NCBI GenBank assembly: GCA_029865605.1
Contig: JAOUGE010000003.1
Span: 21,797-85,796, forward strand
Length of the DNA stretch: 64,000 nucleotides
From: Candidatus Berkelbacteria bacterium
Lineage (GTDB): Bacteria; Patescibacteriota; UBA1384; DTJR01
Reading direction: 5' to 3'
In this document: piece after piece, positions 1 through 64,000 of the stretch
How positions within the stretch are numbered: position 1 is the stretch's first letter
Layout of the letters: every line of letters starts with the position of its first letter
Translations under genes and position numbers: made by a program
Notes under the pieces: model-generated
What the model saw: only the letters and a program-made list of their open reading frames with translations
What the model was told of the DNA's origin: nothing
Databases searched by the model: none

Positions 1-34
1 GACCAATCCACAAGAAGAAAAAATAACTAGTTTA

Positions 35-709
35 ATGGAAAAACTCAATCTCGAGTTTAAAAACCCGGATCTTTTTAGGAATGCCTTCGTTCACAGATCA
101 TATTTGAATGAAAACAAGGATTTCAATCTAGAAAATAATGAAAGATTAGAATTTTTAGGAGATGCGGTATTAGAATTAGTCGTTACCGAGCACCTTTATG
201 AAAAATTTAAGATGCCGGAGGGGAAATTGACTGCGCTTCGCTCTGCTTTAGTTCGAGGAAAAAATCTCTCTTATATTGCGCGGAAGCTCAGGCTGCTAGA
301 TCACATTTACTTAAGTGCCGGGGAAAAGGCGGGGTCGGATAAGGCAAAAGATTTGATTCTCGCAAATTGTCTTGAGGCAGTAATAGGCGCGATTTACCTC
401 GACCTAGGATATGAACAGACAAAAAAATTTATCGAAAACAGCCTTCTTCCAACTTTAGATAAGATAATTGACGAAAAGCTTTATTTAGACGCAAAAAGTG
501 AGTTTCAAGAGAAAGTCCAAGAGGAAATGAAAGTCACTCCATTCTACAAAGTACACCAAGAGCAAGGGCCGGATCACAATAAAAGCTTTACTAGCGGAGT
601 CTATGTTAATGACGAGTTAGTCGCAACGGGCGACGGTGCATCTAAATCAGAATCAGAAGAAAGAGCAGCGAGAGCTGCTTTAGAAAAGCTATTCAATAAT
701 CCGGCGTAG
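35..709 (+). CDS. rnc: Ribonuclease III
   Basis: 224 aa; RNase III signature ERLEFLGDAVLELVV and C-terminal dsRBD-like region. Confidence 0.9.
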   Translation: MEKLNLEFKNPDLFRNAFVHRSYLNENKDFNLENNERLEFLGDAVLELVVTEHLYEKFKMPEGKLTALRSALVRGKNLSYIARKLRLLDHIYLSAGEKAGSDKAKDLILANCLEAVIGAIYLDLGYEQTKKFIENSLLPTLDKIIDEKLYLDAKSEFQEKVQEEMKVTPFYKVHQEQGPDHNKSFTSGVYVNDELVATGDGASKSESEERAARAALEKLFNNPA

Positions 710-1447
710 TTTTTTGTACTGCATATTAGCGCGAAATCTGGGCCAATCATTAGGCATCAGTTCAATCGGCAGGTTTGGTTCAGAATTCAGAATAAAGGCA
801 TAGTTTAAAATCATTTTTTTCGCTTCTAGTTTGTCTTTTAGAGTAATGACGTTTTCTGATTCATCAATGAACTCCTCATACATTTTCCTAAATTTTTCAA
901 AGTCCCAAATTTTTATTAATTCTTGATTTAATTCCGTCTGCTCGCAGATTAAAATGAGATAATTTTTAACACCTAATCTCTCTGCTATTTTGGAGATATT
1001 GCTCTTGCAATCCTTTGGCGACACCCAAAGACTATTAAGATAAGGCTTCAATCCGATAGATTCTAAATATCTTCTAAATTTATCCCTGATAAATCGTTTC
1101 TTCTCTGGAATGCTGAAGCTTACGAACCTCCACTTTCCGTCCCAATGCGACACTCCATTATGAATCACATCAAGAATCCTATTTAGGTAGCTAAACCCTT
1201 TTTCCGAGAGAGAGAAAAACACTAAGCCATCGATATTCTTTTTTACTATCAAGCCCATGGATTCCATTTTCCCGACTGTACCTCGAAACGTACCAGAGGG
1301 CCATAGCTTAAAATCTCGAAGAGATACAGAACCCTTTTCTTCTAAAATAACAAGCAGCTCATAAAGTGGACTTAATTTCATTTTGACCCCGTTGTGAGAA
1401 AATGTGAAACCACTGTAGCAAAATTTACGATCGTAAGTCAACATCAA
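689..1447 (-). CDS. PaaX-family transcriptional regulator (winged-helix N-term, PaaX_C-like C-term)
   Basis: 252 aa; overall resemblance to PaaX-like regulators (WPSGTFRG, ...GLKPY...WVSP motifs); convergent 21-nt overlap with rnc. Confidence 0.55.
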   Translation of the reverse strand: MMLTYDRKFCYSGFTFSHNGVKMKLSPLYELLVILEEKGSVSLRDFKLWPSGTFRGTVGKMESMGLIVKKNIDGLVFFSLSEKGFSYLNRILDVIHNGVSHWDGKWRFVSFSIPEKKRFIRDKFRRYLESIGLKPYLNSLWVSPKDCKSNISKIAERLGVKNYLILICEQTELNQELIKIWDFEKFRKMYEEFIDESENVITLKDKLEAKKMILNYAFILNSEPNLPIELMPNDWPRFRANMQYKKLRRIIE

Positions 1448-1497
1448 ATTTTGATCGTAGGGTCAGATATACCGACTAGGCAAGTGGAGTTCAGCTA

Positions 1498-2427
1498 TTA
1501 AAAAACAAATGAATTAAATCCCCACTCGAGAAGCTTTTGGGTTTCGACTGCACTAGCTGCCTTGGTGTCATACTTTGTCTTTAAAACCACGCTGACCAGA
1601 GTAATCTCGTTTCTTGTGGCAGCACATACAAGAGTATGTCCGGCGCTATACGTAAATCCCGTCTTCCCACCGATAACCCCTGCAAGCTCTATCTCACCAT
1701 TAACTAATCTATTTGAGTTTTCTAAAGGATGAGATATTTGTTCGTCAACAGATTTAATTTCGATCTTCCCAGTCTTTATTCTTTTTAAAATGCCTTCGTT
1801 CTTTATCGCTTGAGAAAAAAGGATTGTCACCTCTCGAGCAGTAGAAAAACCGCTGTCATTCAAGCCGGCTGGATCCTTAAATCTAGTATCTACAAGCCCA
1901 ATTTCCTCGGCCTTTTGATTCATAAGCGATATGAATTCATCTTCTGTTGTCTTGGCGTTAGCTATCGCTTTAGCAGCATCATTACCCGAGTTAACCAGTA
2001 ATCCATACAGAAGATTGCCGTAAGTTATTTTTTCACCACTAAGAAGATTGATTTTTGAGCCTTCTACATTCAGATACTCCGGTTTTATTTCAACAACCTC
2101 GTCTTCTCCAAAGAGACCGGCGCTAACAAGCGCGGTCATAATCTTAGTTATTGAGGCGATAGGTACTCTAGTTCCCGAGTTTTTATCGTAGAGTACGTAT
2201 TTATTGGAGTTTAAAATCAAAACCGCTGATTCAGCAAGGATTTGAGGTTCTTTTGCTCCAGCCTTCATAACTGGTGGCTTCTGGGGAACCACGACTTTTT
2301 CTTTATAGTAATTAACGGATGAACCTAGAACTTGGCCGGTTTCGTCGCTAAAATATATAAATTTAGCAAGAAGACCAATGCCAACCAAAATAGTAACTAA
2401 CAAAAAAGAAATGATCGTCTTTTTCAT
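1498..2427 (-). CDS. D-alanyl-D-alanine carboxypeptidase (S11/PBP5 family)
   Basis: 309 aa; N-terminal TM/signal; SxxK (ASITKIMTA), SxN (NSGND), KTG (GKTGFT) active-site triad. Confidence 0.8.
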   Translation of the reverse strand: MKKTIISFLLVTILVGIGLLAKFIYFSDETGQVLGSSVNYYKEKVVVPQKPPVMKAGAKEPQILAESAVLILNSNKYVLYDKNSGTRVPIASITKIMTALVSAGLFGEDEVVEIKPEYLNVEGSKINLLSGEKITYGNLLYGLLVNSGNDAAKAIANAKTTEDEFISLMNQKAEEIGLVDTRFKDPAGLNDSGFSTAREVTILFSQAIKNEGILKRIKTGKIEIKSVDEQISHPLENSNRLVNGEIELAGVIGGKTGFTYSAGHTLVCAATRNEITLVSVVLKTKYDTKAASAVETQKLLEWGFNSFVF

Positions 2428-2801
2428 GTCTTGGGGTGTCTCCCTTGCATTGAGAAAAAGATTTCAATTAAAAGCAGGGCTAAAAGAAACGATAAAATAC
2501 TAATAAAATTGATCACATTCAATGCCGAGAATGCACCTATACCACCAATAAGAATTGCTGTAAGGATAGATCTCCGTAAAGCGGTGTTAATAAAGCGACC
2601 ATCAGTGGTTTTTTTAGAAATATACTGGTATAAAAGCGTAAAAAAGAAAATCAAAGCTGACAAGGCTCCTACCCCAAATAAAAAAAACCCCGCCTTTGTT
2701 ACAGGCGAAGAGCTTAGGGGACTTGTATTAAAAATTATAACTAATTCCACTCCCAACAAAACTAAAAATATAGAAATTGCGATGAAAAATTTTTCTGTCA
2801 T
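2424..2801 (-). CDS. hypothetical integral membrane protein (4 predicted TM helices)
   Basis: 125 aa hydrophobic ORF co-directional and 4-nt overlapped with neighbours; the antisense ORF 2431..2811 judged spurious. Confidence 0.45.
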   Translation of the reverse strand: MTEKFFIAISIFLVLLGVELVIIFNTSPLSSSPVTKAGFFLFGVGALSALIFFFTLLYQYISKKTTDGRFINTALRRSILTAILIGGIGAFSALNVINFISILSFLLALLLIEIFFSMQGRHPKT

Positions 2802-3073
2802 TTTTCTATGAAAAAAACTCTGGGAAGGAACTTCGTTTCAAAAAAATTTTTCAAATATTCTGTTACTAGCTTACTATTCTGATTTATTCTATTCATATCA
2901 ACCTTATCTTCATCAAGAGATTCTATAAATACACTCGCTCTTCTCAAGTCTTCAGACAATACTACCTCAGAGACACAAACCAATCCAGTTTTATCAGCAT
3001 TTTCAGTAAAAAACTTACTCAAAGCTTTTTTTAAATAAGAAGTTAGTCTTTCTCTCCTTAGCGAGATTTCCAT
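2798..3073 (-). CDS. rbfA: ribosome-binding factor A
   Basis: 91 aa; pattern GLVCVSEVVLSEDLRRASVFI ... KFLPRVFF matches RbfA core (GxxTVTxVExSxDLxxAxVY ... LRxxPELxF). Confidence 0.55.
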   Translation of the reverse strand: MEISLRRERLTSYLKKALSKFFTENADKTGLVCVSEVVLSEDLRRASVFIESLDEDKVDMNRINQNSKLVTEYLKNFFETKFLPRVFFIEK

Positions 3074-3078
3074 TTATC

Positions 3079-3453
3079 TTATCTTTTTTGCCATTGAGGA
3101 GCTCGACGAGCTCTTTTTAGGCCGGGTTTTTTTCTTTCCTTTTTTCTAGCGTCTCTAGTCATTAAGCCCTGTTTTTTAAGATTTTTTTCGAAATCCTGGT
3201 TTATCTTAGACAGTGCTCTGGCAATTCCTAAGATAGCAGCTTCTTTCTGAGAGATTTTACCGCCGCCCTTTAACACAAGGGTAACGTCAAAATTTTTAGA
3301 CTGATCGAGCAAATCAAAAGGCTTTTTGATCTCATCAAAATGTTTTTCGTCTATCTTACCGCCCTTCACTTCAATAAGGCCACTTCCCTTTTTGATTCTT
3401 GCTTGGGCGACCGCTGTTTTCCTTCTGCCGATTCCAAAATAGTATTTTTCCAT
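3079..3453 (-). CDS. rpsI: 30S ribosomal protein S9
   Basis: 124 aa; GRRKTAVAQ... C-terminal ...RRAPQWQKR. Confidence 0.9.
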   Translation of the reverse strand: MEKYYFGIGRRKTAVAQARIKKGSGLIEVKGGKIDEKHFDEIKKPFDLLDQSKNFDVTLVLKGGGKISQKEAAILGIARALSKINQDFEKNLKKQGLMTRDARKKERKKPGLKRARRAPQWQKR

Positions 3454-3800
3454 CAGCTACCTTTAAATTTAATTTTTTTAAGCCTGGGTTTTTTTAGCCT
3501 GTTATTAGGCAACATTCCGGCAACGACTGCTTTAAAATAAGACTTCGGATCTTTATCGATCAAATCCTGTGCTTTAATAGTTTTTAAATTTCCCAAATAT
3601 CCGCTGTGTTTAAAATAAGCCTTTTTAGAAATCTTCTTGGTATCAAGGGCAATGTCTTCAATGTTTTCAATAACAAGCTCAACTTCTACGACTTTATTTG
3701 CCGAGAAGGAGACACTGTCTTTGCCAAGCAATATTTTAGCTGCTTCTGAGGCTGCTCTGCCGATGGGGATATTTTTAACATCAAGCCTTACTGTCTTCAT
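3453..3800 (-). CDS. rplM: 50S ribosomal protein L13
   Basis: 115 aa; MKT...IGRAASEAAKILLGKD matches L13 N-term (GRLASxVAxxLRGK); conserved rplM-rpsI pair. Confidence 0.8.
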   Translation of the reverse strand: MKTVRLDVKNIPIGRAASEAAKILLGKDSVSFSANKVVEVELVIENIEDIALDTKKISKKAYFKHSGYLGNLKTIKAQDLIDKDPKSYFKAVVAGMLPNNRLKKPRLKKIKFKGS

Positions 3801-4155
3801 TTTTCTTTGCTTTTTTATCTTTCAGTTGTTTAGATTCACTTTTTATAAGGATGACTTTCTCCAGCGGAGCACTGTCTCCGGACCTATATCCAAGTTTATA
3901 TGAAGTAATACCCGTAAAGACCCCCCCTTCATTAACAGCTTTCTTTTGCGCACCAGCATAGAGAAACAGCTTTATCTTCCTAATATCAGTTGCCTCGAAT
4001 TTGCTTTTCTTCAGGAATTCAATCATTCTAGACGCTTCCTGTTTTAATGTTCTAGCTTTATCTCGCGTTGTAATAATACTTTCATTTATAATTAAGCTAC
4101 TGAGCTGATTCCGTAGTAATCTTTGTGAATTCGACCTCGACTTTGAATGTTTCAT
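3781..4155 (-). CDS. rplQ: 50S ribosomal protein L17
   Basis: 124 aa; MKHSKSRSNSQRLLRNQLSSLIINESIITT matches L17 N-term; follows rpoA as in canonical alpha operon. Confidence 0.9.
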   Translation of the reverse strand: MKHSKSRSNSQRLLRNQLSSLIINESIITTRDKARTLKQEASRMIEFLKKSKFEATDIRKIKLFLYAGAQKKAVNEGGVFTGITSYKLGYRSGDSAPLEKVILIKSESKQLKDKKAKKNEDSKA

Positions 4156-4898
4156 TTAGTTTTTTTACCTTTTTGTTTTTTCACTTTTAACCCGGGGAGT
4201 TGATCACAGGCGGTTATGACTATTTGCAAATGTTCACTCATAATTTGAGCCGCCGTTTGCAGGGCTTGGGCGGGTGAAACAGAGCCGTCGGTTGTTATTT
4301 CAATCGTCAATTTGTTGTAATTAGTCATTCCTCCCACTCGAGCATTTTCAACATCGAATCGCACCTTTTTTACCGGTGTGTAAACGCTATCAACCATAAT
4401 CGTTCCGATGGGCGCTTTTTCCTCAGTCCTTTTTTCAATCGGTACATAGCCTCTGCCTTTATCGATATTAATTTCTAGCTCAAGTTTCCCACTTTTTTCA
4501 ATCGTGCAAAGGTAGTAGGATTTATCCGTTAATTCAACCGATGCATTTTTACCAAAGTCATCAGCCGTCACTTTTTTGGGGCCCTTAATTGCAAGCTTAA
4601 GGCTGGCTTCGTCTGCTCCAACAAGCTTTAACCTCATGGCCTTCAAGTTTAAGACTAAATCAACTACGTCTTCTTTCACACCCTTAATCACAGAATATTC
4701 ATGATCCACGCCGTTAATTTTGATTGACTTAATCGCAAATCCCTCAAGAGAGGCAAGTAATATTCTCCTTAAAGTGTTCCCGACTGTTACACCATAACCT
4801 GGGGAAAGAGGTTCAATAGTAAAAACCCCTGTCCTCCCATCTTTTGAAAGTGCCGATTTTACCTCCAGCAAGTTGAGATCGGGTAATGTATATTCCAT
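4152..4898 (-). CDS. rpoA: DNA-directed RNA polymerase subunit alpha (N-terminal domain only)
   Basis: 248 aa; GYGVTVGNTLRRILLASLEGFAI alpha-NTD signature; no alpha-CTD encoded before rplQ. Confidence 0.9.
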   Translation of the reverse strand: MEYTLPDLNLLEVKSALSKDGRTGVFTIEPLSPGYGVTVGNTLRRILLASLEGFAIKSIKINGVDHEYSVIKGVKEDVVDLVLNLKAMRLKLVGADEASLKLAIKGPKKVTADDFGKNASVELTDKSYYLCTIEKSGKLELEINIDKGRGYVPIEKRTEEKAPIGTIMVDSVYTPVKKVRFDVENARVGGMTNYNKLTIEITTDGSVSPAQALQTAAQIMSEHLQIVITACDQLPGLKVKKQKGKKTK

Positions 4899-4910
4899 TT
4901 ATTCTCCTCT

Positions 4911-5534
4911 TTATCTTGAATAATATTCAATTATTAGTTGCTCATTAAATTGGGAAAAGCTATCTTTTTCCGGCTGTCCTATAACTTCAACGCCACTCTC
5001 TGCTGTCAATTTGAGCCAGCTGGGTAAGTCTTTTTGGCTTATTTTTTTATCACTTGGCTTGCTGGCTGATATTTTATCGTCTATCCCAGTCTGATAAGAG
5101 GGAATATCAACAGTTTTTCCATTAATTTTTATGCCTCCATGAGTAACCAGCTGTCTCGCCTGTTTCCTGGAGGAAGCAATTTTAGCCCTGAATACGATGT
5201 TATCGAGCCTTTTTTCAAGCAGCTCAAACAGTTTGGCTCCCGTCCTGCCCCGATCGCGCCGCGCAGATACGAAATAGTTTGTCATCTGCCTCTCGCTTAC
5301 GCCATAAATTGCCCTTGCTTTCTGCTTTTCAATAAGCTGAATTAGATAGTCTGAACTCTTTTTCCCTCTTTTTCTAGGCCCGGATTCACCCGGCGAGTAA
5401 CTGCGCTTCAAGAAAGGACAGGATGGTAAATTACACTTTTCACCTTTGAGAAAAAGCTTCTCTCCCACTCTCCGGCAAATTGAACATTTATCAGTATATT
5501 TCATCAGACCCTTCTGGGTTTTTTGGCTCGACAA
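4911..5534 (-). CDS. rpsD: 30S ribosomal protein S4 (Zn-ribbon type)
   Basis: 207 aa; N-terminal CSICRRVGEKLFLKGEKCNLPSC zinc ribbon and S4 domain. Confidence 0.9.
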   Translation of the reverse strand: MSSQKTQKGLMKYTDKCSICRRVGEKLFLKGEKCNLPSCPFLKRSYSPGESGPRKRGKKSSDYLIQLIEKQKARAIYGVSERQMTNYFVSARRDRGRTGAKLFELLEKRLDNIVFRAKIASSRKQARQLVTHGGIKINGKTVDIPSYQTGIDDKISASKPSDKKISQKDLPSWLKLTAESGVEVIGQPEKDSFSQFNEQLIIEYYSR

Positions 5535-5893
5535 CCATTGTGCGGTACCGGTGTTATATCCTTAATTGAGACTATTTTAACTCCTGCCGTAGCAATTGCC
5601 CTTAAGGCGGCGTCCCTTCCGGTGGACACCCCCGAGACAAAAATTTTAACCTGCTTTACCTGAAAATCTCTTAGCCTTTCAATTAGTAATCTCGTCGCTT
5701 GAGTCGCTGCAAAAGGCGTTGACTTTTTCGTACCCTTAAACCCCGCTTTACCAGTCGAGCTCCAAGCAAGAGTTTCTCCGCTCTCTGACGTTGCCGAAAT
5801 CATCGTGTTATTAAAGGAAGATTTAATATAAATTCTGGCGGACTCAACAACCCTAGCCGTTTTTCTTTTCTTTGTGTTGGTTTTTTTAGCCAT
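5504..5893 (-). CDS. rpsK: 30S ribosomal protein S11
   Basis: 129 aa; ...ISATSESGETLAWSSTGKAGFKGTKKSTPFAA... classic S11. Confidence 0.9.
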   Translation of the reverse strand: MAKKTNTKKRKTARVVESARIYIKSSFNNTMISATSESGETLAWSSTGKAGFKGTKKSTPFAATQATRLLIERLRDFQVKQVKIFVSGVSTGRDAALRAIATAGVKIVSIKDITPVPHNGCRAKKPRRV

Positions 5894-5896
5894 GGC

Positions 5897-6283
5897 TTAT
5901 GTCTTTTCAGCAGTTTTCTTCCTGCCCGATCCAACAGTCACCTTTTTCCCTCTTTTCGTTCTTGCATTAGTTTTTGTTCTTTGACCGCGAACAGGAAGAT
6001 TTTTGATGTGACGAGTCCCCCTATAAGAGCCAATATCTTTTAGCCTTCTGATATTTTGAGAGATGACCAACTTCAAATCACCTTCAACCTTTAACTTCTT
6101 CTCTATATTATTTCTAATTATTTCGATTTTATTTTCGGGGAGATTTTTAAGTTTTTCGTCAGCCGAGACGCCTGAGTCAACAAGAATCTTTTTAGCGGTG
6201 CTTTTACCAATGCCATAAATATGCATCAATGCAATTACCGCTCTTTTTTCCTCCGGAATAATAACGCCAGCAATTCTTATCAT
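5897..6283 (-). CDS. rpsM: 30S ribosomal protein S13
   Basis: 128 aa; MIRIAGVIIPEEKRAVIALMHIYGIGKSTAKKIL. Confidence 0.9.
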   Translation of the reverse strand: MIRIAGVIIPEEKRAVIALMHIYGIGKSTAKKILVDSGVSADEKLKNLPENKIEIIRNNIEKKLKVEGDLKLVISQNIRRLKDIGSYRGTRHIKNLPVRGQRTKTNARTKRGKKVTVGSGRKKTAEKT

Positions 6284-6285
6284 AT

Positions 6286-6414
6286 TTATCCCTGTCTTTG
6301 TTTGTGTCTGGGATTCTCACAACTAACATATACCCGCACCTTAAGGCTTTTTGTCCTTCGGCGGATAATTTTACATTTATTGCATATTCTTTTGACCGAG
6401 GCTCTTACTTTCAT
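6286..6414 (-). CDS. rpmJ: 50S ribosomal protein L36 (Zn-binding)
   Basis: Hand-translated 42-aa ORF absent from the ORF track: [42 protein letters not shown]; sits in canonical infA-rpmJ-rpsM position. Confidence 0.8.
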
Positions 6415-6634
6415 TGTGATTTAGTCTTTTTACTATTCTTCCCTTGGTTAAATCATAAGGTGTCATTTCTAACTTTACCCAGTCTCCGGCAACGACCTTG
6501 ATATAATTAATCCTCATTTTGCCGGAAAGGTGGCCAAGAATTTCTTGGCCGCTTTTCAGCCTAATCTTAAATAAGGCATTTGGTAATGCCTCAATAACTT
6601 CTCCCTCAATCTCTATTATCTCACCCTGCGGCAT
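6377..6634 (-). CDS. infA: translation initiation factor IF-1
   Basis: 85 aa; S1-like core ...[35 protein letters not shown]; C-terminal extension overlaps rpmJ start by ~38 nt. Confidence 0.85.
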
Positions 6635-6681
6635 TCAACCTCTACTCACTCAAGCCTTTATAACAAAATAAGAATAACATT

Positions 6682-7431
6682 TCACATTCTATCTGTCAAC
6701 ACCCGAGAACCGGTACTTGTAACTAAAACAGTATGTTCGAAGTGGGCGGAAGTTGAGCTATCCTTTGTTTTCACAGTCCAGCCATCATCCGACGTTTCCA
6801 CCTCGCCGCTCCCTAAAGTAGCCATAGGCTCAATCGCAAAAACCATGCCTTCCTTAATGGTTTCACCAGTACACTGCCTGCCATCACACATAATAACCGG
6901 TTTTTCATGTATAGATTTCCCGATTCCATGACCAGAAAGAGCTAAAACGGGCCTTAAATCGTATTTCTTTAAAGTTTCCCCGATTACACTTTCGATATCA
7001 CCAATCTTTGCTCCGGGTTTCACAGCTCTTATAGCCTCCTGCAAGGCCTCTCTTGTCCCTTTTATAAGCCTAAGAGCATCCCCGGATGGTTTGCCAACAA
7101 AGACAGTCTTGGCCGTATCGGCAAAATATCCGTCATATTTTACGCCCAAATCAATACCAACAACATCACCTTCCTTTATCTTTTTTGCAGAAGGAATACC
7201 ATGAACAAGTTCTTCGTTAGTCGAAACGCAAATCGCCGCCGGAAAACCGTTATATCCCAAGAAGGCGGGCTCGCCTCCCCTGGCAGAAATCAATCTTCTC
7301 GCAATTTTCTCAAGTTCGATGGTTGTCCTGCCCGCCCTGATCTCTTTTGTAAGTTGCCTTAGGGCAAATTCAGCAATAGACCCCGCTTTAGTCATCGTTT
7401 TTATTTCTTCTTTCGACTTTCTTGAAATCAT
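6682..7431 (-). CDS. map: methionine aminopeptidase type I
   Basis: 249 aa; pita-bread fold motifs (GYNGFPAAICVSTNEELVHGIP, metal ligands D/D/H/E/E). Confidence 0.9.
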   Translation of the reverse strand: MISRKSKEEIKTMTKAGSIAEFALRQLTKEIRAGRTTIELEKIARRLISARGGEPAFLGYNGFPAAICVSTNEELVHGIPSAKKIKEGDVVGIDLGVKYDGYFADTAKTVFVGKPSGDALRLIKGTREALQEAIRAVKPGAKIGDIESVIGETLKKYDLRPVLALSGHGIGKSIHEKPVIMCDGRQCTGETIKEGMVFAIEPMATLGSGEVETSDDGWTVKTKDSSTSAHFEHTVLVTSTGSRVLTDRM

Positions 7432-7434
7432 CTT

Positions 7435-8715
7435 TTAAGCAGAAATATCCTCGTAAGAACGCATAACTAACTGTGCTTTCATCGATCTGACCATTTCGAG
7501 GGTTACCGAAACGATAATTAAAATCCCCGTGCCGCCAATAGCCAGGGTTTGAATATTAGTTAAGCTTTGCATTGCGAATGGAAAAACCGCAACAATTGAT
7601 AGAAAGAACGCCCCAGCAAACGTAATCCTGTATATTACCCTAGATAGATACTCAGCCGTTTGGTTACCAGGACGTATTCCCGGCACGAAGCCACCTTGTT
7701 TCTGAAGGTTTTCGGCAATATTTTTAGGTTGAAATATTATTGATGTATAGAAGAATGTGAAGAAGAAAACAAGAACAAAAAAGGATACCCCGTAAAAAAT
7801 ATCATTTGTTAAAATACTGTTCAAATTAGCCGCAAACGATTTTATATTTTCCAGCTTCGAGGTCTGAAGAAACTGCAATATCACACCCGGAAAAACAAGG
7901 AGGCTGGTGGCAAAAATTATTGGAATTACCCCGGCCGCATTGGCTTTAATCGGAAGATAAGAATCAATCAACCCAACTGTTCTCCCCGCTCGAACCCTCC
8001 GGGCATAACTGACAGGAACACGACGCTCAGCCTCATTCATCCAAACAATAAAAGCTACCATCAAAACAGATAAGATTAATATCTCTCCACCAACTAAAAA
8101 TTTATTGCTGACGATTTGGGATGTAGCCGATACTTGAGAGGGTATACCAGCTAAAATTCCAACAGCAATAAGAAGGGAGACGCCGTTGCCGATTCCATTC
8201 TCGCTTATTATTTCGCCTAGCCACATTAACAAAACTGATCCAGCTGTCGCCACTACCATAATTAACCCAAGCGACGTTAGATCGAGCTCTTCAATTACAC
8301 CCTGCCCCTGTAAAAGTCTTATTAATCCATAGGATTCAACTAAGGCGAGAGGAACGGAAAGATATCTAGTGTATTGATTTATCTTTTGGCGGCCATATTC
8401 GCCTTCTTTCTGGAGCTCCTCAAGAGAAGGCACGGCAACTGTCAAAAGCTGAATTACAATGGAGGCAGTGATATATGGGCCGACACCGAGCATAACAATT
8501 GAAAAACGGCTTACAGAACCGCCAGAAAAAAGGTCTAAAAGGCCTAAAATCTGATTATTTTCGAAAAAACTAGCCAGCCCGGCAGCATTAACGTGAGGCA
8601 AGGGGACATGAGCCAATAAACGAAATATTACTATTAGAAGAACTGTAAATAATATCCTGTTGCGAAGATCTTTAAGCTGAAATATTCTTTTTAAAATACC
8701 AATTGCTTTATTCAT
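7435..8715 (-). CDS. secY: preprotein translocase subunit SecY
   Basis: 426 aa, 10-TM protein in spc operon position. Confidence 0.9.
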
Positions 8716-9136
8716 TCTCAGCTTTCTTCACCTTAAAAGAAAGCGGTTTACTAAATAAAACGTCCTCCCTCAAAGAGGATTTAAATTCCTCTCGGCCTCT
8801 TACAATTTTTATTTTTCTAATTTTCTTGGCGCTTTGAGTGTCAAGCTTTTCTAGAATTTCTTTTTCCCCTATTATGCTCCCCGCCTTAAACCAACTATTT
8901 AATTTGTCCGTAGTCAGTGTTAACTGACCCGAACCACCTCTTGCCTTAAAGCCCTTTGCCTTCGGTAACCGCATCCCAATGCTTGTTTGGCCGCCCTCGA
9001 AAAAACCGGTTCTTCTACCTGCCCTTGATTTCTGCCCGCTCATTCCTCTACCAGCAGTCTTTCCCCTACCACTGGATGTACCACGACCAAGACGCTTTCT
9101 TCTTTTAACAGTTTTGACAACTTTCAAATTAGTCAT
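8708..9136 (-). CDS. rplO: 50S ribosomal protein L15
   Basis: 142 aa; G/R-rich N-term [17 protein letters not shown]...; directly followed by rpsE (no rpmD/L30 between). Confidence 0.9.
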
Positions 9137-9575
9137 AACCTGCCTCTAAAAGACCTTCTAGGGTCGCTCTGGCTGTATTTATTTTATTTGACGAGCCCAA
9201 AGACTTAGCAACAAGATTTCTAATACCGGCGAGTTCAGCAACAGCCCTGACCACACCGCCGGCTATGATTGATGTTCCTTCAGGAGCAGGCCTCAACAAA
9301 ACCTTCGATGAGTGAAAAGAAGACAGAACCTCTTTTGAGATAGTGCCGTCCTTATTGATTTTGATATTTTTCAAATTTCTTTTGGCCTGGGACGTCGCCT
9401 TTTGGATAGAAACTGATACATCATTGGCTTTTCCGATTCCGATACCCGCTCTGCCAGACTTATCGCCCACAATAACAAGCGCCCTAAAACCAATTCTTTT
9501 CCCACCCTTAACAGTCCGGCTTACCCTGTTCAGCTCAATTACCTTTTCCGTAAAAATATCTTTCCGTTCTTCCAT
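9129..9575 (-). CDS. rpsE: 30S ribosomal protein S5
   Basis: 148 aa; [34 protein letters not shown]. Confidence 0.9.
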
Positions 9576-9577
9576 CT

Positions 9578-9844
9578 TTAAAACTCCAATCCACTTTCTC
9601 TCAAGCCTTCAGCGAATGCTTTAATATTACCGTGATATTTTCTTTTGCCTCGGTTGTATAAAACGGTTTTGGCTTTTAGTTTCATAACTAAACCGGCAAA
9701 ATCCTTACCAAATTCAAACGATTGCTCTACTGGTTTCTTGCCTGTTTTATACAAATATCTCTTAGAAAATAAAACGCGGCTCGAATCTCTAAGCTGGGCA
9801 TAAATTGCCGAAGATGACCTGTGAACCAGAATTTCTTTTTTCAT
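9578..9844 (-). CDS. rplR: 50S ribosomal protein L18
   Basis: 88 aa; C-term ...YHGNIKAFAEGLRESGLEF matches L18 (YHGRVKALAEAAREAGLEF); N-term shorter than typical. Confidence 0.8.
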   Translation of the reverse strand: MKKEILVHRSSSAIYAQLRDSSRVLFSKRYLYKTGKKPVEQSFEFGKDFAGLVMKLKAKTVLYNRGKRKYHGNIKAFAEGLRESGLEF

Positions 9845-9847
9845 AAA

Positions 9848-10399
9848 CTAAGCTCCCGTCGCCGTAGCCTTTACTGCCTTTCCGACTTTTCTTATTACTT
9901 TTTCACCCAAATACCTGATTCCCTTACCTTTATATGGCTCGGGTTTTTTAATAGCGCGAATCTCGGCTGCTACTTGCCCGACTAACTGCTTATCAATCCC
10001 CCTAACTGAAATAACATTCTTTTCTACCTCAAACCCGATCCCTTCCGGGGGGCTGACAGAAACATCATGGGAAAAACCGACCCGAAGCTTTAAAACTCCG
10101 TCTTCAATGCTAGCCCTGTAACCAACCCCAATTATTTCCAGGTCTTTCTGATACCCTTTTTCTACGCCTTCAATAGCGTTAGCAACTAAGGCTCTGGTTA
10201 AACCATGAAGTGATTTTGAAAGCTTGTCATCGGCCTTGCGTTTAATGATAATCCTATTCTCCTCAATAAGAAGCTGAACTTCATCCCTAATTTTGACCTC
10301 AAGACTTCCCAGCGGGCCATTCACAGCCAAAATGTGGTCGCTAAGTTTAACCTTAACGTCCTCGGGTATCGGTATTTCCTTTCTTCCTATTCTACTCAT
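9848..10399 (-). CDS. rplF: 50S ribosomal protein L6
   Basis: 183 aa; MSRIGRKEIPIPEDVKVKL... Confidence 0.9.
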   Translation of the reverse strand: MSRIGRKEIPIPEDVKVKLSDHILAVNGPLGSLEVKIRDEVQLLIEENRIIIKRKADDKLSKSLHGLTRALVANAIEGVEKGYQKDLEIIGVGYRASIEDGVLKLRVGFSHDVSVSPPEGIGFEVEKNVISVRGIDKQLVGQVAAEIRAIKKPEPYKGKGIRYLGEKVIRKVGKAVKATATGA

Positions 10400-10422
10400 T
10401 TTTTATCTATAGATTACGCTTT

Positions 10423-10794
10423 TTAATATATCTCGCAGATTAATTCCCCGCCCACGCCTATTTTTCTGGCTTTTTTGCCACTTAGCATACCTTTCGGTGT
10501 AGAAACTATAACCTCACCAAAACCACCCTTGGGTCTGGGAATATTTTTAGACTTAGCGTAAATTCTCCTACCGGGCGAACTTATCCGGCGGATTTTGTTA
10601 AACACCCTTTTTGCTTCCCCAATCATAATAACAGCTTTCCCCGAATCCTTTTTATAACCAGAAATATACCCTTCTTCCCGAAGTACTGCCAATATCGCCA
10701 TCTTCACATTAGAAAAGGGAACTTCCAGCTTATCTTTTCCGGATAGCCTAGCATTATTTATCCTATTTATTAAGTCGGAAATTGTGTCGTTCAT
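10423..10794 (-). CDS. rpsH: 30S ribosomal protein S8
   Basis: 123 aa; MNDTISDLINRINNARLSG... Confidence 0.9.
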   Translation of the reverse strand: MNDTISDLINRINNARLSGKDKLEVPFSNVKMAILAVLREEGYISGYKKDSGKAVIMIGEAKRVFNKIRRISSPGRRIYAKSKNIPRPKGGFGEVIVSTPKGMLSGKKARKIGVGGELICEIY

Positions 10795-10795
10795 A

Positions 10796-10996
10796 TTACC
10801 ATGATGATTTAGTTATCCCGGGGATTTCACCGCGGGTGGCAAGCTCCCTAAAGCAAATGCGGCAAAGACCATATTTTCTTAAATAGGCTCGTGAACGTCC
10901 GCACTTTCCGCACCGTCTAACCAAACGGGTTGAAAATTTAGGTTTTCGCTTTGCCTTGGCAATCAGTGATTTTCTAGCCATATTATTTAAGTACAA
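10796..10996 (-). CDS. rpsZ: 30S ribosomal protein S14 type Z (Zn-binding)
   Basis: 66 aa; [25 protein letters not shown] Cys4 motif. Confidence 0.85.
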
Positions 10997-11516
10997 ACCC
11001 TAATCTTTTTAAGTAATTTTCGACCATCTGTTTATCTTTCGAATTCTTAAGGCTAAATGATATTGCCATCCCCCAGCTGAATTTTATCTCGTTGGGGTTG
11101 ATTTCTGGAAAAATCGCTTGCTCACGAACAGGGTAAGTAAAATTCATAGATTTATCAAAGTTCTTGCTTGAAATTCCGTCAAAATCCCTAAGTCTGGGTA
11201 AAACAATATTAATAAACCTCGAAATAAAGTCCCACATTTTGCCGTTTCTCAAAGTGACAGAGTAGCCGACTCTTTCACCTTCCCGCGTTTTGAAACCCGA
11301 TATAGATTTCTTAGCGCAAGTAAACCTAGGCTTCTGCCCAGAAATAAGAGCCAATTCTGACTCAATTTTCTGGCAATCTTCCTTAGAATCCTTGTGCGAT
11401 CCGATTCCCACATTTAATGTAACCTTATAAATTTTCGGCACTTCAGACACATTTAATCCAAGTTCCTTAGCGATTTCTTTTCTAACTTTGTTATTTTGCG
11501 TTAACATTTGTGACAT
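10983..11516 (-). CDS. rplE: 50S ribosomal protein L5
   Basis: 177 aa; L5 fold, spc operon position. Confidence 0.9.
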
Positions 11517-11823
11517 CCAATATCTCTTTACAGTTGATACAAACCCTTCTCTTTTCTTTGCCGAGATTTTTGAACCTGGCCTTTGTCATTTTTTTGCAAT
11601 TCGGACAGATAATCCTCAGGTTCGAAACAGGTATCGGCTGGCTCATATCGATAATTCCACCTTGCGGATATTTCTTTGATGGCTTAATTTGTTTTTTGTA
11701 AATATTCACACCGTCAACAAGAGCCTTTTGGGATGATATAATAACCTTAATAACAGGACCGACCTTACCTCTATCTCTTCCTTTAGCCACGACGACTGTA
11801 TCTCCTTTTCTAATTTTCTCCAT
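11491..11823 (-). CDS. rplX: 50S ribosomal protein L24 (KOW domain + C-terminal Cys4 segment)
   Basis: 110 aa; KGDTVVVAKGRDRGKVGPV KOW motif; C-term CPNCKK...CINCKE. Confidence 0.85.
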   Translation of the reverse strand: MEKIRKGDTVVVAKGRDRGKVGPVIKVIISSQKALVDGVNIYKKQIKPSKKYPQGGIIDMSQPIPVSNLRIICPNCKKMTKARFKNLGKEKRRVCINCKEILDVTNVNAK

Positions 11824-12192
11824 TTACAAAGCCTCTCCTGCCATTGAAATTATTTTGCCAAACCCTTTTTCTCTCAATTCCCGCGCTATTGGACCAAAAA
11901 CTCGCGTTCCCCTTGGTGTTTTATCAGGATTAATAATAACCACAGCATTATCATCAAATCTTATGACTGACCCATCTAGGCGCCGGTAGGGGTGTTTTTG
12001 TCTGACAATCACTGCTCGGTGAATTTCTTTTTTCTTTACCATGCCCCTGGGGGTTGCAGATTTAACTGAAACAACAATCAAGTCCCCGATTCTGGCATGC
12101 GTTGATCTTCCTCTGCCCAATATCCTAATACAACCCACTTCTTTGGCTCCTGTATTATCCGCCGACTTTATTCTTGTTCCAACCTGGATCAT
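11824..12192 (-). CDS. rplN: 50S ribosomal protein L14
   Basis: 122 aa; [28 protein letters not shown]. Confidence 0.9.
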
Positions 12193-12419
12193 TTTAATAC
12201 CTTGCTAACCTTCCATCTTTTCTTCTTTGAAACCGGGCGGCACTCAACAATCTCAACCTTATCGCCCTCGGCCAAATCAAAACCACGGCTATCGGCTATA
12301 AATTTCTTTTGCCTCTTAACCGATTTATGATAAATCGGATCCCGCTTGCTCCGATCCACAATAACAACGGTTTGAATATTAACTTTATCAATTTTTCCGA
12401 CTAATTTATTTAACGCCAT
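12189..12419 (-). CDS. rpsQ: 30S ribosomal protein S17
   Basis: 76 aa; S17 OB-fold consensus. Confidence 0.9.
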
Positions 12420-12422
12420 TTT

Positions 12423-12614
12423 TTACCTAGATGATATTTTAGTTTTAATTCTAGCGATCTTAAGCTTCAGCTTTCTTATTTCATCCGAGTTTTTTTTACC
12501 GGAAGAAGCAATCTTTGCCCTTTCCTTTAAAATATTCCGCTCTGTTTCATCAAGTAAAGCCAGAAGGTCTTTTGGACTCATTTTTTTTATTTCATCAGTT
12601 TTTACTTGGGCCAT
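12423..12614 (-). CDS. rpmC: 50S ribosomal protein L29
   Basis: 63 aa helical protein between rplP and rpsQ. Confidence 0.85.
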   Translation of the reverse strand: MAQVKTDEIKKMSPKDLLALLDETERNILKERAKIASSGKKNSDEIRKLKLKIARIKTKISSR

Positions 12615-12620
12615 AAAAAA

Positions 12621-13028
12621 CTACTCCCTCTCAACAATCGCTGTTTTCACCGGAAGCTTATTGGCACCTAGGCCAAGAGCTTCAAAAGCGGTATTTTTAT
12701 CCACGCCATCTATCTCAAAAATAATTTTTCCCGGCTTGACTACTGCTACGAAATGATCCGGCGAACCCTTGCCGCCACCCATTCCGACTTCATCCGAGGT
12801 CTTTGTCACCACTTTATCTGGAAATACCCTAATCCAAATTTTTCCTCCTCTTTTGCAAAATCTCGTAATTGCTCTTCTAGCCGCTTCAATCTGTCTCGAT
12901 GTTACCCAAGAAGCTTCTAGTGACTTAATCGCATATTTGCCAAAACTAATTTTACTTCCACGTACAGCTAAGCCACCCATCTTGCCGCGGAAATGCTTTC
13001 TATATTTTAATTTTCTTGGGATAAGCAT
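12621..13028 (-). CDS. rplP: 50S ribosomal protein L16
   Basis: 135 aa; [19 protein letters not shown]... Confidence 0.9.
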
Positions 13029-13660
13029 TATATGATTTTATCGCCGCAATTAATCCAAACCTTGATTCCGATAACACCGTATGTAGTCTTAGCGTGATAG
13101 GTCGCAAACTGAATATCTTTTCTTAGGGTCGTAAGAGGGATTGAACCCGATGAAAAAGTTTCATCTCTTGAGATTTCAGCCCCGTCAAGCCTTCCGGAAA
13201 TGGTTATTCTCGCCCCAGCCACTCCCGTTGCTATTACTTTCTGGAGAGTTTGCTTCGCCACACGTCTAAAGGGCATTCTCTTAGAGATTTGAATGCCGAT
13301 ATTTTGAGCTACGACCTGTGCGTTCGAATCCGCTTTTTTAATTTCAACAATTTCAAGTTTAAATTTTTTCTTCAGCATTTTAGTTAAATCCTCGCGTAGT
13401 TTTTCCAGTTGTTTCCCAGACCGGCCGATTAAGATACCTGGACGAGCCGAATATATAAAGATCGTCAACGCGCCGATTCCTCTTTCAATAATAATTTCTG
13501 AAATCCCGGCCTGGGGACCTGAAACCTGCTTAATCAGCTCGCGAATTTTATAATCCTCCAAGACATAATTCGCCATATCTTTTCCCTTGGCGAACCACTT
13601 GCTTTTCCAGTTGCCGTAAAGCCCCAGTCTATATGCTGTAGGATTAACTTTTTGTCCCAT
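13028..13660 (-). CDS. rpsC: 30S ribosomal protein S3
   Basis: 210 aa; [24 protein letters not shown]; KH domain. Confidence 0.9.
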
Positions 13661-14054
13661 TTTTTGCCTTTATCTTTTTCTCCACAATTTCTTTTTTCTC
13701 CTCTAACTCTTTGGGATCTGAAACCTTGCAAAGACTTATTTTAATATGAGAATGCCTTTTTGTAAAGCCTCTTGACCTACCCCTTGCGCTGACCATAAAC
13801 CTTTTTAGCCTTCTGCCTTCTTGGCATACCGCCTCACATAAGTAGAGATCCTGCGCCTTATAGTCTTTTTGCTTGCAAGCATCCAGGCCTGATTTTAAAA
13901 GCTTTTCAACTAATTTAGCCGATTTTTTATTAGTAAATCTCAGTAAAGACAAAGCGTCCTCGGCACCCTTCCCTCTAACCAAGTTAATAACCAAACGAGC
14001 CTTCTTCGGGCTAACGGGCTGTTCGCGTAAGCTAACTGTTGTTATTTTTTCCAT
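13644..14054 (-). CDS. rplV: 50S ribosomal protein L22
   Basis: 136 aa; ...[28 protein letters not shown]... Confidence 0.85.
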
Positions 14055-14355
14055 CGCTTTTTATTATTGGCTGAGCCTGTCCGGCGGTTTCTTGCTCTCT
14101 GGCCATTCTTCCGCCATGCTTTCTGAATTTCCTTGTCGGCGCAAATTCACCAAGCTTATGTCCAACCATCTCTTCTATTACCTTAACAGGCAAGTGTTCT
14201 TTGCCGTTATAAACCAAAAAAGCCAACCCCACCATTTCAGGAATAATAGTCGATCTTCTCGACCAAGTTCTTATCTGCGTAGACTTATCGGCTTTAGCAA
14301 TCTTTTTCAGTAAGTGTTCGTCAACGAATGGACCTTTTTTGAGCGATCTAGCCAT
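14032..14355 (-). CDS. rpsS: 30S ribosomal protein S19
   Basis: 107 aa; [19 protein letters not shown]...[10 protein letters not shown]...[17 protein letters not shown]. Confidence 0.9.
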
Positions 14356-15191
14356 TATTTCTCCTTCGCCCTTTTCACAATAAATTTATTCGACCGTTTC
14401 CTTCTTCTTGTTCTTCGGCCCATCGCTGGCTTTCCCCAAGGCGTTTTGGGATGCTTTAAACCTATAGGATTTACTCCCTCGCCGCCACCGTGAGGATGGG
14501 CTGCCGGGTGCATCGCCTTGCCCCGCACAGTGGGGCGAACTCCCATTAATCTTTTTCTGCCGGCTTTCCCTATTCTGATATTTGAATGATCCGGGTTTGA
14601 AACTCGACCTATCGTAGCATAGCAGTTTGAATGAATTTTTCTTAATTCACCCGAAGGAAGTTTAATTAAGGCATAGTCGCCATCAACAGCCATGAGAGTC
14701 GCTGACGAGCCCGCTGCTCTAACCATATATTTCTTAGAATCAGGATAAATTTGGATATCGCAGATCTGGGCCCCAATTGGCAGACTTTTCAAAACCGATC
14801 TATTACCAGGCTCAGATTTTACTTTTTCAGAGGCTATTACCACATCATTTACTTTAAGTCCCTCAACCGCCAAAATATAAAGTTTTTCCTTGTCTTCAAG
14901 CTCCACTAAAGCAATAAAAGCTGTACGATTAGGATCATACTCAAGTCTTAAAACCTTTGCTTTTTTATTCAGATTTTGATCGAGGGTTGAAACCACCCGA
15001 TATTTTATTTTTTGACCACCCCCCCTGTGTCGCACGGTAATTTGACCTGTTTTGTCCCGCCCCGACTTCCTTGTTATGCTTAAAGTTAACCCCTTATGTG
15101 GTTGCCCTTTATAAAGAGCGGAACGATCAACAAAGCTCTGCTCGATATAGCCCGAACTAATTTTTTTTATGATTTTAAGCTTCTTGCTCAT
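14355..15191 (-). CDS. rplB: 50S ribosomal protein L2
   Basis: 278 aa; conserved C-terminal GGGEG...HPHGGG. Confidence 0.9.
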
Positions 15192-15505
15192 TTCTTAACC
15201 TGCTTTTCTCCCTTTAGCTGCTTGCTCTTCTCATCCAAAACTTCAAACCCGGTTATTTTCTCTCCCTTTTTTAATTCGACAATAGCTTTTTTTAACCCTG
15301 CTTCTTTCACTTTCCTGCGGGCAGTTTTCCGAACCGCAGACTTTTTATTAATAATCTTCACGCTCAACGGATTCACTTTAAATACTTTTTTGAGCATTTT
15401 TATAAGGCCGATCTTATCCAGTTCTTTAGATACGACAAAGGTATATTTCCCGTCTTTGGCTAAATTCACTGATTTTTCCGTAATATGGGGCCTTATCTTA
15501 TACAT
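15188..15505 (-). CDS. rplW: 50S ribosomal protein L23
   Basis: 105 aa; ...IRPHITEKSVNLAKDGKYTFVV... Confidence 0.85.
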   Translation of the reverse strand: MYKIRPHITEKSVNLAKDGKYTFVVSKELDKIGLIKMLKKVFKVNPLSVKIINKKSAVRKTARRKVKEAGLKKAIVELKKGEKITGFEVLDEKSKQLKGEKQVKK

Positions 15506-16118
15506 CTTTGAACCTTCTCTTTAATTCTCCTGTCGCCTCTGAAGTAAAAATAAGTTTCAGGTTTTTACTTAAGTCAATCAAATTAATCTCTCCGAAGGAT
15601 TTCATCTCAAGTAACGGGAGGTTCCTCCAGGGAGCAAGGTCTTTAGACTCAGGGAGAGAAAAAACCAATAGGCTTCGACCGCTTTTAGATATCTTACCTA
15701 GCAAGACGGCAGCGTCTTTGGTTTTTCCACTCTTTACCTCGATACTATCCAATATCAAAATATTCTTTCTCTTAGCCTGCCAGCTTAAAACCTCGAGATA
15801 GGCCTTCAGCTTCATTTTAATTGGGATTTTCAGCGTTCTACTTTCACCCGTTGGGCCAAAGTTTACGCCGCCCCCCCTAAAAAGCGGAGACCTGATCGAG
15901 CCCGCCCTGGCGCGGCCAGTTCCTTTCTGCCTCCAGGGTTTTCTCCCCCCACCCGAAACCTCAGCCCTGGTCTTAGTTTTACCGCTTTTTTTAAAAATAT
16001 TGGCTTGTTCAACTCTCAAAACCTGAGAAACCAGAGATTCATCTAAGCCAAGATCAAGTTTCAAAACTTGGTCTTTTATCTTTTTGCCCTGATTATTAAA
16101 TACCTCAATTTTTGCCAT
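15498..16118 (-). CDS. rplD: 50S ribosomal protein L4
   Basis: 206 aa in S10 operon position. Confidence 0.9.
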   Translation of the reverse strand: MAKIEVFNNQGKKIKDQVLKLDLGLDESLVSQVLRVEQANIFKKSGKTKTRAEVSGGGRKPWRQKGTGRARAGSIRSPLFRGGGVNFGPTGESRTLKIPIKMKLKAYLEVLSWQAKRKNILILDSIEVKSGKTKDAAVLLGKISKSGRSLLVFSLPESKDLAPWRNLPLLEMKSFGEINLIDLSKNLKLIFTSEATGELKRRFKDV

Positions 16119-16119
16119 T

Positions 16120-16716
16120 TTATTTGCTGATTACAACAATGGATTTATTGGCTCCGGGAACAGAACCCGCAACCCAAATTTCACCTTCGTTTTCTCTTAT
16201 CGCGACAATCTCCAAGTTTTTGACTGAAGATCTTCGGGCTCCCATATGACCAGCCATCCTTCTTCCCTTAATTGTTCTTTGAGGATAAGTCGGGCCAATT
16301 GATCCTGGTTTTCTCCAGTTACACGATCCGTGTGTCTTCGGGCCAGTCGTAAAACCATGCCTTTTAACAGTCCCGGCAAAACCCTTGCCCTTAGACACAG
16401 ACTCGACCGAAACTTTCTCGCCAACCTTAAAATCGCTTATCCCGACTTCTTTCCCCGGCTCGTCTGTTGATTCCGCTTTATTTCTTTCTTCTTTTATCAT
16501 CCTTGCCGGACCTATTTTAAACCTCTTTTCTTGCGATCTAGGGGGTTTAAATTTCTCGTCTACCCAAGCAAATATATCAGCATTATATGAATCTTTTTCC
16601 GCATTTCTTTTGCCACAAAGCTGGGTTTTTTTTAATTTTAAAACAGTTACAGCTTTCTGCATTCCAGATTTATCGAATATTTGCGTCATTTGCATCTTTT
16701 GGGCAAAACACACCAT
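16120..16716 (-). CDS. rplC: 50S ribosomal protein L3
   Basis: 198 aa; ...GFAGTVKRHGFTTGPKTHGS... Confidence 0.9.
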   Translation of the reverse strand: MVCFAQKMQMTQIFDKSGMQKAVTVLKLKKTQLCGKRNAEKDSYNADIFAWVDEKFKPPRSQEKRFKIGPARMIKEERNKAESTDEPGKEVGISDFKVGEKVSVESVSKGKGFAGTVKRHGFTTGPKTHGSCNWRKPGSIGPTYPQRTIKGRRMAGHMGARRSSVKNLEIVAIRENEGEIWVAGSVPGANKSIVVISK

Positions 16717-16831
16717 AATTCCTCCCGGAATTTACCCCGCCTACGGCGGGACAATATTCAGGGCAAGCTTTAAATTAAGCTAGCCAGATAATCCCGCCAG
16801 AATAATTTCGGGCGGGAGCAATCTGATTGGC

Positions 16832-17152
16832 TTAAGTTTTTATTTCTATGTCAACCCCTGCCGGCAGTTCTAGGTTCATAAGCAGATCTATTGTCCTGTT
16901 TGTTATGTCCGAAACGTCAATTACCCGCTTGTGAACCCTTACCTCAAACTGGTCTCGGCTGTCTTTGTGAACAAAGGTGGACTTCAAAACAGTCGTCTTT
17001 TGAATTTCGGTCGGTAGTGGAATCGGTCCAGTTACTTTTGCCCCCGACTTTTCGACTGTTTCAACAATATTGGCTACCGCTCGATCCAAAATCCTATAAT
17101 CATAACCCCTTATTTTTATTCTGATTATTTGATTTGTTTTGGATTGGGGCAT
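16832..17152 (-). CDS. rpsJ: 30S ribosomal protein S10
   Basis: 106 aa; IRIKIRGYDYRILDRAVANIVETVEKSGAKVTGPIPLPT. Confidence 0.9.
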   Translation of the reverse strand: MPQSKTNQIIRIKIRGYDYRILDRAVANIVETVEKSGAKVTGPIPLPTEIQKTTVLKSTFVHKDSRDQFEVRVHKRVIDVSDITNRTIDLLMNLELPAGVDIEIKT

Positions 17153-17176
17153 TTTTCAATGGACACAGATTCGGCT

Positions 17177-18361
17177 TTATTTGATAACTTTTGTGACTAC
17201 ACCTGCTCCGACAGTTCTTCCGCCTTCTCTTATGGCGAATTTCATCTTTTCTTCCATGGCAACAGGCACGATCAACTTCACCTTCAAGTTTGCAGTATCA
17301 CCCGGCATCACCATTTCAACACCTGCTGGAATTTCAGTAATCTCCCCGGTAACATCGGTTGTTCTAACGTAAAACTGCGGTTTATACCCCTTTGTGAACG
17401 GAGAGTGGCGGCCACCCTCGTCTTTACTTAAGATATAAACTTCGCCCTCAAATTCAGTGTGAGGGGTAACAGAACCCGGCTTGGCTAAAACCTGTCCTCT
17501 TTCAACATCTTCTCTTTCTATACCGCGCAGCAAAACCCCGATATTATCACCAGCGCGACCTTCATCAAGAAGTTTTCTGAACATTTCAACGCCGGTCACG
17601 ACAACTTTCTTGGTGGGTTTTATACCGACAATTTCCACTTCTTCGTTTACTTTTACAACTCCCCTTTCAACACGACCAGTTACAACCGTCCCTCGTCCTT
17701 TGATTGAGAAAACGTCCTCAATCGGCATCAGTAATGGCTTATCGATTTCCCGTTCCGGCTCCGGAATATAACTGTCCATAGCTTCAACCAGCTCTAATAC
17801 TGCCTTTTCCGCCTCAGGGTCGCCCTCCATCGCTTTAAGCGCCGACCCCTTAATAATAGGAATTTCATCACCGGGAAACTTATATTTTTTCAGTAAATCC
17901 CTTATTTCAATCTCAACTAGATCTAGAAGTTCCTTGTCTGTAACTTGATCTACCTTATTGAGAAAAACAATTACACTTGGGACCCCCACCTGCCTAGCTA
18001 AGAGAATATGCTCTCTTGTTTGAGGCATGGGGCCGTCGGCAGCCGAAACGACTAAAATAGCCGCGTCCATCTGGGCTGCCCCGGTAATCATATTTTTTAC
18101 GTAATCGGCATGACCGGGACAATCAACATGAGCATAATGCCTTTTTTCCGACTCATACTCCTGGTGGGAAGTGGCGATTGTGATTCCCCTTTCCTTCTCC
18201 TCGGGAGCATTATCTATGTCCTCAAATTTCTTAGCCACAGCCAGGTTTTTCTTGGCTAAAATCTGAGTAATAGCTGCCGTTAAAGTAGTTTTGCCATGAT
18301 CAACATGACCAATTGTTCCCACATTGATATGCGGTTTTGTCCTTTCGAACTTTTCTGCCAT
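17177..18361 (-). CDS. tuf: elongation factor Tu
   Basis: 394 aa; [23 protein letters not shown]-motifs. Confidence 0.95.
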
Positions 18362-18421
18362 CTCGTTCTCCTTTACTTCACTTATTTTACACTAAATTTA
18401 TACCCTAAAAGGCTAAAAATG

Positions 18422-20530
18422 TCAACTTAGACTTTTCGATCCGACCCTTTTGCTTATAATCGATTCGGCAATATTATGAGGAACGGTCTCATACTTCAAA
18501 AATTCCATCGTGTAACTCGCTCTACCTTGAGTCAAAGAGCGCAACGACGTGGCATAGCCGAACATCTCACCAAGAGAGACTTCGGCGGGAACTATTTTAG
18601 CGTTACCCCTGTCTGTAACCTGACCAATCTGAGCCCGCTTCGAATTTAAATCACCCAAAACATCGCCCATAAATTCTTCTGGGGTGACTACCTCCACCTT
18701 CATTATCGGTTCGAGTACTACCGGATCAGCCGATTTTACCGCGTCCTGGACAGCCATTGACCCGGCAATCTGGAATGCCAGCTCTGACGAGTCAACTTCA
18801 TGATAAGAGCCGTCATATAAAGTAACGGAAATATCAACGACCGGGTAGCCTGCGATTACGCCCTTACCCAAAGCTTTTGTGACGCCATCTTCCACGGCGG
18901 GTATGAACTCTTTTGGTATTGCTCCGCCGAAAATTTTATTGATAAATTCATTGCCCTGGCCCCTCTCACGCGGTGCAATCTCAAGTAAAACATGTCCATA
19001 CTGACCACGCCCACCGGTTTGTCGGATAAACTTACCCTCCGCTTTAGTACCTTTCATTACCGTTTCGCGATAGGCAACCTGAGGAGCACCGACATTCGCC
19101 TCAACGCTAAACTCCCTTTTTAACCGGTCAACTATAATCTCAAGATGCAATTCGCCCATGCCAGCAATTAGAGTTTGGTTTGACTCCTGATCGGTTTTTA
19201 TCCTAAAAGTTGGATCCTCTTCGGCTAATCTACCCAAGGCCAGGCCCATCTTTGCCTGGTCGACTTTAGTTTTTGGTTCAATTGCAATTTCAATGACCGG
19301 TTCAGGAAAGATAATGCTTTCAAGCCTAACTTTATAGCCCTGAATAGCAAGAGTATCGCCTGTGGTCGTATTCTTAAGACCAACGATAGCCGCAATGTCT
19401 CCGGAGGTAATTTCTTCGATGTCCTCACGGTGGTTAGCATGCATTCTTAAAATACGACCGACCCTCTCTTTTTCACCATTAGTCGTATTAATAACATAAG
19501 ACCCGGCCTTGAGCATTCCGGAATAAACCCTAATAAAACTTAATCTCCCGACGTATGGGTCTGTGGCGATTTTGAATGCCAAGGCGCAAAATGGCTCATC
19601 GTCTGAAGTCTTAATTTCCACTTCCTCGTCGTTGTCTGGGTTAAACCCCTTGGCCGGAGGAACTTCAAGAGGGTTGGGGAGATAATCCACGATAGCATCC
19701 AATAAAAGCTGGACGCCTTTATTTTTTAAAGCGGAACCGCATAAAACTGGTACAAGTGAGTTACTTATTGTGGCTTCTCTTATGCCTTGGCGCAGTTCGT
19801 CTTCAGATAATTTACCCTCATTCAGATATTTATTAAGAAGGGTTTCTGAACATTCAGCGACCTTTTCGTCAAGTTTGTTTTTCCATTTTTTCGTCTCGTC
19901 GAGAAGTTCAGCGGGAATTTCAACCTCTTTAATCACCTGCCCCAAATCATCTTGATACTCAAAGGCAGTCATTCTAACAAGGTCTACCAAACCTCTGAAT
20001 TTTTCTTCGATACCAATCGGCAGCTGAAGAGGAACAGCATTCGAACCGAGCCGATCTAAAATTGACTGGTAAGATTTATAGAAATCCGCGCCAGTTCGAT
20101 CAAGTTTATTAATAAAACAAACCCTCGGAACGCGATATTTTTCCGCCTGGCGCCAGACGGTTTCCGACTGGGGCTCAACACCGGCCACACCATCAAAAAC
20201 AACCACTCCACCGTCAAGCACTCTAAGCGACCGCTCAACCTCTACGGTAAAATCAACATGGCCCGGTGTGTCAATTATATTTATTCGGTTTTTGTTTTTC
20301 TCATCCCCTCGAGGCGTCCAAAAACAAGTTGTAGCCGCTGAAGTAATCGTAATCCCCCGCTCTTTTTCTTGTTCCATCCAATCCATCTCCGCCTTCCCCT
20401 CGTGGACTTCGCCAATTTTGTGTTTTTTCCCAGTGTAAAAAAGAACCCTTTCGGTCACGGTAGTTTTACCGGCATCTATATGGGCGATTATTCCTATATT
20501 CCTGGTTTTCTCAAGCGGATATTCTCTCAT
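18422..20530 (-). CDS. fusA: elongation factor G
   Basis: 702 aa; [17 protein letters not shown], five-domain EF-G. Confidence 0.95.
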
Positions 20531-20561
20531 ATTTAAAATTACCCCTTCAGTCGAATAATAT

Positions 20562-21038
20562 TCATCTTAATCGAGCGAAGTGGGCGAAGGCGCGGTTCGC
20601 CTCAGCCATCTTGTGGGTGTCTGCTCTTTTCTTGAGTGAATAACTAGCGCCGGATAAAATCTCACAATATTCCTCGGCTAGCTTTTTGGCCATGGGAAGA
20701 CCCTTCTTAGACTTAGCGCCCTCGATTATCCAACGCATAGCCAGCGCTGTTCTTCTTGGTTCTTTAACCTCCATTGGTATTTGATAATTTGCCCCGCCTA
20801 TCCTTCTAGAACGAACTTCAACGGAAGGCGCGACAGCTATAATTACTTGATTAAAAATATCGAGCGGCTCTTTCTTCAACTTTGCCGAAGCTTCATCAAG
20901 CGATGAGTAGACGATCTTCTCGGCCACCGATTTTTTCCCTCTTTCCATAACATAATTGATAAATTTAGCCAATGCCGAAGACACGAACCTCTTATCGGGT
21001 TCAATCGTTTTCCTTTTGTACCCTGATTTTCCTCTCAT
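20562..21038 (-). CDS. rpsG: 30S ribosomal protein S7
   Basis: 158 aa in str operon. Confidence 0.9.
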
Positions 21039-21040
21039 CC

Positions 21041-21475
21041 TTACGCCTTGCCTTTGCCCACACCATACTTTGAACGACTGGATTTTCTGCTCTCAACACC
21101 TAAAGTATCAATCTTTCCCCTCACGATATGGTATCTAACCCCCGGCAGATCCTTAACCCGTCCGCCCCTAATCAAGACAACCGAATGCTCCTGGAGATTA
21201 TGGCCTATTCCTGGTATATAAGCCGTTACCTCTTGGCCATTGCTCAAACGCACCTTAGCAATTTTTCTTAAGGCCGAATTAGGCTTTTTAGGCGTCATTG
21301 TAGTTACTTTTGTGCAAACGCCTCTTTTAAAAGGATTCGACTTCTTTTCGATTTTGGGTTTGTTTTTTAGATAATTAAAATTCCTCGCCAAAGCAGGCGA
21401 TTTACTCTTTTTTAGCTGTTTTTTTCTTCGCTTCTTTAGAAGCTGGTTAACTGTAGGCATATTTCCTTCGGTCAA
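21041..21475 (-). CDS. rpsL: 30S ribosomal protein S12
   Basis: 144 aa; [10 protein letters not shown] conserved loop. Confidence 0.9.
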
Positions 21476-21485
21476 ACTTTTTAAT

Positions 21486-24400
21486 TTATTTTCTGAACCC
21501 TGTTCCAGCGGGAATTAGTTTACCAATAATCACATTCTCTTTCAAGCCTCTTAGGTTGTCCTCGGACCCGTCAATTGCAGCATTAATCAAAACACTCGTT
21601 GTTTCCTGAAACGAGGCTGCTGCCAGAAAACTTTCGGTTTTTAGAGCAACCCTTGTTATACCCATAACTATCGGCTCAACTGTAAGTTCTTTTCGACCCT
21701 TTTTACCCACCCCTTTTTGTGCCTTTTCATACTCGATGCGATCAATTATCTGCCCTGGAACGAAGCCGCTTGAACCCTCGTCAACAACTTTTAGCTTTGA
21801 CAACATCTGCCGGACTATTACTTCAAGGTGCTTGTCATTAATAGATTGGCCCTGCGAAGAATATATTGCTTTTGTTTCACGGATAATATATTTAATCACC
21901 TCCTCTTTTCCTTGAAGCCGGAGCGAGCTGGAAAGATTAAGGTGGCCTTCAGAAAGAATTTCGCCCTTTTTCACTTTTTGACCATCCTTAACTGAAACTA
22001 TCATCACCGGACTAATGTCATATTTAACCGAAACCTTATCTTTCGACTGTATTTCCACTTTGTTCTTAGAAACCTTAGCAACACCGTTTATGCTAGCTCT
22101 TACCGCTTTTTTATCCTTACACAAGGCTATCGCCTTTTTCGCTTTGACTAAATCTCCATCTTTAACTGCCAGTTGATAATCATGAGGAATATTCAGCTCC
22201 TCGCGCATAGGCTCGTCAGAAATAACTTCAACTGATACTGCCCCTTGTGTTTTGTAGATCTTAACTATTCCATCTAATTCGCTAATCGGCGCCTCGTATT
22301 TAGGGCGACGAGCCTCAAAAATCTCCTCAACCCTTGGTAATCCAGACGTTATGTCTTCCCCGGTAACTCCCCCCAGGTGAAATGTCTTCATCGTTAACTG
22401 AGTTCCGGGCTCTCCGATGGCTTGAGCGGCAATTATCCCGACGGCAACTCCCAGCTCAACAATGGCGCCCGTCCCCAAATCTATCCCATAACACATTTGA
22501 CAAGTACCAAACTTAGTATCACAAAATGCAACCGAACGTACGACAACCGTTTCTACGTCAGAATTTTCAATCTCCCGCGCTTTTTCCTTGCCTATTTCAC
22601 CATTAGCTTTGACTAATATTTTCCTCCCCGACCTGACATCTCCAACAGTCACTCTACCTTCAAGTCTTTCGGCAAATGTCTCGCCAAAGGCTTCCGACTC
22701 GCCTCTATTAATATTCAGCCCCTCCTTGGTACCACAGTCTTTTTCCCTAATAATCACGTCTTGCGCGACATCAACCAACCTTCTAGTAAGATAGCCAGCA
22801 TCGGAAGTCCTTAGGGAGGTGTCTGATCTTCCTTTCCTCGATCCATGAGAAGAAATAAAGTATTCAAACACATTTAACCCGCCCTTATAGTTAGAAGTAA
22901 TGGGAATCTCAATTATCTCGCCCGCAGGGTTAACAACCAACCCTTTCATGCCTGCCATCTGAGTAAGCTGAGCAACTGATCCCCTTGTTCCTGAGGCAAC
23001 ATACATGTAAACTGGATTTTCTCTAGAAAAGCCGCTTACCATTGACTTTTCAATTTTATTTCTAGCTTCGTTCCAAAGATCAATAACCCTTACGCTTTTT
23101 TCTTCCGCGGTTATAAGACCTCTTCTTAACTGCATTTCGATTTCATCAATCTTATTCTGAGTAGATGAAATAACATCCGCTTTTAACTGGGGAACCTCGA
23201 TATCGTCCATACCAATTGAAAGACCGGAGAGAGTTGCTTGCTCAAACCCTAAGTCCTTTATCTTATCTAAAACATCCGAAGTCATTTCAGACCCATGTCT
23301 CTTAAAAATATCAGAGATTATTTTTTTCATCATTTTGGCGTCGATGGGCTTATTAATGAAGTCGAAGTCATCCGGGAAGATATTATTGAATAGAATCCTT
23401 CCTACACAGGTTATAGCAACGTTTTCCTTCTCGCTTTCAAAATCACTTTCTTTTATGCGATCGTCCATCTTTACCATAATCTTCGTATTTATATCAATAT
23501 TTCCAGTTTGCCAGGCCATAATCGCTTCGTTCTTGCCTGAGTATGCTTTGGGCTTAATAGAATCATCAACAATTTTAGTCACAAAATAACTTCCCAAAAC
23601 CATATCAAAGCGGGGAGTCACAATCGGTTCTCCCGAAGCAGGTTTTAGAAGGTTTTTAGTTGACATCATTATTGCTTTTGATTCATCCCTCGCCTTCGAG
23701 GAAAGCGGAACATGAACAGCCATCTGGTCTCCATCAAAGTCGGCATTAAAAGCCTGGCAGACAAGCGGATGAATCTGAATGGCTTTTCCTTCGATTAAAA
23801 CGGGCAGAAAGGCCTGAATCCCGAGTCTGTGAAGCGTAGGCGCGCGGTTTAAAAGAACGTGGTGCTCAGAAGTTATCTCTTCCAAAATGTCCCAAACTAC
23901 GGGGGCTTTCGTTTCTATCAGCTTAGTGGCGTTTTTAACATTATAAACATGGCCGTCTTTAATTAATCTTGAGATGACAAAGGTTTTAAATAACTCTAGG
24001 GCCATTACTTTCGGAACACCGCATTGGCTAAGTTTCAATTCAGGTCCTATTACAATAACGCTCCGACCCGAATAATCTACTCTTTTACCTAGAAGGTTTT
24101 GCCTAAACCTGCCCTGTTTCCCCCTGAGAATATCCGAAAGCGACCTTAGTTTTCTCTGATTTCCCGTAACCGCCGCCTTCCCTCGTCTTGCCGAATTATC
24201 TATCAATGCATCAACTGCCTCTTGGAGCATTCTTTTCTCGTTTCTGCATATAACTTCAGGTGCTCCTGCCCCAATCAGTTTTTTCAGGCGATTATTCCGA
24301 TTCAAAACCCTACGATAAAGGTCGTTTAAATCGGAAGCGGCAAATCTGCCACCGTCAAGCTGAACCATAGGTCTCAAATCAGGGGGAATAACAGGTACCC

Positions 24401-25262
24401 TCACCAAGACCAACCACTCCGGTCGCACGACAGCTTGTCTCATCGAATTAAAAACCCTCAATCTCTTAAGAAGCTTCTTTCTATTCGCGGTTACTTGGGT
24501 TTCCAGTCTCGTTGAAATATTTTTAATTTCTTCGCTTATATCAACCGACTTCAAAAGTTCGAGAATCGCCTCGGCCCCTATCCCAACCCTGATCAATTGA
24601 CCATATTTCAAAGATATTGCGTTAAATTCTGGCTCGCTTAAGACCTTTTTTCTCTCAAGTGAGGCTATCTCTTGCTTCGATCGCTTATAGGCAGCCTCGA
24701 GTTTCTGTGTCGCTATTTCATTCGATTTTATCTTGGGGTCTTTCTTGGCTTCTTCATACTCCTTCTGTAGCTGCTCAATCGATTCCTTTTTCAGATTTTC
24801 GTCAATTTCGAGAATTACATAGGCAGCAAAATAAGTTACCGCCTCAATATCAGAAATAGACATATCGAGAATAGTCCCAATTATGCCACCGCCGCCGCGC
24901 AAATACCAAACATGAACCACAGGCACGACTAAGTCAATATGTCCCATCCGTTCGCGCCTAACAGAGCTCCGGGTGACTTCAACCCCGCAGCGATCACAAA
25001 TGACTCCCTTATATCTTATTTTTTTATACTTGCCGCAGTAACATTCCCAGTCCTTAACTGGGCCAAACACCTTTTCATCAAAAAGTCCGTCTCTTTCTGG
25101 TTTTTGTGTCCGATAATTAATAGTCTCCGGCTTCGTGATTTCGCCATAAGACCAACTTAAAATCTCCTCAGGGCTCGCGACAGAAAGCCTCACCTTTTCA
25201 AAATCCCTAGGAATATTTTCCCTACCGGCCTTATAAAGCTTAGCTTCGGTATTATTTGCCAT
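21486..25262 (-). CDS. rpoC: DNA-directed RNA polymerase subunit beta'
   Basis: ORF 21486..25313; start probably the internal ATG ([10 protein letters not shown]...) at ~25262, which removes the 62-nt overlap with rpoB; NADFDGD catalytic motif present. Confidence 0.95.
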
Positions 25263-28200
25263 TTTTCTCCTCAATCGGCTTCTCTGCAGGCGGATTTTCT
25301 TCCTGATTAGCATAAATCTCCGTTAATTCACGGTCTTGTTTCTCCTCCTTTAAATTTTTGTCCGCCTTGGTCTCTTTTGGATTTATAGTTGCAGCACCAG
25401 TTACGGAAACCTTATCTTCTTCTTTTCTAACTGACTCACTCGAAATCATATCTACGGACAAACCCAGACTCTGAAGCTCTCTAACCAAAACACTGAAAGA
25501 AGCTGGGACCGAAGGCCTTTCTATTTCCTCACCTTTTATAATCGCCTCGTACGCCCTAGAACGTCCGATAACATCATCGGACTTAATTGTCAGCATTTCC
25601 TGCAACGAATTAGCAGCGCCATATGCCTCTAAGGCCCAAACTTCCATTTCCCCAAAACGTTGACCGCCAAACTGAGCCTTACCTCCTAGCGGCTGTTGAG
25701 TAACCATTGAGTATGGCCCAACCGACCTAGCATGCATTTTATCATCGACAAGATGAGCCAGTTTTAGCATATAGATTACGCCCACACTCACTCTCTCAGC
25801 AAAAGGCTCTCCGGATTTACCATCGTAGAGAATCATTTTCCCGTCCTGATCAAACCCAGCTTTCTTAAGCTCCTCTTTAATCTTAGAAATTCTGACCCCG
25901 TCGAATATCGGTGAAATAACTTTATAGCCGAGTTTCTGGGCTGCTAACCCAAGGTGCGTTTCTAATATCTGTCCCAAATTCATTCTCGAAACGACTCCGA
26001 GAGGATTTAAAATAATGTCAACAGGAGTACCGTCTTTAAGATAGGGCATATCTTCTTGCGGCAGTATCATCGAAATTACCCCCTTATTACCGTGACGCCC
26101 CGCCAGCTTGTCCCCAACCGATATTTTCCTAAGCTGGGCGACAGATATTTCAACCATCTGGTAGACACCTTCCGGTAATTCATCACCAGCATCCTTGGAG
26201 AACAACTTAACCTCTATTACCTTTCCTTTTTCACCGTGAGGCAGTCTCAAAGAAGTATCCTTAACATCCTTAGCCTTTTCACCAAAAATCGCTCTCAACA
26301 ACTTCTCTTCAACAGTCAGCTCGGTTTCTCCCTTGGGAGAAATTTTACCCACCAAAATTTCACCAGCCTCAACTTCGGCGCCGATTCTGACAATTCCACC
26401 TTCGTCTAAATTCGCTAGAGCCTCTTCTCCAACATTAGGAATATCTCTGGTTATAAGCTCTGGTCCTAATTTAGTGTCCCTAACCTCAATCGCATATTTT
26501 TCAATATGAACGGAGGTTAAAATATCATCCTTAACCAACCTCTCGGAAATGATAATAGCGTCCTCATAATTCCCGCCACGATAACTCATAAAAGCAACCA
26601 AAACATTTCTTCCAAGAGACAGCTCTCCGCGATCGGTCGAGGGACCATCGGCGATTATTTCACCTCTGCTAACTTTCTCCCCCTGTGACACTAAAATTTT
26701 CTGGTTAATACAGGTAGCCTGATTAGATCGGACGAATTTATTAAGTTTGTGCTGATGACGATTGCCTTTTTTATCTTTTACCGTAACCCTATCGCCCCAA
26801 GCCTCCTCAACAACCCCCTCAACACTTGATGTTAAAACGTGGCCAGACGCCAAAGCCGCATCTTGTTCCATGCCCGTTCCGATCAAAGGAGACTCATTTA
26901 TAACTAAAGGAACTGCCTGCCTCTGCATATTGGATCCCATATTCGCCCTGACCGCATCATCATGTTCGATAAAAGGAATTAGGGCAGTGGTTATTGAAGC
27001 AATTTGCTGAGGCGAAACATCCATATACTGAATCGAGTTAACCGGTTCAATTGAAGGACGGCCAAACTTTCTAACCGGGATGTTTCTGCCGACGATACAA
27101 CCATTTTTATCTACTTCTGCTGAAGATGGAGCAATAACCGTTTTCTCCTCACTCGAAGCATCAAGATAAACTATTTTCTTGGTTACCCTCATCTTCGACT
27201 GTTTTTTCTCAACTACTAAATACGGAGTTTCAATAAACCCATACTCGTTTACTATCCCATATGACGCCAGATAGCCTACCAGGCCAATATTGGGACCTTC
27301 GGGCGTTTCAATCGGGCATATTCTTCCATAGTGCGACTGGTGAACATCTCTCACCTCAAAACCCGCCCTCTCTCTTGACAGGCCGCCCGGACCCGTTGCC
27401 GAGAGAGTTCTTTTATGCTCAAGTTCGCTTAATGGGTTCGTTTGATTCATAAATTGTGACATCTGCGATGAGGCAAAAAACTCTTGCAAAACAGCCACGA
27501 TAGGGCGGGAATTAACCAGCTGAGCAGGCGTAGCGCTGTCAGGTTCGACAATGCTCATCCTATCTTTGATAATTCTCTCCATCCTTAAAAACCCGACTCT
27601 AAGCCTCGACTGGACAAGTTCGCCAACTGACCTGACGCGCCGGTTTTTCAAGTGATCAATATCATCCGGTTCTGCCGTAGGATCATTATTAAGTCTAATT
27701 ATCTCCTTAACGATCTCGATTACGTCCGCTACCCTCAGCACCCGTCCGGAAATATCATCCTTTGTTTTAAGCTCAAGCCTCCTATTTAACTTATACCTGC
27801 CAACCTTACCCAGATCGTACCTCTTTGGGTTAAAAAATAAGGCGTCTAAAAATATCTTGGCCGCTTCAGCGGTAGCCAAATCTCCCGGCCTGATTCGTTT
27901 GTAAACTTCAATCATGGCCGATTCCCTGTCTTTAGAGGGGTCTTTGGAGAGAGTCTGTTCGATATATTTTAGATCAATGTCGTCGTCTACGTCCGAAAAG
28001 GTGTCTTGAATTTTTATATTTGATTCTAATCCTAAGGCCCTCAAAAATGTAGTCACAGGTATTTTTCTTTTTCTATCAACCTTAACGCTAATTACTCCTT
28101 TATTTGATGTTTCAAACTCAAGCCAAGCACCACGGCTCGGGATAAGTTTTGCTCCAAAAAACTTGCGGCCGGCGACCTCATTGGAAACAAAAATCACCCC

Positions 28201-28602
28201 GTAAGATCTCACAATCTGGGAGACAACCACTCTTTCGATACCATTGATTATAAAGGTCCCCCGATCAGTCATTACTGGAAAATCTCCCAAAAAAACCCTT
28301 GAAGCCTTTTTTTTGTTGGTTGTCTTACTGTGAAGGACCACATCGCAAGTCAAAGGCGCCTTATAGGTCAGATTTTTATTCTTGGCAGTCAGTTCGTCAA
28401 CCTTTGGTTCGCCAAGCGAATACTCGCCAAACTCAAGCGTCATCGATTCACCGGTAAAGTCATCGACTGGACTGATTTCTTCCAAGAGCTCTCTTATGCC
28501 TTCCTCGAAAAGCCAACTATAAGAATTCTTTTGAATTTCTATTAAATTCGGTAGGGCAACTTTAAGATATTCTTTAGAAAAATTAACTCTACTTTGTGGC
28601 AT
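25252..28602 (-). CDS. rpoB: DNA-directed RNA polymerase subunit beta
   Basis: 1116 aa; conserved beta-subunit regions throughout. Confidence 0.95.
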   Translation of the reverse strand: MPQSRVNFSKEYLKVALPNLIEIQKNSYSWLFEEGIRELLEEISPVDDFTGESMTLEFGEYSLGEPKVDELTAKNKNLTYKAPLTCDVVLHSKTTNKKKASRVFLGDFPVMTDRGTFIINGIERVVVSQIVRSYGVIFVSNEVAGRKFFGAKLIPSRGAWLEFETSNKGVISVKVDRKRKIPVTTFLRALGLESNIKIQDTFSDVDDDIDLKYIEQTLSKDPSKDRESAMIEVYKRIRPGDLATAEAAKIFLDALFFNPKRYDLGKVGRYKLNRRLELKTKDDISGRVLRVADVIEIVKEIIRLNNDPTAEPDDIDHLKNRRVRSVGELVQSRLRVGFLRMERIIKDRMSIVEPDSATPAQLVNSRPIVAVLQEFFASSQMSQFMNQTNPLSELEHKRTLSATGPGGLSRERAGFEVRDVHQSHYGRICPIETPEGPNIGLVGYLASYGIVNEYGFIETPYLVVEKKQSKMRVTKKIVYLDASSEEKTVIAPSSAEVDKNGCIVGRNIPVRKFGRPSIEPVNSIQYMDVSPQQIASITTALIPFIEHDDAVRANMGSNMQRQAVPLVINESPLIGTGMEQDAALASGHVLTSSVEGVVEEAWGDRVTVKDKKGNRHQHKLNKFVRSNQATCINQKILVSQGEKVSRGEIIADGPSTDRGELSLGRNVLVAFMSYRGGNYEDAIIISERLVKDDILTSVHIEKYAIEVRDTKLGPELITRDIPNVGEEALANLDEGGIVRIGAEVEAGEILVGKISPKGETELTVEEKLLRAIFGEKAKDVKDTSLRLPHGEKGKVIEVKLFSKDAGDELPEGVYQMVEISVAQLRKISVGDKLAGRHGNKGVISMILPQEDMPYLKDGTPVDIILNPLGVVSRMNLGQILETHLGLAAQKLGYKVISPIFDGVRISKIKEELKKAGFDQDGKMILYDGKSGEPFAERVSVGVIYMLKLAHLVDDKMHARSVGPYSMVTQQPLGGKAQFGGQRFGEMEVWALEAYGAANSLQEMLTIKSDDVIGRSRAYEAIIKGEEIERPSVPASFSVLVRELQSLGLSVDMISSESVRKEEDKVSVTGAATINPKETKADKNLKEEKQDRELTEIYANQEENPPAEKPIEEKNGK

Positions 28603-28748
28603 AAATTACTTACCTTCTAGTATTTTGCAACACACAAATGCCCCTCACAAAAGTAAGGAAACAACCTCCTCCTATTTTAATCGAGGATTTGTCCCACTAA
28701 CCTTATTTTATCTTAGCTCTTATCTCCCTTTACACAATCATTGCCTTA

Positions 28749-28782
28749 ATATTAACTAAAATAAAATCATTGTCAACCCCCC
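28749..28782 (-). promoter_or_regulatory. putative sigma70-type promoter of rpoB-rpoC (G-run + TTGACA, 16-nt spacer, TAATAT)
   Basis: minus-strand reading GGGGGGTTGACAatgattttattttagtTAATAT ~150 nt upstream of rpoB ATG. Confidence 0.5.
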
Positions 28783-28793
28783 AAACTTAAAAG

Positions 28794-29133
28794 CCTGACC
28801 ATTTGATAAGCCGGGTTCTGTTTGTGTAGTCATTTATCTAATGCGTCGGGACCCGTGGACATCAAGCGAGTAGCTTTAATGATGATGTGCGGGCCCACCC
28901 GACTTGCACCAGGAAGGAGTTTCGCCCCTCAATGTCTTCCGACACTGAGTTGTGGTCTCTTACACCACCTCTTTTCACCCTTGCTGCCCCGCATAAGCGA
29001 GGTTAGCGGTATAGTCTCTGTGCTACTATCCCTGGGGTCACCCCCGTCCCGCTTACGCGGGATACCCTACTCTTCGGTGCCCGGACTTTCCTCCCCCGCC
29101 TCAGACGGGGGCGACTACTTCAAATGGTCAGGC
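28794..29133 (-). ncRNA. rnpB: RNase P RNA, bacterial type A
   Basis: Minus-strand sequence contains GGAGGAAAGUCCGGGCACC (P4 5' strand), AGGGUGAAAAGAGGUGGUGUAAGAGACCAC (P10-P12 region) and 3' ACAGAACCCGGCUUA; P1 closes with CUGACCAUUUGA / UCAAAUGGUCAG; not in the ORF track. Confidence 0.85.
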
Positions 29134-29172
29134 TAAACAATTCTAGCAAATAATTAGGTTTTTTTCAAGAGG

Positions 29173-31956
29173 TCACAGAAGAAATTTTAAAAACTGCCCG
29201 GTTTGAGACGCCTTGCATTTAGCAATGCCCTCCGGCCTGCCGGAAACAACTATTCTCCCCCCCTCCTTACCACCGCTGGGTCCCATATCAATAATCCAGT
29301 CAGCAGATTTAATCACATCAAGATTATGTTCAATAACTAAAACAGTATTCCCGCGATCTACCAATTCCTGCAACACTTTTAATAACCTACCGATATCCTC
29401 AAAATGAAGACCAGTTGTCGGTTCATCTAATATATAAATTGTTTTACCTGTTGACGGCCTCGAAAGCTCGGTAGCCAGCTTAATTCTTTGCGCCTCCCCA
29501 CCAGAAAGAGAGGTAGCGCTTTGCCCCAGCGGCAGATAGCCCAAACCGACCTTTCTCAAAACCTCAATCTTATCCATCACCTCCTGGCAGTCAGAAAAGA
29601 ATTCACTCGCCTCATCCACGCTCATTTCTAAAACGTCCGCAATAGATTTCCCTTTATACTTAACCGCTAAAGTCTCTTGATTATAGCGCTTCCCAGAACA
29701 CTCCTCGCAAAGTACATATACATCTTCCATAAAAAACATTTCTATCTTTATATAGCCGTCACCGCGACAATTTTCACATCTTCCTCCTTTAAGGTTGAAG
29801 CTAAATTGACTAGCATTAAAATTTCTGGTGCTTGCATCAGGCTGGGAGGCAAAAATTTCTCGGACTGGCGTGAAAAGCCCGGTAAAGGTGGCCAGGTTAC
29901 TGCGAGGAGTACGACCGATCGGGGATTGATCGATTTTTATCGCTTTGTCCAAACCCTCGATTCCTAAAATATCATTGCACTCTCCTGGTATTTCTTGTGA
30001 CCTATTCAGCTTCGCAGCAAACTTCTTGGCTATTACATCATAAACAAGCGAGGACTTGCCACTCCCTGAAACGCCAGTCACACAAGTAAAAAGCCCCAGT
30101 GGGATTTTCACATCAATATCCTTCAGATTATTATGCCTAGCACCTTTTATTTCAAAATAACCCAGAACTGGTTCCCGTCGGGACTTCGGTACCTCGATTT
30201 TTTTTCTCCCGCTGAGATACTGCCCTGTAACTGAAAGCGGATTAGCTTTTATCTCTTTCGTTGTCCCCCGGGCAACGATAGTTCCGCCCTCCCTACCAGC
30301 TCCCGGTCCCATATCGATAATATAGTCTGAGCTTTCAATGACTGATCTGTCGTGTTCAACAACAACCACAGTATTGCCCTCCTTTTTCAACTTCTCAAAC
30401 GCCTTAATAAGCTTAACCGTATCGGCACTATGAAGGCTGATTGTTGGTTCGTCCATAACATAAAGTGCTCCGCTCAAGAAGGAATCAAATTGAATTCCCA
30501 GCTTAATTCTTTGCGCCTCGCCCCCCGAAAGACTCTCGCTGCCTCGCGATAATGCCAGATACCCCAAGCCCATCATCTCAAGATTTTTCAACCTCTTTTC
30601 AACCTCTAGAATTAAGCTGGCAGCTTCTTTCGGCATAGTTTCCATCAAGCGCCTAACGAAGCTTAGAAGCGCTGGCACTTCTAAATCAGAGAGCTCACAA
30701 ATATTCATCCCTAAAACCTTAACTGATCCGGCGAAAGAGTTAAGTCTTTTTCCGCCACATTCTCCACAAATACTTTCGACCATATATTGTTCAATTTCCT
30801 GCCTAAGATAATCGGAGTCGGTTTCACGATATTTTCTCTCTAGATTATTAACGACGCCTTCAAAGTCACTCGTTCCATAAAGGATCGCCCTCAATACGTC
30901 CTCGCCAAGCTGCTCAACTGGCAAGTCGTTTGAAAAACTCATCTTTTTGGATAATTCCTTTAAAGAGCTCATCAGCGCCCCATTTTGATTAGCTAGTCTA
31001 ACCCATGGTCTAATTGCTCCCTCAGCAATGGTCAGTTTCTTATTCGGAACAACCAGGTCGGGATTAATTTTCATAACCCTACCCAACCCCTGACAAACCT
31101 GGCAGGCACCATGAGGACTATTAAATGAAAATAGTCTAGGCTGAATTGCGGGAAAAACGATCGAGCAACTAGCACAAGACGGTTGTTTAGAAACAAACTC
31201 TTTCTGCCCGTTTATTTCAAGCTCTAAAGTATCCCCCCCGAGCTCAAAACCCTTCTTCAAAGCCCTCAAGATCTCCGCTCGCTCAGTCTTTTTTAAATTA
31301 CCCTCTATGCTAATTTTTAAAACTTGGGCTTCAATTGTGTGCACCTGCGACCTGACAAGGGCCACTTTTTCAATATACTGCCGACCATATTCCTCGCCGT
31401 CAACTCTAAACCTACTAAACGCAGAACGCGCCAGTTTCTTTAAAAGATCTTCGTGGGTGCCTTTAACAGACCTGACAATCGTTGTATAAATAGTAATTTC
31501 TTTTTTTTCAAAACCGTTCGCCTTAATTTTCGAATAGACAGTTTCAGCTACTTTCTCAAGACTAGACCCAAGAACAAGCTCTTTTTTACAATTTGGGCAA
31601 TGAATATTACCAAAACGAGCAAAAAGAATTCTCAAATAATCATAAATCTCTGTCAGCGTACCAACAGTCGACCTTGGCGACCGAGAAACACTTCTCTGGT
31701 CAATAGCAATAGCCGGGGGGATGCCTTCAATAGAATCAACGTCAGGTCTTTCAATCACGCCGATTACCTGCTTAGCATAAGAAGAGAGGTTCTCAACATA
31801 CCTTCTTTGGCCCTCGGCAAAAACTGTATCAAAGGCTAAAGACGACTTACCGCTCCCAGAAATCCCCGAGACAACAGTGATCTTCTCCTTGGGGATCTCC
31901 AAGGTAATATTTTTCAGGTTGTGAGTTCTGGCTCCCGTTATCCTAATCTTATTCAT
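29173..31956 (-). CDS. uvrA: excinuclease ABC subunit A
   Basis: 927 aa; two ABC ATPase modules (GVSGSGKSSL twice), zinc fingers. Confidence 0.95.
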   Translation of the reverse strand: MNKIRITGARTHNLKNITLEIPKEKITVVSGISGSGKSSLAFDTVFAEGQRRYVENLSSYAKQVIGVIERPDVDSIEGIPPAIAIDQRSVSRSPRSTVGTLTEIYDYLRILFARFGNIHCPNCKKELVLGSSLEKVAETVYSKIKANGFEKKEITIYTTIVRSVKGTHEDLLKKLARSAFSRFRVDGEEYGRQYIEKVALVRSQVHTIEAQVLKISIEGNLKKTERAEILRALKKGFELGGDTLELEINGQKEFVSKQPSCASCSIVFPAIQPRLFSFNSPHGACQVCQGLGRVMKINPDLVVPNKKLTIAEGAIRPWVRLANQNGALMSSLKELSKKMSFSNDLPVEQLGEDVLRAILYGTSDFEGVVNNLERKYRETDSDYLRQEIEQYMVESICGECGGKRLNSFAGSVKVLGMNICELSDLEVPALLSFVRRLMETMPKEAASLILEVEKRLKNLEMMGLGYLALSRGSESLSGGEAQRIKLGIQFDSFLSGALYVMDEPTISLHSADTVKLIKAFEKLKKEGNTVVVVEHDRSVIESSDYIIDMGPGAGREGGTIVARGTTKEIKANPLSVTGQYLSGRKKIEVPKSRREPVLGYFEIKGARHNNLKDIDVKIPLGLFTCVTGVSGSGKSSLVYDVIAKKFAAKLNRSQEIPGECNDILGIEGLDKAIKIDQSPIGRTPRSNLATFTGLFTPVREIFASQPDASTRNFNASQFSFNLKGGRCENCRGDGYIKIEMFFMEDVYVLCEECSGKRYNQETLAVKYKGKSIADVLEMSVDEASEFFSDCQEVMDKIEVLRKVGLGYLPLGQSATSLSGGEAQRIKLATELSRPSTGKTIYILDEPTTGLHFEDIGRLLKVLQELVDRGNTVLVIEHNLDVIKSADWIIDMGPSGGKEGGRIVVSGRPEGIAKCKASQTGQFLKFLL

Positions 31957-32098
31957 AAACTAAGGCGATTACTGCTAATTCTTGGCGAATATTAACAAAA
32001 AAACAATTAAAAATCAATACCCACGCTTTTGCAAAGTTTCACAATTTTGCTACAGTGCAAGCGGAACATCAAATATAAAGATAATTTGGGGAGGAAAA

Positions 32099-32638
32099 AT
32101 GAAACAACAGGAGGTCGGTACTATCGTAGGATCAAGCGTTCATCTGACCGGGACAATCAAAGACTCTTCCGATATAACTATCTTCGGCTCAATTGAGGGG
32201 GAAATTTTATCAGACCAACGGGTCATAATCGAAGAGTCTGCCCACGTGAAAGGCCCGATCAATGCCAACGAAGTCGTAATTAGTGGCCAAGTAGCCGGAA
32301 CAATTTCCGCCAAAAGCCGCTTAGAACTAAATCCTACAGGCACAATTAAAGGAAATGTTGATACAAGCGAACTGCTAATTCACGCCGGAGCCGTCTTTAT
32401 CGGAGAGTGCAGCATGCCGGACAAAAGAGCTGAAGGTGAAAAAGGAGAAGAATTTTTTGAGACTGAAGAAGAGGGTCTCAAGGAAAAATCAACTGAGGCC
32501 AAAAAAGAACAAGAAACGGAACCAAGCGATCTAATTTTCGGCAGGAAAGACGAAGAGAAAGATGAAGACAGTGACGAAGAAAGAGAAAGTGAAGAGATCA
32601 AGGCCAAGGAGGAAGAGAGCGAAAAAAGAAAAAAATAG
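32099..32638 (+). CDS. bactofilin (polymer-forming cytoskeletal protein) with acidic C-terminal tail
   Basis: ORF 31982..32638; likely start ATG 32099 after GGGGAGG SD; repeated beta-helix motifs (TIxGxIxG...) typical of bactofilin/DUF583; E/D/K-rich tail. Confidence 0.7.
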   Translation: MKQQEVGTIVGSSVHLTGTIKDSSDITIFGSIEGEILSDQRVIIEESAHVKGPINANEVVISGQVAGTISAKSRLELNPTGTIKGNVDTSELLIHAGAVFIGECSMPDKRAEGEKGEEFFETEEEGLKEKSTEAKKEQETEPSDLIFGRKDEEKDEDSDEERESEEIKAKEEESEKRKK

Positions 32639-32645
32639 TAACTAG

Positions 32646-33440
32646 ATGTATTATTACATCTTTGAGCCAGCAAAAACATCCTATGAGCGATCTTACATAG
32701 AAAGAATTAGAGATGTAGCTCGTGAGGTTGGAATTGTTTCGGAAATGACTCAAGCGTCTCCGGCCAGATCGCCAGAAGAACTGGCGGCGATGGGAATTGT
32801 GAAACAGTACTCAACTATCGTCGCAGTCGGGGATGACTCTCATATTAATAGGGTGATAAGTCAATTGATGAACCTTAAGCCAGATTTTCATTATGCCGTC
32901 GGAATCATATCTACCGACTCACAATCAATGCTCTTCGAAAAATGGGGATTTAAAAAACCCGAACAAGCCTGTGAAACCTTAAAATTCCGTAAATTGAGCC
33001 GGTTTGATCTTGGTCTGGTTGAACCCAACTTCTACTTCTTAACTAGCGCAAAAATCGAATGTAAAAAACCAACCCGGGTAACGCTCGAAGTCGATCACTG
33101 GAGGGCAGATGCCATCATCGATAGAATTGAAGTCTCAAACAATCTTTACATACTCGTTGAAAGATTTATAAAAGAACCCTCCCTCGGAAAAACAGCCTTT
33201 AACTGGCTATTCGGAAAGTCTAACCTCAGAGCTGATCGAAGCATCTTTAAGGCAAAAATTATTAGGGCTGTTAGTGATGAAAATCTACCTATCGTTGTAG
33301 ACAAAATCGTCGTCGGTCACACGCCTTGCCATATTTATAGAAAGCCCAATGCCTTGAACATTATTACCAAACGTGATAATATATCTCTCGAAGAGGACAA
33401 CCAAGAGCGCAACAGAAACGAGTATAAGGAGCAAAAATAA
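32646..33440 (+). CDS. DAGK/YegS-family lipid-kinase-like protein with degenerate catalytic motifs
   Basis: 264 aa; architecture matches DAGK_cat (IFEP..., VAVGDDSHINRVISQL in place of GGDGTxNEV, AVGIISTDSQS in place of LGxIPxGTGND). Confidence 0.4.
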   Translation: MYYYIFEPAKTSYERSYIERIRDVAREVGIVSEMTQASPARSPEELAAMGIVKQYSTIVAVGDDSHINRVISQLMNLKPDFHYAVGIISTDSQSMLFEKWGFKKPEQACETLKFRKLSRFDLGLVEPNFYFLTSAKIECKKPTRVTLEVDHWRADAIIDRIEVSNNLYILVERFIKEPSLGKTAFNWLFGKSNLRADRSIFKAKIIRAVSDENLPIVVDKIVVGHTPCHIYRKPNALNIITKRDNISLEEDNQERNRNEYKEQK

Positions 33441-33985
33441 GTCCAAGGTCACCATTCGTAAGAAAAAATTACGGAATTTCTAAAGCCGAAGTACTTCTTA
33501 TCGATGAAAACGGTAAATCCCTCGGTGCAAAGAAAACCTCGGAGGCGATCGAAGCGGCATTCGAAAAGGGTTATGACTTAGTTGAAATCGGCCCCAACGC
33601 AACACCTCCGGTTTGCAAAATGCTTGACTTCGGTAAATACATGTACGAAGCCGAAAAAAAGCAACAAAAAAGTAAGGCGAAAGGACATTTTGGAGAAGTT
33701 AAAGAAATCAGATTTACTCCCCGGACCGGCGAACATGATATAAACACAAAAATAGAGCGAATAAAAAAATTTGTAAGCGAAGGATACAAAATAAGACTAA
33801 CGGTTAAGATGAAGGGTCGGGAGAATATATATTCAGAGCGGGCACTAGAACAAATAAATAAGATAAAAGGGGTTACGGGAATGAAGTTTGAGCAAAGCCC
33901 AGTAAGGTTAGGAAATAGATTCACCTGCATATTAGTTTACAACAAGGAAAACAATGCCAAAGATAAAAACGAAAAAATCAATTAG
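33437..33985 (+). CDS. infC: translation initiation factor IF-3 (non-AUG start)
   Basis: Frame open from ~33437 (ATA) through ORF-track 33620..33985; translation ...IRKNYGISKAEVLLIDENGKSLGAK...VEIGPNATPPVCKMLDFGKYMYE... is full-length IF-3; first ATG is internal; start codon (ATA at 33437 or ATT at 33476) uncertain. Confidence 0.75.
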   Translation: MSPRSPFVRKNYGISKAEVLLIDENGKSLGAKKTSEAIEAAFEKGYDLVEIGPNATPPVCKMLDFGKYMYEAEKKQQKSKAKGHFGEVKEIRFTPRTGEHDINTKIERIKKFVSEGYKIRLTVKMKGRENIYSERALEQINKIKGVTGMKFEQSPVRLGNRFTCILVYNKENNAKDKNEKIN

Positions 33986-34157
33986 AAAAAGGGTGGCGAA
34001 AATTACTGGAACGAGCCGAATTTTAAGGAGAAAAACAGTTTCCCAGCATCTCTGCAGTAGAAAAAGTAAGAGGACAAAAAAAAATTCCGGGCGGAAAACA
34101 GGATTGACCAAAGCAGACGAAAGAAAAATAAGGGCGCAAGTACCTTACGGTAAATAA
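33954..34157 (+). CDS. rpmI: 50S ribosomal protein L35
   Basis: 67 aa; MPKIKTKKSIRKRVAKITGTSRILRRK; infC-rpmI-rplT operon. Confidence 0.9.
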   Translation: MPKIKTKKSIRKRVAKITGTSRILRRKTVSQHLCSRKSKRTKKNSGRKTGLTKADERKIRAQVPYGK

Positions 34158-34159
34158 TC

Positions 34160-34558
34160 ATGGCAAGAGTAAAAAGAGGCAAGACGAGCAGGGCAAGACA
34201 CAAAAGCTTAATTCAAAAAGCCAAAGGTTTTAGACATGGACGTAAAAATGTTTATAGGCAAGCAAAACAGGCGGTTGAAAAAGCGAAGGCCCACACCTAC
34301 AAAAGCAAAAAGGTTAAAAAAAGGAATTTTAGATCTCTTTGGATAGTAAGATTAAACGCTGCTTTAAAAACCCGGGGTATTAAATACTCAAAATTTATTG
34401 AGGCTTTAAGAAAAAGCAACGCAAACCTAAACCGCAAAGAACTCTCTCAGATAGCTTTGAATAATCCCGCCCAGTTTGAAAAGCTTATTATTAAAATTGG
34501 GCTTAAGAGTCCGTCCTTGAGAACAGAGCATAAACAGTCCATACAAGACCAAAAGTAA
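34160..34558 (+). CDS. rplT: 50S ribosomal protein L20
   Basis: 132 aa; MARVKRGKTSRARHKSLIQKAKGFRHGRKN. Confidence 0.9.
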   Translation: MARVKRGKTSRARHKSLIQKAKGFRHGRKNVYRQAKQAVEKAKAHTYKSKKVKKRNFRSLWIVRLNAALKTRGIKYSKFIEALRKSNANLNRKELSQIALNNPAQFEKLIIKIGLKSPSLRTEHKQSIQDQK

Positions 34559-34976
34559 TCAGAACGTCAGCCAGATTAAAACTCGGCCATACCTTCAGGT
34601 CAATATAATCAATAACGCACCCTCTGAAAACACGATCGAGCAAGTTCGACAGGGCGGCTCCCATAACTAGAGCAAGAGGTAAAATAGGGCCTTGCTTTTT
34701 GTTTTGCTTCCAAAAATAAAGAAGAGCCCCAAAAACCAAAAACAAAACCGATGAACTTAATAAAATCGAATCGAACCTCCCTGGGCTTAACCCGAACCCA
34801 ACGCCTGCGTTGCACAACACAAGGCTAGGTAATTTTTCAACAAAGATCAGCTTTGTTAGCTGATCGAGTAAAACTGCCAGTGAACTTATTACAAATAAAA
34901 TCGGGGCTTTACTTATCTTTTGCATGGGTCGCACAAGTAGTTGCAGCGGGATAAACCTTAAGGCGGCCAGCCTCAA
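34503..34976 (-). CDS. lspA: lipoprotein signal peptidase (signal peptidase II)
   Basis: 157 aa; NxGxxFGL, LGGALGNLxDR-like (MGAALSNLLDR) and FNLADxxI motifs; true start may be the internal Met (~34925). Confidence 0.8.
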   Translation of the reverse strand: MRLAALRFIPLQLLVRPMQKISKAPILFVISSLAVLLDQLTKLIFVEKLPSLVLCNAGVGFGLSPGRFDSILLSSSVLFLVFGALLYFWKQNKKQGPILPLALVMGAALSNLLDRVFRGCVIDYIDLKVWPSFNLADVLITFGLVWTVYALFSRTDS

Positions 34977-35235
34977 TAACCCCGCTACACTTCTTACAAA
35001 TTCCGTATTTTCCTTCTTCTATCCTCTCCAGTGCTTTCTTCAGCTCCTTCAACTCCTTCTCGGCTAACTTCGATAAAGAGAGACTTTCCTCAAAAGCTTC
35101 GAATTCTAAAGCGTTGTCTTCGTTAGTTGTTCCGAGATGCTTAAATTTACGATATTCTTTTACCTCCCCCTCCAACCTCTTAATATCGAATTTTATTGCC
35201 TTCTTAAGACTTTTTAAAAGTTTTTGGCTGATCAT
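34909..35235 (-). CDS. DksA/TraR-family C4 zinc-finger protein
   Basis: 108 aa; coiled-coil N-term, C-terminal CKKCSGVIEAGRLKVYPAATTCATHAKDK. Confidence 0.7.
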   Translation of the reverse strand: MISQKLLKSLKKAIKFDIKRLEGEVKEYRKFKHLGTTNEDNALEFEAFEESLSLSKLAEKELKELKKALERIEEGKYGICKKCSGVIEAGRLKVYPAATTCATHAKDK

Positions 35236-35449
35236 AGGTAGCTCTCTCTGCTTTCTTTACTATCTCCATAATATCGGTCAAGTTACTCTTGTCAATAACC
35301 ATTTAATTTAAAAAGCTTTCGGGTAGAATAATCACATATGCACCAGTACCTGCCGGCAGGCAGGGCTCGGCGGTAGAACGCTTGATTTACCTTCAAGCGT
35401 TTTGGGGTTGGAACCCGGAGCTAATCCACAGCCAGAGCATATGAAAATT

Positions 35450-35526
35450 GCGTCTATAGCTCAGTTGGTTAGAGCGCATCGTTCACATCGATGAGGTCAG
35501 TGGTTCGAGTCCACTTAGACGCACCA
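35450..35526 (+). tRNA. tRNA-Val (anticodon CAC)
   Basis: Hand-folded cloverleaf: acceptor GCGTCTA/TAGACGC, D-arm GCTC-AGTTGGTTA-GAGC, anticodon arm CATCG-TTCACAT-CGATG, T-arm AGTGG-TTCGAGT-CCACT, encoded CCA. Confidence 0.85.
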
Positions 35527-35590
35527 TTAATTATGAACAGGCGCCTCGATGTCGAGGCGCCTGGATTCGCTCGCAGCCATACTGTCGGGC

Positions 35591-35935
35591 TCATCCCTTA
35601 GCAGGGGCACTGCCCCTCATCGAGGGCTCCCGCGGCTCAATGAAGAACCGGATTGCGGTGCGTTCGGCAGCCCCGATTTGAACATCGACAAACGCCGGGT
35701 AACACCAGATGTCCAGCCCTCCAGGGGACAGATAGCCGCGCGCGATGGCGATCGCCTTGACCGCCTGGTTAAGCGCTCCCGCCCCGATGGTCTGAACCTC
35801 CGCCCGGCGGCTTTCCCTGATACAGCCGGCAATGGCCCCAGCCACCTTGTTAGGATCCGACTTGGCCCCAACCTTGAGAACACCATCTTCGAACACTACT
35901 TCCGGCCGTTTCTCCTTTGTTCCTCTGCGTGGCAT
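35591..35935 (-). CDS. SpoVS-family (Alba-like fold) protein; high-GC gene
   Basis: ORF 35591..35992; start probably ATG at 35935 preceded by AGGAGGTG; ...KVGAKSDPNKVAGAIAGCIRESRRAEVQTIGAGALNQAVKAIAIARGYLSPGGLDIWCYPAFVDVQIGAAERTAIRFFIEPR matches SpoVS almost end to end; ~60%+ GC vs ~40% flanks. Confidence 0.7.
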   Translation of the reverse strand: MPRRGTKEKRPEVVFEDGVLKVGAKSDPNKVAGAIAGCIRESRRAEVQTIGAGALNQAVKAIAIARGYLSPGGLDIWCYPAFVDVQIGAAERTAIRFFIEPREPSMRGSAPAKG

Positions 35936-36080
35936 CGTGTGCCACCTCCTGCTGACTGGTGTGTATGTTGCTGCAATCGTTGCTGCGAGCAAAAAAAGCT
36001 TATCATAAAAATATCAGTTTGTCATCGAAGCTACCATTTAAAATTATTTAGCTTTTGCTATAATCCTTTTTTAGAGGAAA

Positions 36081-36695
36081 ATGACTGAAGAAGAATTATT
36101 TACCCAAGAAAAGGAAACGCCGGAAGAAACTAAAAAGCGCAGTTTTTTAGTCAACTTATTCTTTGGTTTTATCGATTTTATTAAAACGGTTGCCTTAATC
36201 ATTATTATCGCTTTCGCCATCAGGGTTTTTGCCGTCCAGCCCTTCATTGTTGAGGGTCAGTCTATGGAGCCAATGTTTAAAAACAACGATTATCTGATTA
36301 CAGAAAAAATCTTATATCGGCTAAAAGACCCTGCTAGAGGCGATGTTGTTATTTTTCACCCTCCAGAAAATCCCTCTATAAACTATATCAAGAGAGTAAT
36401 CGGGCTGCCGGGAGATGTAATCGAAATCAAAGATGGTAAGGTTTTTGTTAACAGCCAAGCCTTGAGTGAATCCTATGTTGACTCTTCAACTCTGCTTAAT
36501 CTGAAGTCCCCGCAAGCGCCGATCACGCTAAAATCCGGAGAATATTACGTTTTAGGTGACAACCGAAATCACTCAAGAGATTCGCGCGAAATAGGCGCAA
36601 TTCCAAAACAAAACATAGTTTCAAGGATTTGGTTCAGACTGCTTCCGCCGTCAAGCATAAGGATCTTTGCCCGGGTCAACTACGACACACCCTAG
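36081..36695 (+). CDS. lepB: signal peptidase I
   Basis: 204 aa; N-terminal TM; catalytic GQSMEP (Ser) and IKRVIGLPGD (Lys) boxes, GDNRNHSxDSR box. Confidence 0.85.
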   Translation: MTEEELFTQEKETPEETKKRSFLVNLFFGFIDFIKTVALIIIIAFAIRVFAVQPFIVEGQSMEPMFKNNDYLITEKILYRLKDPARGDVVIFHPPENPSINYIKRVIGLPGDVIEIKDGKVFVNSQALSESYVDSSTLLNLKSPQAPITLKSGEYYVLGDNRNHSRDSREIGAIPKQNIVSRIWFRLLPPSSIRIFARVNYDTP

Positions 36696-37759
36696 ATCTT
36701 CATTAGCTCTCTTACAAGAAGATTGAGATTCTCTTTAGATTTAGCCGAAATGGCAACAGCAGGAAGGCGAGACAAAAACTCGAACCTTGAAATGTTAGCT
36801 ATCTCATCAGCGGACTTTTCTTTTAAAAGATCAATTTTATTTAATACCAAAACCACTTTTTTGTTATTCTGAAGAGCCAGCTGAGCCAAATGAGCCTCTC
36901 CCCTCGTTAGGCCCTCAGACGCATCGGCCAAAATTAAAACTACATCGCTTGAAATAATTGCTCCGACAGACCTTAAAACGCTATACTTCTCAACTCCGGG
37001 AGTAATCTTCCCTCTGCGCCTAAAACCAGCGGTATCTATGAATTCAAAAGATCGCGACCTGTTCCCAAGCCTTACTTCATATTTTATGCTGTCACGTGTC
37101 GTGCCCGGAATATCGCTAACAATCGCTCTTTCAAATCCGACCAAGGCATTAAAAAGAGTCGATTTGCCAACGTTGGGACGGCCGACAATCGCAACTCGGG
37201 TAAGAGCCTTCTTTTCAACCTCAGCTAGGGGCAGCCTACTCGTGATCAAATCGAGAAGATTACCGCTTCTTCGGCCAGATATAGCTGAAACAGCCATTTT
37301 TTGCCGAAATCCTACGTCCCTGCTGGCTCGAACTAACTCTTCCGCCCTCATATTATCCGTTTTATTAAAAACCAATATTATTTTATCGGAGAGTTTCCTC
37401 AACCTCTTAGCAACCTGCATATCTCGAGCCGTTAGCCCCTCCTTAGCATCAACGACAAACAAAACAAGGTCGGAGCCTTCAAGAGCTGCGTCAATTTGAT
37501 CTTGGGCTTTCTTCTCAATCTCCTGCTCGCTAATGCCATAATAATCAGTCAAAAACCCGGCTGTATCGACCAAAATGAAGCCTTTCCCCTCCCATTCCAC
37601 TTTTTCAGCAACCAGATCACGGGTTGTTCCGGGCTTATGCGAGGTGATTGCCCGACGCTCACCGACTAATCTGTTAAAAAGGGTCGATTTGCCGACATTG
37701 GGTCTGCCAATAATTGAAACTATCGGTAGGTTTTTCATCTTTTGAGTTAATCTTATCAA
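36692..37759 (-). CDS. der: ribosome-biogenesis GTPase Der (EngA), two tandem G domains, no C-terminal KH domain
   Basis: 355 aa; two GRPNVGKSTLFN Walker A motifs and two DTAG motifs. Confidence 0.85.
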   Translation of the reverse strand: MIRLTQKMKNLPIVSIIGRPNVGKSTLFNRLVGERRAITSHKPGTTRDLVAEKVEWEGKGFILVDTAGFLTDYYGISEQEIEKKAQDQIDAALEGSDLVLFVVDAKEGLTARDMQVAKRLRKLSDKIILVFNKTDNMRAEELVRASRDVGFRQKMAVSAISGRRSGNLLDLITSRLPLAEVEKKALTRVAIVGRPNVGKSTLFNALVGFERAIVSDIPGTTRDSIKYEVRLGNRSRSFEFIDTAGFRRRGKITPGVEKYSVLRSVGAIISSDVVLILADASEGLTRGEAHLAQLALQNNKKVVLVLNKIDLLKEKSADEIANISRFEFLSRLPAVAISAKSKENLNLLVRELMKI

Positions 37760-37872
37760 AGAAGAATAGCACGGTTTAGACTAACTATCAACAGTCCCCA
37801 GTAAGATCAAATTCCGATATTGATTTCTGTTTCGGTTCCTGCTATGGTTTTAAAAACTTTCTGGTAAGCTTT

Positions 37873-39591
37873 ATGCCACTAGAAAAATCTTGCCGCCAGT
37901 GCAAGAACAGGTTCGTCATTGAAGATGATGAGTTAAAGTTTTTTTCAAAAATTTCCCCCCGGTTCTCAAATAAAACCTTCGAAATTCCCCCTCCGACTCT
38001 GTGTCCGGTCTGCCGTGAGATTCATCGGCTCATTCGCCGTAACGAAAGACATCTCTACAGCCGGAAATGCGACCTCTGCTCAAAACGAGTCGTCAGTATG
38101 TACTCAACCGGAAAGCCATTCCCGGTCTTTTGTCAAGAATGTTGGTGGGGCGGTAAATGGAACGCAAAAGACTATGGTGCAAAATACGAAAGCGGCTCTT
38201 TTTTTGAACAATTTAAGAAACTTTATAACAAGGTCCCCAAGGTCTGTGCCTCAATCATCAAAAGCACTAATTGCGACTTTAACACCTTTCTGGTTGATTC
38301 GAAAAATTGCTATATGACAACTTCATCAAGAGGAGAAAATTGCCTTTATTGCCGTAAGGTCGTTGATTGCCGTGATGTCGTTGACCTTCTTAACTCAAAC
38401 GAGTGCGAAAACTGCTATGAGACAATCAACTGCCATAACTGCTACGACTGCAATTTTGCAAATTTTTGCGAAAATTGTTCCAATTCGATGTTTTTATTTG
38501 CCTGCAAGGGTTGCCACAACTGTTTTATGAGCTCGAACCTGAACAACAAAAACTTCTATTTTTATAACCAGCCGCTTCCAAAGGAGGAATATTTGAAAAA
38601 GGTCAGCGAGCTCTGGAACGGCAGCTATAAAAGTCTAGAGAAACTAAAGGCGGAATACTTAGAACTTATTAAAGGCGCCACCCACAAAGAAAATACTAAC
38701 CGAAGAAGCGAGAATTGCTTAGGGAACGATCTTACAAACTGTAAAAATTGCCGGGACTGCTTTGAGATCAAAGACGGTGAAAACTGCATCTATGTTTACG
38801 ACAGCAAGGGCATAACCCCGCGCGACTCGATGGATTGCGATATGGGAGCTGGGGCCGAACTTTGCTACCAGCTTCTAAGCGGATATGTTGCCTATAGATG
38901 TATGTTCGGAGCGATCAATTATACTTCGAAAGATCTGCTCTACTGCTGCGATTGTTATGACAGTGATTTTCTTTTCGGCTGTGCTGGAATGAAAAATAGG
39001 AAATATTTTGTCTTAAACAGTGAGTATTCAAAAGAAGATTATGAAGAATTGGTCAGTAGAATAATCGCCGATATGATCGAGAATAAAGAATGGGGGGAGT
39101 ATTTCCCACTTGGCGACTCTACATTCGCTTACAATGAAGCCCTGGTTAGCATATATTTCCCTAAAACTAAACAAGAGGCTCAGAAAATCGGGGCGAACTG
39201 GCTTAATGACCACAAGGCAAAATATAAAGGGCCTTTTTATGAACCCTGCGACAGCATCTCCGACTACAAAAAATTCTCTCTCAAAAGAGACGAGCTTTTG
39301 CGAAGTGTAATCAGATGTCAGACCTCCGGCAGGCCGTTCAGAATAATCCCAAGGGAGCTCTCCTACTATATGGCAAACAATATTCCCATTCCACGCGAAC
39401 ATCCCGAAGCGAGATTTAAGAGAAGATTTTCGCTTCTTAACCCTCGCCAACTCTGGGAAAGAGATTGTATGTGCGAAGGCGAGTGCCTAAGGCACAGCGG
39501 GGAGTGCAAAACAAGGTTTAAAACGACCTATGCTCCAGAACGGCCAGAAAAGGTTTTTTGCGATAATTGCTATATTTATACGTTTAGATAA
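37873..39591 (+). CDS. large cysteine-rich protein (44 Cys), N- and C-terminal zinc-ribbon-like CxxC pairs, central tandem N-C-x2-C / C-x2-N-C repeats; function unknown
   Basis: 572-aa ORF with no recognisable SD; CRQC...CPVC, CDLC...CQEC, then NCYMT..NCLYC..DCRD..ECENCYETINCHNCYDCNFANFCENC..., C-term CMCEGEC...CKT...CDNC. Confidence 0.5.
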   Translation: MPLEKSCRQCKNRFVIEDDELKFFSKISPRFSNKTFEIPPPTLCPVCREIHRLIRRNERHLYSRKCDLCSKRVVSMYSTGKPFPVFCQECWWGGKWNAKDYGAKYESGSFFEQFKKLYNKVPKVCASIIKSTNCDFNTFLVDSKNCYMTTSSRGENCLYCRKVVDCRDVVDLLNSNECENCYETINCHNCYDCNFANFCENCSNSMFLFACKGCHNCFMSSNLNNKNFYFYNQPLPKEEYLKKVSELWNGSYKSLEKLKAEYLELIKGATHKENTNRRSENCLGNDLTNCKNCRDCFEIKDGENCIYVYDSKGITPRDSMDCDMGAGAELCYQLLSGYVAYRCMFGAINYTSKDLLYCCDCYDSDFLFGCAGMKNRKYFVLNSEYSKEDYEELVSRIIADMIENKEWGEYFPLGDSTFAYNEALVSIYFPKTKQEAQKIGANWLNDHKAKYKGPFYEPCDSISDYKKFSLKRDELLRSVIRCQTSGRPFRIIPRELSYYMANNIPIPREHPEARFKRRFSLLNPRQLWERDCMCEGECLRHSGECKTRFKTTYAPERPEKVFCDNCYIYTFR

Positions 39592-39594
39592 AAA

Positions 39595-40155
39595 TTATGC
39601 CGAGCGAACTCTGTTCAGAGTCCTAACCCACTTTTTATAAAAAGGTCTCGCAATCCTGCGGGCTTTCTCGAGTGTAATCCTGTCAAGCATAAAGTCGTAC
39701 TTTTCCCTTACCTGAACCTTCCCTATCCCCTTTTCGATCCAGCCCAAATGAATTCCGGCATTATTTTCAAAATAACTTATACTATCTGCATCCTTAATAA
39801 GATTTGATTCCTCGTCACCACCTGATTCGTGATGCGAAACCATGTTTTTAACCCTCATCGCAAACTTTTTTTCTGCGCCACAGCTGATTAGAAACTCGTA
39901 AATTTTATTTCCGGAGAGCTCTTCGTGCTTGCGCACATATCTTGGATCAACAATCTTCATTCCTCGAACGTAAAGGGGCAATCTATCAGGGGCGAAAGCC
40001 CTTCCAATGTCATGACCATACGCCGCAGCTTGCATCGCCTCGTCAGCATCAGGTTTTAATTGTAACAGCCAATAAACAGTCCTCTCAAAATGAGGCTTCT
40101 TGGAGCCAAATGACTTATCCACATATTCTCTAATTTTTTCCAAATTCCTCAACAT
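39595..40155 (-). CDS. HD-domain phosphohydrolase
   Basis: 186 aa; H...HDIGR...HHESGG...DADSISY metal-binding motif set (H, HD, H, D). Confidence 0.65.
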   Translation of the reverse strand: MLRNLEKIREYVDKSFGSKKPHFERTVYWLLQLKPDADEAMQAAAYGHDIGRAFAPDRLPLYVRGMKIVDPRYVRKHEELSGNKIYEFLISCGAEKKFAMRVKNMVSHHESGGDEESNLIKDADSISYFENNAGIHLGWIEKGIGKVQVREKYDFMLDRITLEKARRIARPFYKKWVRTLNRVRSA

Positions 40156-40262
40156 TTGAACTAAAATATAACAGACGGAGAGAAATAAGTTAAGCCTCTC
40201 GCCTCGAAAATAAATAGAAATCCTTGAGAAAACCCTAACTTTAAGATAAACTGATCTAGTAT

Positions 40263-40336
40263 TCCGGACTCGTCTAATGGCAGGACAGCGGCCTTTGAAG
40301 CCGTGAATCTACGTTCGAATCGTAGGTCCGGAGCCA
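40263..40336 (+). tRNA. tRNA-Gln (anticodon UUG)
   Basis: Hand-folded: acceptor TCCGGAC/GTCCGGA, D-arm GTCT-AATGGCA-GGAC, anticodon arm GCGGC-CTTTGAA-GCCGT, T-arm CTACG-TTCGAAT-CGTAG, discriminator G, encoded CCA. Confidence 0.75.
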
Positions 40337-40349
40337 AATTTAAAAAATT

Positions 40350-41357
40350 ATGTCAAAAACAGTTCAAGATAATATGAATAAAAAAGTCTTAATCATCGGC
40401 GGAACAGGGTTTATCGGCTATCACGCAACTCTTGAATTTCTAAAAGAAGGTTACGAAGTATCAATCATTACTCTGCCCCCTGAGATCAAAAAAGGCCTAT
40501 TACCCGAGAGAGTTAAAATAACCTATTCCGACCTAAATAAAATTAGCGACCAGCAAACAATCAAAGCTATCAAAGGCAATGATTCCGTTGTCTTTGCCGC
40601 AGGGGCGGATGACCGCATCACTCCCCAAAAGCCGGCTTACCGGTTTTTTTATGACGCCAATGTTAAATCGGCCAAAAGATTTTTTGAGCTTGCTCAAAAA
40701 GCCGGGGCCAAAAGGGGCGTTCTTTTCAGCTCTTATTTTGCCTACTTTGCCCGCGTTTGGCCGGAAATGAAACTCGACCGCCATCACCCCTATATTCGCA
40801 GTCGAGTCGTTCAAGAAAGCGAAGTAATATCAGTTTGCAACAAAGGGCTTGAAGTAATGGTCCTCGAGTTTCCTTATATTTTCGGTGCTGCACCCGACAA
40901 AAAACCTCTTTGGTGTCCCCTACTCTCCTACCTTGAAAAGACCCCCTACGTCTTTTACACCCGCGGCAGTACTAACTGCGTTTCGGTTAAAACGGTTGCT
41001 CGGGCTGTTGTTGGCGCCATCAAAAATGGAAAAGCCGGGGAACGGTACGTAATTGGCGACCAAAATCTCACCTGGAAAGAAATGCTAAGCGGGCTAATGA
41101 AAGCGATGGGAATAAGAAAAAAAATTATCATCTTGCCGAACATAATGGCAAAAATAGGCGTTTTATCTCTTTTAATAAAACACAAGCTTCAAGGCAGAGA
41201 GGGTGGCTTAAGTCCAATCAAATTCGTTAATCTCCAGACAAGAAATACCTATTTTAAGGCTTCTTTGGCTCAAAAAGAGCTTGATTTTGAAGGAGGAGAT
41301 TTGGAAGAAGCTTTTTCTCAAACCGCAAAAGCCTGCGCGAATATTTACCCCACATAG
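40350..41357 (+). CDS. NAD-dependent epimerase/dehydratase family protein (SDR fold)
   Basis: 335 aa; N-terminal Rossmann VLIIGGTGFIGYH. Confidence 0.75.
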   Translation: MSKTVQDNMNKKVLIIGGTGFIGYHATLEFLKEGYEVSIITLPPEIKKGLLPERVKITYSDLNKISDQQTIKAIKGNDSVVFAAGADDRITPQKPAYRFFYDANVKSAKRFFELAQKAGAKRGVLFSSYFAYFARVWPEMKLDRHHPYIRSRVVQESEVISVCNKGLEVMVLEFPYIFGAAPDKKPLWCPLLSYLEKTPYVFYTRGSTNCVSVKTVARAVVGAIKNGKAGERYVIGDQNLTWKEMLSGLMKAMGIRKKIIILPNIMAKIGVLSLLIKHKLQGREGGLSPIKFVNLQTRNTYFKASLAQKELDFEGGDLEEAFSQTAKACANIYPT

Positions 41358-41426
41358 ACCCTTGTGTCAAAACTTGAAAACGCTAATAATAAAAACACAT
41401 CCTAATTTAAAGACACAAGGAGGTCT

Positions 41427-41591
41427 ATGGAAAAGTGCGAAAAATGCGGCATGCCAATGGAAGAGGGCGAGTGCTGTTCGTGCCGCCCCAGTAGGTGTTA
41501 TCACTGCTGTAAATGCGAAGACGGCTGTAGCTGTAACTGTACTAACCGCGAATTGCGCGAAATAGAAGAAGAAAAAGAAAAGAAAGAATAA
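41427..41591 (+). CDS. small cysteine-rich metallothionein-like peptide (54 aa, 13 Cys) with acidic C-terminal tail
   Basis: Not in ORF track (<60 aa). AAGGAGG SD 6 nt upstream of ATG; MEKCEKCGMPMEEGECCSCRPSRCYHCCKCEDGCSCNCTNRELREIEEEKEKKE. Confidence 0.5.
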   Translation: MEKCEKCGMPMEEGECCSCRPSRCYHCCKCEDGCSCNCTNRELREIEEEKEKKE

Positions 41592-41635
41592 TTTAGAAAT
41601 TATAAAACCGGCTCGGATATACCTTAATCGTCTGT

Positions 41636-42424
41636 TTGGATATGGCATACAACCCACCCAGAAAATACAATCTATTTGACCCAACTTCTTCAAAACCATT
41701 CTCTCTAAGCCGGGGGAAAATTGAAAATTTCCTCAAATGCCCAAGGTGTTTTTACTTGGATAGACGGCTGGGAATTGACCGGCCGCCGCTCCCCGGCTTT
41801 TCCCTAAACGTTGCTGTTGATCAACTGATGAAAAAAGAGTTTGACATTTTAAGAAAATCAAAAAAAAGACACGAACTAATGAAAAAATTCAAGATTGACG
41901 CTGTCCCCTTCGATCACCCCGATATTATGGTTTGGCGGGACGATATCAAAAAATTCGAGGGGGCAAACTTTTTGCACAAGCAAACTAATTTGAAGATATG
42001 CGGAATAATTGACGATGTTTGGATAAATCCGACGAGTAAACTCCATATAGTCGACTATAAGTCAACCAGTACTTCGCGTGAAATCTCGCTAGAGGATGAA
42101 TATAAACAAACTTATAAAAAACAAATTGAGCTTTATCAATGGATATTCAGACAAAACGGTTTCAAGGTCTCGGATATCGGCTATTTCGTTTTCGCCAACG
42201 CGAAAAAAACGCCGGAAAAATTCGATGGAGTCCTTGAGTTCGAAATGCAAATCATCTCCCATAAGGGAGACGACTCCTGGGTTGAAAAAACAGTTTTCGA
42301 GATCAAAAAATGTCTAATGTCGGACACCCTACCCTCGTCTACTGAAAGGTGCGAATATTGCGCTTACCGAAAAGCGTCCAAACCCTTTGACCAAAAAGCT
42401 ATTCAAGGAAGCCTAGGGATCTAA
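41636..42424 (+). CDS. PD-(D/E)XK nuclease, Cas4/RecB-like with four-Cys cluster
   Basis: 262 aa; GIIDDV...IVDYKST (D...D/E-x-K), QIELYQW (QxxxY), Cys pairs CPRC (N-term) and CEYC (C-term) as in Cas4 Fe-S nucleases; no cas genes or array nearby. Confidence 0.6.
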   Translation: MDMAYNPPRKYNLFDPTSSKPFSLSRGKIENFLKCPRCFYLDRRLGIDRPPLPGFSLNVAVDQLMKKEFDILRKSKKRHELMKKFKIDAVPFDHPDIMVWRDDIKKFEGANFLHKQTNLKICGIIDDVWINPTSKLHIVDYKSTSTSREISLEDEYKQTYKKQIELYQWIFRQNGFKVSDIGYFVFANAKKTPEKFDGVLEFEMQIISHKGDDSWVEKTVFEIKKCLMSDTLPSSTERCEYCAYRKASKPFDQKAIQGSLGI

Positions 42425-42462
42425 CCGAATCTTCCTAAGAAAAAAATGAAAGAGGAGGACAT

Positions 42463-42975
42463 ATGGCAAAAATCGTGATGGTTATTGCACCGGAGAACTT
42501 TCGTGACGAAGAGTACTTCAAGCCGAAGGAAATCCTTGAGTCAAATGGGCACGAGGTCATCACTGCCTCAAAAGAGATCAATCAAATCAGGGGCGTCGGG
42601 GGTGGAACAGCCAAAGCAACAGTCAAGGTGATGGATTTAAGCCCTTATGATTATGAGGCAATAGTTTTTATTGGCGGGCAGGGCATGCAAGAATTTACTA
42701 ATGATTCCGACCTTAAGGCAGCAGCTAAAAAATTCTACGATGCAAAAAAACTGACAGCAGCAATCTGCATCGCTCCAGCGATTCTGGCCAACGCCGGAAT
42801 CCTCTCCGGCAAAAAAGTAACTTCTACCCCGAGTGCTATCGAAGTCCTTAAAAAAGCCGGCTCTAATCACACCGGAAGTCTAGTCGAAGTCGATGGCCAA
42901 ATCATTACCGCCAGCGGCCCCGACGCCGCCGAAGAACTTGGTAACAAAATTGCCGAGATATTAAAACCCAAATAA
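42463..42975 (+). CDS. DJ-1/PfpI family protein (class I glutamine amidotransferase-like)
   Basis: 170 aa; nucleophile elbow AICIAPAILANAG; strong SD GAGGAGG. Confidence 0.8.
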   Translation: MAKIVMVIAPENFRDEEYFKPKEILESNGHEVITASKEINQIRGVGGGTAKATVKVMDLSPYDYEAIVFIGGQGMQEFTNDSDLKAAAKKFYDAKKLTAAICIAPAILANAGILSGKKVTSTPSAIEVLKKAGSNHTGSLVEVDGQIITASGPDAAEELGNKIAEILKPK

Positions 42976-42995
42976 GAACGCTTTTCTAAAAGTCT

Positions 42996-43029
42996 GGGGG
43001 TTGACAAGCATCGGTCTTGTAATTATCAT
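42996..43029 (+). promoter_or_regulatory. putative strong sigma70-type promoter (GGGGG-TTGACA, 17-nt spacer, TATCAT)
   Basis: GGGGGTTGACAagcatcggtcttgtaatTATCAT; predicted TSS ~43036-43039. Confidence 0.55.
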
Positions 43030-43038
43030 CATTACAAG

Positions 43039-43163
43039 ATGAGAAACCTCAAACACCACAAGAAGCTGCAAAAGAGATCTCTCATCCAAGAGGCCATCAC
43101 GGCCTCGTTTTTGTATCAGGGCCCTTAAGGGTCCCAAACGCTCCCTGAGAGGGAGGTGAATCG
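43039..43163 (+). promoter_or_regulatory. 5' leader: leaderless 29-codon uORF (43039..43128) containing a terminator-like hairpin, followed by two GC hairpins, the last overlapping the SD of the downstream gene
   Basis: ATG at predicted TSS; uORF MRNLKHHKKLQKRSLIQEAITASFLYQGP; GAGGCCatcacGGCCTCgttttt (43090..43112); GGGCCCttaaGGGTCC (43118..43134); CTCCCtgagaGGGAGgtg (43141..43158) then ATG 43164. Confidence 0.35.
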
Positions 43164-43808
43164 ATGGACCAGCGGGTCGAAGAAGCGCTTAGGGCGCTAG
43201 AAGACAGCCTCCGACTCCACCTGGATCATTACACCTCGAATGAGATCGCACTCATTCATAGAGCAATGCACACCGCTGTCACCTGGCAAGGCACACGCAC
43301 GCGTCTCTCGGGCACACCGGCCTGGGCCCACACGCTCGCAGTAGGCAACGACCTAATCGCGCTCGGCGCCGATGCCGACCCGATCGTCGCCGGTTACCAT
43401 CACGACGACTTGGAGGACCTCGGCAAAACAGCCGAAGATCTGTGCACACTCTATGGCCCCGAAGCCGCCGGGCTGGTGGTTGCCCTGACCAAGACTGTCG
43501 AGGACACCTATATCGCCCAGCTGATACGCGAGGGACATGTCAACTGGTGGGTGCTGCTGATTAAGGCCGTTGACCGGCGCCACAACATTCGAACAGTCGC
43601 CGGCTTCAAACTCAACAAGCAGGAAGAGTATGCCCACGAAACCCGAGCTCTGGTCGCCGTCCTGCGCATTGGCAGCATCTGGGTCCCCGCCGAGTGGCAA
43701 GAGCGCTACCACGGCATCCTCGACGAATCGCAAGGGCTTGCCCGACAAGTCCTCGCCTCGATCGAAGCCGGGCGCCGTACGAACCCCACCCTCCCCCTCC
43801 TGTTCTAG
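43164..43808 (+). CDS. small alarmone hydrolase-like HD protein (RelA/SpoT-type (p)ppGpp hydrolase domain only); high-GC gene
   Basis: 214 aa; RLSGTPAWAHTLAVG (RxSGxPYxxH), GYHHDDLEDLG (HDxxED), LVVALTK, LIKAVDRRHNIRTV (KLADRxHNMRT); no synthetase domain; ~60% GC. Confidence 0.75.
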   Translation: MDQRVEEALRALEDSLRLHLDHYTSNEIALIHRAMHTAVTWQGTRTRLSGTPAWAHTLAVGNDLIALGADADPIVAGYHHDDLEDLGKTAEDLCTLYGPEAAGLVVALTKTVEDTYIAQLIREGHVNWWVLLIKAVDRRHNIRTVAGFKLNKQEEYAHETRALVAVLRIGSIWVPAEWQERYHGILDESQGLARQVLASIEAGRRTNPTLPLLF

Positions 43809-43953
43809 GCCTCGCTGCAGTGCCAGAAGGCAAAAGCAGCGGGGCCTTCGCGATTTTTAAAACCAAGGGGGTTGACAAGAAAGCTTTTTTGTCTTAAACA
43901 AGACTGCTATAATTATTTTGCTATGTTAAGTAGCTTGAGAGGAGGTGATCAAA

Positions 43954-44175
43954 ATGGACGAAGAAAAAGACGAAACAACGGACGAAACAACAGAAGAAAA
44001 AGACGATAAAGAGCCCACTGGTGTAGTTGATACAGCAGCCGATACAGAGGAGGAACCTGCTGTAGGAGGCGGTGCTTCTTGGGGTTCGGGCGGTACTGAT
44101 GACGACGATGGGGATGACGAGGGCGATGAAGAAGAAAAACCAGCTGGCGAGGAAGAGAAGAAAGAAAAGGAATAA
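43954..44175 (+). CDS. hyper-acidic low-complexity small protein (73 aa, D/E/T-rich)
   Basis: GGAGGTG SD 6 nt before ATG 43954 (track lists GTG 43945); MDEEKDETTDETTEEKDD...DDDDGDDEGDEEEK...; followed by a canonical terminator. Confidence 0.5.
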   Translation: MDEEKDETTDETTEEKDDKEPTGVVDTAADTEEEPAVGGGASWGSGGTDDDDGDDEGDEEEKPAGEEEKKEKE

Positions 44176-44211
44176 GGCAAAGAGTAAAATAACTGATTTA
44201 ACCATCAAAAA

Positions 44212-44235
44212 AGGGCCCCGAAAGGGCCCTTTTTT
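44212..44235 (+). terminator. Rho-independent terminator
   Basis: AAAAAAGGGCCCCgaaaGGGCCCTTTTTTG. Confidence 0.75.
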
Positions 44236-44268
44236 GCTAATTCTATCCTGTTTGGCTAAAATATATCT

Positions 44269-44592
44269 ATGACATACTCGCTACTCAGTCTATGGTTACT
44301 GGCAATTATTATATATATCAGGGCAAGCCTGCTCGCAACGGGAACCTGGACAAAAAAACTCTTTAAACAAGAAGGATTTCTTCTCTGGCAGAAACTATCC
44401 GCCGTTATTTTAACCCTTAGCGCAATTTATGCTCTTTTAGCAGGGGTGAAGTTTTTGGCAATTCCATTTGCCATAAATCTTATTTTCAATTTTCTTTTTT
44501 ACCTGCAACCGACACCACGAACAACAAAGCTGCTACTCAAGCTTTTTACTATTTCGAACCTAATCCTTTTAATAATTTATTTTCTGGGCTAA
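44269..44592 (+). CDS. hypothetical membrane protein (3 TM)
   Basis: 107-aa hydrophobic ORF. Confidence 0.45.
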   Translation: MTYSLLSLWLLAIIIYIRASLLATGTWTKKLFKQEGFLLWQKLSAVILTLSAIYALLAGVKFLAIPFAINLIFNFLFYLQPTPRTTKLLLKLFTISNLILLIIYFLG

Positions 44593-44610
44593 GCCAGGGG
44601 TTTTTCGTTT

Positions 44611-45222
44611 ATGGAATTCTTGACAGAAAAAAAGCCCTTGCTAAGTTATATTCGTATGAGAAAGACTATTTTATTAATTTTGAGCATCGGACTCGCGGTT
44701 TTCTCTTATTCTAAGTGCTTCGCCGAGACCACAAGTAGCACTAGCGCCTGGGCGGAAGCCAGTTCATCTTCTTCGTCAGCCAGTGCATCAGCAAATAGCG
44801 CGAGCGCAAATGCAACAGCCGATGGTTTCTCATCTAGCTCACAGGCTATAATCGAGAATCCTCCCGAAGGCCTCTACCCAGAGGTAATTGAGTATTATCC
44901 AGCACCACAAACACCGCAACCTGCTCTAAGCGCCACCACCGCCAGCAACGAAAAACTCTCGCAGGCTGCCCAACAAACTGAAGCGAATACGTCCGACTCA
45001 ACAGTCCAAGAATCTCTAGGTCTGAAAAACTTGGCTAGTAGGCTTAGTGATATTCAAAACAGACAAATTGGCATTGATAACACGCTCATCAATCTCGAAA
45101 GCTGGACGAGCAAGGTTCAAAAATACTACCTAATAAGCCTGCTGATGATAGTTATCATCCTTATTATCCTAGCCATAGATTCAATTGCTCTGCGAAAAAG
45201 GGTTTCGGAACTAGAAGCTTAA
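44611..45222 (+). CDS. secreted/anchored Ser-Ala-rich low-complexity protein with C-terminal TM anchor
   Basis: 203 aa; probable start at Met 44656 (MRKTILLILSIGLAVFSYSKCFA signal peptide); S/A-rich tract; coiled-coil-like region; C-terminal hydrophobic helix. Confidence 0.45.
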   Translation: MEFLTEKKPLLSYIRMRKTILLILSIGLAVFSYSKCFAETTSSTSAWAEASSSSSSASASANSASANATADGFSSSSQAIIENPPEGLYPEVIEYYPAPQTPQPALSATTASNEKLSQAAQQTEANTSDSTVQESLGLKNLASRLSDIQNRQIGIDNTLINLESWTSKVQKYYLISLLMIVIILIILAIDSIALRKRVSELEA

Positions 45223-45254
45223 ATTTATGCTAAAATGTATTTGAAAGGAGGAAG

Positions 45255-45422
45255 GTGAAAAAAATCTACTTAATAGCTGCAGTTTTAGCAGTTGGAATCA
45301 TATTGTCTGGTTGCCAGGGTACAAACTATGGCACAACAGACAATGCTGATATTGCGACTGAAGACGAAAGCGAGCCAACCAACGTGCCACCGGTTCCACC
45401 AGAGCCAACCCAACCCGAATAA
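45255..45422 (+). CDS. small lipoprotein (55 aa; lipobox LSGC), acidic proline-rich mature part
   Basis: Hand-called; GTG start after AGGAGG (short spacer, so start uncertain); VKKIYLIAAVLAVGIILSGCQGTNYGTTDNADIATEDESEPTNVPPVPPEPTQPE; track ORF 45292..45492 is another frame. Confidence 0.45.
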   Translation: MKKIYLIAAVLAVGIILSGCQGTNYGTTDNADIATEDESEPTNVPPVPPEPTQPE

Positions 45423-45533
45423 ACCAAGGCAACAAAGACAAGGTCAGAAACAGATCGTAGTCCGAAGGCAAAGCCTAGAGCCAGCATCTTGAGAGACGGT
45501 CTTACCACAAGGGGTAAAATTTTATAAACCACA

Positions 45534-46184
45534 TTGAGAAAAGACTTAAATCCAGCCCAGGACATTGAAGGGCTTATCCGAAAGTCAGGTTATTCAAGAT
45601 TATGTGGAATCGATGAAGCTGGGCGAGGCGCTCTAGCCGGTCCGCTTGTAGCAGCTGCTGTAATCTTACCCGTAAAGTTCAAAGTCGCCGTTAAGGACTC
45701 GAAGCAACTTAAAAACGAAGAACGTACCGCTCTCTCTAGGCTAATAAAAGAAAAATCTATCTGTTGGTCGATCGGCTTGTCCTCAGTTGAAGAAATTAAT
45801 GCCTTCGGAATTCAAAGCGCAACATATATCGCATATCATCGAGCAATCGATTTACTTGAAAAAAAACCCGATTTCCTAATAATCGACCATTATCGTCTCC
45901 CGGCAACGAGAATCCCTCAAAAAAGCATTACTTTCGGGGACCGGCTTTGCCCAACAATCTCTGCCGCATCAATAATCGCTAAGACCACACGTGATCAAAT
46001 AATGCAAGATTTATCCAGAAGAAATGAGCTGAAAAAATACAAACTTCATAAGCACTTCGGCTACGGGACCAAACTCCACCTAAAGATAGTTGCTAAAATC
46101 GGACCAAGCTCAGAACACAGAATAAAATATATTTCTGGTTACCCTCTTGAAAAAATTAGAAACACATTGTTTACTCATAATTAA
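45534..46184 (+). CDS. rnhB: ribonuclease HII
   Basis: 216 aa (TTG start in track); GIDEAGRGALAGPLVAAAVIL catalytic motif. Confidence 0.85.
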   Translation: MRKDLNPAQDIEGLIRKSGYSRLCGIDEAGRGALAGPLVAAAVILPVKFKVAVKDSKQLKNEERTALSRLIKEKSICWSIGLSSVEEINAFGIQSATYIAYHRAIDLLEKKPDFLIIDHYRLPATRIPQKSITFGDRLCPTISAASIIAKTTRDQIMQDLSRRNELKKYKLHKHFGYGTKLHLKIVAKIGPSSEHRIKYISGYPLEKIRNTLFTHN

Positions 46185-46201
46185 TATAGGGAAGGAGTGA
46201 A

Positions 46202-46711
46202 ATGAAAATCCAAATCGTTTCTGACAGTTTAGCAAGGGGCTCGGATTACCTGAAGCGGGACAAGATGGCTCTAGTTTTAGACCTGGCTAAAAAAGCTTTT
46301 TTTATCTGGGTGGCGGTATTTATTATTAGCGAAATTGCGATCTCGGGCGGAAGATACGAGTTTAATATTTACCTGACAATCGTTCAGCTAGTAATTATCT
46401 TGACCGTTTTAATCTACTTCATGTCAGTCTCAAAGCTAAAAACAAAATCACTAAAAGAAAATCTCATTTGGGGGCTAGGTTTAGCAGTCTGGTTTGCCAT
46501 TCTAGATTTTCTGATCATTAATCTCTTACTCGAGAAAAATAGTCTCTCGATTTATAAGAACTGGGAAACCTACATCGCCTATGGATTACTTCTTTTGATC
46601 CCCGTGTTCCGATATTCACTAAAAATACGACCCCAATCCCTCACTCCCCCACCACCCCCAGAAGGAGAAAACGAAATAAGCAGCAAAGCTATCGGTGGAA
46701 TAAACCCTTAA
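46202..46711 (+). CDS. hypothetical membrane protein with C-terminal PPPPP tract
   Basis: 169 aa, 4 TM segments, AGGAG SD. Confidence 0.45.
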   Translation: MKIQIVSDSLARGSDYLKRDKMALVLDLAKKAFFIWVAVFIISEIAISGGRYEFNIYLTIVQLVIILTVLIYFMSVSKLKTKSLKENLIWGLGLAVWFAILDFLIINLLLEKNSLSIYKNWETYIAYGLLLLIPVFRYSLKIRPQSLTPPPPPEGENEISSKAIGGINP

Positions 46712-46739
46712 AAAAATCCGAGTCCAGAAGCGCAAGGGC

Positions 46740-46767
46740 TTGACAAACCATAAACACTCCTTATAAT
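46740..46767 (+). promoter_or_regulatory. putative strong promoter (GGGC-TTGACA, 16-nt spacer, TATAAT)
   Basis: GGGCTTGACAaaccataaacactcctTATAAT upstream of 46817 gene. Confidence 0.5.
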
Positions 46768-46816
46768 CAGATTGTATAAGTAAAATAAAACCGAGATTAG
46801 AAAGGAGGTGGCGAAA

Positions 46817-47014
46817 ATGGCACACACAGTCAAGTCAAATAAGACCGGTGAGACATATTACTTGCACTCAAAAGACGTGACTTTGAGGGGAGGAAGAAAA
46901 CAAACTATTTACTACTTCGCAAGAAATGAGAGACCAAATTCATGCGATCTCCCGTCAGGATACAAAGTAATGGAAAACCCGAGAACGGGTCTACCCATGC
47001 TCAAAAAGGGCTAA
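46817..47014 (+). CDS. small basic hypothetical protein (66 aa)
   Basis: GGAGGTG SD then ATG 46817 (track uses GTG 46808); MAHTVKSNKTGETYYLHSKDVTLRGGRKQTIYYFARNERP...; consensus promoter and terminator. Confidence 0.45.
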   Translation: MAHTVKSNKTGETYYLHSKDVTLRGGRKQTIYYFARNERPNSCDLPSGYKVMENPRTGLPMLKKG

Positions 47015-47034
47015 AGAAATAAACGTTTTGGGAA

Positions 47035-47070
47035 AAACCCCCCCCACAGTAATTTAGAGGGGGGTTTTTC
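47035..47070 (+). terminator. Rho-independent terminator
   Basis: AAAAACCCCCCCCacagtaatttagaGGGGGGTTTTTCTTT. Confidence 0.7.
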
Positions 47071-47110
47071 TTTCAATTCAAAAATCTTTATGATATAGTC
47101 ATACAAGCTC

Positions 47111-48559
47111 ATGAGAAGAGTTGATAATGTTTTTACTTTCATTTTATTGCCGCTTGATGCTCTGGCGGTAATTTTAGCTTTTGTAGCGAGTTATTTTCTG
47201 CGCTCCAACGCGACCTTTCCCCCTGTAGTTTATATTTGGCCATTCGAGCAATATATAAAGCTAGCTATTTATATGATACCGGTTTGGCTAGTCGCCTTCT
47301 CTCTGGCCGGACTATACAACCCCCAAAGAAAAGGCATCAAGGAATTCGGCCAAATTATTGTCGGGGCAAGCCTAGGCACAATGGCTGTAGTACTCTGGGT
47401 CTTTCTGAACAGAAGCGACTTTTTTTCAAGACTAATTGTCTTCTACATTTGGGGTTCGGCTATAGTTTTGGTCACGGCCGAAAGGTCAATCCTAAGTCTG
47501 ATCAAATCAAACCTATACCTCCTCGGTCTTAAGAAAAAACGGCTCTTGATTATTGGGCAGCCGGATAAAATAACTCGATCCTTATTGGGAATAATAAAAG
47601 TAAAGCCTTCGCTAGGTTATGAAGCAGCTGGGATTCTATCAAACGAAAAAACAAATAATATAAAAGGGTTCGAGGGCCTTGAATACTTAGGTAAACCAGA
47701 CGAACTTGAAAATATATTGAGAAAAAACGGTATCAGCGAAACTATTTTAACCGACAAGGGTGTCAGAGATGAAGATCTTTTTTCATACATGAGAACTTGC
47801 CAAGAGAGAGGTGTTATATTCAAGGCCATTCCAAACCACGCCGAAGTCGGGGCAAGAACGCTGCGCTTTGACGCCTTTGGCGGACTCCCCATAATTGAGT
47901 TTAAAGGTACCCCGCTCGATGGTTGGGGAGCGGCCTATAAAAGAGTTATTGACTTTATCGGCTCAATCATAGCAATAATAATCCTTTCGCCACTTATGAC
48001 GTTAATTGCTCTTTTGGTAAAAACTACATCTAGAGGACCTGTTATCTATCGAAATACCAGGATCGGCAACAGGGGAAAATTTATAACCTTGAAATTCAGA
48101 ACGATGTATCTGGAGCACTGCACTGGCCCGCAATATGGTGGCTCGCGCGCCGAAAACTTCGAAAATAAATTAATTGCCGAAAGGAATATCAAAAAAGGCA
48201 GCGCCGTTTACAAAATTGCCAGAGACCCCAGAATTACCCCGATAGGAAGATTTTTAAGAAAAACGTCCCTTGACGAACTTCCCCAGTTCTTCAATGTCAT
48301 TAAAGGCAATATGAGCATAGTCGGACCCCGTCCCCACCAACCTAAAGAAGTAATACATTATACAAAAGAGCAGAGGAAACTACTAATGATAAAGCCCGGC
48401 ATTACCGGGCTAGCGCAAATTTCCGGTCGCAGCGACCTTAATTTTGACGAGGAAGCCGACCTTGATATATTTTATCTCGAGAACTGGTCCATCTGGCTCG
48501 ATCTTTTCATCATTATCAACACCCCCAAGGCAGTCTTTGGCAAAAGAGGAACGTACTAA
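47111..48559 (+). CDS. polyprenyl-phosphate hexose-1-phosphate transferase (WbaP/EpsB-like bacterial sugar transferase)
   Basis: 482 aa; N-terminal TMs, C-terminal Bac_transf domain (PRPHQP...GITGLAQISGRSDL...DLDIFYLENWS). Confidence 0.8.
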   Translation: MRRVDNVFTFILLPLDALAVILAFVASYFLRSNATFPPVVYIWPFEQYIKLAIYMIPVWLVAFSLAGLYNPQRKGIKEFGQIIVGASLGTMAVVLWVFLNRSDFFSRLIVFYIWGSAIVLVTAERSILSLIKSNLYLLGLKKKRLLIIGQPDKITRSLLGIIKVKPSLGYEAAGILSNEKTNNIKGFEGLEYLGKPDELENILRKNGISETILTDKGVRDEDLFSYMRTCQERGVIFKAIPNHAEVGARTLRFDAFGGLPIIEFKGTPLDGWGAAYKRVIDFIGSIIAIIILSPLMTLIALLVKTTSRGPVIYRNTRIGNRGKFITLKFRTMYLEHCTGPQYGGSRAENFENKLIAERNIKKGSAVYKIARDPRITPIGRFLRKTSLDELPQFFNVIKGNMSIVGPRPHQPKEVIHYTKEQRKLLMIKPGITGLAQISGRSDLNFDEEADLDIFYLENWSIWLDLFIIINTPKAVFGKRGTY

Positions 48560-48690
48560 AGCTATCTCAAAAATCTTAGGCCAGCAAAGCCGGGGGAGCA
48601 GAGCCAAAATAAAACCTCAAAAAGAACACGCCGAAACCCATACTCACCAATCTGACTAGAAAAAACACCTATTTATTAAAAACCAAAGAG

Positions 48691-49806
48691 ATGATACCTA
48701 AAAAAATTGCTGTTGTTGCCGAGTGGCTCACATCGCGAGGCGGGGCGGAAAAGGTGGTTGAGGCTTTGCTTGAAATTTATCCGAAGGCCGATCTGTTTAC
48801 AGCCGTTTATAACAGCAGCCTTTTTCCGGAGTTTCAAAAAAGAAAAGTCAAAACAAGTATCTTGCAGAAAATCCCTTGTTTAAATAGAAAACATCAGTGG
48901 CTTTTGCCCTTCTTGCCGGCTGCAATTAGCCATTTGGACCTAAGGGGATACGATTTAATAATCTCGAGCTCTTCGGCCTTTGGTAAGGGGATAAGGAAGC
49001 CGGTTGGCTCAATTCATATCTGCTACTGCCACACACCAATGAGATATGTCTGGCAACCGGATATCGACGAACGCCTAGCGAAACTCCCGTTTGGGAAATA
49101 TATCATAAGAAGACTAAAGGTTTGGGATTTGAAAACCAATCCCGGTGTAGACTACTTTATCAGCAATTCCAGCTATACTGGAGAGAGAATTGCTACCTAT
49201 TATAAAAGAAAATCGCTAGTCATCTATCCTCCGGTTGAAATAAATCCCGGTGATAAACATCCTCTAGGATGGAGTGCCGCCAAAAAAAAGGAAAGCTTCT
49301 ATTTCGCTATTTCAAGGTTAATCCCATACAAAAGGTTCGACCTTGCTATTAAAACGGCTAATGAACTCAGGATCCCGCTTATAGTTGCCGGAAGCGGCCC
49401 CGAAGAAGGAAACTTAAAAAAAATAGCAGGAGCTAAAGTTAGGTTCGTTGGCAAAATAAGCGATAGGGAAAAGGCAAACTATTACTCTCAGGCACGAGCG
49501 GTGATATTTCCAGGCGAAGAAGATTTTGGTATTGTACCTATTGAAGCAATGGCTGTAGGAACGCCGGTAATCGCATACGCTAAGGGTGGTGCAGCCGAAT
49601 CAGTAATAGACGGAGAAACCGGAGTACTCTTCAGCGAACAAACTGTTGATAGCTTAAAGGAAGCCATTCTCAAACTAGAAAAATTATCGCTTAAAAAAGA
49701 AAAAATTATTAACAACACGAAGAGGTTTTCAAAACAAGAATTCATAAAAAAATTTAAAGCGTTTGTGAAACAAATCAAACCTGTCAACGAGAGAAATAAA
49801 ATTTAA
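48691..49806 (+). CDS. glycosyltransferase family 4
   Basis: 371 aa; GT-B fold, C-terminal EDFGIVPIEAMAVGTPVIA motif. Confidence 0.8.
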   Translation: MIPKKIAVVAEWLTSRGGAEKVVEALLEIYPKADLFTAVYNSSLFPEFQKRKVKTSILQKIPCLNRKHQWLLPFLPAAISHLDLRGYDLIISSSSAFGKGIRKPVGSIHICYCHTPMRYVWQPDIDERLAKLPFGKYIIRRLKVWDLKTNPGVDYFISNSSYTGERIATYYKRKSLVIYPPVEINPGDKHPLGWSAAKKKESFYFAISRLIPYKRFDLAIKTANELRIPLIVAGSGPEEGNLKKIAGAKVRFVGKISDREKANYYSQARAVIFPGEEDFGIVPIEAMAVGTPVIAYAKGGAAESVIDGETGVLFSEQTVDSLKEAILKLEKLSLKKEKIINNTKRFSKQEFIKKFKAFVKQIKPVNERNKI

Positions 49807-49839
49807 AACTAAAGTTAATAAAAAGAAAGCGAGGATTAG

Positions 49840-50454
49840 ATGGAGCTTAAAGACTACGTTCAAATCATAAAAAAAAATCTGATTATGATCATTGTTGTTG
49901 CGGCGATTCTTGGCTTAGCAGCATACTTTGTAACGCTAAGACAAGAACCAACCTACAACTCGACAATAGGTATCGAAATTACCAGGGAACAAACGGCAAA
50001 ACAGGCAGAAGTTCCTTATTATTTATATGACAATTATTATGCCACCCAAGTGGCCACGACGCTTTCCGATAATATAATCGGTTGGCTCTCTGCTCCATCG
50101 TTCGTTTCGGAGATACTCACCAAAGCTGGCTACGAAGCGCCTTCGGGAAGCTTAAGAGAAATCAGCAAGACCTTTACAGCAAAAAAGAAGATCTCTACTT
50201 CTTCCGTTGTTGATATCAGCTACTCCTCGACTGACTCACAAAAAGCCGAAAAAATAATCCAAACCGCAGCCAGCCTACTCAGAGACAAAACTGAAGCTCT
50301 AAACAGCGCTAAAGAAGCAGCTAAATACGTCACCAGCGTAAGTACGCCGGTCGTAATTACAACGCCCAAGCCACTTTTACTCAATACTCTTATCGGAGTA
50401 CTCGTAGGACTATTTCTATCAGTCGGCTACGCTTTCCTTAAAAATTCAGCTTAG
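49840..50454 (+). CDS. Wzz-like polysaccharide chain-length determinant (two TM, periplasmic domain)
   Basis: 204 aa; N- and C-terminal TM helices. Confidence 0.5.
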   Translation: MELKDYVQIIKKNLIMIIVVAAILGLAAYFVTLRQEPTYNSTIGIEITREQTAKQAEVPYYLYDNYYATQVATTLSDNIIGWLSAPSFVSEILTKAGYEAPSGSLREISKTFTAKKKISTSSVVDISYSSTDSQKAEKIIQTAASLLRDKTEALNSAKEAAKYVTSVSTPVVITTPKPLLLNTLIGVLVGLFLSVGYAFLKNSA

Positions 50455-50461
50455 ATAAATT

Positions 50462-51919
50462 ATGCTCGATGGGATATCAAAAAAGGAAAACGCCACCCCA
50501 TCTAAAAATCCCGAAGCAAAAATCGCAGATGCGCCAAGGACTCAGGGTTTAACAAAGAAGGGGCCATATTTAGATAGTTTTGAGAAGAAAAAAGTAGGAA
50601 GATTACGCCCTCGCTACAAGGATGTGCGGACAAAAATTAAAATACGAAAAAACCGCATAAAGATGGGCTGGTTTTGGTTCTTTGCTTCACTTATTTTTCT
50701 AGCCGCCTTCACGCTTTCTCTGGCTAGCACCAAGATATTTTCTTTCTTTTCAATATTATATAGTCTCGAGAGCGAAAATATTTTGGTTGGCTTTCAAAAC
50801 AGCGCCGAACTGCGACCAACGGGCGGTTTCTGGGGCAGTTTCGCCATCTGGCAGATAGAAAAAAATCTCCAAAATAGTCAGATCCTTTTTGAGACAAACG
50901 TTTACAAAAATACAAATCCTCTACTTGAAAAAACAAATGTCGAACCGCCAAAGCCGCTGAAGGAAACCTGGCCGGAAAATCCACTTGGCTTCGTTAATGC
51001 TAACTGGTCTTTTGATTTCGAGCAGGCAGCTAAAACTCTTGAGTGGTATTTCGGTCAGGCTTGGCAATTAGAAAATTCCGGCGTTATTGCCATATCGTCC
51101 TTAGCGGTCATTGATCTTCTTAAATTAACTGGGCCTGTTACCGCACTCGATGGGACTCAAATAAACAGTGAAAATTTTACTCAAATCCTATCCCAAAAGA
51201 TTGATACTGAATATTGGCAAACAGAGGAAAACAAGCGAATCAATGAACCAAAAACGATTCTAAAGGAAATCTCCCCGCAAATAATCCAAAAAGCAAAAAA
51301 CATCCCTATCCTCACTCTCTATAGATTCACTAAAAAACAGCTCGAAGAGGGACGAATCCTCTGCTATTTTTCCGACCCAGCAAGGGAAAAACTCTGTCAA
51401 AAACTTGGTATAAGCGGAAAATTAGCTCCTTACAGCAAGGACTACCTCTCAATTAACAATGCTAACTTAAACGGCGGTAAGACCAGCCTGAATGTTTCTC
51501 AATCAATTGAATACAGAATTGATAGAGCCGAAGAAGACAATGTCACATTCTTAAAGATAAGGCGCGAACACATGGCAAATAGCTGGCCAGGTATACTAAA
51601 TCGCAATTTCACCAGAATAATCACTCCCCTGGGGTCACAACTAGTTTCGGCAAAGCTTGGCGAGGAAGATATCACTAACACGGTCGAAAAAACAGATGAG
51701 ATGGGCAGAACAACTTTCGGTTTTTGGTTTTCAACTTTGCCCGGAGAAACAAAAACTGCCGAAATCCAATACCTTTTGCCCTTTAGTCTTAAGGATAACC
51801 AAGATTATAATTTGGTTTTTCAAAAACAGCCGGGTACCTTAAGCGAGAAGCTCAAGGTGATCATTTTTGATAAGATTCTATATGAGGGGGAAAACTCAAA
51901 GTCATTCCTTAAACTATAA
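50462..51919 (+). CDS. DUF4012-like exported protein in a polysaccharide locus
   Basis: 485 aa; N-terminal TM; ...SAELRPTGGFWGSF... motif recalled from DUF4012 family (from memory). Confidence 0.4.
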   Translation: MLDGISKKENATPSKNPEAKIADAPRTQGLTKKGPYLDSFEKKKVGRLRPRYKDVRTKIKIRKNRIKMGWFWFFASLIFLAAFTLSLASTKIFSFFSILYSLESENILVGFQNSAELRPTGGFWGSFAIWQIEKNLQNSQILFETNVYKNTNPLLEKTNVEPPKPLKETWPENPLGFVNANWSFDFEQAAKTLEWYFGQAWQLENSGVIAISSLAVIDLLKLTGPVTALDGTQINSENFTQILSQKIDTEYWQTEENKRINEPKTILKEISPQIIQKAKNIPILTLYRFTKKQLEEGRILCYFSDPAREKLCQKLGISGKLAPYSKDYLSINNANLNGGKTSLNVSQSIEYRIDRAEEDNVTFLKIRREHMANSWPGILNRNFTRIITPLGSQLVSAKLGEEDITNTVEKTDEMGRTTFGFWFSTLPGETKTAEIQYLLPFSLKDNQDYNLVFQKQPGTLSEKLKVIIFDKILYEGENSKSFLKL

Positions 51920-51920
51920 A

Positions 51921-53083
51921 ATGAAAATCGCCATCTTCACTGAATGCTACGAGCCCGTAATCACTGGCGTGGTTCACTCCATCGAATCTACAAAAAAAGG
52001 GCTTGAAAGTCTCGGGCATCAAGTGTTTATAATCACACCTGATTATGGCAAAAAAAACCTCAAAGACGAGGGGATTATCCCCTGTCCCAGCATCCCTCTT
52101 GGCTCAACCGGCTATCATTTCGTTTATAGTTTTCCCCTAAAAGCCCGCCGGATCGCCGAAGAGGCTGACATACTTCATACTCATCACCCGTTTACGCTAG
52201 GCCAAAGGGCGAGAAAAATAGCCAGAGGGCAAAAAAAACCGTTACTTTTTACTCATCATACCCAATACGATCAATATCTTGCCTATGTGCCAATTGCTAA
52301 GAAGCTGGCCAAAAAAGTCCTCTACGGCTACTTAAAAAGCTTCTGCGACCAAGCAACATTAATAATTGCCCCGTCAGAAAGCATTAAAAGGAAAATTAAG
52401 GCTTATGGCGCAGAAACCCCTATCGAAACAGTCCCAAACGGCGTTGAAATAGAAAAATTCAAAAGAAAAACATTGCTATCCCGCCAGAACTAAAACAGCT
52501 GCCGGAGGACGAAAAAATCGTCATTTTTGTCGGCAGGGTTTGCTATGAGAAAAAAATCGACTTTGTAATACGAGCCTTTAAAAAAGTCGTTGGGGAGGCA
52601 CCAAAAACCCGACTTCTGATAGTCGGCGGCGGACCAGCTTTTGATGAATTCAAAAAATTATCCGAGTATCTAGGAATCGCTAAAAATGTGACTATGACCG
52701 GTGTAGTCCCTTTCACTAAAATCCCCGGTTACTTTAGACGAGCTGATATTTTTGCTTCGGCTTCAAAAACCGAGGTTCACCCGATGGTAGGAATCGAAGC
52801 AATGGCCTCGGGACTACCTATTGTCGCCCTAGATTCGGTTGGTTATCGCGATATTGTCGAGAGGGGAAAGACAGGCCTAATTGCTCAAGAAAACCTTAAC
52901 GACTTTGCCTCAAAAATTGTCGAGCTAGTCTCAAACAAAGAAAAGTTCGAGCGCATGAAAAAGAACTCCTCTATATCCTCAAGAAAATATTCTATCGCAG
53001 CAACTTCCAAAAATATGCTAGCGACTTATCAGCGCGCCCAGCAACTTATAAACGGGCTCGAACAGGATAGTAAAAACGACTAA
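51921..53083 (+). pseudogene. glycosyltransferase family 4, disrupted by a -1 frameshift in an A-run (~52461..52470)
   Basis: GT4 N-domain in frame 0 (51921..52493) and C-domain (ExFGxxxxEAMAxGxPVVA) in another frame (track ORF 52688..53083, open back to 52463); hand translation gives continuous ...KFK(K)NIAIPPELKQLPEDEKIVIFVGR... Confidence 0.6.
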
Positions 53084-53128
53084 TTTGTGATAAAATGAAT
53101 CCACAAGCCAAAATGGTGTGCTTTATAA

Positions 53129-55075
<1,947 letters not shown>

Positions 55076-55093
55076 AATAGAGCAATAAAAGCC

Positions 55094-57739
55094 ATGAAAG
55101 ACCAAAAAAACCAGAACCCAAAACAGGATTCCACGAAAGAAACGAAGGGCAAATCGAGCTCCATTATTCCCCGTCCAATCGTTGAGGAAATGGAGAAATC
55201 CTATCTTGACTATGCGATGAGTGTTATTATCGCCCGGGCGCTCCCGGATGTAAGGGACGGTCTTAAGCCGGTTCATCGCCGCATCATTTACGCCATGGGT
55301 GAAATGGGACTCTCGTCGGGGTCAAGATACACCAAATCTGCTAAGATCGTTGGTGAAGTCCTCGGCAAATATCACCCTCATGGCGATATGGCCGTTTACG
55401 ACACACTGGTCGGAATGGCCCAGCCTTTCAGAATAAATCACCCCTTGGTTGACGGACAGGGCAATTTCGGCTCAATCGACGGCGACGGGGCCGCTGCTCC
55501 ACGCTACACCGAAGCAAAATTGGAACGCTATGGTGAAAAAATGCTTGAGGACATTGAAAAAAATACGGTTGATTTTAGCTCTAACTACGATAATACGCTC
55601 AAAGAGCCAACTGTTTTACCGACTAAAATCCCCAACCTGCTCGTCAATGGGACAGTGGGAATCGCCGTCGGCATGGCAACTAATATTCCGCCTCACAACC
55701 TAAGCGAAATATGCGATGGGATTATTCAGCTAATCGAAAAGCCGGAACTGACAGTCGAAGAATTGATGCAGTATATAAAGGGGCCTGATTTCCCAACTGC
55801 TGGTACGATCTTTGGAGTCGAGGGAATCAAGAATGCTTCTGCCACCGGCCACGGCAAAATCATCATCCGTGGCGAAGCAGAAGTAATAGAAGATAAAAAA
55901 AACTTTAAAATACATATTTCTTCTATCCCCTTCCAAGTGAATAAAGCCGACCTTATTACGAAAATCGCTCAACTTGTTAAAGAAAAGAAACTGGAAGGAA
56001 TAGCCGATATTCGCGATGAGTCCGATCGCACCAAATCGGTTAGCATCATCGTTGAGCTCAAATCAACGGCTTACCCAAAAAAAGTCTTAAATCGGCTCTA
56101 CGACCTTACTCCGCTGCAGATTTCTTACCACATTAACATGCTTGCCCTGGTTGAGAGAATTCAACCGAGAATATTAAATATACGCCGCATCTTAATTGAA
56201 TTCATCAACCATCGCCGCGAGGTCGTAAAAAGAAGAACGCAGTTTGACCTCGAAAGAGCTAAAGAAAGGGCTCATATCCTCGAAGGACTTAAAAAAGCCC
56301 TCGATCATATTGATGAAATAATTAAGACTATCAAGGGGTCGGAAAACCGCGAGGTGGCGCTCGCAAATCTAGTCAAAAAATACGAATTCACCAAAATCCA
56401 AGCTAATGCGATATTGGATATGCGCCTTTCTGCTTTGGCTGCCCTTGAAAGAAAAAAAGTCGAGAATGAACTTAAGGAAAAATTAAAGCTTATTGAAGAG
56501 CTAACCGCGATCTTAGCTTCAGAAGAGAAGATTCTTAAAATCATAAGAGATGAAACTAATGAAATTAAAGAAAAATTTGGTCGCCCAAGACAAACTAAAA
56601 TAATCGCCGAAGAAATCGGGCAGTTCAAAGTCGAGGATTTAATTCCCAATGAACCTGTCGTAGTTACGCTAACCGAAGGCAACTACATTAAACGAGTGGC
56701 GGTTGATGCTTACCGAAAACAGGGCCGCGGAGGAAAGGGGGTAGTCGGCACAACGCTTAAAGAGAAAGATAAGGTATTACAGATGCAATCAGCCAAAACC
56801 CATGACGATATTTATTTCTTCACCAATTTAGGTAAAGTTTTTTCCAGCAAAATCCACGAGATCCCCCCCTCATCCCGCCAAGCCCGCGGCCAAGCAATCG
56901 TCAACTTAATCCAGATTCAACCCGATGAGTATGTAACAGCAATGCTTATCATTCCAAAAAACGCCAATATTGCTGATAAATATTTCACGATGGGAACAAA
57001 AGGCGGAGTAGTTAAACGAACCAGGATCGGCGCTTATTCTAATATCAGGAAGACAGGGTTAATTGCGGTTAGACTTCGAGAAAAAGACGAATTAAGGTTC
57101 ATCGATATTACATGCGGCAATGACTACGTTATGATGGTTACAAGGGATGGTCAGGGAATAATTTTCTCCGAGGAAGAAATACGCCCGATGGGGCGCTCCG
57201 CCGCCGGCGTAATCGGTATAAGACTTAAATCATCCGATGAAGTCATTTCGATGGGTACCTTCTCCCAGGACCAACCCCAAGCCAGCCAATTTGAGGTAGT
57301 AACGGTTTTAGAAAACGGATTAGGCAAGAGAACGCAAATCCTTAAGCATTTCCCCACCCAAAAGCGGGGGGGCTATGGGGTCAGAACATCCAAAACTTCC
57401 CAGAAAACCGGTAAGGTTGTTGAGGCATTCATAACTAACAACCCCAAACAGGATCTGATTTTAGTCTCTATCTCTGGACAGGCAATTAGAATTCCGCTAA
57501 AATCAGCCAAGCTTCTCGGACGTGATACACAGGGCGTAAGATTAATGAAACTCGGCCTTTCCGACAAACTGGCTTCGGTTAGCGCAGTTGAAGAACAGGC
57601 CGAAATCAAAGAGATTAAAGTGGCATTTCCAGACCAAGCCAAATTCGGGAAAGCCGACAAGGGAGAAATAAAACTAAAAGATCTTGACGTAAAATACTAC
57701 GACCAAAATGCCGCAAACACAAGAAAAGAAAAAAATTAG
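55094..57739 (+). CDS. gyrA: DNA gyrase subunit A
   Basis: 881 aa; active-site region (AAMRYTE-like [11 protein letters not shown]), C-terminal beta-pinwheel. Confidence 0.95.
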
Positions 57740-59501
57740 CCTGCCGGAAGTCGTTCCAGTCAAGCTATTAGCCGAAGAGCTAGAAGCTTCTCCTGCTTTA
57801 ATTGTAAAAAAATTACTGGAAATGGGGGTTCTGGCGACCATTAACGAAAGCGTCGATTTCGACACGGCAGCAATCGTTGCCGATGAATACGAAGTTTCTG
57901 CCGAACGCAAAAAAGATGAAACTGATATTGAGCTCGAAGAAAGCTCAAAATACACGGCTTACGACAGACCTCCCGTTGTAACGGTTATGGGCCACGTCGA
58001 TCATGGCAAAACAAAACTTCTTGATGCAATTAGAAAAACTAATGTCATTGAGACAGAGTCGGGCGGAATCACTCAACATATTGGAGCCTACAAGACAAAA
58101 ATATCAATGAAAGAAAGAAAAAAGACAATCGACCGAGAAATGACTTTCATTGATACCCCTGGGCACGAGGCCTTCTCGGCTATGCGAGCCCACGGGGCAA
58201 ATATCACCGATATTGTAATTTTAGTAGTCGCCGCAGATGAAGGTGTAAAACCCCAGACAATTGAAGCAATAAGCCACGCCAAAGCCGCTAAAGTCCCTAT
58301 CATTGTCGCGATTAACAAAATTGATAAACCGGAAGCTGATCCCGACCGAGTAAAAAGAGAACTGTCCGAGCAAAAATTAATCCCAGAAGAGTGGGGAGGC
58401 AAAACACCAATGGTTCCGGTTTCTGCCAAGGAAGGCAAGAATATAGACGATCTTCTAGAAACCGTCATCCTAACCGCCGATCTCGAAGAGCTTAAAGCAC
58501 CAACCGATGGGCCCGCCCGCGGAATGGTAATCGAATCTAAAGTCCAGTCCGGTAAGGGCGCGACTGCGACCGTAATCATCCAATCTGGAACACTCAAGCC
58601 CTCTGACGTCATAGTTAGCGAAGGAGAATATGCGAAAGTGAGATTTATCGAAGATTGGCGCGGAAAAAGAGCCCAAACAGCCCATCCTTCCGACCCTGTC
58701 CTTGTAGCTGGATTTAAAAAGCCGCCTAAAGTAGGCTCCCAGATAAGATCGGTTAAATCAGAAAAAGCAGCCCGCCAAATAGCTGAAAAGACAAGAAGGG
58801 ATAATTCGGTAAAATCCCTTTCAAGTAAAGGAACTGGTCTTGGCGAGGTTTCAAAAGTCGCCAAAGAGGAAGGTATTAAAGAGTTGAGGCTTATTATCCG
58901 AGCCGACACAAAGGGTTCTCTCGAGGCTATAAAAAGCGGTTTATCCGAAGTTTCAAGCGATTTTGTTAAAATCTCCGTCATTTCCGAGGGGGTTGGAGCC
59001 GTAACCGAATCCGACATTAATCTTGCCTCAGCCAGCCTAGCTGTCGTTTTAGCTTTTAGAGCTTCTGTCCCCCCACAAGTAATGCGCTTAGCCGACGAGA
59101 AGAAGATAAAAATTTCAAAGTACGAAATAATTTACGAACTTATTGATGATATCTTTGCTGCTTTAGAGGGAATGCTGGAACCAGAAATCGTAGAAACGGT
59201 TTTGGGTAAGCTTGAAGTGGTGAAGGTATTTTTCAAACAGCATAACCGAGGAATCATCGGCGGTAGAGTTATATCAGGAAAAATCTCGCCAGGAACAAAA
59301 ATAACCGTAACGAGAAATGGCCAGCCGATTGGCGAGTTAAAAACGGAGAGTATTAAAATAGGCGCCCAAACCGTTAACCAAGTCACAGACAAAAAAGAAT
59401 GTGGTATAAGCTATTTAGGAACAGTTAAGTTGAAGCCGAAAGATATTCTAGAATTTGTTTTAGTTGAAGAAAGACTAAGATCTCTCAAGAAAAAAATATA
59501 G
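57708..59501 (+). CDS. infB: translation initiation factor IF-2
   Basis: 597 aa; G domain [25 protein letters not shown]; overlaps gyrA end by 32 nt. Confidence 0.9.
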   Translation: MPQTQEKKKISLPEVVPVKLLAEELEASPALIVKKLLEMGVLATINESVDFDTAAIVADEYEVSAERKKDETDIELEESSKYTAYDRPPVVTVMGHVDHGKTKLLDAIRKTNVIETESGGITQHIGAYKTKISMKERKKTIDREMTFIDTPGHEAFSAMRAHGANITDIVILVVAADEGVKPQTIEAISHAKAAKVPIIVAINKIDKPEADPDRVKRELSEQKLIPEEWGGKTPMVPVSAKEGKNIDDLLETVILTADLEELKAPTDGPARGMVIESKVQSGKGATATVIIQSGTLKPSDVIVSEGEYAKVRFIEDWRGKRAQTAHPSDPVLVAGFKKPPKVGSQIRSVKSEKAARQIAEKTRRDNSVKSLSSKGTGLGEVSKVAKEEGIKELRLIIRADTKGSLEAIKSGLSEVSSDFVKISVISEGVGAVTESDINLASASLAVVLAFRASVPPQVMRLADEKKIKISKYEIIYELIDDIFAALEGMLEPEIVETVLGKLEVVKVFFKQHNRGIIGGRVISGKISPGTKITVTRNGQPIGELKTESIKIGAQTVNQVTDKKECGISYLGTVKLKPKDILEFVLVEERLRSLKKKI

Positions 59502-59554
59502 TCGTAAGGTTCTTCAAAATCCATTCTCGCAGCCGTTCTATAAGGTGTGAGGGG

Positions 59555-59582
59555 TTGACAGATAAGGTCATTCAAGTAAAAT
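59555..59582 (+). promoter_or_regulatory. putative promoter (GGGG-TTGACA, 16-nt spacer, TAAAAT)
   Basis: GGGGTTGACAgataaggtcattcaagTAAAAT; ATG 59598 lies ~15 nt downstream of the -10 with no SD. Confidence 0.45.
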
Positions 59583-59597
59583 GGTTCGCAGTCGTAC

Positions 59598-59840
59598 ATG
59601 ACTGAACAAACCGAGCCTCCCCTCTTACAAAGACGGCTCATAAAAACAAAAAATCCCTTAACAAAGAGCTTTGAAGCAATCTCCGAAATATTAAAAGAGG
59701 CGAAGAAGCTCTTATTTAGGTCCGCTTCGACCAACAATATTGGAAAGAAGCTGATCATAAATATCGGTCTTCTTTTTCTAATAGTCTTAATCCCCTCGAT
59801 CTCCGAATATGCTACAAACTATCAACTTATTCCAGCCTGA
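59598..59840 (+). CDS. small protein with C-terminal TM anchor (possibly the detached N-terminal anchor of the downstream peptidase)
   Basis: 80 aa; cytoplasmic N-term then LIINIGLLFLIVLIPSI helix. Confidence 0.35.
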   Translation: MTEQTEPPLLQRRLIKTKNPLTKSFEAISEILKEAKKLLFRSASTNNIGKKLIINIGLLFLIVLIPSISEYATNYQLIPA

Positions 59841-59941
59841 GACAGCTCACCGATCCATTAGATCCGAAAAAAGCCGGTGAGTTAGCAGAATCTCTCGACC
59901 TATACACCAGCGGAGTTAACGAAAACCCCGACGAAGTTGCT

Positions 59942-60711
59942 TTGGCGCTCATGCTTAAAGACGATACCTATACTCTATCTCAACAGCTTTCTGTAAACGC
60001 CGGCAAAGAGATCAATGAGCCGCAAAGGGTAGAGGCAACCTATACTGTAAAGCAAGGCGAAACGATAACCCAAATCGCCCAAAAATTTGACCTTCATGTT
60101 GGCACAATTCTCGAAGCAAATAAAATTCCAGCCGAACAGTCAAAAATAATAAAGCCGGGAACGATTCTAAAAATTCCCTCTTCAGACACCGTCACATCAA
60201 GCGACTGGCTGGTAACCCTAAACCGCGCCGAGGAGGCCGAGAGAAAAGCCGCCGAGCAGAAAAGGCAGGAGGAGCTAAGAAAACAGCTCGCAAAACGGGG
60301 GCGCGCCTACGCCGCTTCTTCATATTCTTACAGCTCGGGCGGATATGCCGGGGTCGACAGAAGCGGCCTTATTGTCCCTATTAGCCACAATGGAATAAGC
60401 CGGGGCTTTAGCTGGGGACACAGCGGAATTGATTACCGAGCCAATGTCGGCACGCCCGTCCGCGCAGCTGCTTCCGGAGAGTAATCCAAATAAGCGGTGG
60501 TTGGTCCGGGGGGTACGGAAACCAAATGCTAGTTGATCACGGCGGGGGTCGGGTAACAAGATATGCCCACCTATCTTCATTTACCGTCGGGGTTGGCCAA
60601 ACAGTTGGCCAGGGACAAACAATCGCTTATTCTGGAAACACCGGGCGCTCCACTGGTCCGCACTTGCACTTTGAACTTATCGTCGGCGGGCGACCAGTCA
60701 ATCCATTCTAA
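59942..60711 (+). pseudogene. LysM-domain M23 peptidase, split by a frameshift at ~60478..60485
   Basis: LysM (YTVKQGETITQIAQKF...) in ORF 59942..60484; M23 catalytic motifs ([14 protein letters not shown], then [12 protein letters not shown]...YAHL...[15 protein letters not shown]) continue in another frame (60526..60711); hand translation across the junction gives ...[25 protein letters not shown]... Confidence 0.65.
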
Positions 60712-60782
60712 AAATAACACCAGGATATAGAATTAAGAATAAAGGATAATAAATAAGAACATCATAAAATCTCGATTCTTAA

Positions 60783-61757
<975 letters not shown>

Positions 61758-61804
61758 ACTTGGCTGGTTTTTTTGCAATCTTTAGGTTGGTTGTAAACTT
61801 TTAG

Positions 61805-63532
61805 ATGATCGCTCAAATATATTTAAAAAGAAAAACGAAACTCGATAAGCCGTTTGATTACGAGATTCCCCGCGGTATGAAAATCAAGAAATTCTCCCTG
61901 GTTGAAATAGAGTTGGGAACGAAAAAAACGATCGGCCTTGTCTGGGGCTTTAAAGATAGATCCCCCTATAATTTAAAAAAAATATCTAGGGTTTTATCTG
62001 CCGGTCCTGCCCTTACGCCAAATCAGTTAAAACTCGCGCATCTGATTTCCGATGAATACTTATCGACGTTAAGCGAGTCAATATTCTCTTTTCTCCCTAA
62101 ATTAAACATCCGCGACTTAAATAAAATAGGCTCAGAGGCCAAACACGCTAGGCGACAAAAACAAGAGAAAATGCTGCTAATCGCCGAGGCTTCCCAAAGA
62201 CTACTATTTTTTTGCCAGAAAATGCAGTTAGGCCAAAATCTAGCCGTGTTTCCTACAATCCACAGGGTTGAAGAAGCCTCCCGAGCCATAAAAAGATTAA
62301 ACCCTAAGCTTCAAGTTTACACCTGGCACAGCAAGCTTGAAAGCTACCAAAAAGCGAAAATCTGGCAAGATTTAATTTCAGATAAAAATAATATTGCTGT
62401 GATAGGAACAAGGCACTCATTATTACTCCCTTTTGTTTCGCTCAAGTCAGCCTATATTGATGAGCCAACCAGCTTTGCCTACCAAGAGGATCAAGCGCCA
62501 TATTACAACGCCTACAAAGTAGCCAGAACTCTTGCCGGCATATTTGGTGCTGATTTAATTATCGGTGAATCCTCCCCTGACATACTCTCGTTTGTTGCTC
62601 TGTCAAAAGGAGAGCTCAAGATAAAAGAAACCAAACCAGCGCTCGACTTTGAAATCCGTGACGGTTGGGAAAATTTCCTAAAAGATGCCCAAAACATAAA
62701 GAGTCTAAAGCCTAACTCAAAAATCTGCGTCATCGGCCCCTGGAAAAATCAGGCGAGGCTTCAATGTTCCGACTGCAAAAGCGAAATCACCTGCCCTAAC
62801 TGCCAAAACCCATTTTTTGAGGAGAACAGCTTTTCCTGCACTAAGTGCAAAAAAAATTATAAAAAAAGTCTTTGCTCAAAATGCGGGGGAGCAAATATTC
62901 AAAAAACCGGCTTTCTCTATTCTAAAATAATAAACGATCTAAAAGCGGTTTTCCCTCAAGCCTTAATTACGGCTAATCCAAAAGCATTTTCCAAATCTCA
63001 TATTGCCGTCACCTCAATCAATGAGCTGGACCGCCTCGATCCAATTTTCGAAACTGCCTTAATCCCCTACTTTATCGAGATGGCCAATTTCCCCTATCTA
63101 AACTTCAGAGAAAAATTATTCCAGAAAATCTGGGGGTTAAGTTCGGCCGGGGTAAAAAAAATCTACCTTTTCGGTGAAAGTCTAGGACAAGATCGTTTTA
63201 CTAGGCAGTTAACCACTAACAATTGGAAGGCGTTTTTAAAGGAAGAAATTGAAGAAAGAGCAAAGCTTAAGCTCCCCCCTTTTAGTAAGTCGGTCATGCT
63301 GGTAGTCAAGTGCCAAACGCCCGAAATTTGCGAAAAAATCAGCCGTGATGTGTTATCAAAAATTAAAATAACGGCCAACACCTATCCTTACGGTCAAGAC
63401 GCAAGAGCAGGAAAATTTACCCAAAAAACGCTATTGACCTTCCCCCACAAAGAGTGGCAAAAATACAAAGTTCTTTTGAAAAATACAAATCCCGATTTTC
63501 ACTTTGAGGTAGATCCGGTGGAATTTAGCTAG
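61805..63532 (+). CDS. priA: primosomal protein N' (PriA)-like with degenerate Walker A/B motifs
   Basis: 575 aa; PriA N-terminal 3' DNA-binding-like region, AVIGTRHSLLLPF and C-terminal Cys cluster (CSDCKSEITCPNC...CTKCKK...CSKCGG); no GxGKT/S P-loop; DEPTS replaces DEEHD. Confidence 0.7.
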   Translation: MIAQIYLKRKTKLDKPFDYEIPRGMKIKKFSLVEIELGTKKTIGLVWGFKDRSPYNLKKISRVLSAGPALTPNQLKLAHLISDEYLSTLSESIFSFLPKLNIRDLNKIGSEAKHARRQKQEKMLLIAEASQRLLFFCQKMQLGQNLAVFPTIHRVEEASRAIKRLNPKLQVYTWHSKLESYQKAKIWQDLISDKNNIAVIGTRHSLLLPFVSLKSAYIDEPTSFAYQEDQAPYYNAYKVARTLAGIFGADLIIGESSPDILSFVALSKGELKIKETKPALDFEIRDGWENFLKDAQNIKSLKPNSKICVIGPWKNQARLQCSDCKSEITCPNCQNPFFEENSFSCTKCKKNYKKSLCSKCGGANIQKTGFLYSKIINDLKAVFPQALITANPKAFSKSHIAVTSINELDRLDPIFETALIPYFIEMANFPYLNFREKLFQKIWGLSSAGVKKIYLFGESLGQDRFTRQLTTNNWKAFLKEEIEERAKLKLPPFSKSVMLVVKCQTPEICEKISRDVLSKIKITANTYPYGQDARAGKFTQKTLLTFPHKEWQKYKVLLKNTNPDFHFEVDPVEFS

Positions 63533-63538
63533 GTCGGG

Positions 63539-63573
63539 CGGGGCGGACACGCGCTTGCGCGCGTGCCGCCCCG
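63539..63573. terminator. 15-bp GC-rich hairpin between convergent genes (possible bidirectional terminator; no flanking T-run)
   Basis: CGGGGCGGACACGCGC-ttgc-GCGCGTGCCGCCCCG with one bulge. Confidence 0.4.
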
Positions 63574-63589
63574 TGTGCGAGCTGGCCCG

Positions 63590-64000
63590 CTAGGGCCGCT
63601 CGCGGATGACCACCTTCATCGACTCGGTCCACATGAGAGTGGGGTCCTTGATAGACCAGACGAGCGCGACCACATTGGCCGCGCCTCTGCCCTCGATCGT
63701 ATCGCCGACTACCCTGAGAGGCTCACCGGCATCGAGAACAAATCGAAAGCCTTCGGGAGCAGCAGTGAGCTTGGTCCGCTCACCGTCTGCCTCCTTCCGG
63801 TACCAATCCACCCAGACCTTCACAACCTGATCCGGGCGGGTGGCGTCATAGATCCGGAAGCTGCACCCGAAGACAGATGGGTGCAGAACACACGCCCGCG
63901 CCTCCGGAGTGACGGGAGTGCACATCTGCCCCTCGTTGAGGCGGACCTTGTCCCACCTCCCCGTCTTCTCCACTTCGAGGATCTCAGCGCCCGGGGGTTG
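63590..64000 (-). CDS. hypothetical protein, high-GC gene, 5' end beyond the window
   Basis: ORF 63590..63973 (127 aa from first Met); frame stays open to the window edge; ~65% GC; Ala/Arg/Gly/Val-rich; no recognisable motifs. Confidence 0.4.
   Translation of the reverse strand, partial: QPPGAEILEVEKTGRWDKVRLNEGQMCTPVTPEARACVLHPSVFGCSFRIYDATRPDQVVKVWVDWYRKEADGERTKLTAAPEGFRFVLDAGEPLRVVGDTIEGRGAANVVALVWSIKDPTLMWTESMKVVIRERP

What the first reader, a model, noticed from the sequence alone, without database searches (positions are those of the whole stretch)
42996..43163. Leaderless upstream ORF plus three hairpins form an attenuator-like leader in front of the SAH gene
The consensus promoter (TTGACA, 17-nt spacer, TATCAT) puts the transcription start at or within 2-3 nt of an ATG that opens a 29-codon ORF (MRNLKHHKKLQKRSLIQEAITASFLYQGP). 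Inside that uORF lies GAGGCC-atcac-GGCCTC followed by GTTTTT, an intrinsic-terminator-like element. Downstream, GGGCCCttaaGGGTCC overlaps the uORF stop. CTCCCtgagaGGGAG then sequesters the first half of the GGGAGGTG SD of the SAH gene. Translation of the leaderless uORF would melt the terminator hairpin. This is a plausible translation-coupled attenuation or SD-occlusion switch.
Basis: seen in the sequence. Interest (0 to 1): 0.5.

Follow-up and report, generated by a model that had tools for sequence, protein, structure and literature searches.

The report
Conserved terminator-containing leader before alarmone hydrolase
In front of a small alarmone (ppGpp-type) hydrolase gene of an uncultured Berkelbacteria (CPR) bacterium sits a real, evolutionarily conserved 128-nt leader with its own promoter, a 5' hairpin, a transcription terminator and a ribosome-site-masking hairpin. 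It is most likely a premature-termination (attenuation) control, but how the terminator is overcome is inferred, not shown.

Summary
These are the 11/12 promoter, a 29-codon ORF starting 2-3 nt after the predicted start site, a GC hairpin plus U-tract inside that ORF, a second hairpin, and a hairpin covering half of the strongest SD in the window.

The downstream gene is a single-domain RelA/SpoT-type hydrolase (SAH). Only two other homologues exist in roughly 15 billion proteins, and both carry the same leader. The leader diverges about 4-fold slower than synonymous sites, changes in its stems preserve pairing, and it moves with the gene into a different upstream context. It matches no Rfam family. 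No alternative antiterminator structure exists.

My best reading (about 0.4) is a pyrBI-type attenuator. A ribosome that starts at the 5'-proximal AUG follows RNA polymerase and prevents the terminator hairpin. If none loads, P1 locks the AUG and transcription stops. Neighbouring genes that look leaderless make this plausible. Against it, the peptide is unconstrained (pN/pS 0.9), the AUG sits in a helix, and the terminator is only 55 nt from the start.

Rivals are a factor- or ligand-dependent attenuator, a constitutive damper, and a small RNA. It is a new member of a known kind, of moderate interest.

The parts
43001..43006 (+). -35 box TTGACA, preceded by GGGGG. The motif GGGGGTTGACAAG is shared with the next promoter at about 43872.
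   Evidence: Invariant in L002 and L003, while the 17-nt spacer diverges. The same motif is seen.
43024..43029 (+). -10 box TATCAT (TATTAT in L003).
43036..43037 (+). Predicted transcription start, an A 7-8 nt after the -10 box. Inferred, not mapped.
   Evidence: Inference from the spacing. The RNase P RNA gene in the window shows the same -10-to-5'-end spacing.
43039..43128 (+). Short ORF of 29 codons (26 in L002, 25 in L003) that starts 2-3 nt from the predicted 5' end and runs through the terminator.
43038..43086 (+). Helix P1: 43038-43044 pairs with 43080-43086, plus inner pairs. It encloses the uORF AUG and closes a 30-nt loop.
   Evidence: Includes an A-U to G-C compensatory change and a register shift in L003.
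43051..43064 (+). Nearly invariant C/A-rich stretch CAAACACCNCAAGA(A) in the P1 loop.
   Evidence: 1 change in 14-15 nt between the window and L003, against 7 of 9 in the adjacent stretch.
43090..43115 (+). Intrinsic terminator: stem GAGGCC/GGCCUC, 5-nt loop, then GUUUUUGUAU.
   Evidence: The stem and U-tract are invariant and the loop varies. It resembles this genome's bona fide terminator at 44206-44236.
43118..43135 (+). Hairpin P3 (A)GGGCCC-UUAA-GGGUCC(C). It has a terminator-like stem but no U-tract. Role unknown.
   Evidence: One pair is G-U, A-U or G-C in the three homologues.
43138..43157 (+). Hairpin P4, which masks 4-6 of the 8 SD nucleotides.
43152..43159 (+). Shine-Dalgarno GGAGGUGA, 4 nt before the ATG. 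It is the strongest SD among the gene starts of the window.
43164..43808 (+). Small alarmone hydrolase gene: 214 aa, a single RelA/SpoT-type HD domain, 61.6% GC.
   Evidence: dN/dS is about 0.2.
43808..43862 (+). The SAH gene's own terminator: a 12-bp GC stem, then UUCGCGAUUUUU.
   Evidence: -33.9 kcal/mol. Conserved in L002 and L003.

Best explanation
The region 43001-43163 is a dedicated cis-regulatory leader of the SAH gene that works by premature transcription termination, with a second layer of SD masking.

Transcription starts at about 43036 from a strong sigma-70-type promoter. By default the nascent RNA folds P1 (which hides the AUG at 43039) and then the terminator hairpin (43090-43106). 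RNA polymerase is released in the U-tract near 43107-43115, so the SAH gene stays off.

Read-through happens when a 70S ribosome loads on the 5'-proximal AUG before the 3' strand of P1 (43080-43086) has been made. That ribosome keeps P1 open, follows the polymerase through codons 18-25 and physically prevents the terminator hairpin. It leaves the RNA just after the U-tract. This is the pyrBI type of attenuation and needs no antiterminator helix.

SAH output would then report how quickly ribosomes can start and elongate relative to polymerase speed. That is a sensible input for an enzyme that removes (p)ppGpp. Transcripts that read through are still damped by hairpin P4 over the SD.

What is shown: the elements exist, are conserved and preserve pairing; no RNA-only switch exists; the gene is an SAH.

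What is inferred: the start site, termination in vivo, uORF translation, the kinetic competition and the physiological logic.

I put about 0.8 on 'conserved terminator-containing regulatory leader' and about 0.4 on the ribosome-dependent mechanism specifically.
For: 1. The elements and their energies are confirmed.

2. The leader is present in the only two homologous loci. In L003 it follows a DinB gene instead of DJ-1, so it travels with the SAH gene.

3. There is purifying selection on the leader.
- The leader differs by 4.7% from L002 and 23% from L003.
- Synonymous divergence in the same comparisons is 0.13-0.2 and 1.2.
- The promoter spacer and the terminator loop vary, while the hexamers and stems do not.

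4. Structure is preserved.
- 95.8% of pair cells are standard pairs, against 36-55% when partners are slid.
- Three pairs changed on both sides.
- All 4 stem substitutions between the window and L002 keep pairing.

5. No antiterminator exists. The terminator has pair probability 0.83-1.0. Forcing its 5' arm to pair elsewhere costs 4-10 kcal/mol, and the resulting structures are not conserved.

6. The ORF spans the terminator in all three homologues. Stops lie 2-14 nt after the U-run, at three different positions.

7. The organism uses short GC-stem terminators and 5'-proximal, SD-less starts.
- Genes at 44269 and 47111 begin 32-40 nt after conserved terminators.
- Each has a conserved -10 box, 6 and 11 nt before the ATG, and no SD.
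- The second shares the context CAUACAAG..AUGAGAA with the uORF.

8. Literature.
- A ribosome following the polymerase suppresses the pyrL terminator (PMC5021804, citing Roland et al. 1988).
- Terminators at or just after a translated stop codon are repressed (PMC4824070).
- CA-rich sequence downstream of the AUG enhances leaderless translation (PMC9031893, citing Martin-Farmer and Janssen 1999).
- 5'-terminal uAUGs on SD-led mRNAs are translated and can affect the downstream gene (PMC4965119).
Against: - The peptide is not constrained. pN/pS is 0.9 between the window and L003, and both changes relative to L002 are non-synonymous. Changes hit codon position 2 most often (6/9/5 by my own hand count on the alignment).
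- The frame staying open is not informative. A second frame is also open, and I estimate about a 0.3 chance of no stop arising.
- The AUG is inside conserved helix P1 (about -9 kcal/mol).
- The predicted start leaves a 2-3-nt leader. In Caulobacter both structure and a short leader cut leaderless initiation several-fold (PMC8459731).
- The terminator lies only 55-77 nt from the 5' end. In E. coli, terminators in the first 100 bp of an ORF work almost unhindered unless a pause synchronises the ribosome (PMC4824070). No pause signal was identified here.
- Only three sequences exist, so covariation is underpowered: 42 of 500 shuffles reach the observed score.
- There are no transcript or ribosome data for this uncultured organism.
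Confidence: 0.4

Rival explanations
1. It is a factor- or ligand-dependent attenuator that does not use the uORF. P1 with its invariant C/A-rich loop would be the binding site of a protein or small molecule, for example an alarmone or nucleotide. Binding would change terminator efficiency, and the AUG would merely be part of the helix.
For: P1 is kept by a compensatory change and a register shift. The unpaired stretch CAAACACCNCAAGAA is almost invariant although the encoded peptide is not constrained. Nucleotide-level constraint dominates: uORF 'synonymous' divergence is 0.28, against 1.2 in the SAH gene. A sensor of the enzyme's substrate would be logical.
Against: There is no Rfam match even at E<=10, which covers the ppGpp/PRPP ykkC subtypes, PyrR sites and T-box. 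There is no mutually exclusive structure linking P1 to the terminator. The putative aptamer would be a single hairpin, which is simpler than known riboswitch aptamers. No candidate binding protein is encoded next to it.
Confidence: 0.25
2. There is no conditional switch. The terminator is a constitutive, leaky damper and an insulator against read-through from the upstream operon. P1 is a 5'-end stabiliser and P4 simply lowers translation, which together keep a potentially harmful hydrolase at a low fixed level.
For: No terminator separates the upstream DJ-1 or DinB gene from the leader. In L003 the DinB stop even overlaps the -35 box, so this hairpin is the first terminator those transcripts meet. 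All four helices are local and independently stable. The terminator is short (6 bp, U5) and could be partly leaky.
Against: A very strong promoter and the strongest SD in the window, combined with a terminator and an SD mask, is an odd way to obtain low constitutive expression. The invariant unpaired C/A stretch and the conserved position of the AUG are left unexplained.
Confidence: 0.2
3. The promoter-to-terminator unit (about 43036-43115, roughly 78 nt) is primarily a small RNA gene. Its C/A-rich, anti-SD-like loop (CCUC, CACC) would act in trans, and its position before the SAH gene would be secondary.
For: It has its own strong promoter and terminator and a stable 5' hairpin presenting a conserved single-stranded loop.
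Against: The 57 nt between the terminator and the SAH start hold no promoter-like site, so the SAH gene would have no promoter of its own. The unit and the gene stay together in a different context in L003. P3 and P4 downstream are equally conserved. A covariance model finds no second copy in the DNA held, including the 64-kb window.
Confidence: 0.1

Closest known systems
E. coli pyrBI (pyrL) attenuator
   Same: A leader ORF runs through an intrinsic terminator located before the structural gene. There is no antiterminator helix. Read-through depends on a ribosome close behind the polymerase physically preventing the hairpin (PMC5021804; PMC4824070).
   Different: pyrL has an SD-led start and UTP-sensitive pause sites that synchronise the ribosome with the polymerase. 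Here the ORF would start 2-3 nt from the 5' end without an SD, its AUG is inside a conserved helix, no pause element is identified, and the regulated gene is an alarmone hydrolase. There is no sequence relationship.
Mycobacterial leaderless short-ORF attenuators (Cys 'ribulon', bioRxiv 10.1101/834739)
   Same: [quoted passage not shown]
   Different: Those act on translation through ribosomes stalled in a poly-Cys tract. Here there is no conserved codon run (HH in the window becomes HL in L003), the main element is a transcription terminator, and the SD-masking hairpin lies 10-25 nt beyond the uORF stop.
Classical trp/his/leu leader-peptide attenuators
   Same: Promoter-proximal leader ORF plus an intrinsic terminator before the structural gene.
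   Different: These require regulatory codon runs and competing 1:2, 2:3 and 3:4 helices. Neither feature is present here.
5'-terminal uAUG uORFs on SD-led E. coli mRNAs (PMC4965119)
   Same: The mRNA carries both a 5'-terminal AUG-initiated short ORF and a canonical SD-led gene. Some of these uORFs affect downstream expression.
   Different: No embedded terminator is described for those. Their function is largely unknown.
ppGpp riboswitch (ykkC subtype 2a) and other Rfam cis-regulators
   Same: A 5' leader with an intrinsic-terminator expression platform, and a functional theme of alarmone metabolism.
   Different: There is no match to any of the 4227 Rfam models at E<=10 in the leader, no multi-helix aptamer and no alternative pairing.

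Membership tests
pyrBI-type ribosome-mediated attenuator | An intrinsic terminator lies between the promoter and the structural gene. | tested here: met
   GC stem plus U-tract at 43090-43115, conserved in 3 of 3 homologues. It is of the same type as this genome's gene-end terminators. Activity in vivo was not tested.
pyrBI-type ribosome-mediated attenuator | The leader ORF extends through or to the terminator, so a translating ribosome covers the hairpin. | tested here: met
   The ORF spans the hairpin in all three homologues, with stops 2-14 nt after the U-run.
pyrBI-type ribosome-mediated attenuator | No antiterminator helix; the terminator is the only stable fold. | tested here: met
   Constrained folding.
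pyrBI-type ribosome-mediated attenuator | The leader ORF is actually translated. | not testable with these tools
   Indirect evidence only. SD-less 5'-proximal starts occur at neighbouring genes. Against this, the AUG lies in P1 and the peptide is unconstrained.
pyrBI-type ribosome-mediated attenuator | Polymerase pause sites couple the ribosome to the polymerase. | not tested
   No pause prediction was run. P1 could act as a pause hairpin, but that is speculation.
trp/his-type leader-peptide attenuator | A run of regulatory codons conserved in the leader peptide. | tested here: not met
   HH in the window becomes HL in L003, and pN/pS is 0.9.
trp/his-type leader-peptide attenuator | Mutually exclusive antiterminator and terminator helices. 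| tested here: not met
Riboswitch or other curated cis-regulatory RNA (Rfam 15, including ykkC/ppGpp, PRPP, PyrR site, T-box) | A match to a family covariance model. | tested here: not met
   Nothing reaches the gathering score in the window apart from RNase P and 2 tRNAs. In the leader only chance-level hits appear at E 0.4-5.5, all on the opposite strand.
Riboswitch (generic) | An aptamer whose folding competes with the expression platform. | tested here: not met
   P1 and the terminator do not share nucleotides, and no conserved alternative exists.
Mycobacterial leaderless sORF attenuator | The transcript begins exactly with the sORF start codon. | tested here: inconclusive
   The -10 box ends 9 nt before the AUG, so the usual spacing predicts a 2-3-nt leader. 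The TSS is not mapped.
Mycobacterial leaderless sORF attenuator | A stalled ribosome in the sORF opens the duplex that masks the downstream RBS. | tested here: not met
   P4 starts 10 nt (window) to about 25 nt (L003) beyond the uORF stop, outside a ribosome footprint in two of the three homologues.
Small alarmone hydrolase (RSH hydrolase-only protein), for the downstream gene | A single RelA/SpoT-type HD domain with the catalytic motifs and no synthetase domain. | tested here: met
   Pfam HD_4 scores 43.8 bits against a cut-off of 27.2. TIGR00691 matches the N-terminal part at E 6e-18. The best PDB match is the mycobacterial Rel hydrolase domain at E 1e-16, with R-x-SG-x-P..H, HHDDLED, LTK and DRRHN aligned. 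The protein is 214 aa. Enzyme activity was not tested.

The most novel reading that the evidence does not exclude
The leader is a previously undescribed 'initiation-race' attenuator. A leaderless or near-leaderless short ORF, a helix that locks its AUG if no ribosome has loaded in time, and a terminator embedded in the ORF together convert the cell's capacity for 70S initiation and transcription-translation coupling into the level of an alarmone hydrolase. These are quantities that (p)ppGpp itself changes, so the arrangement would close a feedback loop on the stringent response in a CPR bacterium. Alternatively, P1 with its invariant C/A loop is a new minimal sensor for an alarmone or nucleotide.
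Probability: 0.3. Interest if true: 0.6.

Novelty: new member of a known kind. Interest (0 to 1): 0.4.

Why it matters
How small alarmone hydrolases are regulated is poorly understood. In bacteria their physiological roles are described as poorly characterised except as antitoxins (PMC9765508). My literature searches found no paper describing a cis-regulatory leader for one.

Gene regulation in CPR bacteria is almost unstudied because they are uncultured. A conserved terminator-containing leader shows that classical attenuation logic operates there. It also gives a compact (about 130 nt), testable element that can be moved into a heterologous host.

If the ribosome-race reading is right, it would link translation-initiation capacity directly to alarmone removal. 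If it is wrong, the element is still a clean example of a lineage-specific attenuator.

The practical limit is the tiny family: only three sequences are known.

Tried and rejected
- **Known RNA families.** The Rfam gathering scan of the whole window and the permissive scan of 42900-43300 gave nothing relevant. The segment UCCAAGAGGCC resembles the PyrR binding motif as I recall it, but no PyrR model match appeared, so I rejected that.
- **More homologues by protein.** Word-indexed searches with the single protein and with the 3-sequence profile found only P0002 (84%) and P0003 (64%), plus two 31%-identical 314-aa proteins. A full HMMER search of 1.84 billion representatives found the family's own cluster, then a gap to E 8e-31.
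- **More leaders by DNA pattern.**
  - The JGI metagenome scan found only L004, which shares the L003 leader and flanking sequence, plus 2 chance hits in coding regions.
  - IMG/VR gave 0 hits.
  - GTDB genomes gave 8 hits, all in unrelated phyla, which I judged to be chance from the record titles alone and did not inspect.
  - A protein-based viral scan found no relative.
- **Paralogous leader copies.** Covariance model R1 found only the four known copies.
- **Antiterminator search.** Constrained folding gave none. Long-range pairing of the C/A loop with the SD region, checked by eye, gives only 4 bp and is not conserved.
- **uORF as a conserved small protein.** Rejected: pN/pS is 0.9 and there is no Pfam hit.
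- **Leader conservation as mere regional conservation.** Checked against other intergenic regions of the same genome pair. Some are 22-41% identical and others 74-91%. Of the three high-identity spacers, the two I aligned turn out to be promoters, SDs and terminators. The third (45223-45254) appears in the alignment, but I did not work out what it holds. Conservation in these genomes therefore seems to mark functional signals.
- **SAH as a defence or toxSAS antitoxin module.** There is no PADLOC hit and no synthetase in the window. Only the distant homologue P0004 sits next to a SAS gene.

Full report
**1. What is in the sequence**

Reading 42700-43500 confirms every element in the finding.
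- TTGACA (43001-43006), 17 nt, TATCAT (43024-43029) matches the consensus at 11 of 12 positions. It is the best site in the 5-kb scan. My own scan of the 64 kb found only three other sites scoring 11/12 or better.
- The ATG at 43039 lies 9 nt after the -10 box. With the usual 7-8-nt spacing the start would be A43036 or A43037, leaving a 2-3-nt leader. This is inference.
- The ORF 43039-43128 encodes the quoted 29 residues.
- GAGGCC-AUCAC-GGCCUC (43090-43106) followed by GUUUUUGUAU folds at -11.7 kcal/mol (z = -3.3).
- GGGCCC-UUAA-GGGUCC (43119-43134) folds at -10.3 kcal/mol (z = -2.6).
- CUCCCU-GAG-AGGGAG (43141-43155) folds at -8.7 kcal/mol (z = -1.8), all.
- The whole leader folds at -41.3 kcal/mol (z = -2.05). 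The first 80 nt give z = -3.26, with 0 of 200 shuffles as stable.

GAUGAGA (43038-43044) pairs with UCUCAUC (43080-43086). I call this helix P1. It buries the uORF AUG and closes a 30-nt loop.

**2. The gene behind it**

ORF 43164-43808 is a 214-aa single-domain protein.
- It matches Pfam HD_4 at 43.8 bits, against a cut-off of 27.2.
- It matches the N-terminal part of TIGR00691 spoT_relA.
- Its best solved-structure matches are the hydrolase domains of mycobacterial Rel (E 1e-16), with the R-x-SG-x-P..H, HHDDLED, LTK and DRRHN motifs aligned.

'SAH' is therefore a fair label.

The source is annotated as a Candidatus Berkelbacteria MAG. The gene is 61.6% GC (GC3 73%) in a 43% GC genome. It evolves under purifying selection, with dN/dS about 0.2.

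The family is tiny.
- The word-indexed searches found two relatives at 84% and 64% identity.
- A full HMMER pass over 1.84 billion representatives found only the family's own cluster before a gap to E 8e-31.

**3. The leader in related loci**

Both relatives were located: L002 and L003. L004 shares the same leader and flanking sequence as L003. Both carry the leader.
- Conserved: the -35 and -10 hexamers (while the spacer diverges), the block CATTACAAGATGAGAA, CAAACACCNCAAGAA, the terminator stem and U-tract (the loop differs), and both downstream hairpins.
- In L003 a DinB-family gene lies directly upstream and its stop codon overlaps the -35 box. The leader therefore belongs to the SAH gene and not to the DJ-1 gene upstream of it in the window.

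Rates:
- Leader divergence is 4.7% (window vs L002) and 23% (window vs L003).
- Synonymous divergence of neighbouring genes is 0.13-0.2 and about 1.2 in the same comparisons. This is roughly four-fold slower than neutral.

As a control I compared other intergenic regions between the window and L004.
- Some are 22-41% identical and others 74-91%.
- Of the three high-identity spacers, the two I aligned turn out to be promoters (again GGGGGTTGACAAG ... TATAAT), strong SD modules and canonical terminators.
- The third (45223-45254) appears in the alignment, but I did not work out what it holds.

So in this lineage conservation seems to mark real signals. The organism demonstrably uses sigma-70-type promoters and terminators with a short GC stem and a U5-6 run. 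An example is AAAAAAGGGCCCCGAAAGGGCCCUUUUUU at 44206-44236.

**4. Structure support**

RNAalifold recovers four helices. Counting pairs on that structure:
- 95.8% of cells are standard pairs, against 36-55% when the partners are slid.
- Three pairs changed on both sides, including an A-U to G-C change in P1. One pair in P3 is G-U, A-U or G-C in the three homologues.
- Only 3 sequences are available, and 42 of 500 shuffles reach the observed score. This is suggestive, not proof.
- Of the six substitutions between the window and L002, four lie in stems and all four preserve or improve pairing.

**5. Is there an RNA switch?**

No. In all three homologues the terminator is the dominant fold, with pair probability 0.83-1.0. 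Forcing its 5' arm to pair upstream, or its 3' arm to pair downstream, costs 4-10 kcal/mol and gives different structures in each homologue.

Rfam gives no match in the leader even at E<=10. A covariance model built from the three leaders finds no further copy in the window or in any fetched locus. DNA-pattern scans of JGI metagenomes, IMG/VR and GTDB genomes found no new leader.

**6. Is the uORF real?**

For:
- The AUG is invariant and sits 2-3 nt from the predicted start.
- The ORF crosses the terminator in all three homologues. It stops 2-14 nt after the U-run, at three different positions.
- The sequence after the AUG is C/A-rich, a known enhancer of leaderless translation (PMC9031893).
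- The organism appears to start translation at 5'-proximal, SD-less AUGs.
  - Most genes in the window lack an SD.
  - The genes at 44269 and 47111 begin 32-40 nt after conserved terminators, with conserved -10 boxes 6 and 11 nt before the ATG.
  - The second has the context CAUACAAGCUC-AUGAGAAG, close to the uORF's CAUUACAAG-AUGAGAAA.

Against:
- The peptide is unconstrained. pN/pS is 0.9. Differences by codon position are 6/9/5 by my own hand count on the alignment, since the script line that would have printed them did not run. Both L002 changes are non-synonymous.
- Another frame is equally open, so openness carries little weight.
- The AUG is inside P1, and structure and short leaders both depress leaderless initiation in Caulobacter (PMC8459731).
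- In E. coli, terminators within the first 100 bp of an ORF escape ribosome repression unless a pause couples the two machines (PMC4824070).

**7. Mechanism**

A strong promoter, a conserved terminator and no promoter-like site in the 57 nt before the SAH start mean that SAH expression requires read-through. With no antiterminator, something in trans must suppress the hairpin.

The most economical candidate is the ribosome, as at pyrBI (PMC5021804). I propose a race.
- If a ribosome loads on the nascent AUG before 43080-43086 is transcribed, it keeps P1 open, follows the polymerase and blocks the terminator.
- If no ribosome loads in time, P1 locks the AUG and transcription ends near 43110.

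P4 then damps translation of read-through transcripts. Because (p)ppGpp changes both polymerase pace and translation in E. coli (PMC13192712), such a device could feed back on alarmone level. This last step is speculation.

Confidence is about 0.8 that this is a conserved terminator-based regulatory leader, and about 0.4 for the ribosome-dependent version. The rivals are:
- a factor- or ligand-dependent attenuator using P1 and its invariant loop (0.25);
- a constitutive damper and insulator (0.2);
- a small RNA (0.1).

**8. Comparison and novelty**

The element works most like the pyrBI attenuator. It shares the leaderless-sORF theme with the mycobacterial Cys attenuators (bioRxiv 10.1101/834739) and the 5'-uAUG class of E. 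coli (PMC4965119). It is not homologous to any of them. It also fails the defining tests of trp/his-type attenuators and of curated riboswitch families.

My literature searches found no paper describing a leader for an SAH gene. I file it as a new member of a known kind, a terminator-based attenuator. A more novel reading, an initiation-race sensor or a minimal alarmone sensor, is not excluded (probability about 0.3).

Interest is moderate at 0.4. The element is real, conserved and testable, but the family has three members and the organism is uncultured.

Noticed in passing
L002:1510-1612 and L002:2487-2588: A ~100-nt MITE-like element with terminal inverted repeats CCCCTTACTAAA/TTTAGTAAGGGG is inserted exactly at GGGGGTTGAC of two neighbouring promoters, the SAH leader promoter and the next gene's promoter. 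The two copies are in opposite orientations, and each insertion regenerates the -35 box. The element is absent from the window.
   Followed up: partly
window 44206-44271 and 47033-47113: Two genes (107 aa at 44269, 482 aa at 47111) start 32-40 nt after conserved intrinsic terminators. Each has a conserved -10 box, 6 and 11 nt before the ATG, and no SD, so their mRNAs are probably leaderless or near-leaderless. Most genes in the window lack an SD.
   Followed up: partly
window 43164-43808: The SAH gene is 61.6% GC (GC3 73%) in a 43% GC genome. The anomaly persists in all three homologues (57.5-61.6% GC) although synonymous sites are saturated (dS about 1.2). It is therefore not simply an un-ameliorated recent transfer.
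   Followed up: partly
window 43350-43613 (SAH codons 63-150): Between the window and L002 this tract has dS 1.5, against 0.16-0.2 in the flanking parts of the same gene. With dN/dS of 0.17 it looks like a recombination tract from an unsampled divergent allele rather than positive selection.
   Followed up: partly
window 46739-47015: A perfect 12/12 promoter (TTGACA-16-TATAAT) and the whole 5' UTR, promoter spacer included, are about 97% identical between the window and L004. They precede a 65-aa ORF (46818-47015) with a strong SD. This is more conserved than the coding regions around it.
   Followed up: no
L015:1522-3445 (also L016-L018): The nearest homologue outside the family (P0004, 31% identity, 314 aa) directly follows a 324-aa RelA_SpoT synthetase gene. 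This is a toxSAS/antitoxin-like pair. The window SAH has no synthetase within the 64 kb.
   Followed up: partly
L003:1299-2525: In this relative a DinB/IMS (Y-family polymerase) gene lies between DJ-1 and the SAH leader. Its TGA stop overlaps the -35 TTGACA of the leader promoter.
   Followed up: no
window 43872-44175: The next gene encodes a 73-aa, extremely acidic low-complexity protein with no family match. It is driven by a promoter with the same GGGGGTTGACAAG motif and the same UGAGAGGAGGUGAU ribosome-binding module as the SAH gene, and it is kept next to the SAH gene in all homologues.
   Followed up: no

What the first reader, a model, noticed from the sequence alone, without database searches (positions are those of the whole stretch)
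43164..43808. Stand-alone SpoT-type (p)ppGpp hydrolase (SAH) of foreign composition under a strong native promoter
All four RSH hydrolase motifs are intact (RxSGxPxxxH, HDxxED, VTK-like, KxxDRxHNxRT) but there is no synthetase domain in the gene or the window. In other bacteria small alarmone hydrolases act as antitoxins to toxic alarmone synthetases, or degrade (p)ppGpp/(p)ppApp. A reduced symbiont carrying a high-GC SAH could be detoxifying alarmones, including host-derived ones. The gene has a dedicated consensus promoter and an elaborate leader (next finding).
Basis: partly seen in the sequence, partly recalled or inferred. Interest (0 to 1): 0.65.

Follow-up and report, generated by a model that had tools for sequence, protein, structure and literature searches.

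The report
Stand-alone alarmone hydrolase in Berkelbacteria
This is an intact single-domain relative of the SpoT/Rel enzyme part that degrades the stress signal (p)ppGpp, in its own tightly controlled transcription unit in a Candidatus Berkelbacteria genome. It has been at this locus for a long time rather than being a recent import, and its persistently G+C-rich composition is unexplained.

Summary
ORF 43164..43808 (+) encodes 214 aa with a RelA/SpoT-type HD hydrolase domain. All six catalytic HD motifs are intact and there is no synthetase domain. GC is 61.6% against 42.5% for the window. A near-consensus promoter precedes it.

The "foreign" reading does not hold. Orthologues occupy the same syntenic slot in relatives whose flanking genes are saturated at synonymous sites. 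They are also GC-rich and carry the same leader and terminator. The gene is therefore an old resident, under purifying selection (dN/dS about 0.2), with one recombination tract visible.

It belongs to a sparse family of about 200-230 aa stand-alone HD proteins. These resemble the hydrolase domain of long Rel/SpoT more than any solved small alarmone hydrolase.

No synthetase or toxSAS partner lies next to it in any of nine loci, so a toxin-antitoxin role is unsupported. Whether the genome has a Rel elsewhere could not be tested; other CPR lineages do.

Every family member has a conserved leader with no Rfam match: a 5'-terminal AUG and short uORF, a covarying helix, an intrinsic terminator and a masked ribosome-binding site.

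Verdict: a new member of a known enzyme kind, with two unexplained extras, the attenuator and the persistent GC excess.

The parts
42996..43029 (+). Promoter: G-run plus -35 TTGACA (43001-43006), 17-nt spacer, -10 TATCAT (43024-43029). An imperfect 12-nt palindrome, TCTTGTAATTAT/ATCATTACAAGA (43016-43039), overlaps the -10 and the predicted start site.
   Evidence: Consensus scan gives 11 of 12 matches. GGGGTTGACA recurs in the window. The same palindrome is reported in L002 (I7). Promoter activity was not tested.
43039..43128 (+). Leader uORF of 29 codons (MRNLKHHKKLQKRSLIQEAITASFLYQGP). Its AUG lies 9 nt after the -10 hexamer, so it would be at or within about 2 nt of the 5' end of the transcript. 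The uORF reads through the leader terminator.
   Evidence: An AUG lies 30-32 nt after the -35 hexamer in six loci measured, and the same layout is read by eye in L004, L007 and L068. The uORF is 16-33 codons. Its stop lies 2-7 nt before the terminator or just after it. The peptide sequence is not conserved. Translation is inferred.
43039..43085 (+). Leader helix P1: 5' arm AUGAGA (43039-43044) pairs with UCUCAU (43080-43085). It encloses a 35-nt A/C-rich loop carrying CAAACAC (43050-43056).
   Evidence: Helices of different sequence occupy the same place in 7 lineages: UGACGAGA/UCUCGUCA, AUGAUUGC/GCAAUCAT, CACAUUCGAA/UUCGAAUGUG, GGAUAUGGC/GCUAUAUCC, GGUGGC/GCCACC. Each beats shuffles at P 0.0006-0.02, Fisher combined P = 3.6e-10. 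The helix appears in the MFE fold of 4 of 6 leaders, but not in the window's own.
43090..43112 (+). Intrinsic-terminator-like hairpin inside the leader (GAGGCC-AUCAC-GGCCUC) followed by a U5 run. This is the candidate attenuator.
   Evidence: Terminator scan. A hairpin plus U-run of different sequence is present at the same place in all family loci. No Rfam family matches.
43141..43156 (+). Hairpin CUCCCU-GAG-AGGGAG, which pairs the ribosome-binding site GGAGG (43152-43156) of the hydrolase gene.
   Evidence: Present in the MFE or centroid folds of the window, L003, L009 and L011 leaders. The sequence CGCTCCYTGARAGGRGG is conserved.
43164..43808 (+). Gene for a 214-aa stand-alone RelA/SpoT-type HD hydrolase. 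HD1 is R47, HD2 is H56, HD3 is H80-D81, HD4 is E84-D85, HD5 is D137-R138 and HD6 is N141.
   Evidence: AlphaFold2 model with pLDDT 93.6. Best structural matches are the Rel/SpoT hydrolase domains. dN/dS is about 0.2.
43809..43858 (+). Terminator-like hairpin(s) and a T-run ending the hydrolase transcription unit.
   Evidence: 43839-43851 plus TTTTT. A 10-bp stem, 43809-43818 with 43836-43845, is read directly. Equivalent strong hairpins follow the gene in L009, L011, L012 and L068.
43868..44175 (+). A second GGGGTTGACA box, then the gene for a 73-aa very acidic protein (43954-44175). It follows the hydrolase gene in all GC-rich members of the family. A functional link is unknown.
   Evidence: No Pfam, PADLOC or PHROG match.

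Best explanation
The gene encodes an active, monofunctional, metal-dependent 3'-pyrophosphohydrolase of the RelA/SpoT (RSH) hydrolase-domain family. Its most likely substrates are (p)ppGpp and related 3'-pyrophosphorylated nucleotides, which it would cleave to GDP/GTP plus pyrophosphate.

It is a long-standing, vertically inherited gene of a Berkelbacteria-related CPR lineage, not a recent import. It forms its own transcription unit. A strong sigma-70-type promoter is followed by an attenuator: a 5'-terminal AUG with a short uORF, a helix that can sequester that AUG, and an intrinsic terminator that a ribosome finishing the uORF would cover. Further damping would come from a ribosome-binding site held in a hairpin and from codons that are rare for this genome.

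The inferred logic is that hydrolase synthesis is kept low and rises when leader translation is efficient, so alarmone removal is coupled to translational capacity.

Shown here: domain identity, intact catalytic residues, fold, purifying selection, synteny, conservation and covariation of the leader, and absence of an adjacent synthetase.

Inferred: the substrate, enzymatic activity, transcription start, uORF translation and direction of regulation.
For: Identity:
- Pfam HD_4 is above its cut-off.
- Best solved relatives are the hydrolase domains of M. tuberculosis and M. smegmatis Rel (E 1e-16 and 2e-15), T. thermophilus Rel and RelSeq.
- The AlphaFold2 model has pLDDT 93.6. The 50 best Foldseek PDB matches listed are all RSH proteins: Rel/SpoT hydrolase domains, SAHs and RelA. 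The best TM-score is 0.75-0.76, to full-length SpoT.

Catalytic residues:
- All six HD motifs as defined in PMC9293644 map to R47, H56, H80/D81, E84/D85, D137/R138 and N141. S46 and T151 of RelSeq map to S49 and T144.
- R47, H56, H80, D81, E84, K134, D137 and N141 are invariant across a 17-member family alignment.

Selection:
- dN/dS is 0.18-0.22 between three lineages.
- Catalytic residues are retained inside a recombined tract.

Residency:
- The order PD-(D/E)XK nuclease, then HD, then small proteins, then RNase HII is shared with L009 within a run of about 20 shared genes. Flank protein identity there is 40-73% and dS is saturated. The order is also shared with L068.
- The best non-self relative of the window protein is the syntenic P0005.
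- dS for HD between the window and L003 (1.2) is similar to that of the flanking genes (1.4-1.8).

Regulation:
- Promoter, leader terminator and hairpin over the ribosome-binding site.
- P1 helix with different sequences in 7 lineages, combined P = 3.6e-10.
- Fixed distance from the -35 hexamer to the AUG, and a fixed relation between the uORF stop and the terminator.
- Codon adaptation is 0.672 against 0.771 +/- 0.031 for other window ORFs.

Circumstantial: a DksA/YteA-like protein is encoded at 34912-35235 (-). Other CPR lineages carry HD+SYNTH Rel proteins, so (p)ppGpp signalling exists in the radiation.
Against: - No enzymatic data exist for any member of this family.
- Two substrate-contact positions differ from RelSeq: K45 becomes L48 and Y50 becomes A53, with W54 next to it. 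The alpha6-alpha7 loop region is about 10-12 residues shorter. The substrate could therefore differ.
- No (p)ppGpp synthetase was found in the 64-kb window, and the rest of the genome could not be examined.
- The transcription start is inferred from promoter geometry only.
- The P1 helix is not in the MFE fold of the window's own leader.
- The uORF peptide is not conserved, and changes between close relatives are non-synonymous.
- No anti-terminator helix was identified.
- The persistent GC-rich composition is not explained by this account.
Confidence: 0.6

Rival explanations
1. Recent horizontal acquisition. The gene would be the N-terminal hydrolase fragment of a long Rel from a high-GC donor such as an actinobacterium, possibly the symbiont's host, captured under a native promoter.
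For: GC is 61.6% against 42.5%, with codon positions 1 and 3 both shifted and FYMINK residues halved. The best solved relatives are mycobacterial Rel. An actinobacterial Rel fragment, P0006, is 37% identical to the window protein. The HD1 loop, S49 and T144 are of the long-RSH type.
Against: - Orthologues with the same leader, terminator and neighbours occupy the same slot in genomes whose flanks are saturated at synonymous sites, and they are GC-rich too. A single transfer old enough for this would have ameliorated.
- The best non-self hit is the syntenic P0005, not an actinobacterial protein.
- Family members with native GC share the same leader.
- The C-terminal helices and the (Y/W)(I/V)P motif are shared across the stand-alone family.
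Confidence: 0.08
2. The protein is an antidote to toxic small alarmone synthetases (toxSAS). It would act either as a type IV antitoxin or as protection against toxSAS delivered by phages or competitors, degrading (pp)pApp or (p)ppGpp or removing 3'-pyrophosphate from tRNA.
For: Stand-alone hydrolases neutralise all tested toxSAS, and phages carry them (PMC7229694). There are weak matches to phage families phrog_990 and phrog_15275.
Against: - No synthetase-domain ORF lies next to the gene in any of nine loci or anywhere in the window.
- There is no PADLOC match.
- Phage relatives are at most 33% identical.
- The gene has a stable chromosomal position among housekeeping genes.
Confidence: 0.1
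3. The fold is the same but the substrate differs. Candidates are an NADPH or 3'-phosphonucleotide phosphatase like metazoan Mesh1, a (p)ppApp-specific hydrolase, or a salvage enzyme for modified nucleotides imported from the host by an organism that cannot make its own nucleotides.
For: K45 to L48 and Y50 to A53/W54 lie in the base and phosphate contact loop, and the alpha6-alpha7 loop is shortened. No synthetase is in the window. Mesh1 and (p)ppApp hydrolases share the fold.
Against: HD1 Arg, HD6 Asn, and the equivalents of S46 and T151 that position the guanine base in RelSeq are all kept. The family is closer to the (p)ppGpp-hydrolysing domains of Rel/SpoT than to Mesh1 (E 6e-3) or to the Bacteroides (p)ppApp hydrolase.
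Confidence: 0.17
4. The leader is a small ligand- or protein-binding RNA switch (P1 helix plus A/C-rich loop with an AAACAC motif) and not a translated uORF. The 5' AUG is conserved only as part of the helix.
For: The AAACAC motif falls in two different reading frames relative to the AUG. The peptide is not conserved. P1 covaries.
Against: - There is no Rfam match.
- The loop is short and predicted to be unstructured.
- The AUG is always at the predicted 5' end.
- The uORF stop always lies where a ribosome would cover the terminator.
Confidence: 0.3

Closest known systems
Hydrolase (HD) domain of long bifunctional RSH enzymes: RelSeq (1vj7), T. thermophilus Rel (6s2t/6s2u), M. tuberculosis Rel (5xnx), A. 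baumannii SpoT (7qpr)
   Same: - Best sequence matches (E 1e-16 to 6e-10) and best structural matches (TM 0.65-0.76).
- All six HD motifs are shared.
- Eight residues separate the HD1 Arg from the HD2 His, with no insertion.
- The Ser and Thr that hold the HD1 Arg (S46 and T151 of RelSeq) are kept.
- The two long C-terminal helices align with the helices that follow the HD domain in Rel.
   Different: - The polypeptide ends after 214 residues, with no synthetase, TGS or ACT domains. TIGR00691 scores 64.5 bits against a cut-off of 499.
- About 10-12 residues are missing from the alpha6-alpha7 region. In T. thermophilus Rel that region carries the loop that blocks the hydrolase site in the synthetase-ON state (PMC9293644).
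- K45 is replaced by Leu and Y50 by Ala.
Small alarmone hydrolases (SAH): RelH of C. glutamicum (7qoc), Leptospira SAH (7qoe), P. aeruginosa SAH (6yvc), Lmo0812 (4yf1), Mesh1 (3nqw, 5vxa)
   Same: Single-domain RSH hydrolase of about 180-215 residues with the same fold (TM 0.52-0.66 normalised to the query), the same catalytic motifs and a stand-alone gene.
   Different: - Sequence similarity is weak (E 3e-5 to 0.4).
- It lacks the insertion after HD1 that the paper describes for bacterial SAHs.
- It is longer at the C-terminus.
- It belongs to a separate cluster of stand-alone HD proteins, whose members P0005, P0010, P0084, P0153, P0045 and P0017 are each other's best hits.
- Assignment to one of the 11 named SAH subfamilies could not be tested.
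ATfaRel (PbcSpo SAH), the type IV antitoxin of the FaRel toxSAS (PMC7229694)
   Same: A stand-alone alarmone hydrolase that could in principle neutralise any toxSAS product.
   Different: ATfaRel is encoded in a two-gene module with its toxin. Here no synthetase gene is adjacent in any locus, and the gene sits in a conserved housekeeping neighbourhood.
Leader-peptide transcription attenuators in which a ribosome reaching the end of the leader ORF prevents terminator formation. The E. coli pyrBI leader is the textbook case; this comparison rests on my own knowledge and was not tested here.
   Same: A short ORF upstream of, or overlapping, an intrinsic terminator that precedes the regulated gene. 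The stop codon is placed so that a terminating ribosome would cover the 5' arm of the terminator.
   Different: - The uORF would be leaderless, with its AUG at the transcript's 5' end, and the AUG is part of a covarying helix.
- No run of regulatory codons or nucleotide-sensing pause sites was recognised.
- The regulated gene is an alarmone hydrolase.
- No experimental support exists.

Membership tests
RSH superfamily hydrolase domain (Pfam HD_4, PF13328) | Profile match above the curated threshold | tested here: met
   43.8 bits against a cut-off of 27.2, E = 2.8e-11.
RSH superfamily hydrolase domain | HD1 Arg, which stacks on the base (R44 of RelSeq) | tested here: met
   R47. It is invariant in the family alignments. 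Motif definition from PMC9293644.
RSH superfamily hydrolase domain | Metal ligands: HD2 His, HD3 His-Asp and the HD5 Asp (with Arg/Lys) | tested here: met
   H56, H80-D81 and D137-R138.
RSH superfamily hydrolase domain | HD4 Glu-Asp pair (nucleophile activation) and HD6 Asn | tested here: met
   E84-D85 and N141. D85 is Glu or another residue in a few distant family members.
RSH superfamily hydrolase domain | All-helical HD fold superposable on solved Rel, SpoT and SAH structures | tested here: met
   Model pLDDT is 93.6. The 50 best Foldseek PDB matches listed are all RSH proteins, with TM up to 0.76.
RSH superfamily hydrolase domain | Mn2+-dependent hydrolysis of (p)ppGpp to GDP/GTP plus PPi | not testable with these tools
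   Requires an enzyme assay.
Small alarmone hydrolase (SAH: single-domain RSH) | Only the HD domain in the polypeptide, with no SYNTH, TGS or ACT | tested here: met
   214 aa followed by a stop codon and a terminator. The synthetase HMM gives no hit. Length is conserved at 203-233 aa in orthologues.
Small alarmone hydrolase (SAH) | A functional gene and not a decaying fragment of a long RSH | tested here: met
   dN/dS is 0.18-0.22. The gene is intact in all nine loci. It has its own promoter, leader and terminator, conserved across loci.
Small alarmone hydrolase (SAH) | Membership of one of the 11 named SAH subfamilies (Mesh1, Mesh1-L, PbcSpo, PbcSpo2, PaSpo, RickSpo, ...; PMC7229694) | not testable with these tools
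   The subfamily HMMs are not available here. Solved SAHs are only distantly similar (E 3e-5 to 0.4).
Small alarmone hydrolase (SAH) | Residue insertion directly after HD1, reported for bacterial SAHs (PMC9293644) | tested here: not met
   R47 and H56 are separated by 8 residues, exactly as R44 and H53 in RelSeq. This is a descriptive feature of the solved SAHs, not a formal criterion.
toxSAS / SAH type IV toxin-antitoxin module | An adjacent gene for a small alarmone synthetase | tested here: not met
   There is no SYNTH-domain ORF in the window or in 11 related loci. The neighbours are DJ-1/PfpI or a PD-(D/E)XK nuclease and a small acidic protein.
Long RSH (Rel/SpoT/RelA) | HD plus SYNTH (plus TGS/ACT) in one polypeptide | tested here: not met
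   TIGR00691 scores 64.5 bits against a cut-off of 499.2, and only model positions 1-144 match.
Any Rfam cis-regulatory family, including the ppGpp riboswitch (for the leader) | Covariance-model match at or near the gathering score | tested here: not met
   There is no match at the gathering threshold in the window. For 42960-43200 there are only chance-level hits, all on the wrong strand, at E <= 10.

The most novel reading that the evidence does not exclude
The unit as a whole may be an undescribed device in which synthesis of an alarmone hydrolase is gated by translation of a leaderless uORF. The unit consists of a strong promoter, a leaderless uORF within a covarying helix, an intrinsic terminator, a masked ribosome-binding site and a GC-rich, rare-codon hydrolase gene. 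Under this reading, ribosome availability would directly set the rate of (p)ppGpp removal in ultra-small CPR bacteria. The gene's GC-rich composition would be actively maintained, either by selection on expression or by GC-biased gene conversion at a recombination hot spot, and would not be inherited from a donor. A bolder variant is that this lineage has lost Rel altogether and uses the hydrolase on alarmones or modified nucleotides taken from its host.
Probability: 0.25. Interest if true: 0.7.

Novelty: new member of a known kind. Interest (0 to 1): 0.45.

Why it matters
Stand-alone alarmone hydrolases are known, but full-text searches found no paper connecting them with CPR/Patescibacteria. 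How organisms with minimal regulatory repertoires control (p)ppGpp is also poorly known.

This locus offers three things:
1. A compact hydrolase that looks like the Rel/SpoT hydrolase domain without its synthetase-coupled regulatory loop. That makes it useful for comparing regulated and unregulated hydrolase sites.
2. A conserved candidate attenuator with no Rfam match, dedicated to an alarmone hydrolase. It can be tested directly with reporter fusions.
3. A clean natural example of a gene that stays 11-19 GC points (gene-wide; 20-32 points at third codon positions) above its genome across lineages with saturated synonymous divergence. This warns against reading GC anomalies as recent transfer, and it can be used to test for GC-biased gene conversion or selection on composition in bacteria.

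Tried and rejected
- Rfam search of the window at gathering threshold and of the leader at E <= 10 found no relevant family.
- The first AlphaFold2 run, with a 3-sequence alignment, was poor (pLDDT 59). It was repeated with 61 sequences.
- The search for related loci with the close clade found nothing in GTDB representative genomes and only a near-duplicate of L003 in JGI metagenomes (L008).
- The second genome scan, with the P0005 clade, was swamped by long RSHs. It was useful only for showing Rel in other CPR lineages and for yielding L068.
- The last large protein search, with a CPR Rel profile, listed many Patescibacteria Rel proteins but none labelled Berkelbacteria. Whether this genome has a Rel stays open.
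- RNAalifold on a MAFFT alignment of nine leaders predicted no structure, because the arms are not in register. It was replaced by a per-sequence helix test against shuffles.
- The idea that the 13-nt GGGGGTTGACAAG copies flanking the gene are a target-site duplication was rejected. The box is a recurrent promoter element in the window, and the upstream copy is absent in L003.
- The idea that the gene is the positional remnant of Rel was rejected. CPR Rel loci share no synteny with the window.
- PADLOC gave no hit for the hydrolase, and phage genomes hold no close relative.
- The afdb50 fold library was unavailable.
- Literature searches linking small alarmone hydrolases or ppGpp with CPR/Patescibacteria found nothing relevant.
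Full report
OBSERVATION

The ORF is at the stated coordinates: 43164..43808 (+), ATG start, 214 aa. A GGAGG ribosome-binding site precedes it. The region is so GC-rich that long ORFs occur by chance in several frames on both strands. Three results identify the + frame as the coding one:
- a Pfam HD_4 match above threshold (43.8 against 27.2 bits, E = 2.8e-11);
- a partial TIGR00691 spoT_relA match that covers only model positions 1-144 of 687;
- purifying selection between orthologues (dN/dS 0.18-0.22).

The gene is 61.6% GC with GC3 73%. The 70 window ORFs average 42.5% (sd 5.2). A TTGACA-17-TATCAT promoter match (11 of 12) lies at 43001-43029, and a terminator-like hairpin lies in the leader at 43090-43106. 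GGGGTTGACA occurs five times exactly in the window, including next to the RNA polymerase and ribosomal-protein gene blocks, so it is a native promoter box. The window is from a Candidatus Berkelbacteria MAG, a member of the CPR radiation.

WHAT THE PROTEIN IS

By sequence, the best solved relatives are the hydrolase domains of long RSH enzymes:
- M. tuberculosis and M. smegmatis Rel, E 1e-16 and 2e-15;
- T. thermophilus Rel, 9e-12;
- RelSeq, 6e-10.

Solved small alarmone hydrolases follow far behind: Lmo0812 at 3e-5, RelH of C. glutamicum at 5e-4, Mesh1 at 6e-3 and P. aeruginosa SAH at 0.4.

An AlphaFold2 model built on a 61-sequence alignment is confident (pLDDT 93.6). Its 50 best listed Foldseek matches in the PDB are all RSH proteins. 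Rel and SpoT come first (TM up to 0.76), then the SAHs.

I then aligned it with the window protein. Bisiak et al. (PMC9293644) define six HD motifs, and all six are present:

| Motif | RelSeq | Window protein |
|---|---|---|
| HD1 | R44 | R47 |
| HD2 | H53 | H56 |
| HD3 | H77-D78 | H80-D81 |
| HD4 | E81-D82 | E84-D85 |
| HD5 | D144-R145 | D137-R138 |
| HD6 | N148 | N141 |

S46 and T151, which hold the HD1 arginine in RelSeq, are also kept (S49 and T144). The HD1-HD2 spacing is that of long RSHs, without the insertion described for bacterial SAHs.

There are three differences. K45 becomes Leu48. Y50 becomes Ala53, followed by Trp54. About 10-12 residues are missing from the alpha6-alpha7 region, which in T. 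thermophilus Rel carries the loop that blocks the hydrolase site when the synthetase is active. The protein therefore looks like a Rel/SpoT hydrolase domain, plus the helices that follow it, standing alone without the synthetase-coupled switch.

FAMILY

The lineage is rare. Among 5.8 billion clustered proteins only two close relatives appear, P0002 at 84% and P0003 at 64% identity. One further metagenomic copy is almost identical to P0003.

An exhaustive profile search of 1.84 billion representatives found only two clusters below E = 1e-30. After those came a plateau around 1e-17 that mixes long RSHs with proteins of 200-230 aa. Those short proteins share the N-terminal helix, all catalytic residues and a C-terminal helical hairpin with a (Y/W)(I/V)P motif. 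In all-against-all BLAST they are each other's best hits, not long RSHs. The best non-self hit of the window clade is P0005.

NOT A RECENT IMPORT

P0005 lies on a 125-kb contig (L009) that is collinear with the window over about twenty genes. The shared order runs from UvrA through IF3-L35-L20, signal peptidase and a GTPase to the PD-(D/E)XK nuclease. Then comes the HD gene, followed by small proteins, RNase HII, glycosyltransferases and GyrB. Flank proteins are 40-73% identical. Their synonymous sites are saturated: NG86 dS is undefined and third-position difference is 0.61-0.63.

The HD protein is only 28-30% identical between these two genomes. It sits in the same slot and is again GC-rich: 54.7% with GC3 65%, against a flank GC3 of about 33%.

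The same holds in other loci:
- L011: 55% GC, GC3 71%.
- L012: 48% GC, GC3 53%, against flanks of 34-40% GC.
- L068: 52.6% GC, GC3 61%, against 41.9% overall. This MAG is labelled Saccharibacteria but is syntenic with the window.

Between the window and L003, dS of the HD gene (1.2) is similar to that of its neighbours (1.4-1.8), as expected for co-inheritance.

One ancient transfer cannot explain a GC3 excess of 20-32 points on both sides of a saturated divergence, and a recent transfer is excluded by the synteny. The excess affects codon positions 1 and 3, and FYMINK residues are halved. The gene's codon adaptation relative to the other window ORFs is 3 sd below the mean. Two more distant family members, L004/P0153 and L007/P0045, have native GC.

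I could not decide among three explanations:
- GC-biased gene conversion;
- selection on composition or expression;
- serial replacement by other GC-rich alleles.

Recombination does occur at the locus. Between the window and L002 the flanking genes and both ends of the HD gene differ by dS 0.07-0.20. Codons 62-152 differ by dS 1.4 and dN 0.25, yet every catalytic residue is retained.

CONTEXT AND THE TOXIN-ANTITOXIN IDEA

In nine loci the upstream neighbour is DJ-1/PfpI, a PD-(D/E)XK Cas4-like nuclease, or a DinB-type polymerase in L003. The downstream neighbour in all GC-rich members is a very acidic protein of about 70 aa with its own promoter.

A synthetase-domain HMM built from 31 long RSHs hits nothing in the six-frame translation of the window or of 11 related loci. 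The same HMM hits 147 control proteins. It may miss very divergent toxSAS, but no unassigned neighbouring ORF is a candidate. PADLOC has no match for the hydrolase, and phage relatives are at most 33% identical. A two-gene toxSAS/SAH module of the kind described in PMC7229694 is therefore not supported.

Whether the genome has a Rel elsewhere could not be tested. Other CPR lineages clearly have HD+SYNTH(+TGS) Rel proteins of 480-590 aa: Falkowbacteria, Ryanbacteria, Nomurabacteria, Nealsonbacteria, Veblenbacteria, Paceibacterota and Saccharibacteria. Those loci are not syntenic with the window. A DksA/YteA-like protein is encoded 8 kb upstream. This is circumstantial support for alarmone-responsive transcription.

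THE LEADER

All family loci share the same layout, including the two with native GC:
- TTGACA, a 17-nt spacer and a -10 hexamer.
- Seven to nine nucleotides later, an AUG. Its distance from the -35 hexamer is 30-32 nt in the six loci measured.
- A helix (P1) whose 5' arm contains or abuts that AUG and whose 3' arm lies 28-45 nt downstream.
- An A/C-rich loop, usually containing (A/C)AAACAC.
- A GC-rich hairpin followed by a U-run.
- A hairpin that pairs the ribosome-binding site of the hydrolase gene.

The P1 arms differ completely between lineages: AUGAGA/UCUCAU, UGACGAGA/UCUCGUCA, AUGAUUGC/GCAAUCAU, CACAUUCGAA/UUCGAAUGUG, GGAUAUGGC/GCUAUAUCC and GGUGGC/GCCACC. Each beats shuffled controls, and the combined P for seven lineages is 3.6e-10.

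The AUG opens a uORF of 16-33 codons. Its stop lies 2-7 nt before the 5' arm of the terminator, or just beyond the terminator. In either case a ribosome completing the uORF would cover the terminator.

My preferred reading is a translation-dependent attenuator on a leaderless uORF. Leader translation would give read-through. Sequestration of the AUG in P1, or early stalling, would give termination.

Several points weaken this reading. The start site is inferred only from promoter geometry. The peptide is not conserved. The AAACAC motif falls in two reading frames. P1 is absent from the MFE fold of the window's own leader. No anti-terminator helix was found. A small RNA switch remains a serious alternative. 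Rfam has no match.

COMPARISON WITH WHAT IS KNOWN, AND VERDICT

The protein works like, and by all sequence and fold criteria is, an RSH-family hydrolase with single-domain (SAH) architecture. Its active-site loop is of the long-RSH type. It belongs to a cluster that I could not place among the 11 named SAH subfamilies.

SAH-only organisms are rare but known (PMC3153485). No paper in the searched library links SAHs with CPR.

I rate the gene a new member of a known kind. The enzyme itself is ordinary. The surprises are the dedicated conserved attenuator and the persistent GC-rich composition at a syntenic locus.

Noticed in passing
window 63530-64000: A second high-GC island begins directly after the native gene 61805..63532. 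An ORF on the minus strand (63590..63973, open beyond the window end) has 62.5% GC and GC3 77%. It has the lowest codon adaptation in the window and no Pfam or PHROG match. The window ends in ...CCCGGGGGTTG, which may be another GGGGTTGACA box.
   Followed up: partly
L002 1511-1613 and 2487-2590: Two MITE-like elements of about 103 nt have perfect 15-nt terminal inverted repeats (ACCCCCTTACTAAAC / GTTTAGTAAGGGGGT). They sit in opposite orientation inside the two GGGGGTTGAC promoter boxes that bracket the hydrolase unit in the 84% relative. They are absent from the window. This suggests an element that targets this promoter box.
   Followed up: partly
window 43954-44175 (+) and the equivalent genes in L002, L003, L009, L011, L012 and L068: A very acidic Asp/Glu-rich protein of about 70 aa, with a central VGGG-x-SWG motif in the window clade and its own promoter, follows the hydrolase gene in every GC-rich family member. 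It has no family match.
   Followed up: partly
window 43319-43612 (codons 52-150 of the hydrolase gene) compared with L002: There is a recombination mosaic. Flanks and gene ends differ by dS 0.07-0.20, but the central tract differs by dS 1.4 and dN 0.25. The L002 tract comes from an unsampled third allele.
   Followed up: yes
window 34912-35235 (-): A 108-aa DksA/YteA-family-like zinc-finger protein is encoded here. NCBIfam DksA_like gives E = 3.6e-15 and yteA gives 5.3e-17, both below the curated cut-offs. Pfam zf-dskA_traR gives E = 0.003. DksA-family proteins are the RNA polymerase partners of ppGpp in some bacteria.
   Followed up: partly
window 35594-35935 (-): The SpoVS gene, next to tRNA-Val, is also GC-rich (about 55%). 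My first ORF pick on the opposite strand (35549..36088 +) was wrong.
   Followed up: partly
window 43016-43039: An imperfect 12-nt palindrome, TCTTGTAATTAT / ATCATTACAAGA, spans the -10 hexamer and the predicted transcription start of the hydrolase unit. It could be an operator for a repressor. It is identical in L002 (I7) and weaker in L003.
   Followed up: no
protein P0004 (400 aa): After the clade's own cluster, the best hit of the exhaustive profile search (E = 8e-31) is a protein made of two tandem HD hydrolase domains, from a low-GC-looking organism. Its context was not examined.
   Followed up: no
L003 1299-2522: In the 64% relative, a Y-family (DinB/IMS) polymerase gene of native GC lies between DJ-1/PfpI and the hydrolase unit. 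It is absent from the window and from L002.
   Followed up: no

What the first reader, a model, noticed from the sequence alone, without database searches (positions are those of the whole stretch)
61805..63532. PriA-like protein lacking Walker A and with a degenerate DExH box
The PriA architecture is clear. There is an N-terminal 3'-DNA-binding region, the helicase-core segment AVIGTRHSLLLPF (matching IVIGTRSALFLPF) and the Cys-rich zinc domain. The expected GxxGSGKT P-loop is absent (LLIAEASQRLLFF in its place). DEEHD is DEPTS. This predicts an ATPase-dead PriA that could still recognise forks and recruit the replicative helicase, which is an unusual state for the replication-restart primosome.
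Basis: partly seen in the sequence, partly recalled or inferred. Interest (0 to 1): 0.5.

Follow-up and report, generated by a model that had tools for sequence, protein, structure and literature searches.

The report
Motor-less PriA replication-restart protein
This gene from an uncultivated Berkelbacteria (CPR) bacterium encodes a PriA replication-restart protein that keeps its DNA-fork-recognition parts but has lost every sequence motif needed to burn ATP, a "pseudohelicase" state published only for Deinococcus-Thermus but which appears here to be common in several uncultivated bacterial phyla.

Summary
ORF 61805-63532 (+, 575 aa) is a real, intact and very divergent PriA. It has the 3'-end-binding domain with all five E. 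coli pocket residues identical, two RecA-like lobes, an eight-cysteine zinc region and a C-terminal domain. The predicted fold matches solved PriA over its whole length (TM 0.76).

The P-loop is replaced and one residue shorter, with K230 changed to Arg132. DEEH is DEPT, GSATP is GESSP, and motif V and both motif VI arginines are lost. There is no winged-helix domain.

This is not decay. About 30 relatives share the same substitutions. The gene keeps the ancestral priA-def-fmt position in every Berkelbacteria locus examined, and dN/dS against the closest relative is about 0.1. The loop next to the dead Walker B (FAYxEDQxPYY) is the most conserved segment.

The best reading is an ATPase-dead fork-recognition scaffold, like D. 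radiodurans PriA or E. coli PriA K230R. It is therefore a new member of a known kind. Motif-less PriAs also turned up in other Patescibacteria, Omnitrophota and Elusimicrobia, which the searchable literature does not report. A second priA elsewhere in the genome could not be excluded.

The parts
61805..63532 (+). Complete ORF (575 aa plus stop): motif-less PriA orthologue ('priA*')
   Evidence: ORF call. Identical in the ENA contig. PriA by Pfam, NCBIfam, PDB and fold.
61805..62104 (+). 3'-DNA-binding domain (residues 1-100). Pocket residues F17, D18, Y19, G38 and K58 are identical to E. coli F16, D17, Y18, G37 and K61.
   Evidence: PF17764 E 2.8e-18. Residue mapping. Pocket definition from PMC5778457.
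62105..62164 (+). Short linker (residues 101-120) in place of the roughly 100-residue winged-helix domain of E. coli PriA
   Evidence: Alignment gaps. Among the best structural matches is the WH-deletion PriA 6dcr.
62165..62629 (+). RecA-like lobe 1 (residues 121-275), fold retained
   Evidence: AF2 secondary structure. Foldseek alignment to PriA.
62174..62212 (+). Former Walker A region, LLIAEASQRLLFF (residues 124-136). The loop is one residue shorter and has no glycines. Arg132 sits at the E. coli K230 position and is invariant in the family.
   Evidence: In the AF2 model strand 122-126 runs almost directly into helix 129-139.
62456..62473 (+). Former Walker B / DExH box, IDEPTS (residues 218-223). 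The family consensus is D[DEQ]P.
62474..62512 (+). Aromatic-rich-loop equivalent, FAYQEDQAPYYNA (residues 224-236). It is the most conserved segment of the family. Tyr234 corresponds to E. coli Y335. The loop is acidic-aromatic rather than basic-aromatic.
   Evidence: Ten invariant residues. Top conservation window at 0.90. Mapping. ARL definition from PMC5175346. pLDDT is below 50 at residues 227-230, which suggests an exposed flexible loop.
62564..62578 (+). Former motif III, GESSP instead of GSATP (residues 254-258)
62630..63214 (+). RecA-like lobe 2 (residues 276-470), carrying the CRR insertion. Motif V equivalent is TSINELDR (403-410; nt 63011-63034). Motif VI equivalent is GLSSAGVK (444-451; nt 63134-63157), with both arginines lost.
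   Evidence: Fold.
62765..62884 (+). Cysteine-rich region with four CxxC pairs (C321, 324, 330, 333, 345, 348, 357, 360), predicted to bind two zinc ions
   Evidence: All eight are invariant in alignments A1, A2 and A3 and align with E. coli C436-C479.
63215..63529 (+). C-terminal domain (residues 471-575) with the conserved E481/R485/P491-P492 'ERxxLxLPPF' motif
   Evidence: Invariant or near-invariant columns. Aligned to the PriA CTD in the Foldseek match. Pfam PriA_C is not detected in this protein but is detected in tier-2 orthologues.
60807..61757 (+). obg GTPase gene, the conserved upstream neighbour. It is part of the syntenic block gyrB-gyrA-infB-(M23)-obg-priA*-GT-def-fmt-rpsP-khpA-trmD.

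Best explanation
The gene is the Berkelbacteria orthologue of priA and has become a pseudohelicase.

It keeps the PriA scaffold: the 3'BD with an intact 3'-OH-end pocket, two RecA-like lobes, a two-zinc CRR and the CTD. It cannot bind or hydrolyse ATP, because motifs I, III, V and VI and the second half of motif II are replaced and the P-loop is shortened.

Proposed mechanism (inferred). The protein recognises abandoned forks and D-loops by capturing the nascent leading-strand 3' end in the 3'BD pocket and by contacting the junction through the helicase-core surface. It then serves as a static landing platform that recruits the replicative helicase DnaB onto lagging-strand template ssDNA. Recruitment could be direct, as reported for D. 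radiodurans PriA, or through a loader or SSB. The protein does not unwind the nascent lagging strand itself.

The invariant acidic-aromatic loop FAYxEDQxPYY sits where the E. coli aromatic-rich loop contacts the fork junction. It is the best candidate for the key retained or re-purposed contact surface. Arg132, at the old Walker A lysine position, may fill the empty nucleotide site structurally.

Shown here: anatomy, motif loss, fold, family-wide conservation, synteny and purifying selection. Inferred: loss of ATPase activity, fork binding and DnaB recruitment.
For: - PriA identity and whole-length fold.
- Residue-level map to E. coli PriA: the 3'BD pocket is identical at 5 of 5 positions, all 8 CRR cysteines align, and Y335 is kept. 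GVTGSGKT becomes A-EASQRL, DEEH becomes DEPT, GSATP becomes GESSP, GTQMLAKG becomes TSINELDR and QVAGRAGR becomes GLSSAGVK.
- The same substitutions occur in all 10 close relatives and in about 30 representative clusters scoring above 360 bits.
- Positional orthology. The gene sits in gyrA-infB-obg-priA*-GT-def-fmt-rpsP in L001, L002, L006, L007, L008 and L009. Canonical CPR-type PriA P0014 and the tier-2 motif-less PriAs P0053 and P0194 also precede def/fmt.
- Purifying selection. dN/dS is about 0.10 against the closest relative (pN 0.21, pS 0.72). The ORF is full-length in every relative. Conservation peaks at residues 219-240.
- No second PriA-like ORF lies in the window or in any fetched locus.
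- Precedent. D. radiodurans PriA has K-to-R in GKT and degenerate motifs I and II. It has no ATPase or helicase activity, but it binds fork DNA and DnaB (PMC4504706). E. coli priA300 (K230R) lacks ATPase activity yet supports restart through the PriA-PriB pathway (PMC5778457).
Against: - No biochemical data exist for this protein or any CPR PriA, so loss of ATPase activity is inferred from sequence only.
- D219-E220 of the DExH box survive in this particular protein, although not across the family.
- The ARL equivalent is acidic (E228, D229), which fits protein binding better than DNA-phosphate binding, so its role is uncertain.
- The protein diverges faster than its housekeeping neighbours: 30-41% identity against 43-89%. 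That suggests relaxed constraint or a changed function.
- Only about 74 kb of a MAG of unknown total size was visible, so a canonical priA elsewhere in the genome is not excluded.
- No DnaB, loader or SSB gene was seen in the window, so the partners are unknown.
Confidence: 0.75

Rival explanations
1. A neofunctionalised PriA-derived DNA-binding protein that no longer works in replication restart. It might be a structure-specific DNA-binding or regulatory factor. Restart would then be handled by another system or by a second, canonical PriA elsewhere in the genome.
For: - The family is hyper-divergent. It has 24% identity even to tier-2 motif-less PriAs from other Berkelbacteria. It falls below every PriA equivalog cut-off and evolves faster than its neighbours.
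- The ARL equivalent has changed from basic to acidic.
- Only part of the genome is visible.
Against: - The gene occupies the ancestral priA-def-fmt slot in all loci.
- No second PriA was seen in any locus.
- The 3'-end pocket, CRR and CTD motifs that define PriA function are retained.
- The one Berkelbacteria MAG with a tier-2 PriA has it in the same slot, which indicates orthologous replacement rather than paralogy.
Confidence: 0.12
2. The protein is still an ATPase or translocase and uses a non-canonical nucleotide-binding site.
For: - D219-E220 survive in this protein.
- An invariant Arg132 sits where the Walker A lysine was.
- A second weak nucleotide site has been proposed for E. coli PriA (PMC5778457).
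Against: - Five motifs are lost at once, the P-loop is shortened and has no glycines, and both motif VI arginine fingers are absent.
- K230R alone abolishes ATPase activity in E. coli PriA.
- The DE pair is not conserved in the family, which has DD, ED or DQ instead.
- The former Walker A segment is one of the least conserved parts of lobe 1.
Confidence: 0.04
3. A decaying, non-functional remnant (pseudogene in progress) or an assembly artefact.
For: - All catalytic motifs are lost.
- The source annotates the protein as 'hypothetical protein'.
- The window carries three single-base deletions relative to another assembly of the same contig, in other genes.
Against: - The ORF is intact and identical in both assemblies.
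- Full-length orthologues occur in about 30 clusters at 30-64% identity with 47 invariant positions.
- pN 0.21 is far below pS 0.72.
- The fold prediction is confident.
- Synteny is strict.
Confidence: 0.03

Closest known systems
Deinococcus radiodurans / Deinococcus-Thermus PriA pseudohelicase (Lopper, Boone & Morrow 2015, PMC4504706)
   Same: - A PriA orthologue with degenerate Walker A and B motifs and Arg in place of the GKT lysine.
- Retained PriA DNA-binding architecture.
- The organism lacks obvious PriB and DnaT partners. For CPR this is presumed, not tested here.
- The same predicted role: fork recognition and DnaB recruitment without unwinding.
   Different: - It comes from a different phylum (Patescibacteria / Ca. 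Berkelbacteria). That makes an independent loss likely, but relatedness to the Deinococcus clade was not tested because no sequence was available.
- Degeneration goes further here. Motifs III, V and VI are also gone, the P-loop is shortened and the WH domain is absent. The paper reports poor matches to motifs I and II only.
- The protein is 575 aa and so divergent that it fails every PriA equivalog threshold.
- No biochemistry exists for it.
E. coli PriA K230R (priA300) and K230A/D variants
   Same: The substitution at the Walker A lysine is the same as the invariant Arg132 here. These variants show experimentally that an ATPase-dead PriA can still assemble a primosome and support restart through the PriA-PriB pathway (PMC5778457).
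   Different: - They are engineered single-residue changes in an otherwise canonical 732-aa PriA with a WH domain and PriB, DnaT and DnaC partners.
- priA300 fails in the PriA-PriC pathway, which needs helicase activity.
- The natural protein here has lost the whole ATP site.
Canonical PriA (E. coli / K. pneumoniae; PDB 4NL4, 6DCR, 6DGD, 8FAK; TIGR00595 / PRK05580)
   Same: - Domain order 3'BD, lobe 1, lobe 2 with the CRR inserted, then CTD.
- Identical 3'-end pocket residues.
- Eight CRR cysteines.
- Y335 equivalent kept.
- 'LPPF' CTD motif.
- Fold TM 0.76.
- The priA-def-fmt gene neighbourhood, as in canonical CPR-type PriA P0014.
   Different: - No ATPase motifs and no WH domain.
- The ARL is acidic instead of basic.
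- 15-18% sequence identity in the structural alignments.
- Scores of 98-130 bits against equivalog cut-offs of 230-1250.
Tier-2 motif-less PriAs of other Patescibacteria (e.g. P0053 from a Patescibacteria group bacterium; P0194 from Ca. Berkelbacteria RIFCSPHIGHO2_12_FULL_36_9), annotated 'primosomal protein N''
   Same: - Same genomic slot.
- Same kind of substitutions: 'NNR' or 'ENR' in place of GKT, and D[EQ]PxDY.YK[DE]EQ.P.Y after the old Walker B.
- Motifs V and VI lost.

   Different: - They are about 40 residues longer, are still recognised by Pfam PriA_C, and are closer to canonical PriA (29-33% identity) than to the window's family (24%).
- The window's family is the most diverged end of this series.

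Membership tests
PriA (primosomal protein N' / replication restart protein PriA) | N-terminal 3'-DNA-binding domain with the 3'-end pocket (E. coli D17, Y18, G37, K61) | tested here: met
   PF17764 E 2.8e-18. F17, D18, Y19, G38 and K58 are identical to E. coli.
PriA (primosomal protein N' / replication restart protein PriA) | SF2 helicase core made of two RecA-like lobes (fold) | tested here: met
   AF2 pLDDT 85. Foldseek to 8fak, 6dcr and 4nl4 at E 1e-31 to 1e-33, TM 0.74-0.76.
PriA (primosomal protein N' / replication restart protein PriA) | Helicase/ATPase motifs I (GxxGSGKT), II (DEEH), III (GSATP), V (GTQMxxKG) and VI (QxxGRxGR) | tested here: not met
   All are replaced. There are no Pfam DEAD, ResIII or Helicase_C hits.
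PriA (primosomal protein N' / replication restart protein PriA) | Cysteine-rich region CxxC(x4) inserted in lobe 2, binding two zinc ions | tested here: met
   Eight invariant cysteines align to E. coli C436-C479. Zinc binding itself was not tested.
PriA (primosomal protein N' / replication restart protein PriA) | C-terminal domain (PriA_C, S10-like) | tested here: inconclusive
   Pfam PF18074 is not detected in this protein. However, the conserved ERxxLxLPPF motif is present, the whole-length structural alignment to PriA includes the CTD, and PF18074 is detected in tier-2 positional orthologues.
PriA (primosomal protein N' / replication restart protein PriA) | Winged-helix domain between the 3'BD and the helicase core | tested here: not met
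   It is absent; about 20 residues form a linker instead. It is also absent from many motif-bearing short PriAs (P0013, P0014, P0017, P0018), so it is not universal to the family.
PriA (primosomal protein N' / replication restart protein PriA) | Curated equivalog score threshold (TIGR00595, PRK05580 and PRK14873 models) | tested here: not met
   The best score is 130 bits against a cut-off of 813. TIGR00595 gives 98 bits against 230.
PriA (primosomal protein N' / replication restart protein PriA) | Orthologous genomic position (priA upstream of def-fmt). This is supportive evidence, not a defining feature. | tested here: met
PriA pseudohelicase (Deinococcus-Thermus type, PMC4504706) | Clearly PriA-derived, with degenerate Walker A and B motifs and the GKT lysine replaced by Arg | tested here: met
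   Arg132 sits at the K230 position and is invariant in the family. DEEH is DEPT.
PriA pseudohelicase (Deinococcus-Thermus type, PMC4504706) | No ATP hydrolysis and no duplex unwinding | not testable with these tools
   This needs purified protein. It is predicted from the loss of five motifs.
PriA pseudohelicase (Deinococcus-Thermus type, PMC4504706) | Retained ssDNA and fork binding, and physical interaction with the cognate DnaB | not testable with these tools
   Only indirect evidence is available: conserved 3'BD pocket, ARL tyrosine and CRR.
PriA pseudohelicase (Deinococcus-Thermus type, PMC4504706) | Common descent with the Deinococcus-Thermus PriA clade | not tested
The host is a Patescibacteria MAG, so an independent loss is more likely.

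The most novel reading that the evidence does not exclude
Motor-less PriA may be the normal state across much of the Candidate Phyla Radiation rather than a Deinococcus oddity, and it may have arisen repeatedly in other uncultivated phyla such as Omnitrophota and Elusimicrobia. If so, a large share of bacterial diversity restarts replication without any PriA translocase activity. In the Berkelbacteria family, the former coupling loop next to the dead Walker B (the invariant FAYxEDQxPYY) would then have been re-purposed as a new partner-binding surface, for example for direct recruitment of DnaB, DciA or SSB.
Probability: 0.35. Interest if true: 0.6.

Novelty: new member of a known kind. Interest (0 to 1): 0.4.

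Why it matters
PriA is the central, near-universal initiator of bacterial replication restart. [quoted passage not shown]

This gene is a second, more extreme natural example, from a different phylum with tiny genomes. The survey it prompted found more than 100 distinct 50%-identity clusters of PriA homologues without a P-loop or motif VI. Named members come from Patescibacteria, Omnitrophota and Elusimicrobia.

If confirmed, three things follow:
- The scaffold and recognition function of PriA would be its indispensable core, and the motor would be an accessory that is lost repeatedly.
- The family would give a natural minimal PriA (no WH, no ATPase) for structural and mechanistic work on how DnaB is recruited without PriB, DnaT or PriC.
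- Annotation pipelines currently mislabel these proteins. They are called either 'hypothetical protein', as here, or 'primosomal protein N'' or 'Probable replication restart protein PriA' with nothing in the name to flag the missing ATPase motifs.

Tried and rejected
1. **Shifted or cryptic P-loop.** Regex and three independent alignments found none. The protein has no GK[ST] anywhere.
2. **Frameshift or assembly artefact.** The ORF is colinear with PriA from end to end and identical in a second assembly. The window's three 1-nt deletions lie in other genes.
3. **Pseudogene.** Rejected by family conservation, synteny and dN/dS of about 0.1.
4. **Second priA nearby.** phmmer and tblastn with six canonical PriAs against all ORFs of the window and 12 loci hit only the motif-less gene. 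The whole MAG could not be scanned.
5. **Replication partners in the window.** Pfam scans of 25 further ORFs found UvrA, RNase HII, a PD-(D/E)XK nuclease, GyrA and GyrB, but no DnaB, DciA, DnaC or SSB.
6. **One loss or many.** An NJ tree built without the motif columns put canonical sequences in at least 5 clades among motif-less ones. The distances are saturated and the sample is biased by a motif-less query profile, so I treat this as suggestive only.
7. **GTDB genome scan with the family alignment.** It returned only 3 loci, because the tool seeds on exact peptide patterns. That is enough to name the host lineage but not to measure prevalence.
8. **Literature.** Six searches found no report of motif-less PriA outside Deinococcus-Thermus. 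The library is incomplete, so absence is not proof.
9. **Relation to the Deinococcus PriA clade.** Not tested, because no sequence was obtainable with the available tools.
Full report
**1. What is there.** The window carries an intact ORF at 61805-63532 on the + strand (ATG start, 575 aa). It lies 47 nt downstream of obg. An identical protein is on record as 'MAG: hypothetical protein OEV37_01630 [Candidatus Berkelbacteria bacterium]' on a 173-kb contig. An independent ENA assembly of the same contig is identical across the ORF. Pfam recognises only the PriA 3'-DNA-binding domain (PF17764, residues 10-98, E 2.8e-18). NCBIfam PriA equivalogs hit significantly (E 1e-28 to 1e-38) but at 98-130 bits, far below their cut-offs of 230-1250. 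phmmer finds K. pneumoniae and E. coli PriA structures at E about 4e-12. An AlphaFold2 model built on ten family members is confident (pLDDT 85, pTM 0.82). Foldseek aligns it over its whole length to E. coli PriA (8fak_H and 6dcr_A, the winged-helix deletion protein) at E about 1e-33 and TM 0.76. The next best folds, DbpA and Mfd, score at E about 1e-10. The PriA architecture is therefore real.

**2. Motif state, residue by residue.** I aligned the protein with E. coli K-12 PriA (taken from NC_000913.3), canonical short PriAs and relatives (consistent).
- Retained: the 3'-end pocket F16/D17/Y18/G37/K61 corresponds to F17/D18/Y19/G38/K58, all identical. All eight CRR cysteines align. The CTD 'ERxxLxLPPF' motif is present. 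The ARL tyrosine Y335 corresponds to Y234.
- Lost: Walker A GVTGSGKT becomes A-EASQRL. It has one residue fewer, no glycines, K230 changed to R132 and T231 changed to L133. DEEH becomes DEPT. Motif III GSATP becomes GESSP. Motif V GTQMLAKG becomes TSINELDR. Motif VI QVAGRAGR becomes GLSSAGVK, with both arginines gone.
- In the model, strand 122-126 runs almost directly into helix 129-139, which leaves no room for a phosphate-binding loop.
- There is no GK[ST] anywhere in the protein (and direct reading), so a shifted P-loop is excluded.
- The roughly 100-residue winged-helix domain is replaced by a linker of about 20 residues. Many motif-bearing short PriAs also lack it.
- The pocket, CRR and ARL definitions come from PMC5778457 and PMC5175346.

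**3. Constraint rather than decay.** Ten close relatives (30-41% identity) share every one of these substitutions. An exhaustive profile search of 1.84 billion representatives found about 30 clusters above 360 bits, and all are motif-less. The family has 47 invariant positions. They concentrate in the 3'BD, the CRR cysteines, the CTD motif and, above all, residues 219-240. That stretch holds the former Walker B and the ARL-equivalent FAYxEDQxPYYxA, and it is the most conserved 15-residue window in the protein (0.90 majority fraction). The former Walker A segment is among the least conserved, apart from invariant R132. Against the closest relative (64% identity over 316 codons), pN is 0.21 and pS is 0.72, which gives dN/dS of about 0.10 with dS near saturation. 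The protein does evolve faster than its neighbours. Between loci it shows 30-41% identity. GT, def and fmt show 43-52%, and obg, infB, rpsP, khpA, trmD, gyrA and gyrB show 54-89%.

**4. Orthology.** The gene order gyrB-gyrA-infB-(LysM/M23)-obg-priA*-GT-def-fmt-rpsP-khpA-trmD is conserved in six loci. Two of them are from named Ca. Berkelbacteria GTDB representatives, and one is from a MAG labelled Saccharibacteria. A canonical, motif-bearing CPR-type PriA (P0014) is followed directly by def. Longer (~615 aa) motif-less PriAs also sit immediately upstream of (GT)-def-fmt-rpsP. These come from a 'Patescibacteria group bacterium' (P0053) and from Ca. Berkelbacteria RIFCSPHIGHO2_12_FULL_36_9 (P0194). 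P0194 carries 'NNR' in place of GKT and 'IDEPEDYGYKDEQSPYY', the same derived motifs as the window protein. The window's family is therefore the most diverged end of an already motif-less orthologous lineage, not a paralogue. Searches with six canonical PriAs against every ORF of the window and of twelve related loci hit only the motif-less gene.

**5. How it most likely works.** Three published facts frame the inference.
- E. coli PriA K230R (priA300) has no ATPase, helicase or translocase activity. It still assembles primosomes in vitro and behaves nearly like wild type in vivo, failing only where the PriA-PriC route is needed (PMC5778457).
- D. radiodurans PriA naturally has Arg at that lysine and degenerate motifs I and II. 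It shows no ATPase or unwinding activity, binds ssDNA and forks with E. coli-like affinity, and forms a complex with its DnaB (PMC4504706).
- The E. coli ARL crosslinks to the fork junction (PMC5175346).

I therefore propose that this protein is a static fork- and D-loop-recognition platform. The 3'BD pocket captures the nascent leading-strand 3' end and the helicase-core surface sits on the junction. The CRR, the CTD and the conserved loop then recruit DnaB, directly or through a loader or SSB, onto exposed lagging-strand template. Any removal of a nascent lagging strand must be unnecessary or done by another helicase. Anatomy, conservation and orthology are shown here. ATPase loss, fork binding and partner recruitment are inferred. 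One uncertainty is that the conserved loop is acidic (E228, D229) where E. coli has K/Q/Q/R. That fits a protein-binding role better than a DNA-phosphate contact.

**6. Comparison with what is known.** The closest known thing is the Deinococcus-Thermus PriA pseudohelicase. The window protein meets the sequence criterion of that kind, being PriA-derived with K-to-R and degenerate motifs I and II. It differs in three ways: it comes from another phylum, it has also lost motifs III, V and VI and the WH domain, and it is so divergent that the source names it 'hypothetical'. As a member of PriA in the strict curated sense, it fails the ATPase-motif and equivalog-score tests. It passes on the 3'BD, fold, CRR and genomic position. 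I file it as a PriA orthologue of the pseudohelicase kind, which makes it a new member of a known kind.

**7. Wider observation.** Of the 161 full-length sequences aligned, 135 lack both a Walker A GK[ST] and motif VI. These came from the 150 best representatives plus earlier hits. A second search seeded with diverse motif-less sequences added 20 more, alongside many canonical PriAs. Named motif-less members come from:
- a Patescibacteria group bacterium, Ca. Berkelbacteria and Ca. Yanofskybacteria;
- Omnitrophica WOR_2 and Ca. Omnitrophota (several clusters);
- Elusimicrobia CG1_02_37_114.

All are annotated 'primosomal protein N'' or 'Probable replication restart protein PriA'. Canonical PriAs also exist in Omnitrophota (P0218). 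DEEH erosion is graded across these sequences. On a rough NJ tree, canonical sequences fall in at least five clades among motif-less ones. Together these points suggest repeated loss, but the sample is biased by the motif-less query profile and the tree is weak. Six literature searches found no description of this outside Deinococcus-Thermus. The 2017 review states that helicase activity is conserved 'except in Deinococcus'.

**8. Verdict.** Interest is moderate at 0.4. The single gene is a further example of a described phenomenon. Its apparent prevalence across uncultivated phyla is unreported in the searchable literature and makes a minimal, natural, motor-less PriA available for mechanistic study.

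Noticed in passing
window ~52459, ~59826, ~60477 (compare L001): Over the 12.2-kb overlap, the window differs from the ENA assembly of the same contig only by three single-base deletions and has no substitutions. The deletions split a GT4 glycosyltransferase (called as 405 aa in L001). They also split the LysM/M23 peptidase, which is 371 aa in L001 but appears in the window as two ORFs, 59942-60484 and 60526-60711, in different frames. These are either polishing errors in one assembly or real frameshifts.
   Followed up: partly
window 63590-64000 (- strand; full gene = L001 11786-12349): A 187-aa ORF lies directly downstream of priA* on the opposite strand. Its GC content is 62%, against 41% for priA* and about 42% for the window. 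It has a hydrophobic, signal- or lipoprotein-like N-terminus (MRTLTLAVVVVVIVSVVVPASC) and no Pfam hit. It is absent from all syntenic loci (L002, L006-L009, L014), so it looks like a recent foreign insertion between priA* and GT-def-fmt.
   Followed up: partly
P0012 / L005 (NCBI GCA_054037295.1, contig JBPLFB010000025.1): This is another motif-less PriA of 683 aa that still has a winged-helix-length insert. It has 'FKDRIYTY' in place of the P-loop and EEEY in place of DEEH. It sits in a diderm-type context (LolA, LapA, FabF, RNase III) that is unrelated to the Berkelbacteria synteny, so it is probably a further independent loss in another lineage.
   Followed up: partly
L010 15610-16956 and L011 8585-9931 (Ca. 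Berkelbacteria RIFCSPHIGHO2_12_FULL_36_9-type contigs): def and fmt are fused into a single 448-aa ORF that carries Pep_deformylase, Formyl_trans_N and Formyl_trans_C. In the other Berkelbacteria loci they are separate, adjacent genes.
   Followed up: no
window ~31960-31985: Gene orientation switches sharply here. Essentially all genes from 1 to 31956 are on the - strand (ribosomal protein operons, tuf, fusA, rpoBC, RNase P RNA, uvrA). From 31982 onward, most are on the + strand. GC skew changes from about -0.2 to about 0, and AT skew changes from negative to positive. The intergenic gap is only about 25 nt, so the region has no room for an origin, but the skew change suggests a replication-related strand switch nearby.
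   Followed up: no
window 37873-39591 (+), 35549-36088 (+), 44611-45222 (+), 46202-46711 (+): Four ORFs, one of them 572 aa long, have no significant Pfam match even at E<=1. They sit among housekeeping genes.
   Followed up: no
window 33620-33985 (+): The IF-3 ORF found by the ATG/GTG/TTG rule is only 121 aa and covers the C-terminal domain alone. From my own knowledge, infC often starts at a non-canonical codon, so the N-terminal domain may lie upstream of the listed start. I did not check.
   Followed up: no
P0125/P0171 (Elusimicrobia CG1_02_37_114); P0114/P0174, P0140, P0215, P0269 (Omnitrophota); P0016/P0188 (Ca. Yanofskybacteria): PriA homologues annotated 'primosomal protein N'' or 'Probable replication restart protein PriA' lack the Walker A GK[ST] and motif VI arginines in phyla outside Deinococcota. 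Omnitrophota also has canonical PriAs (P0218). Public annotation does not distinguish the two states.
   Followed up: partly
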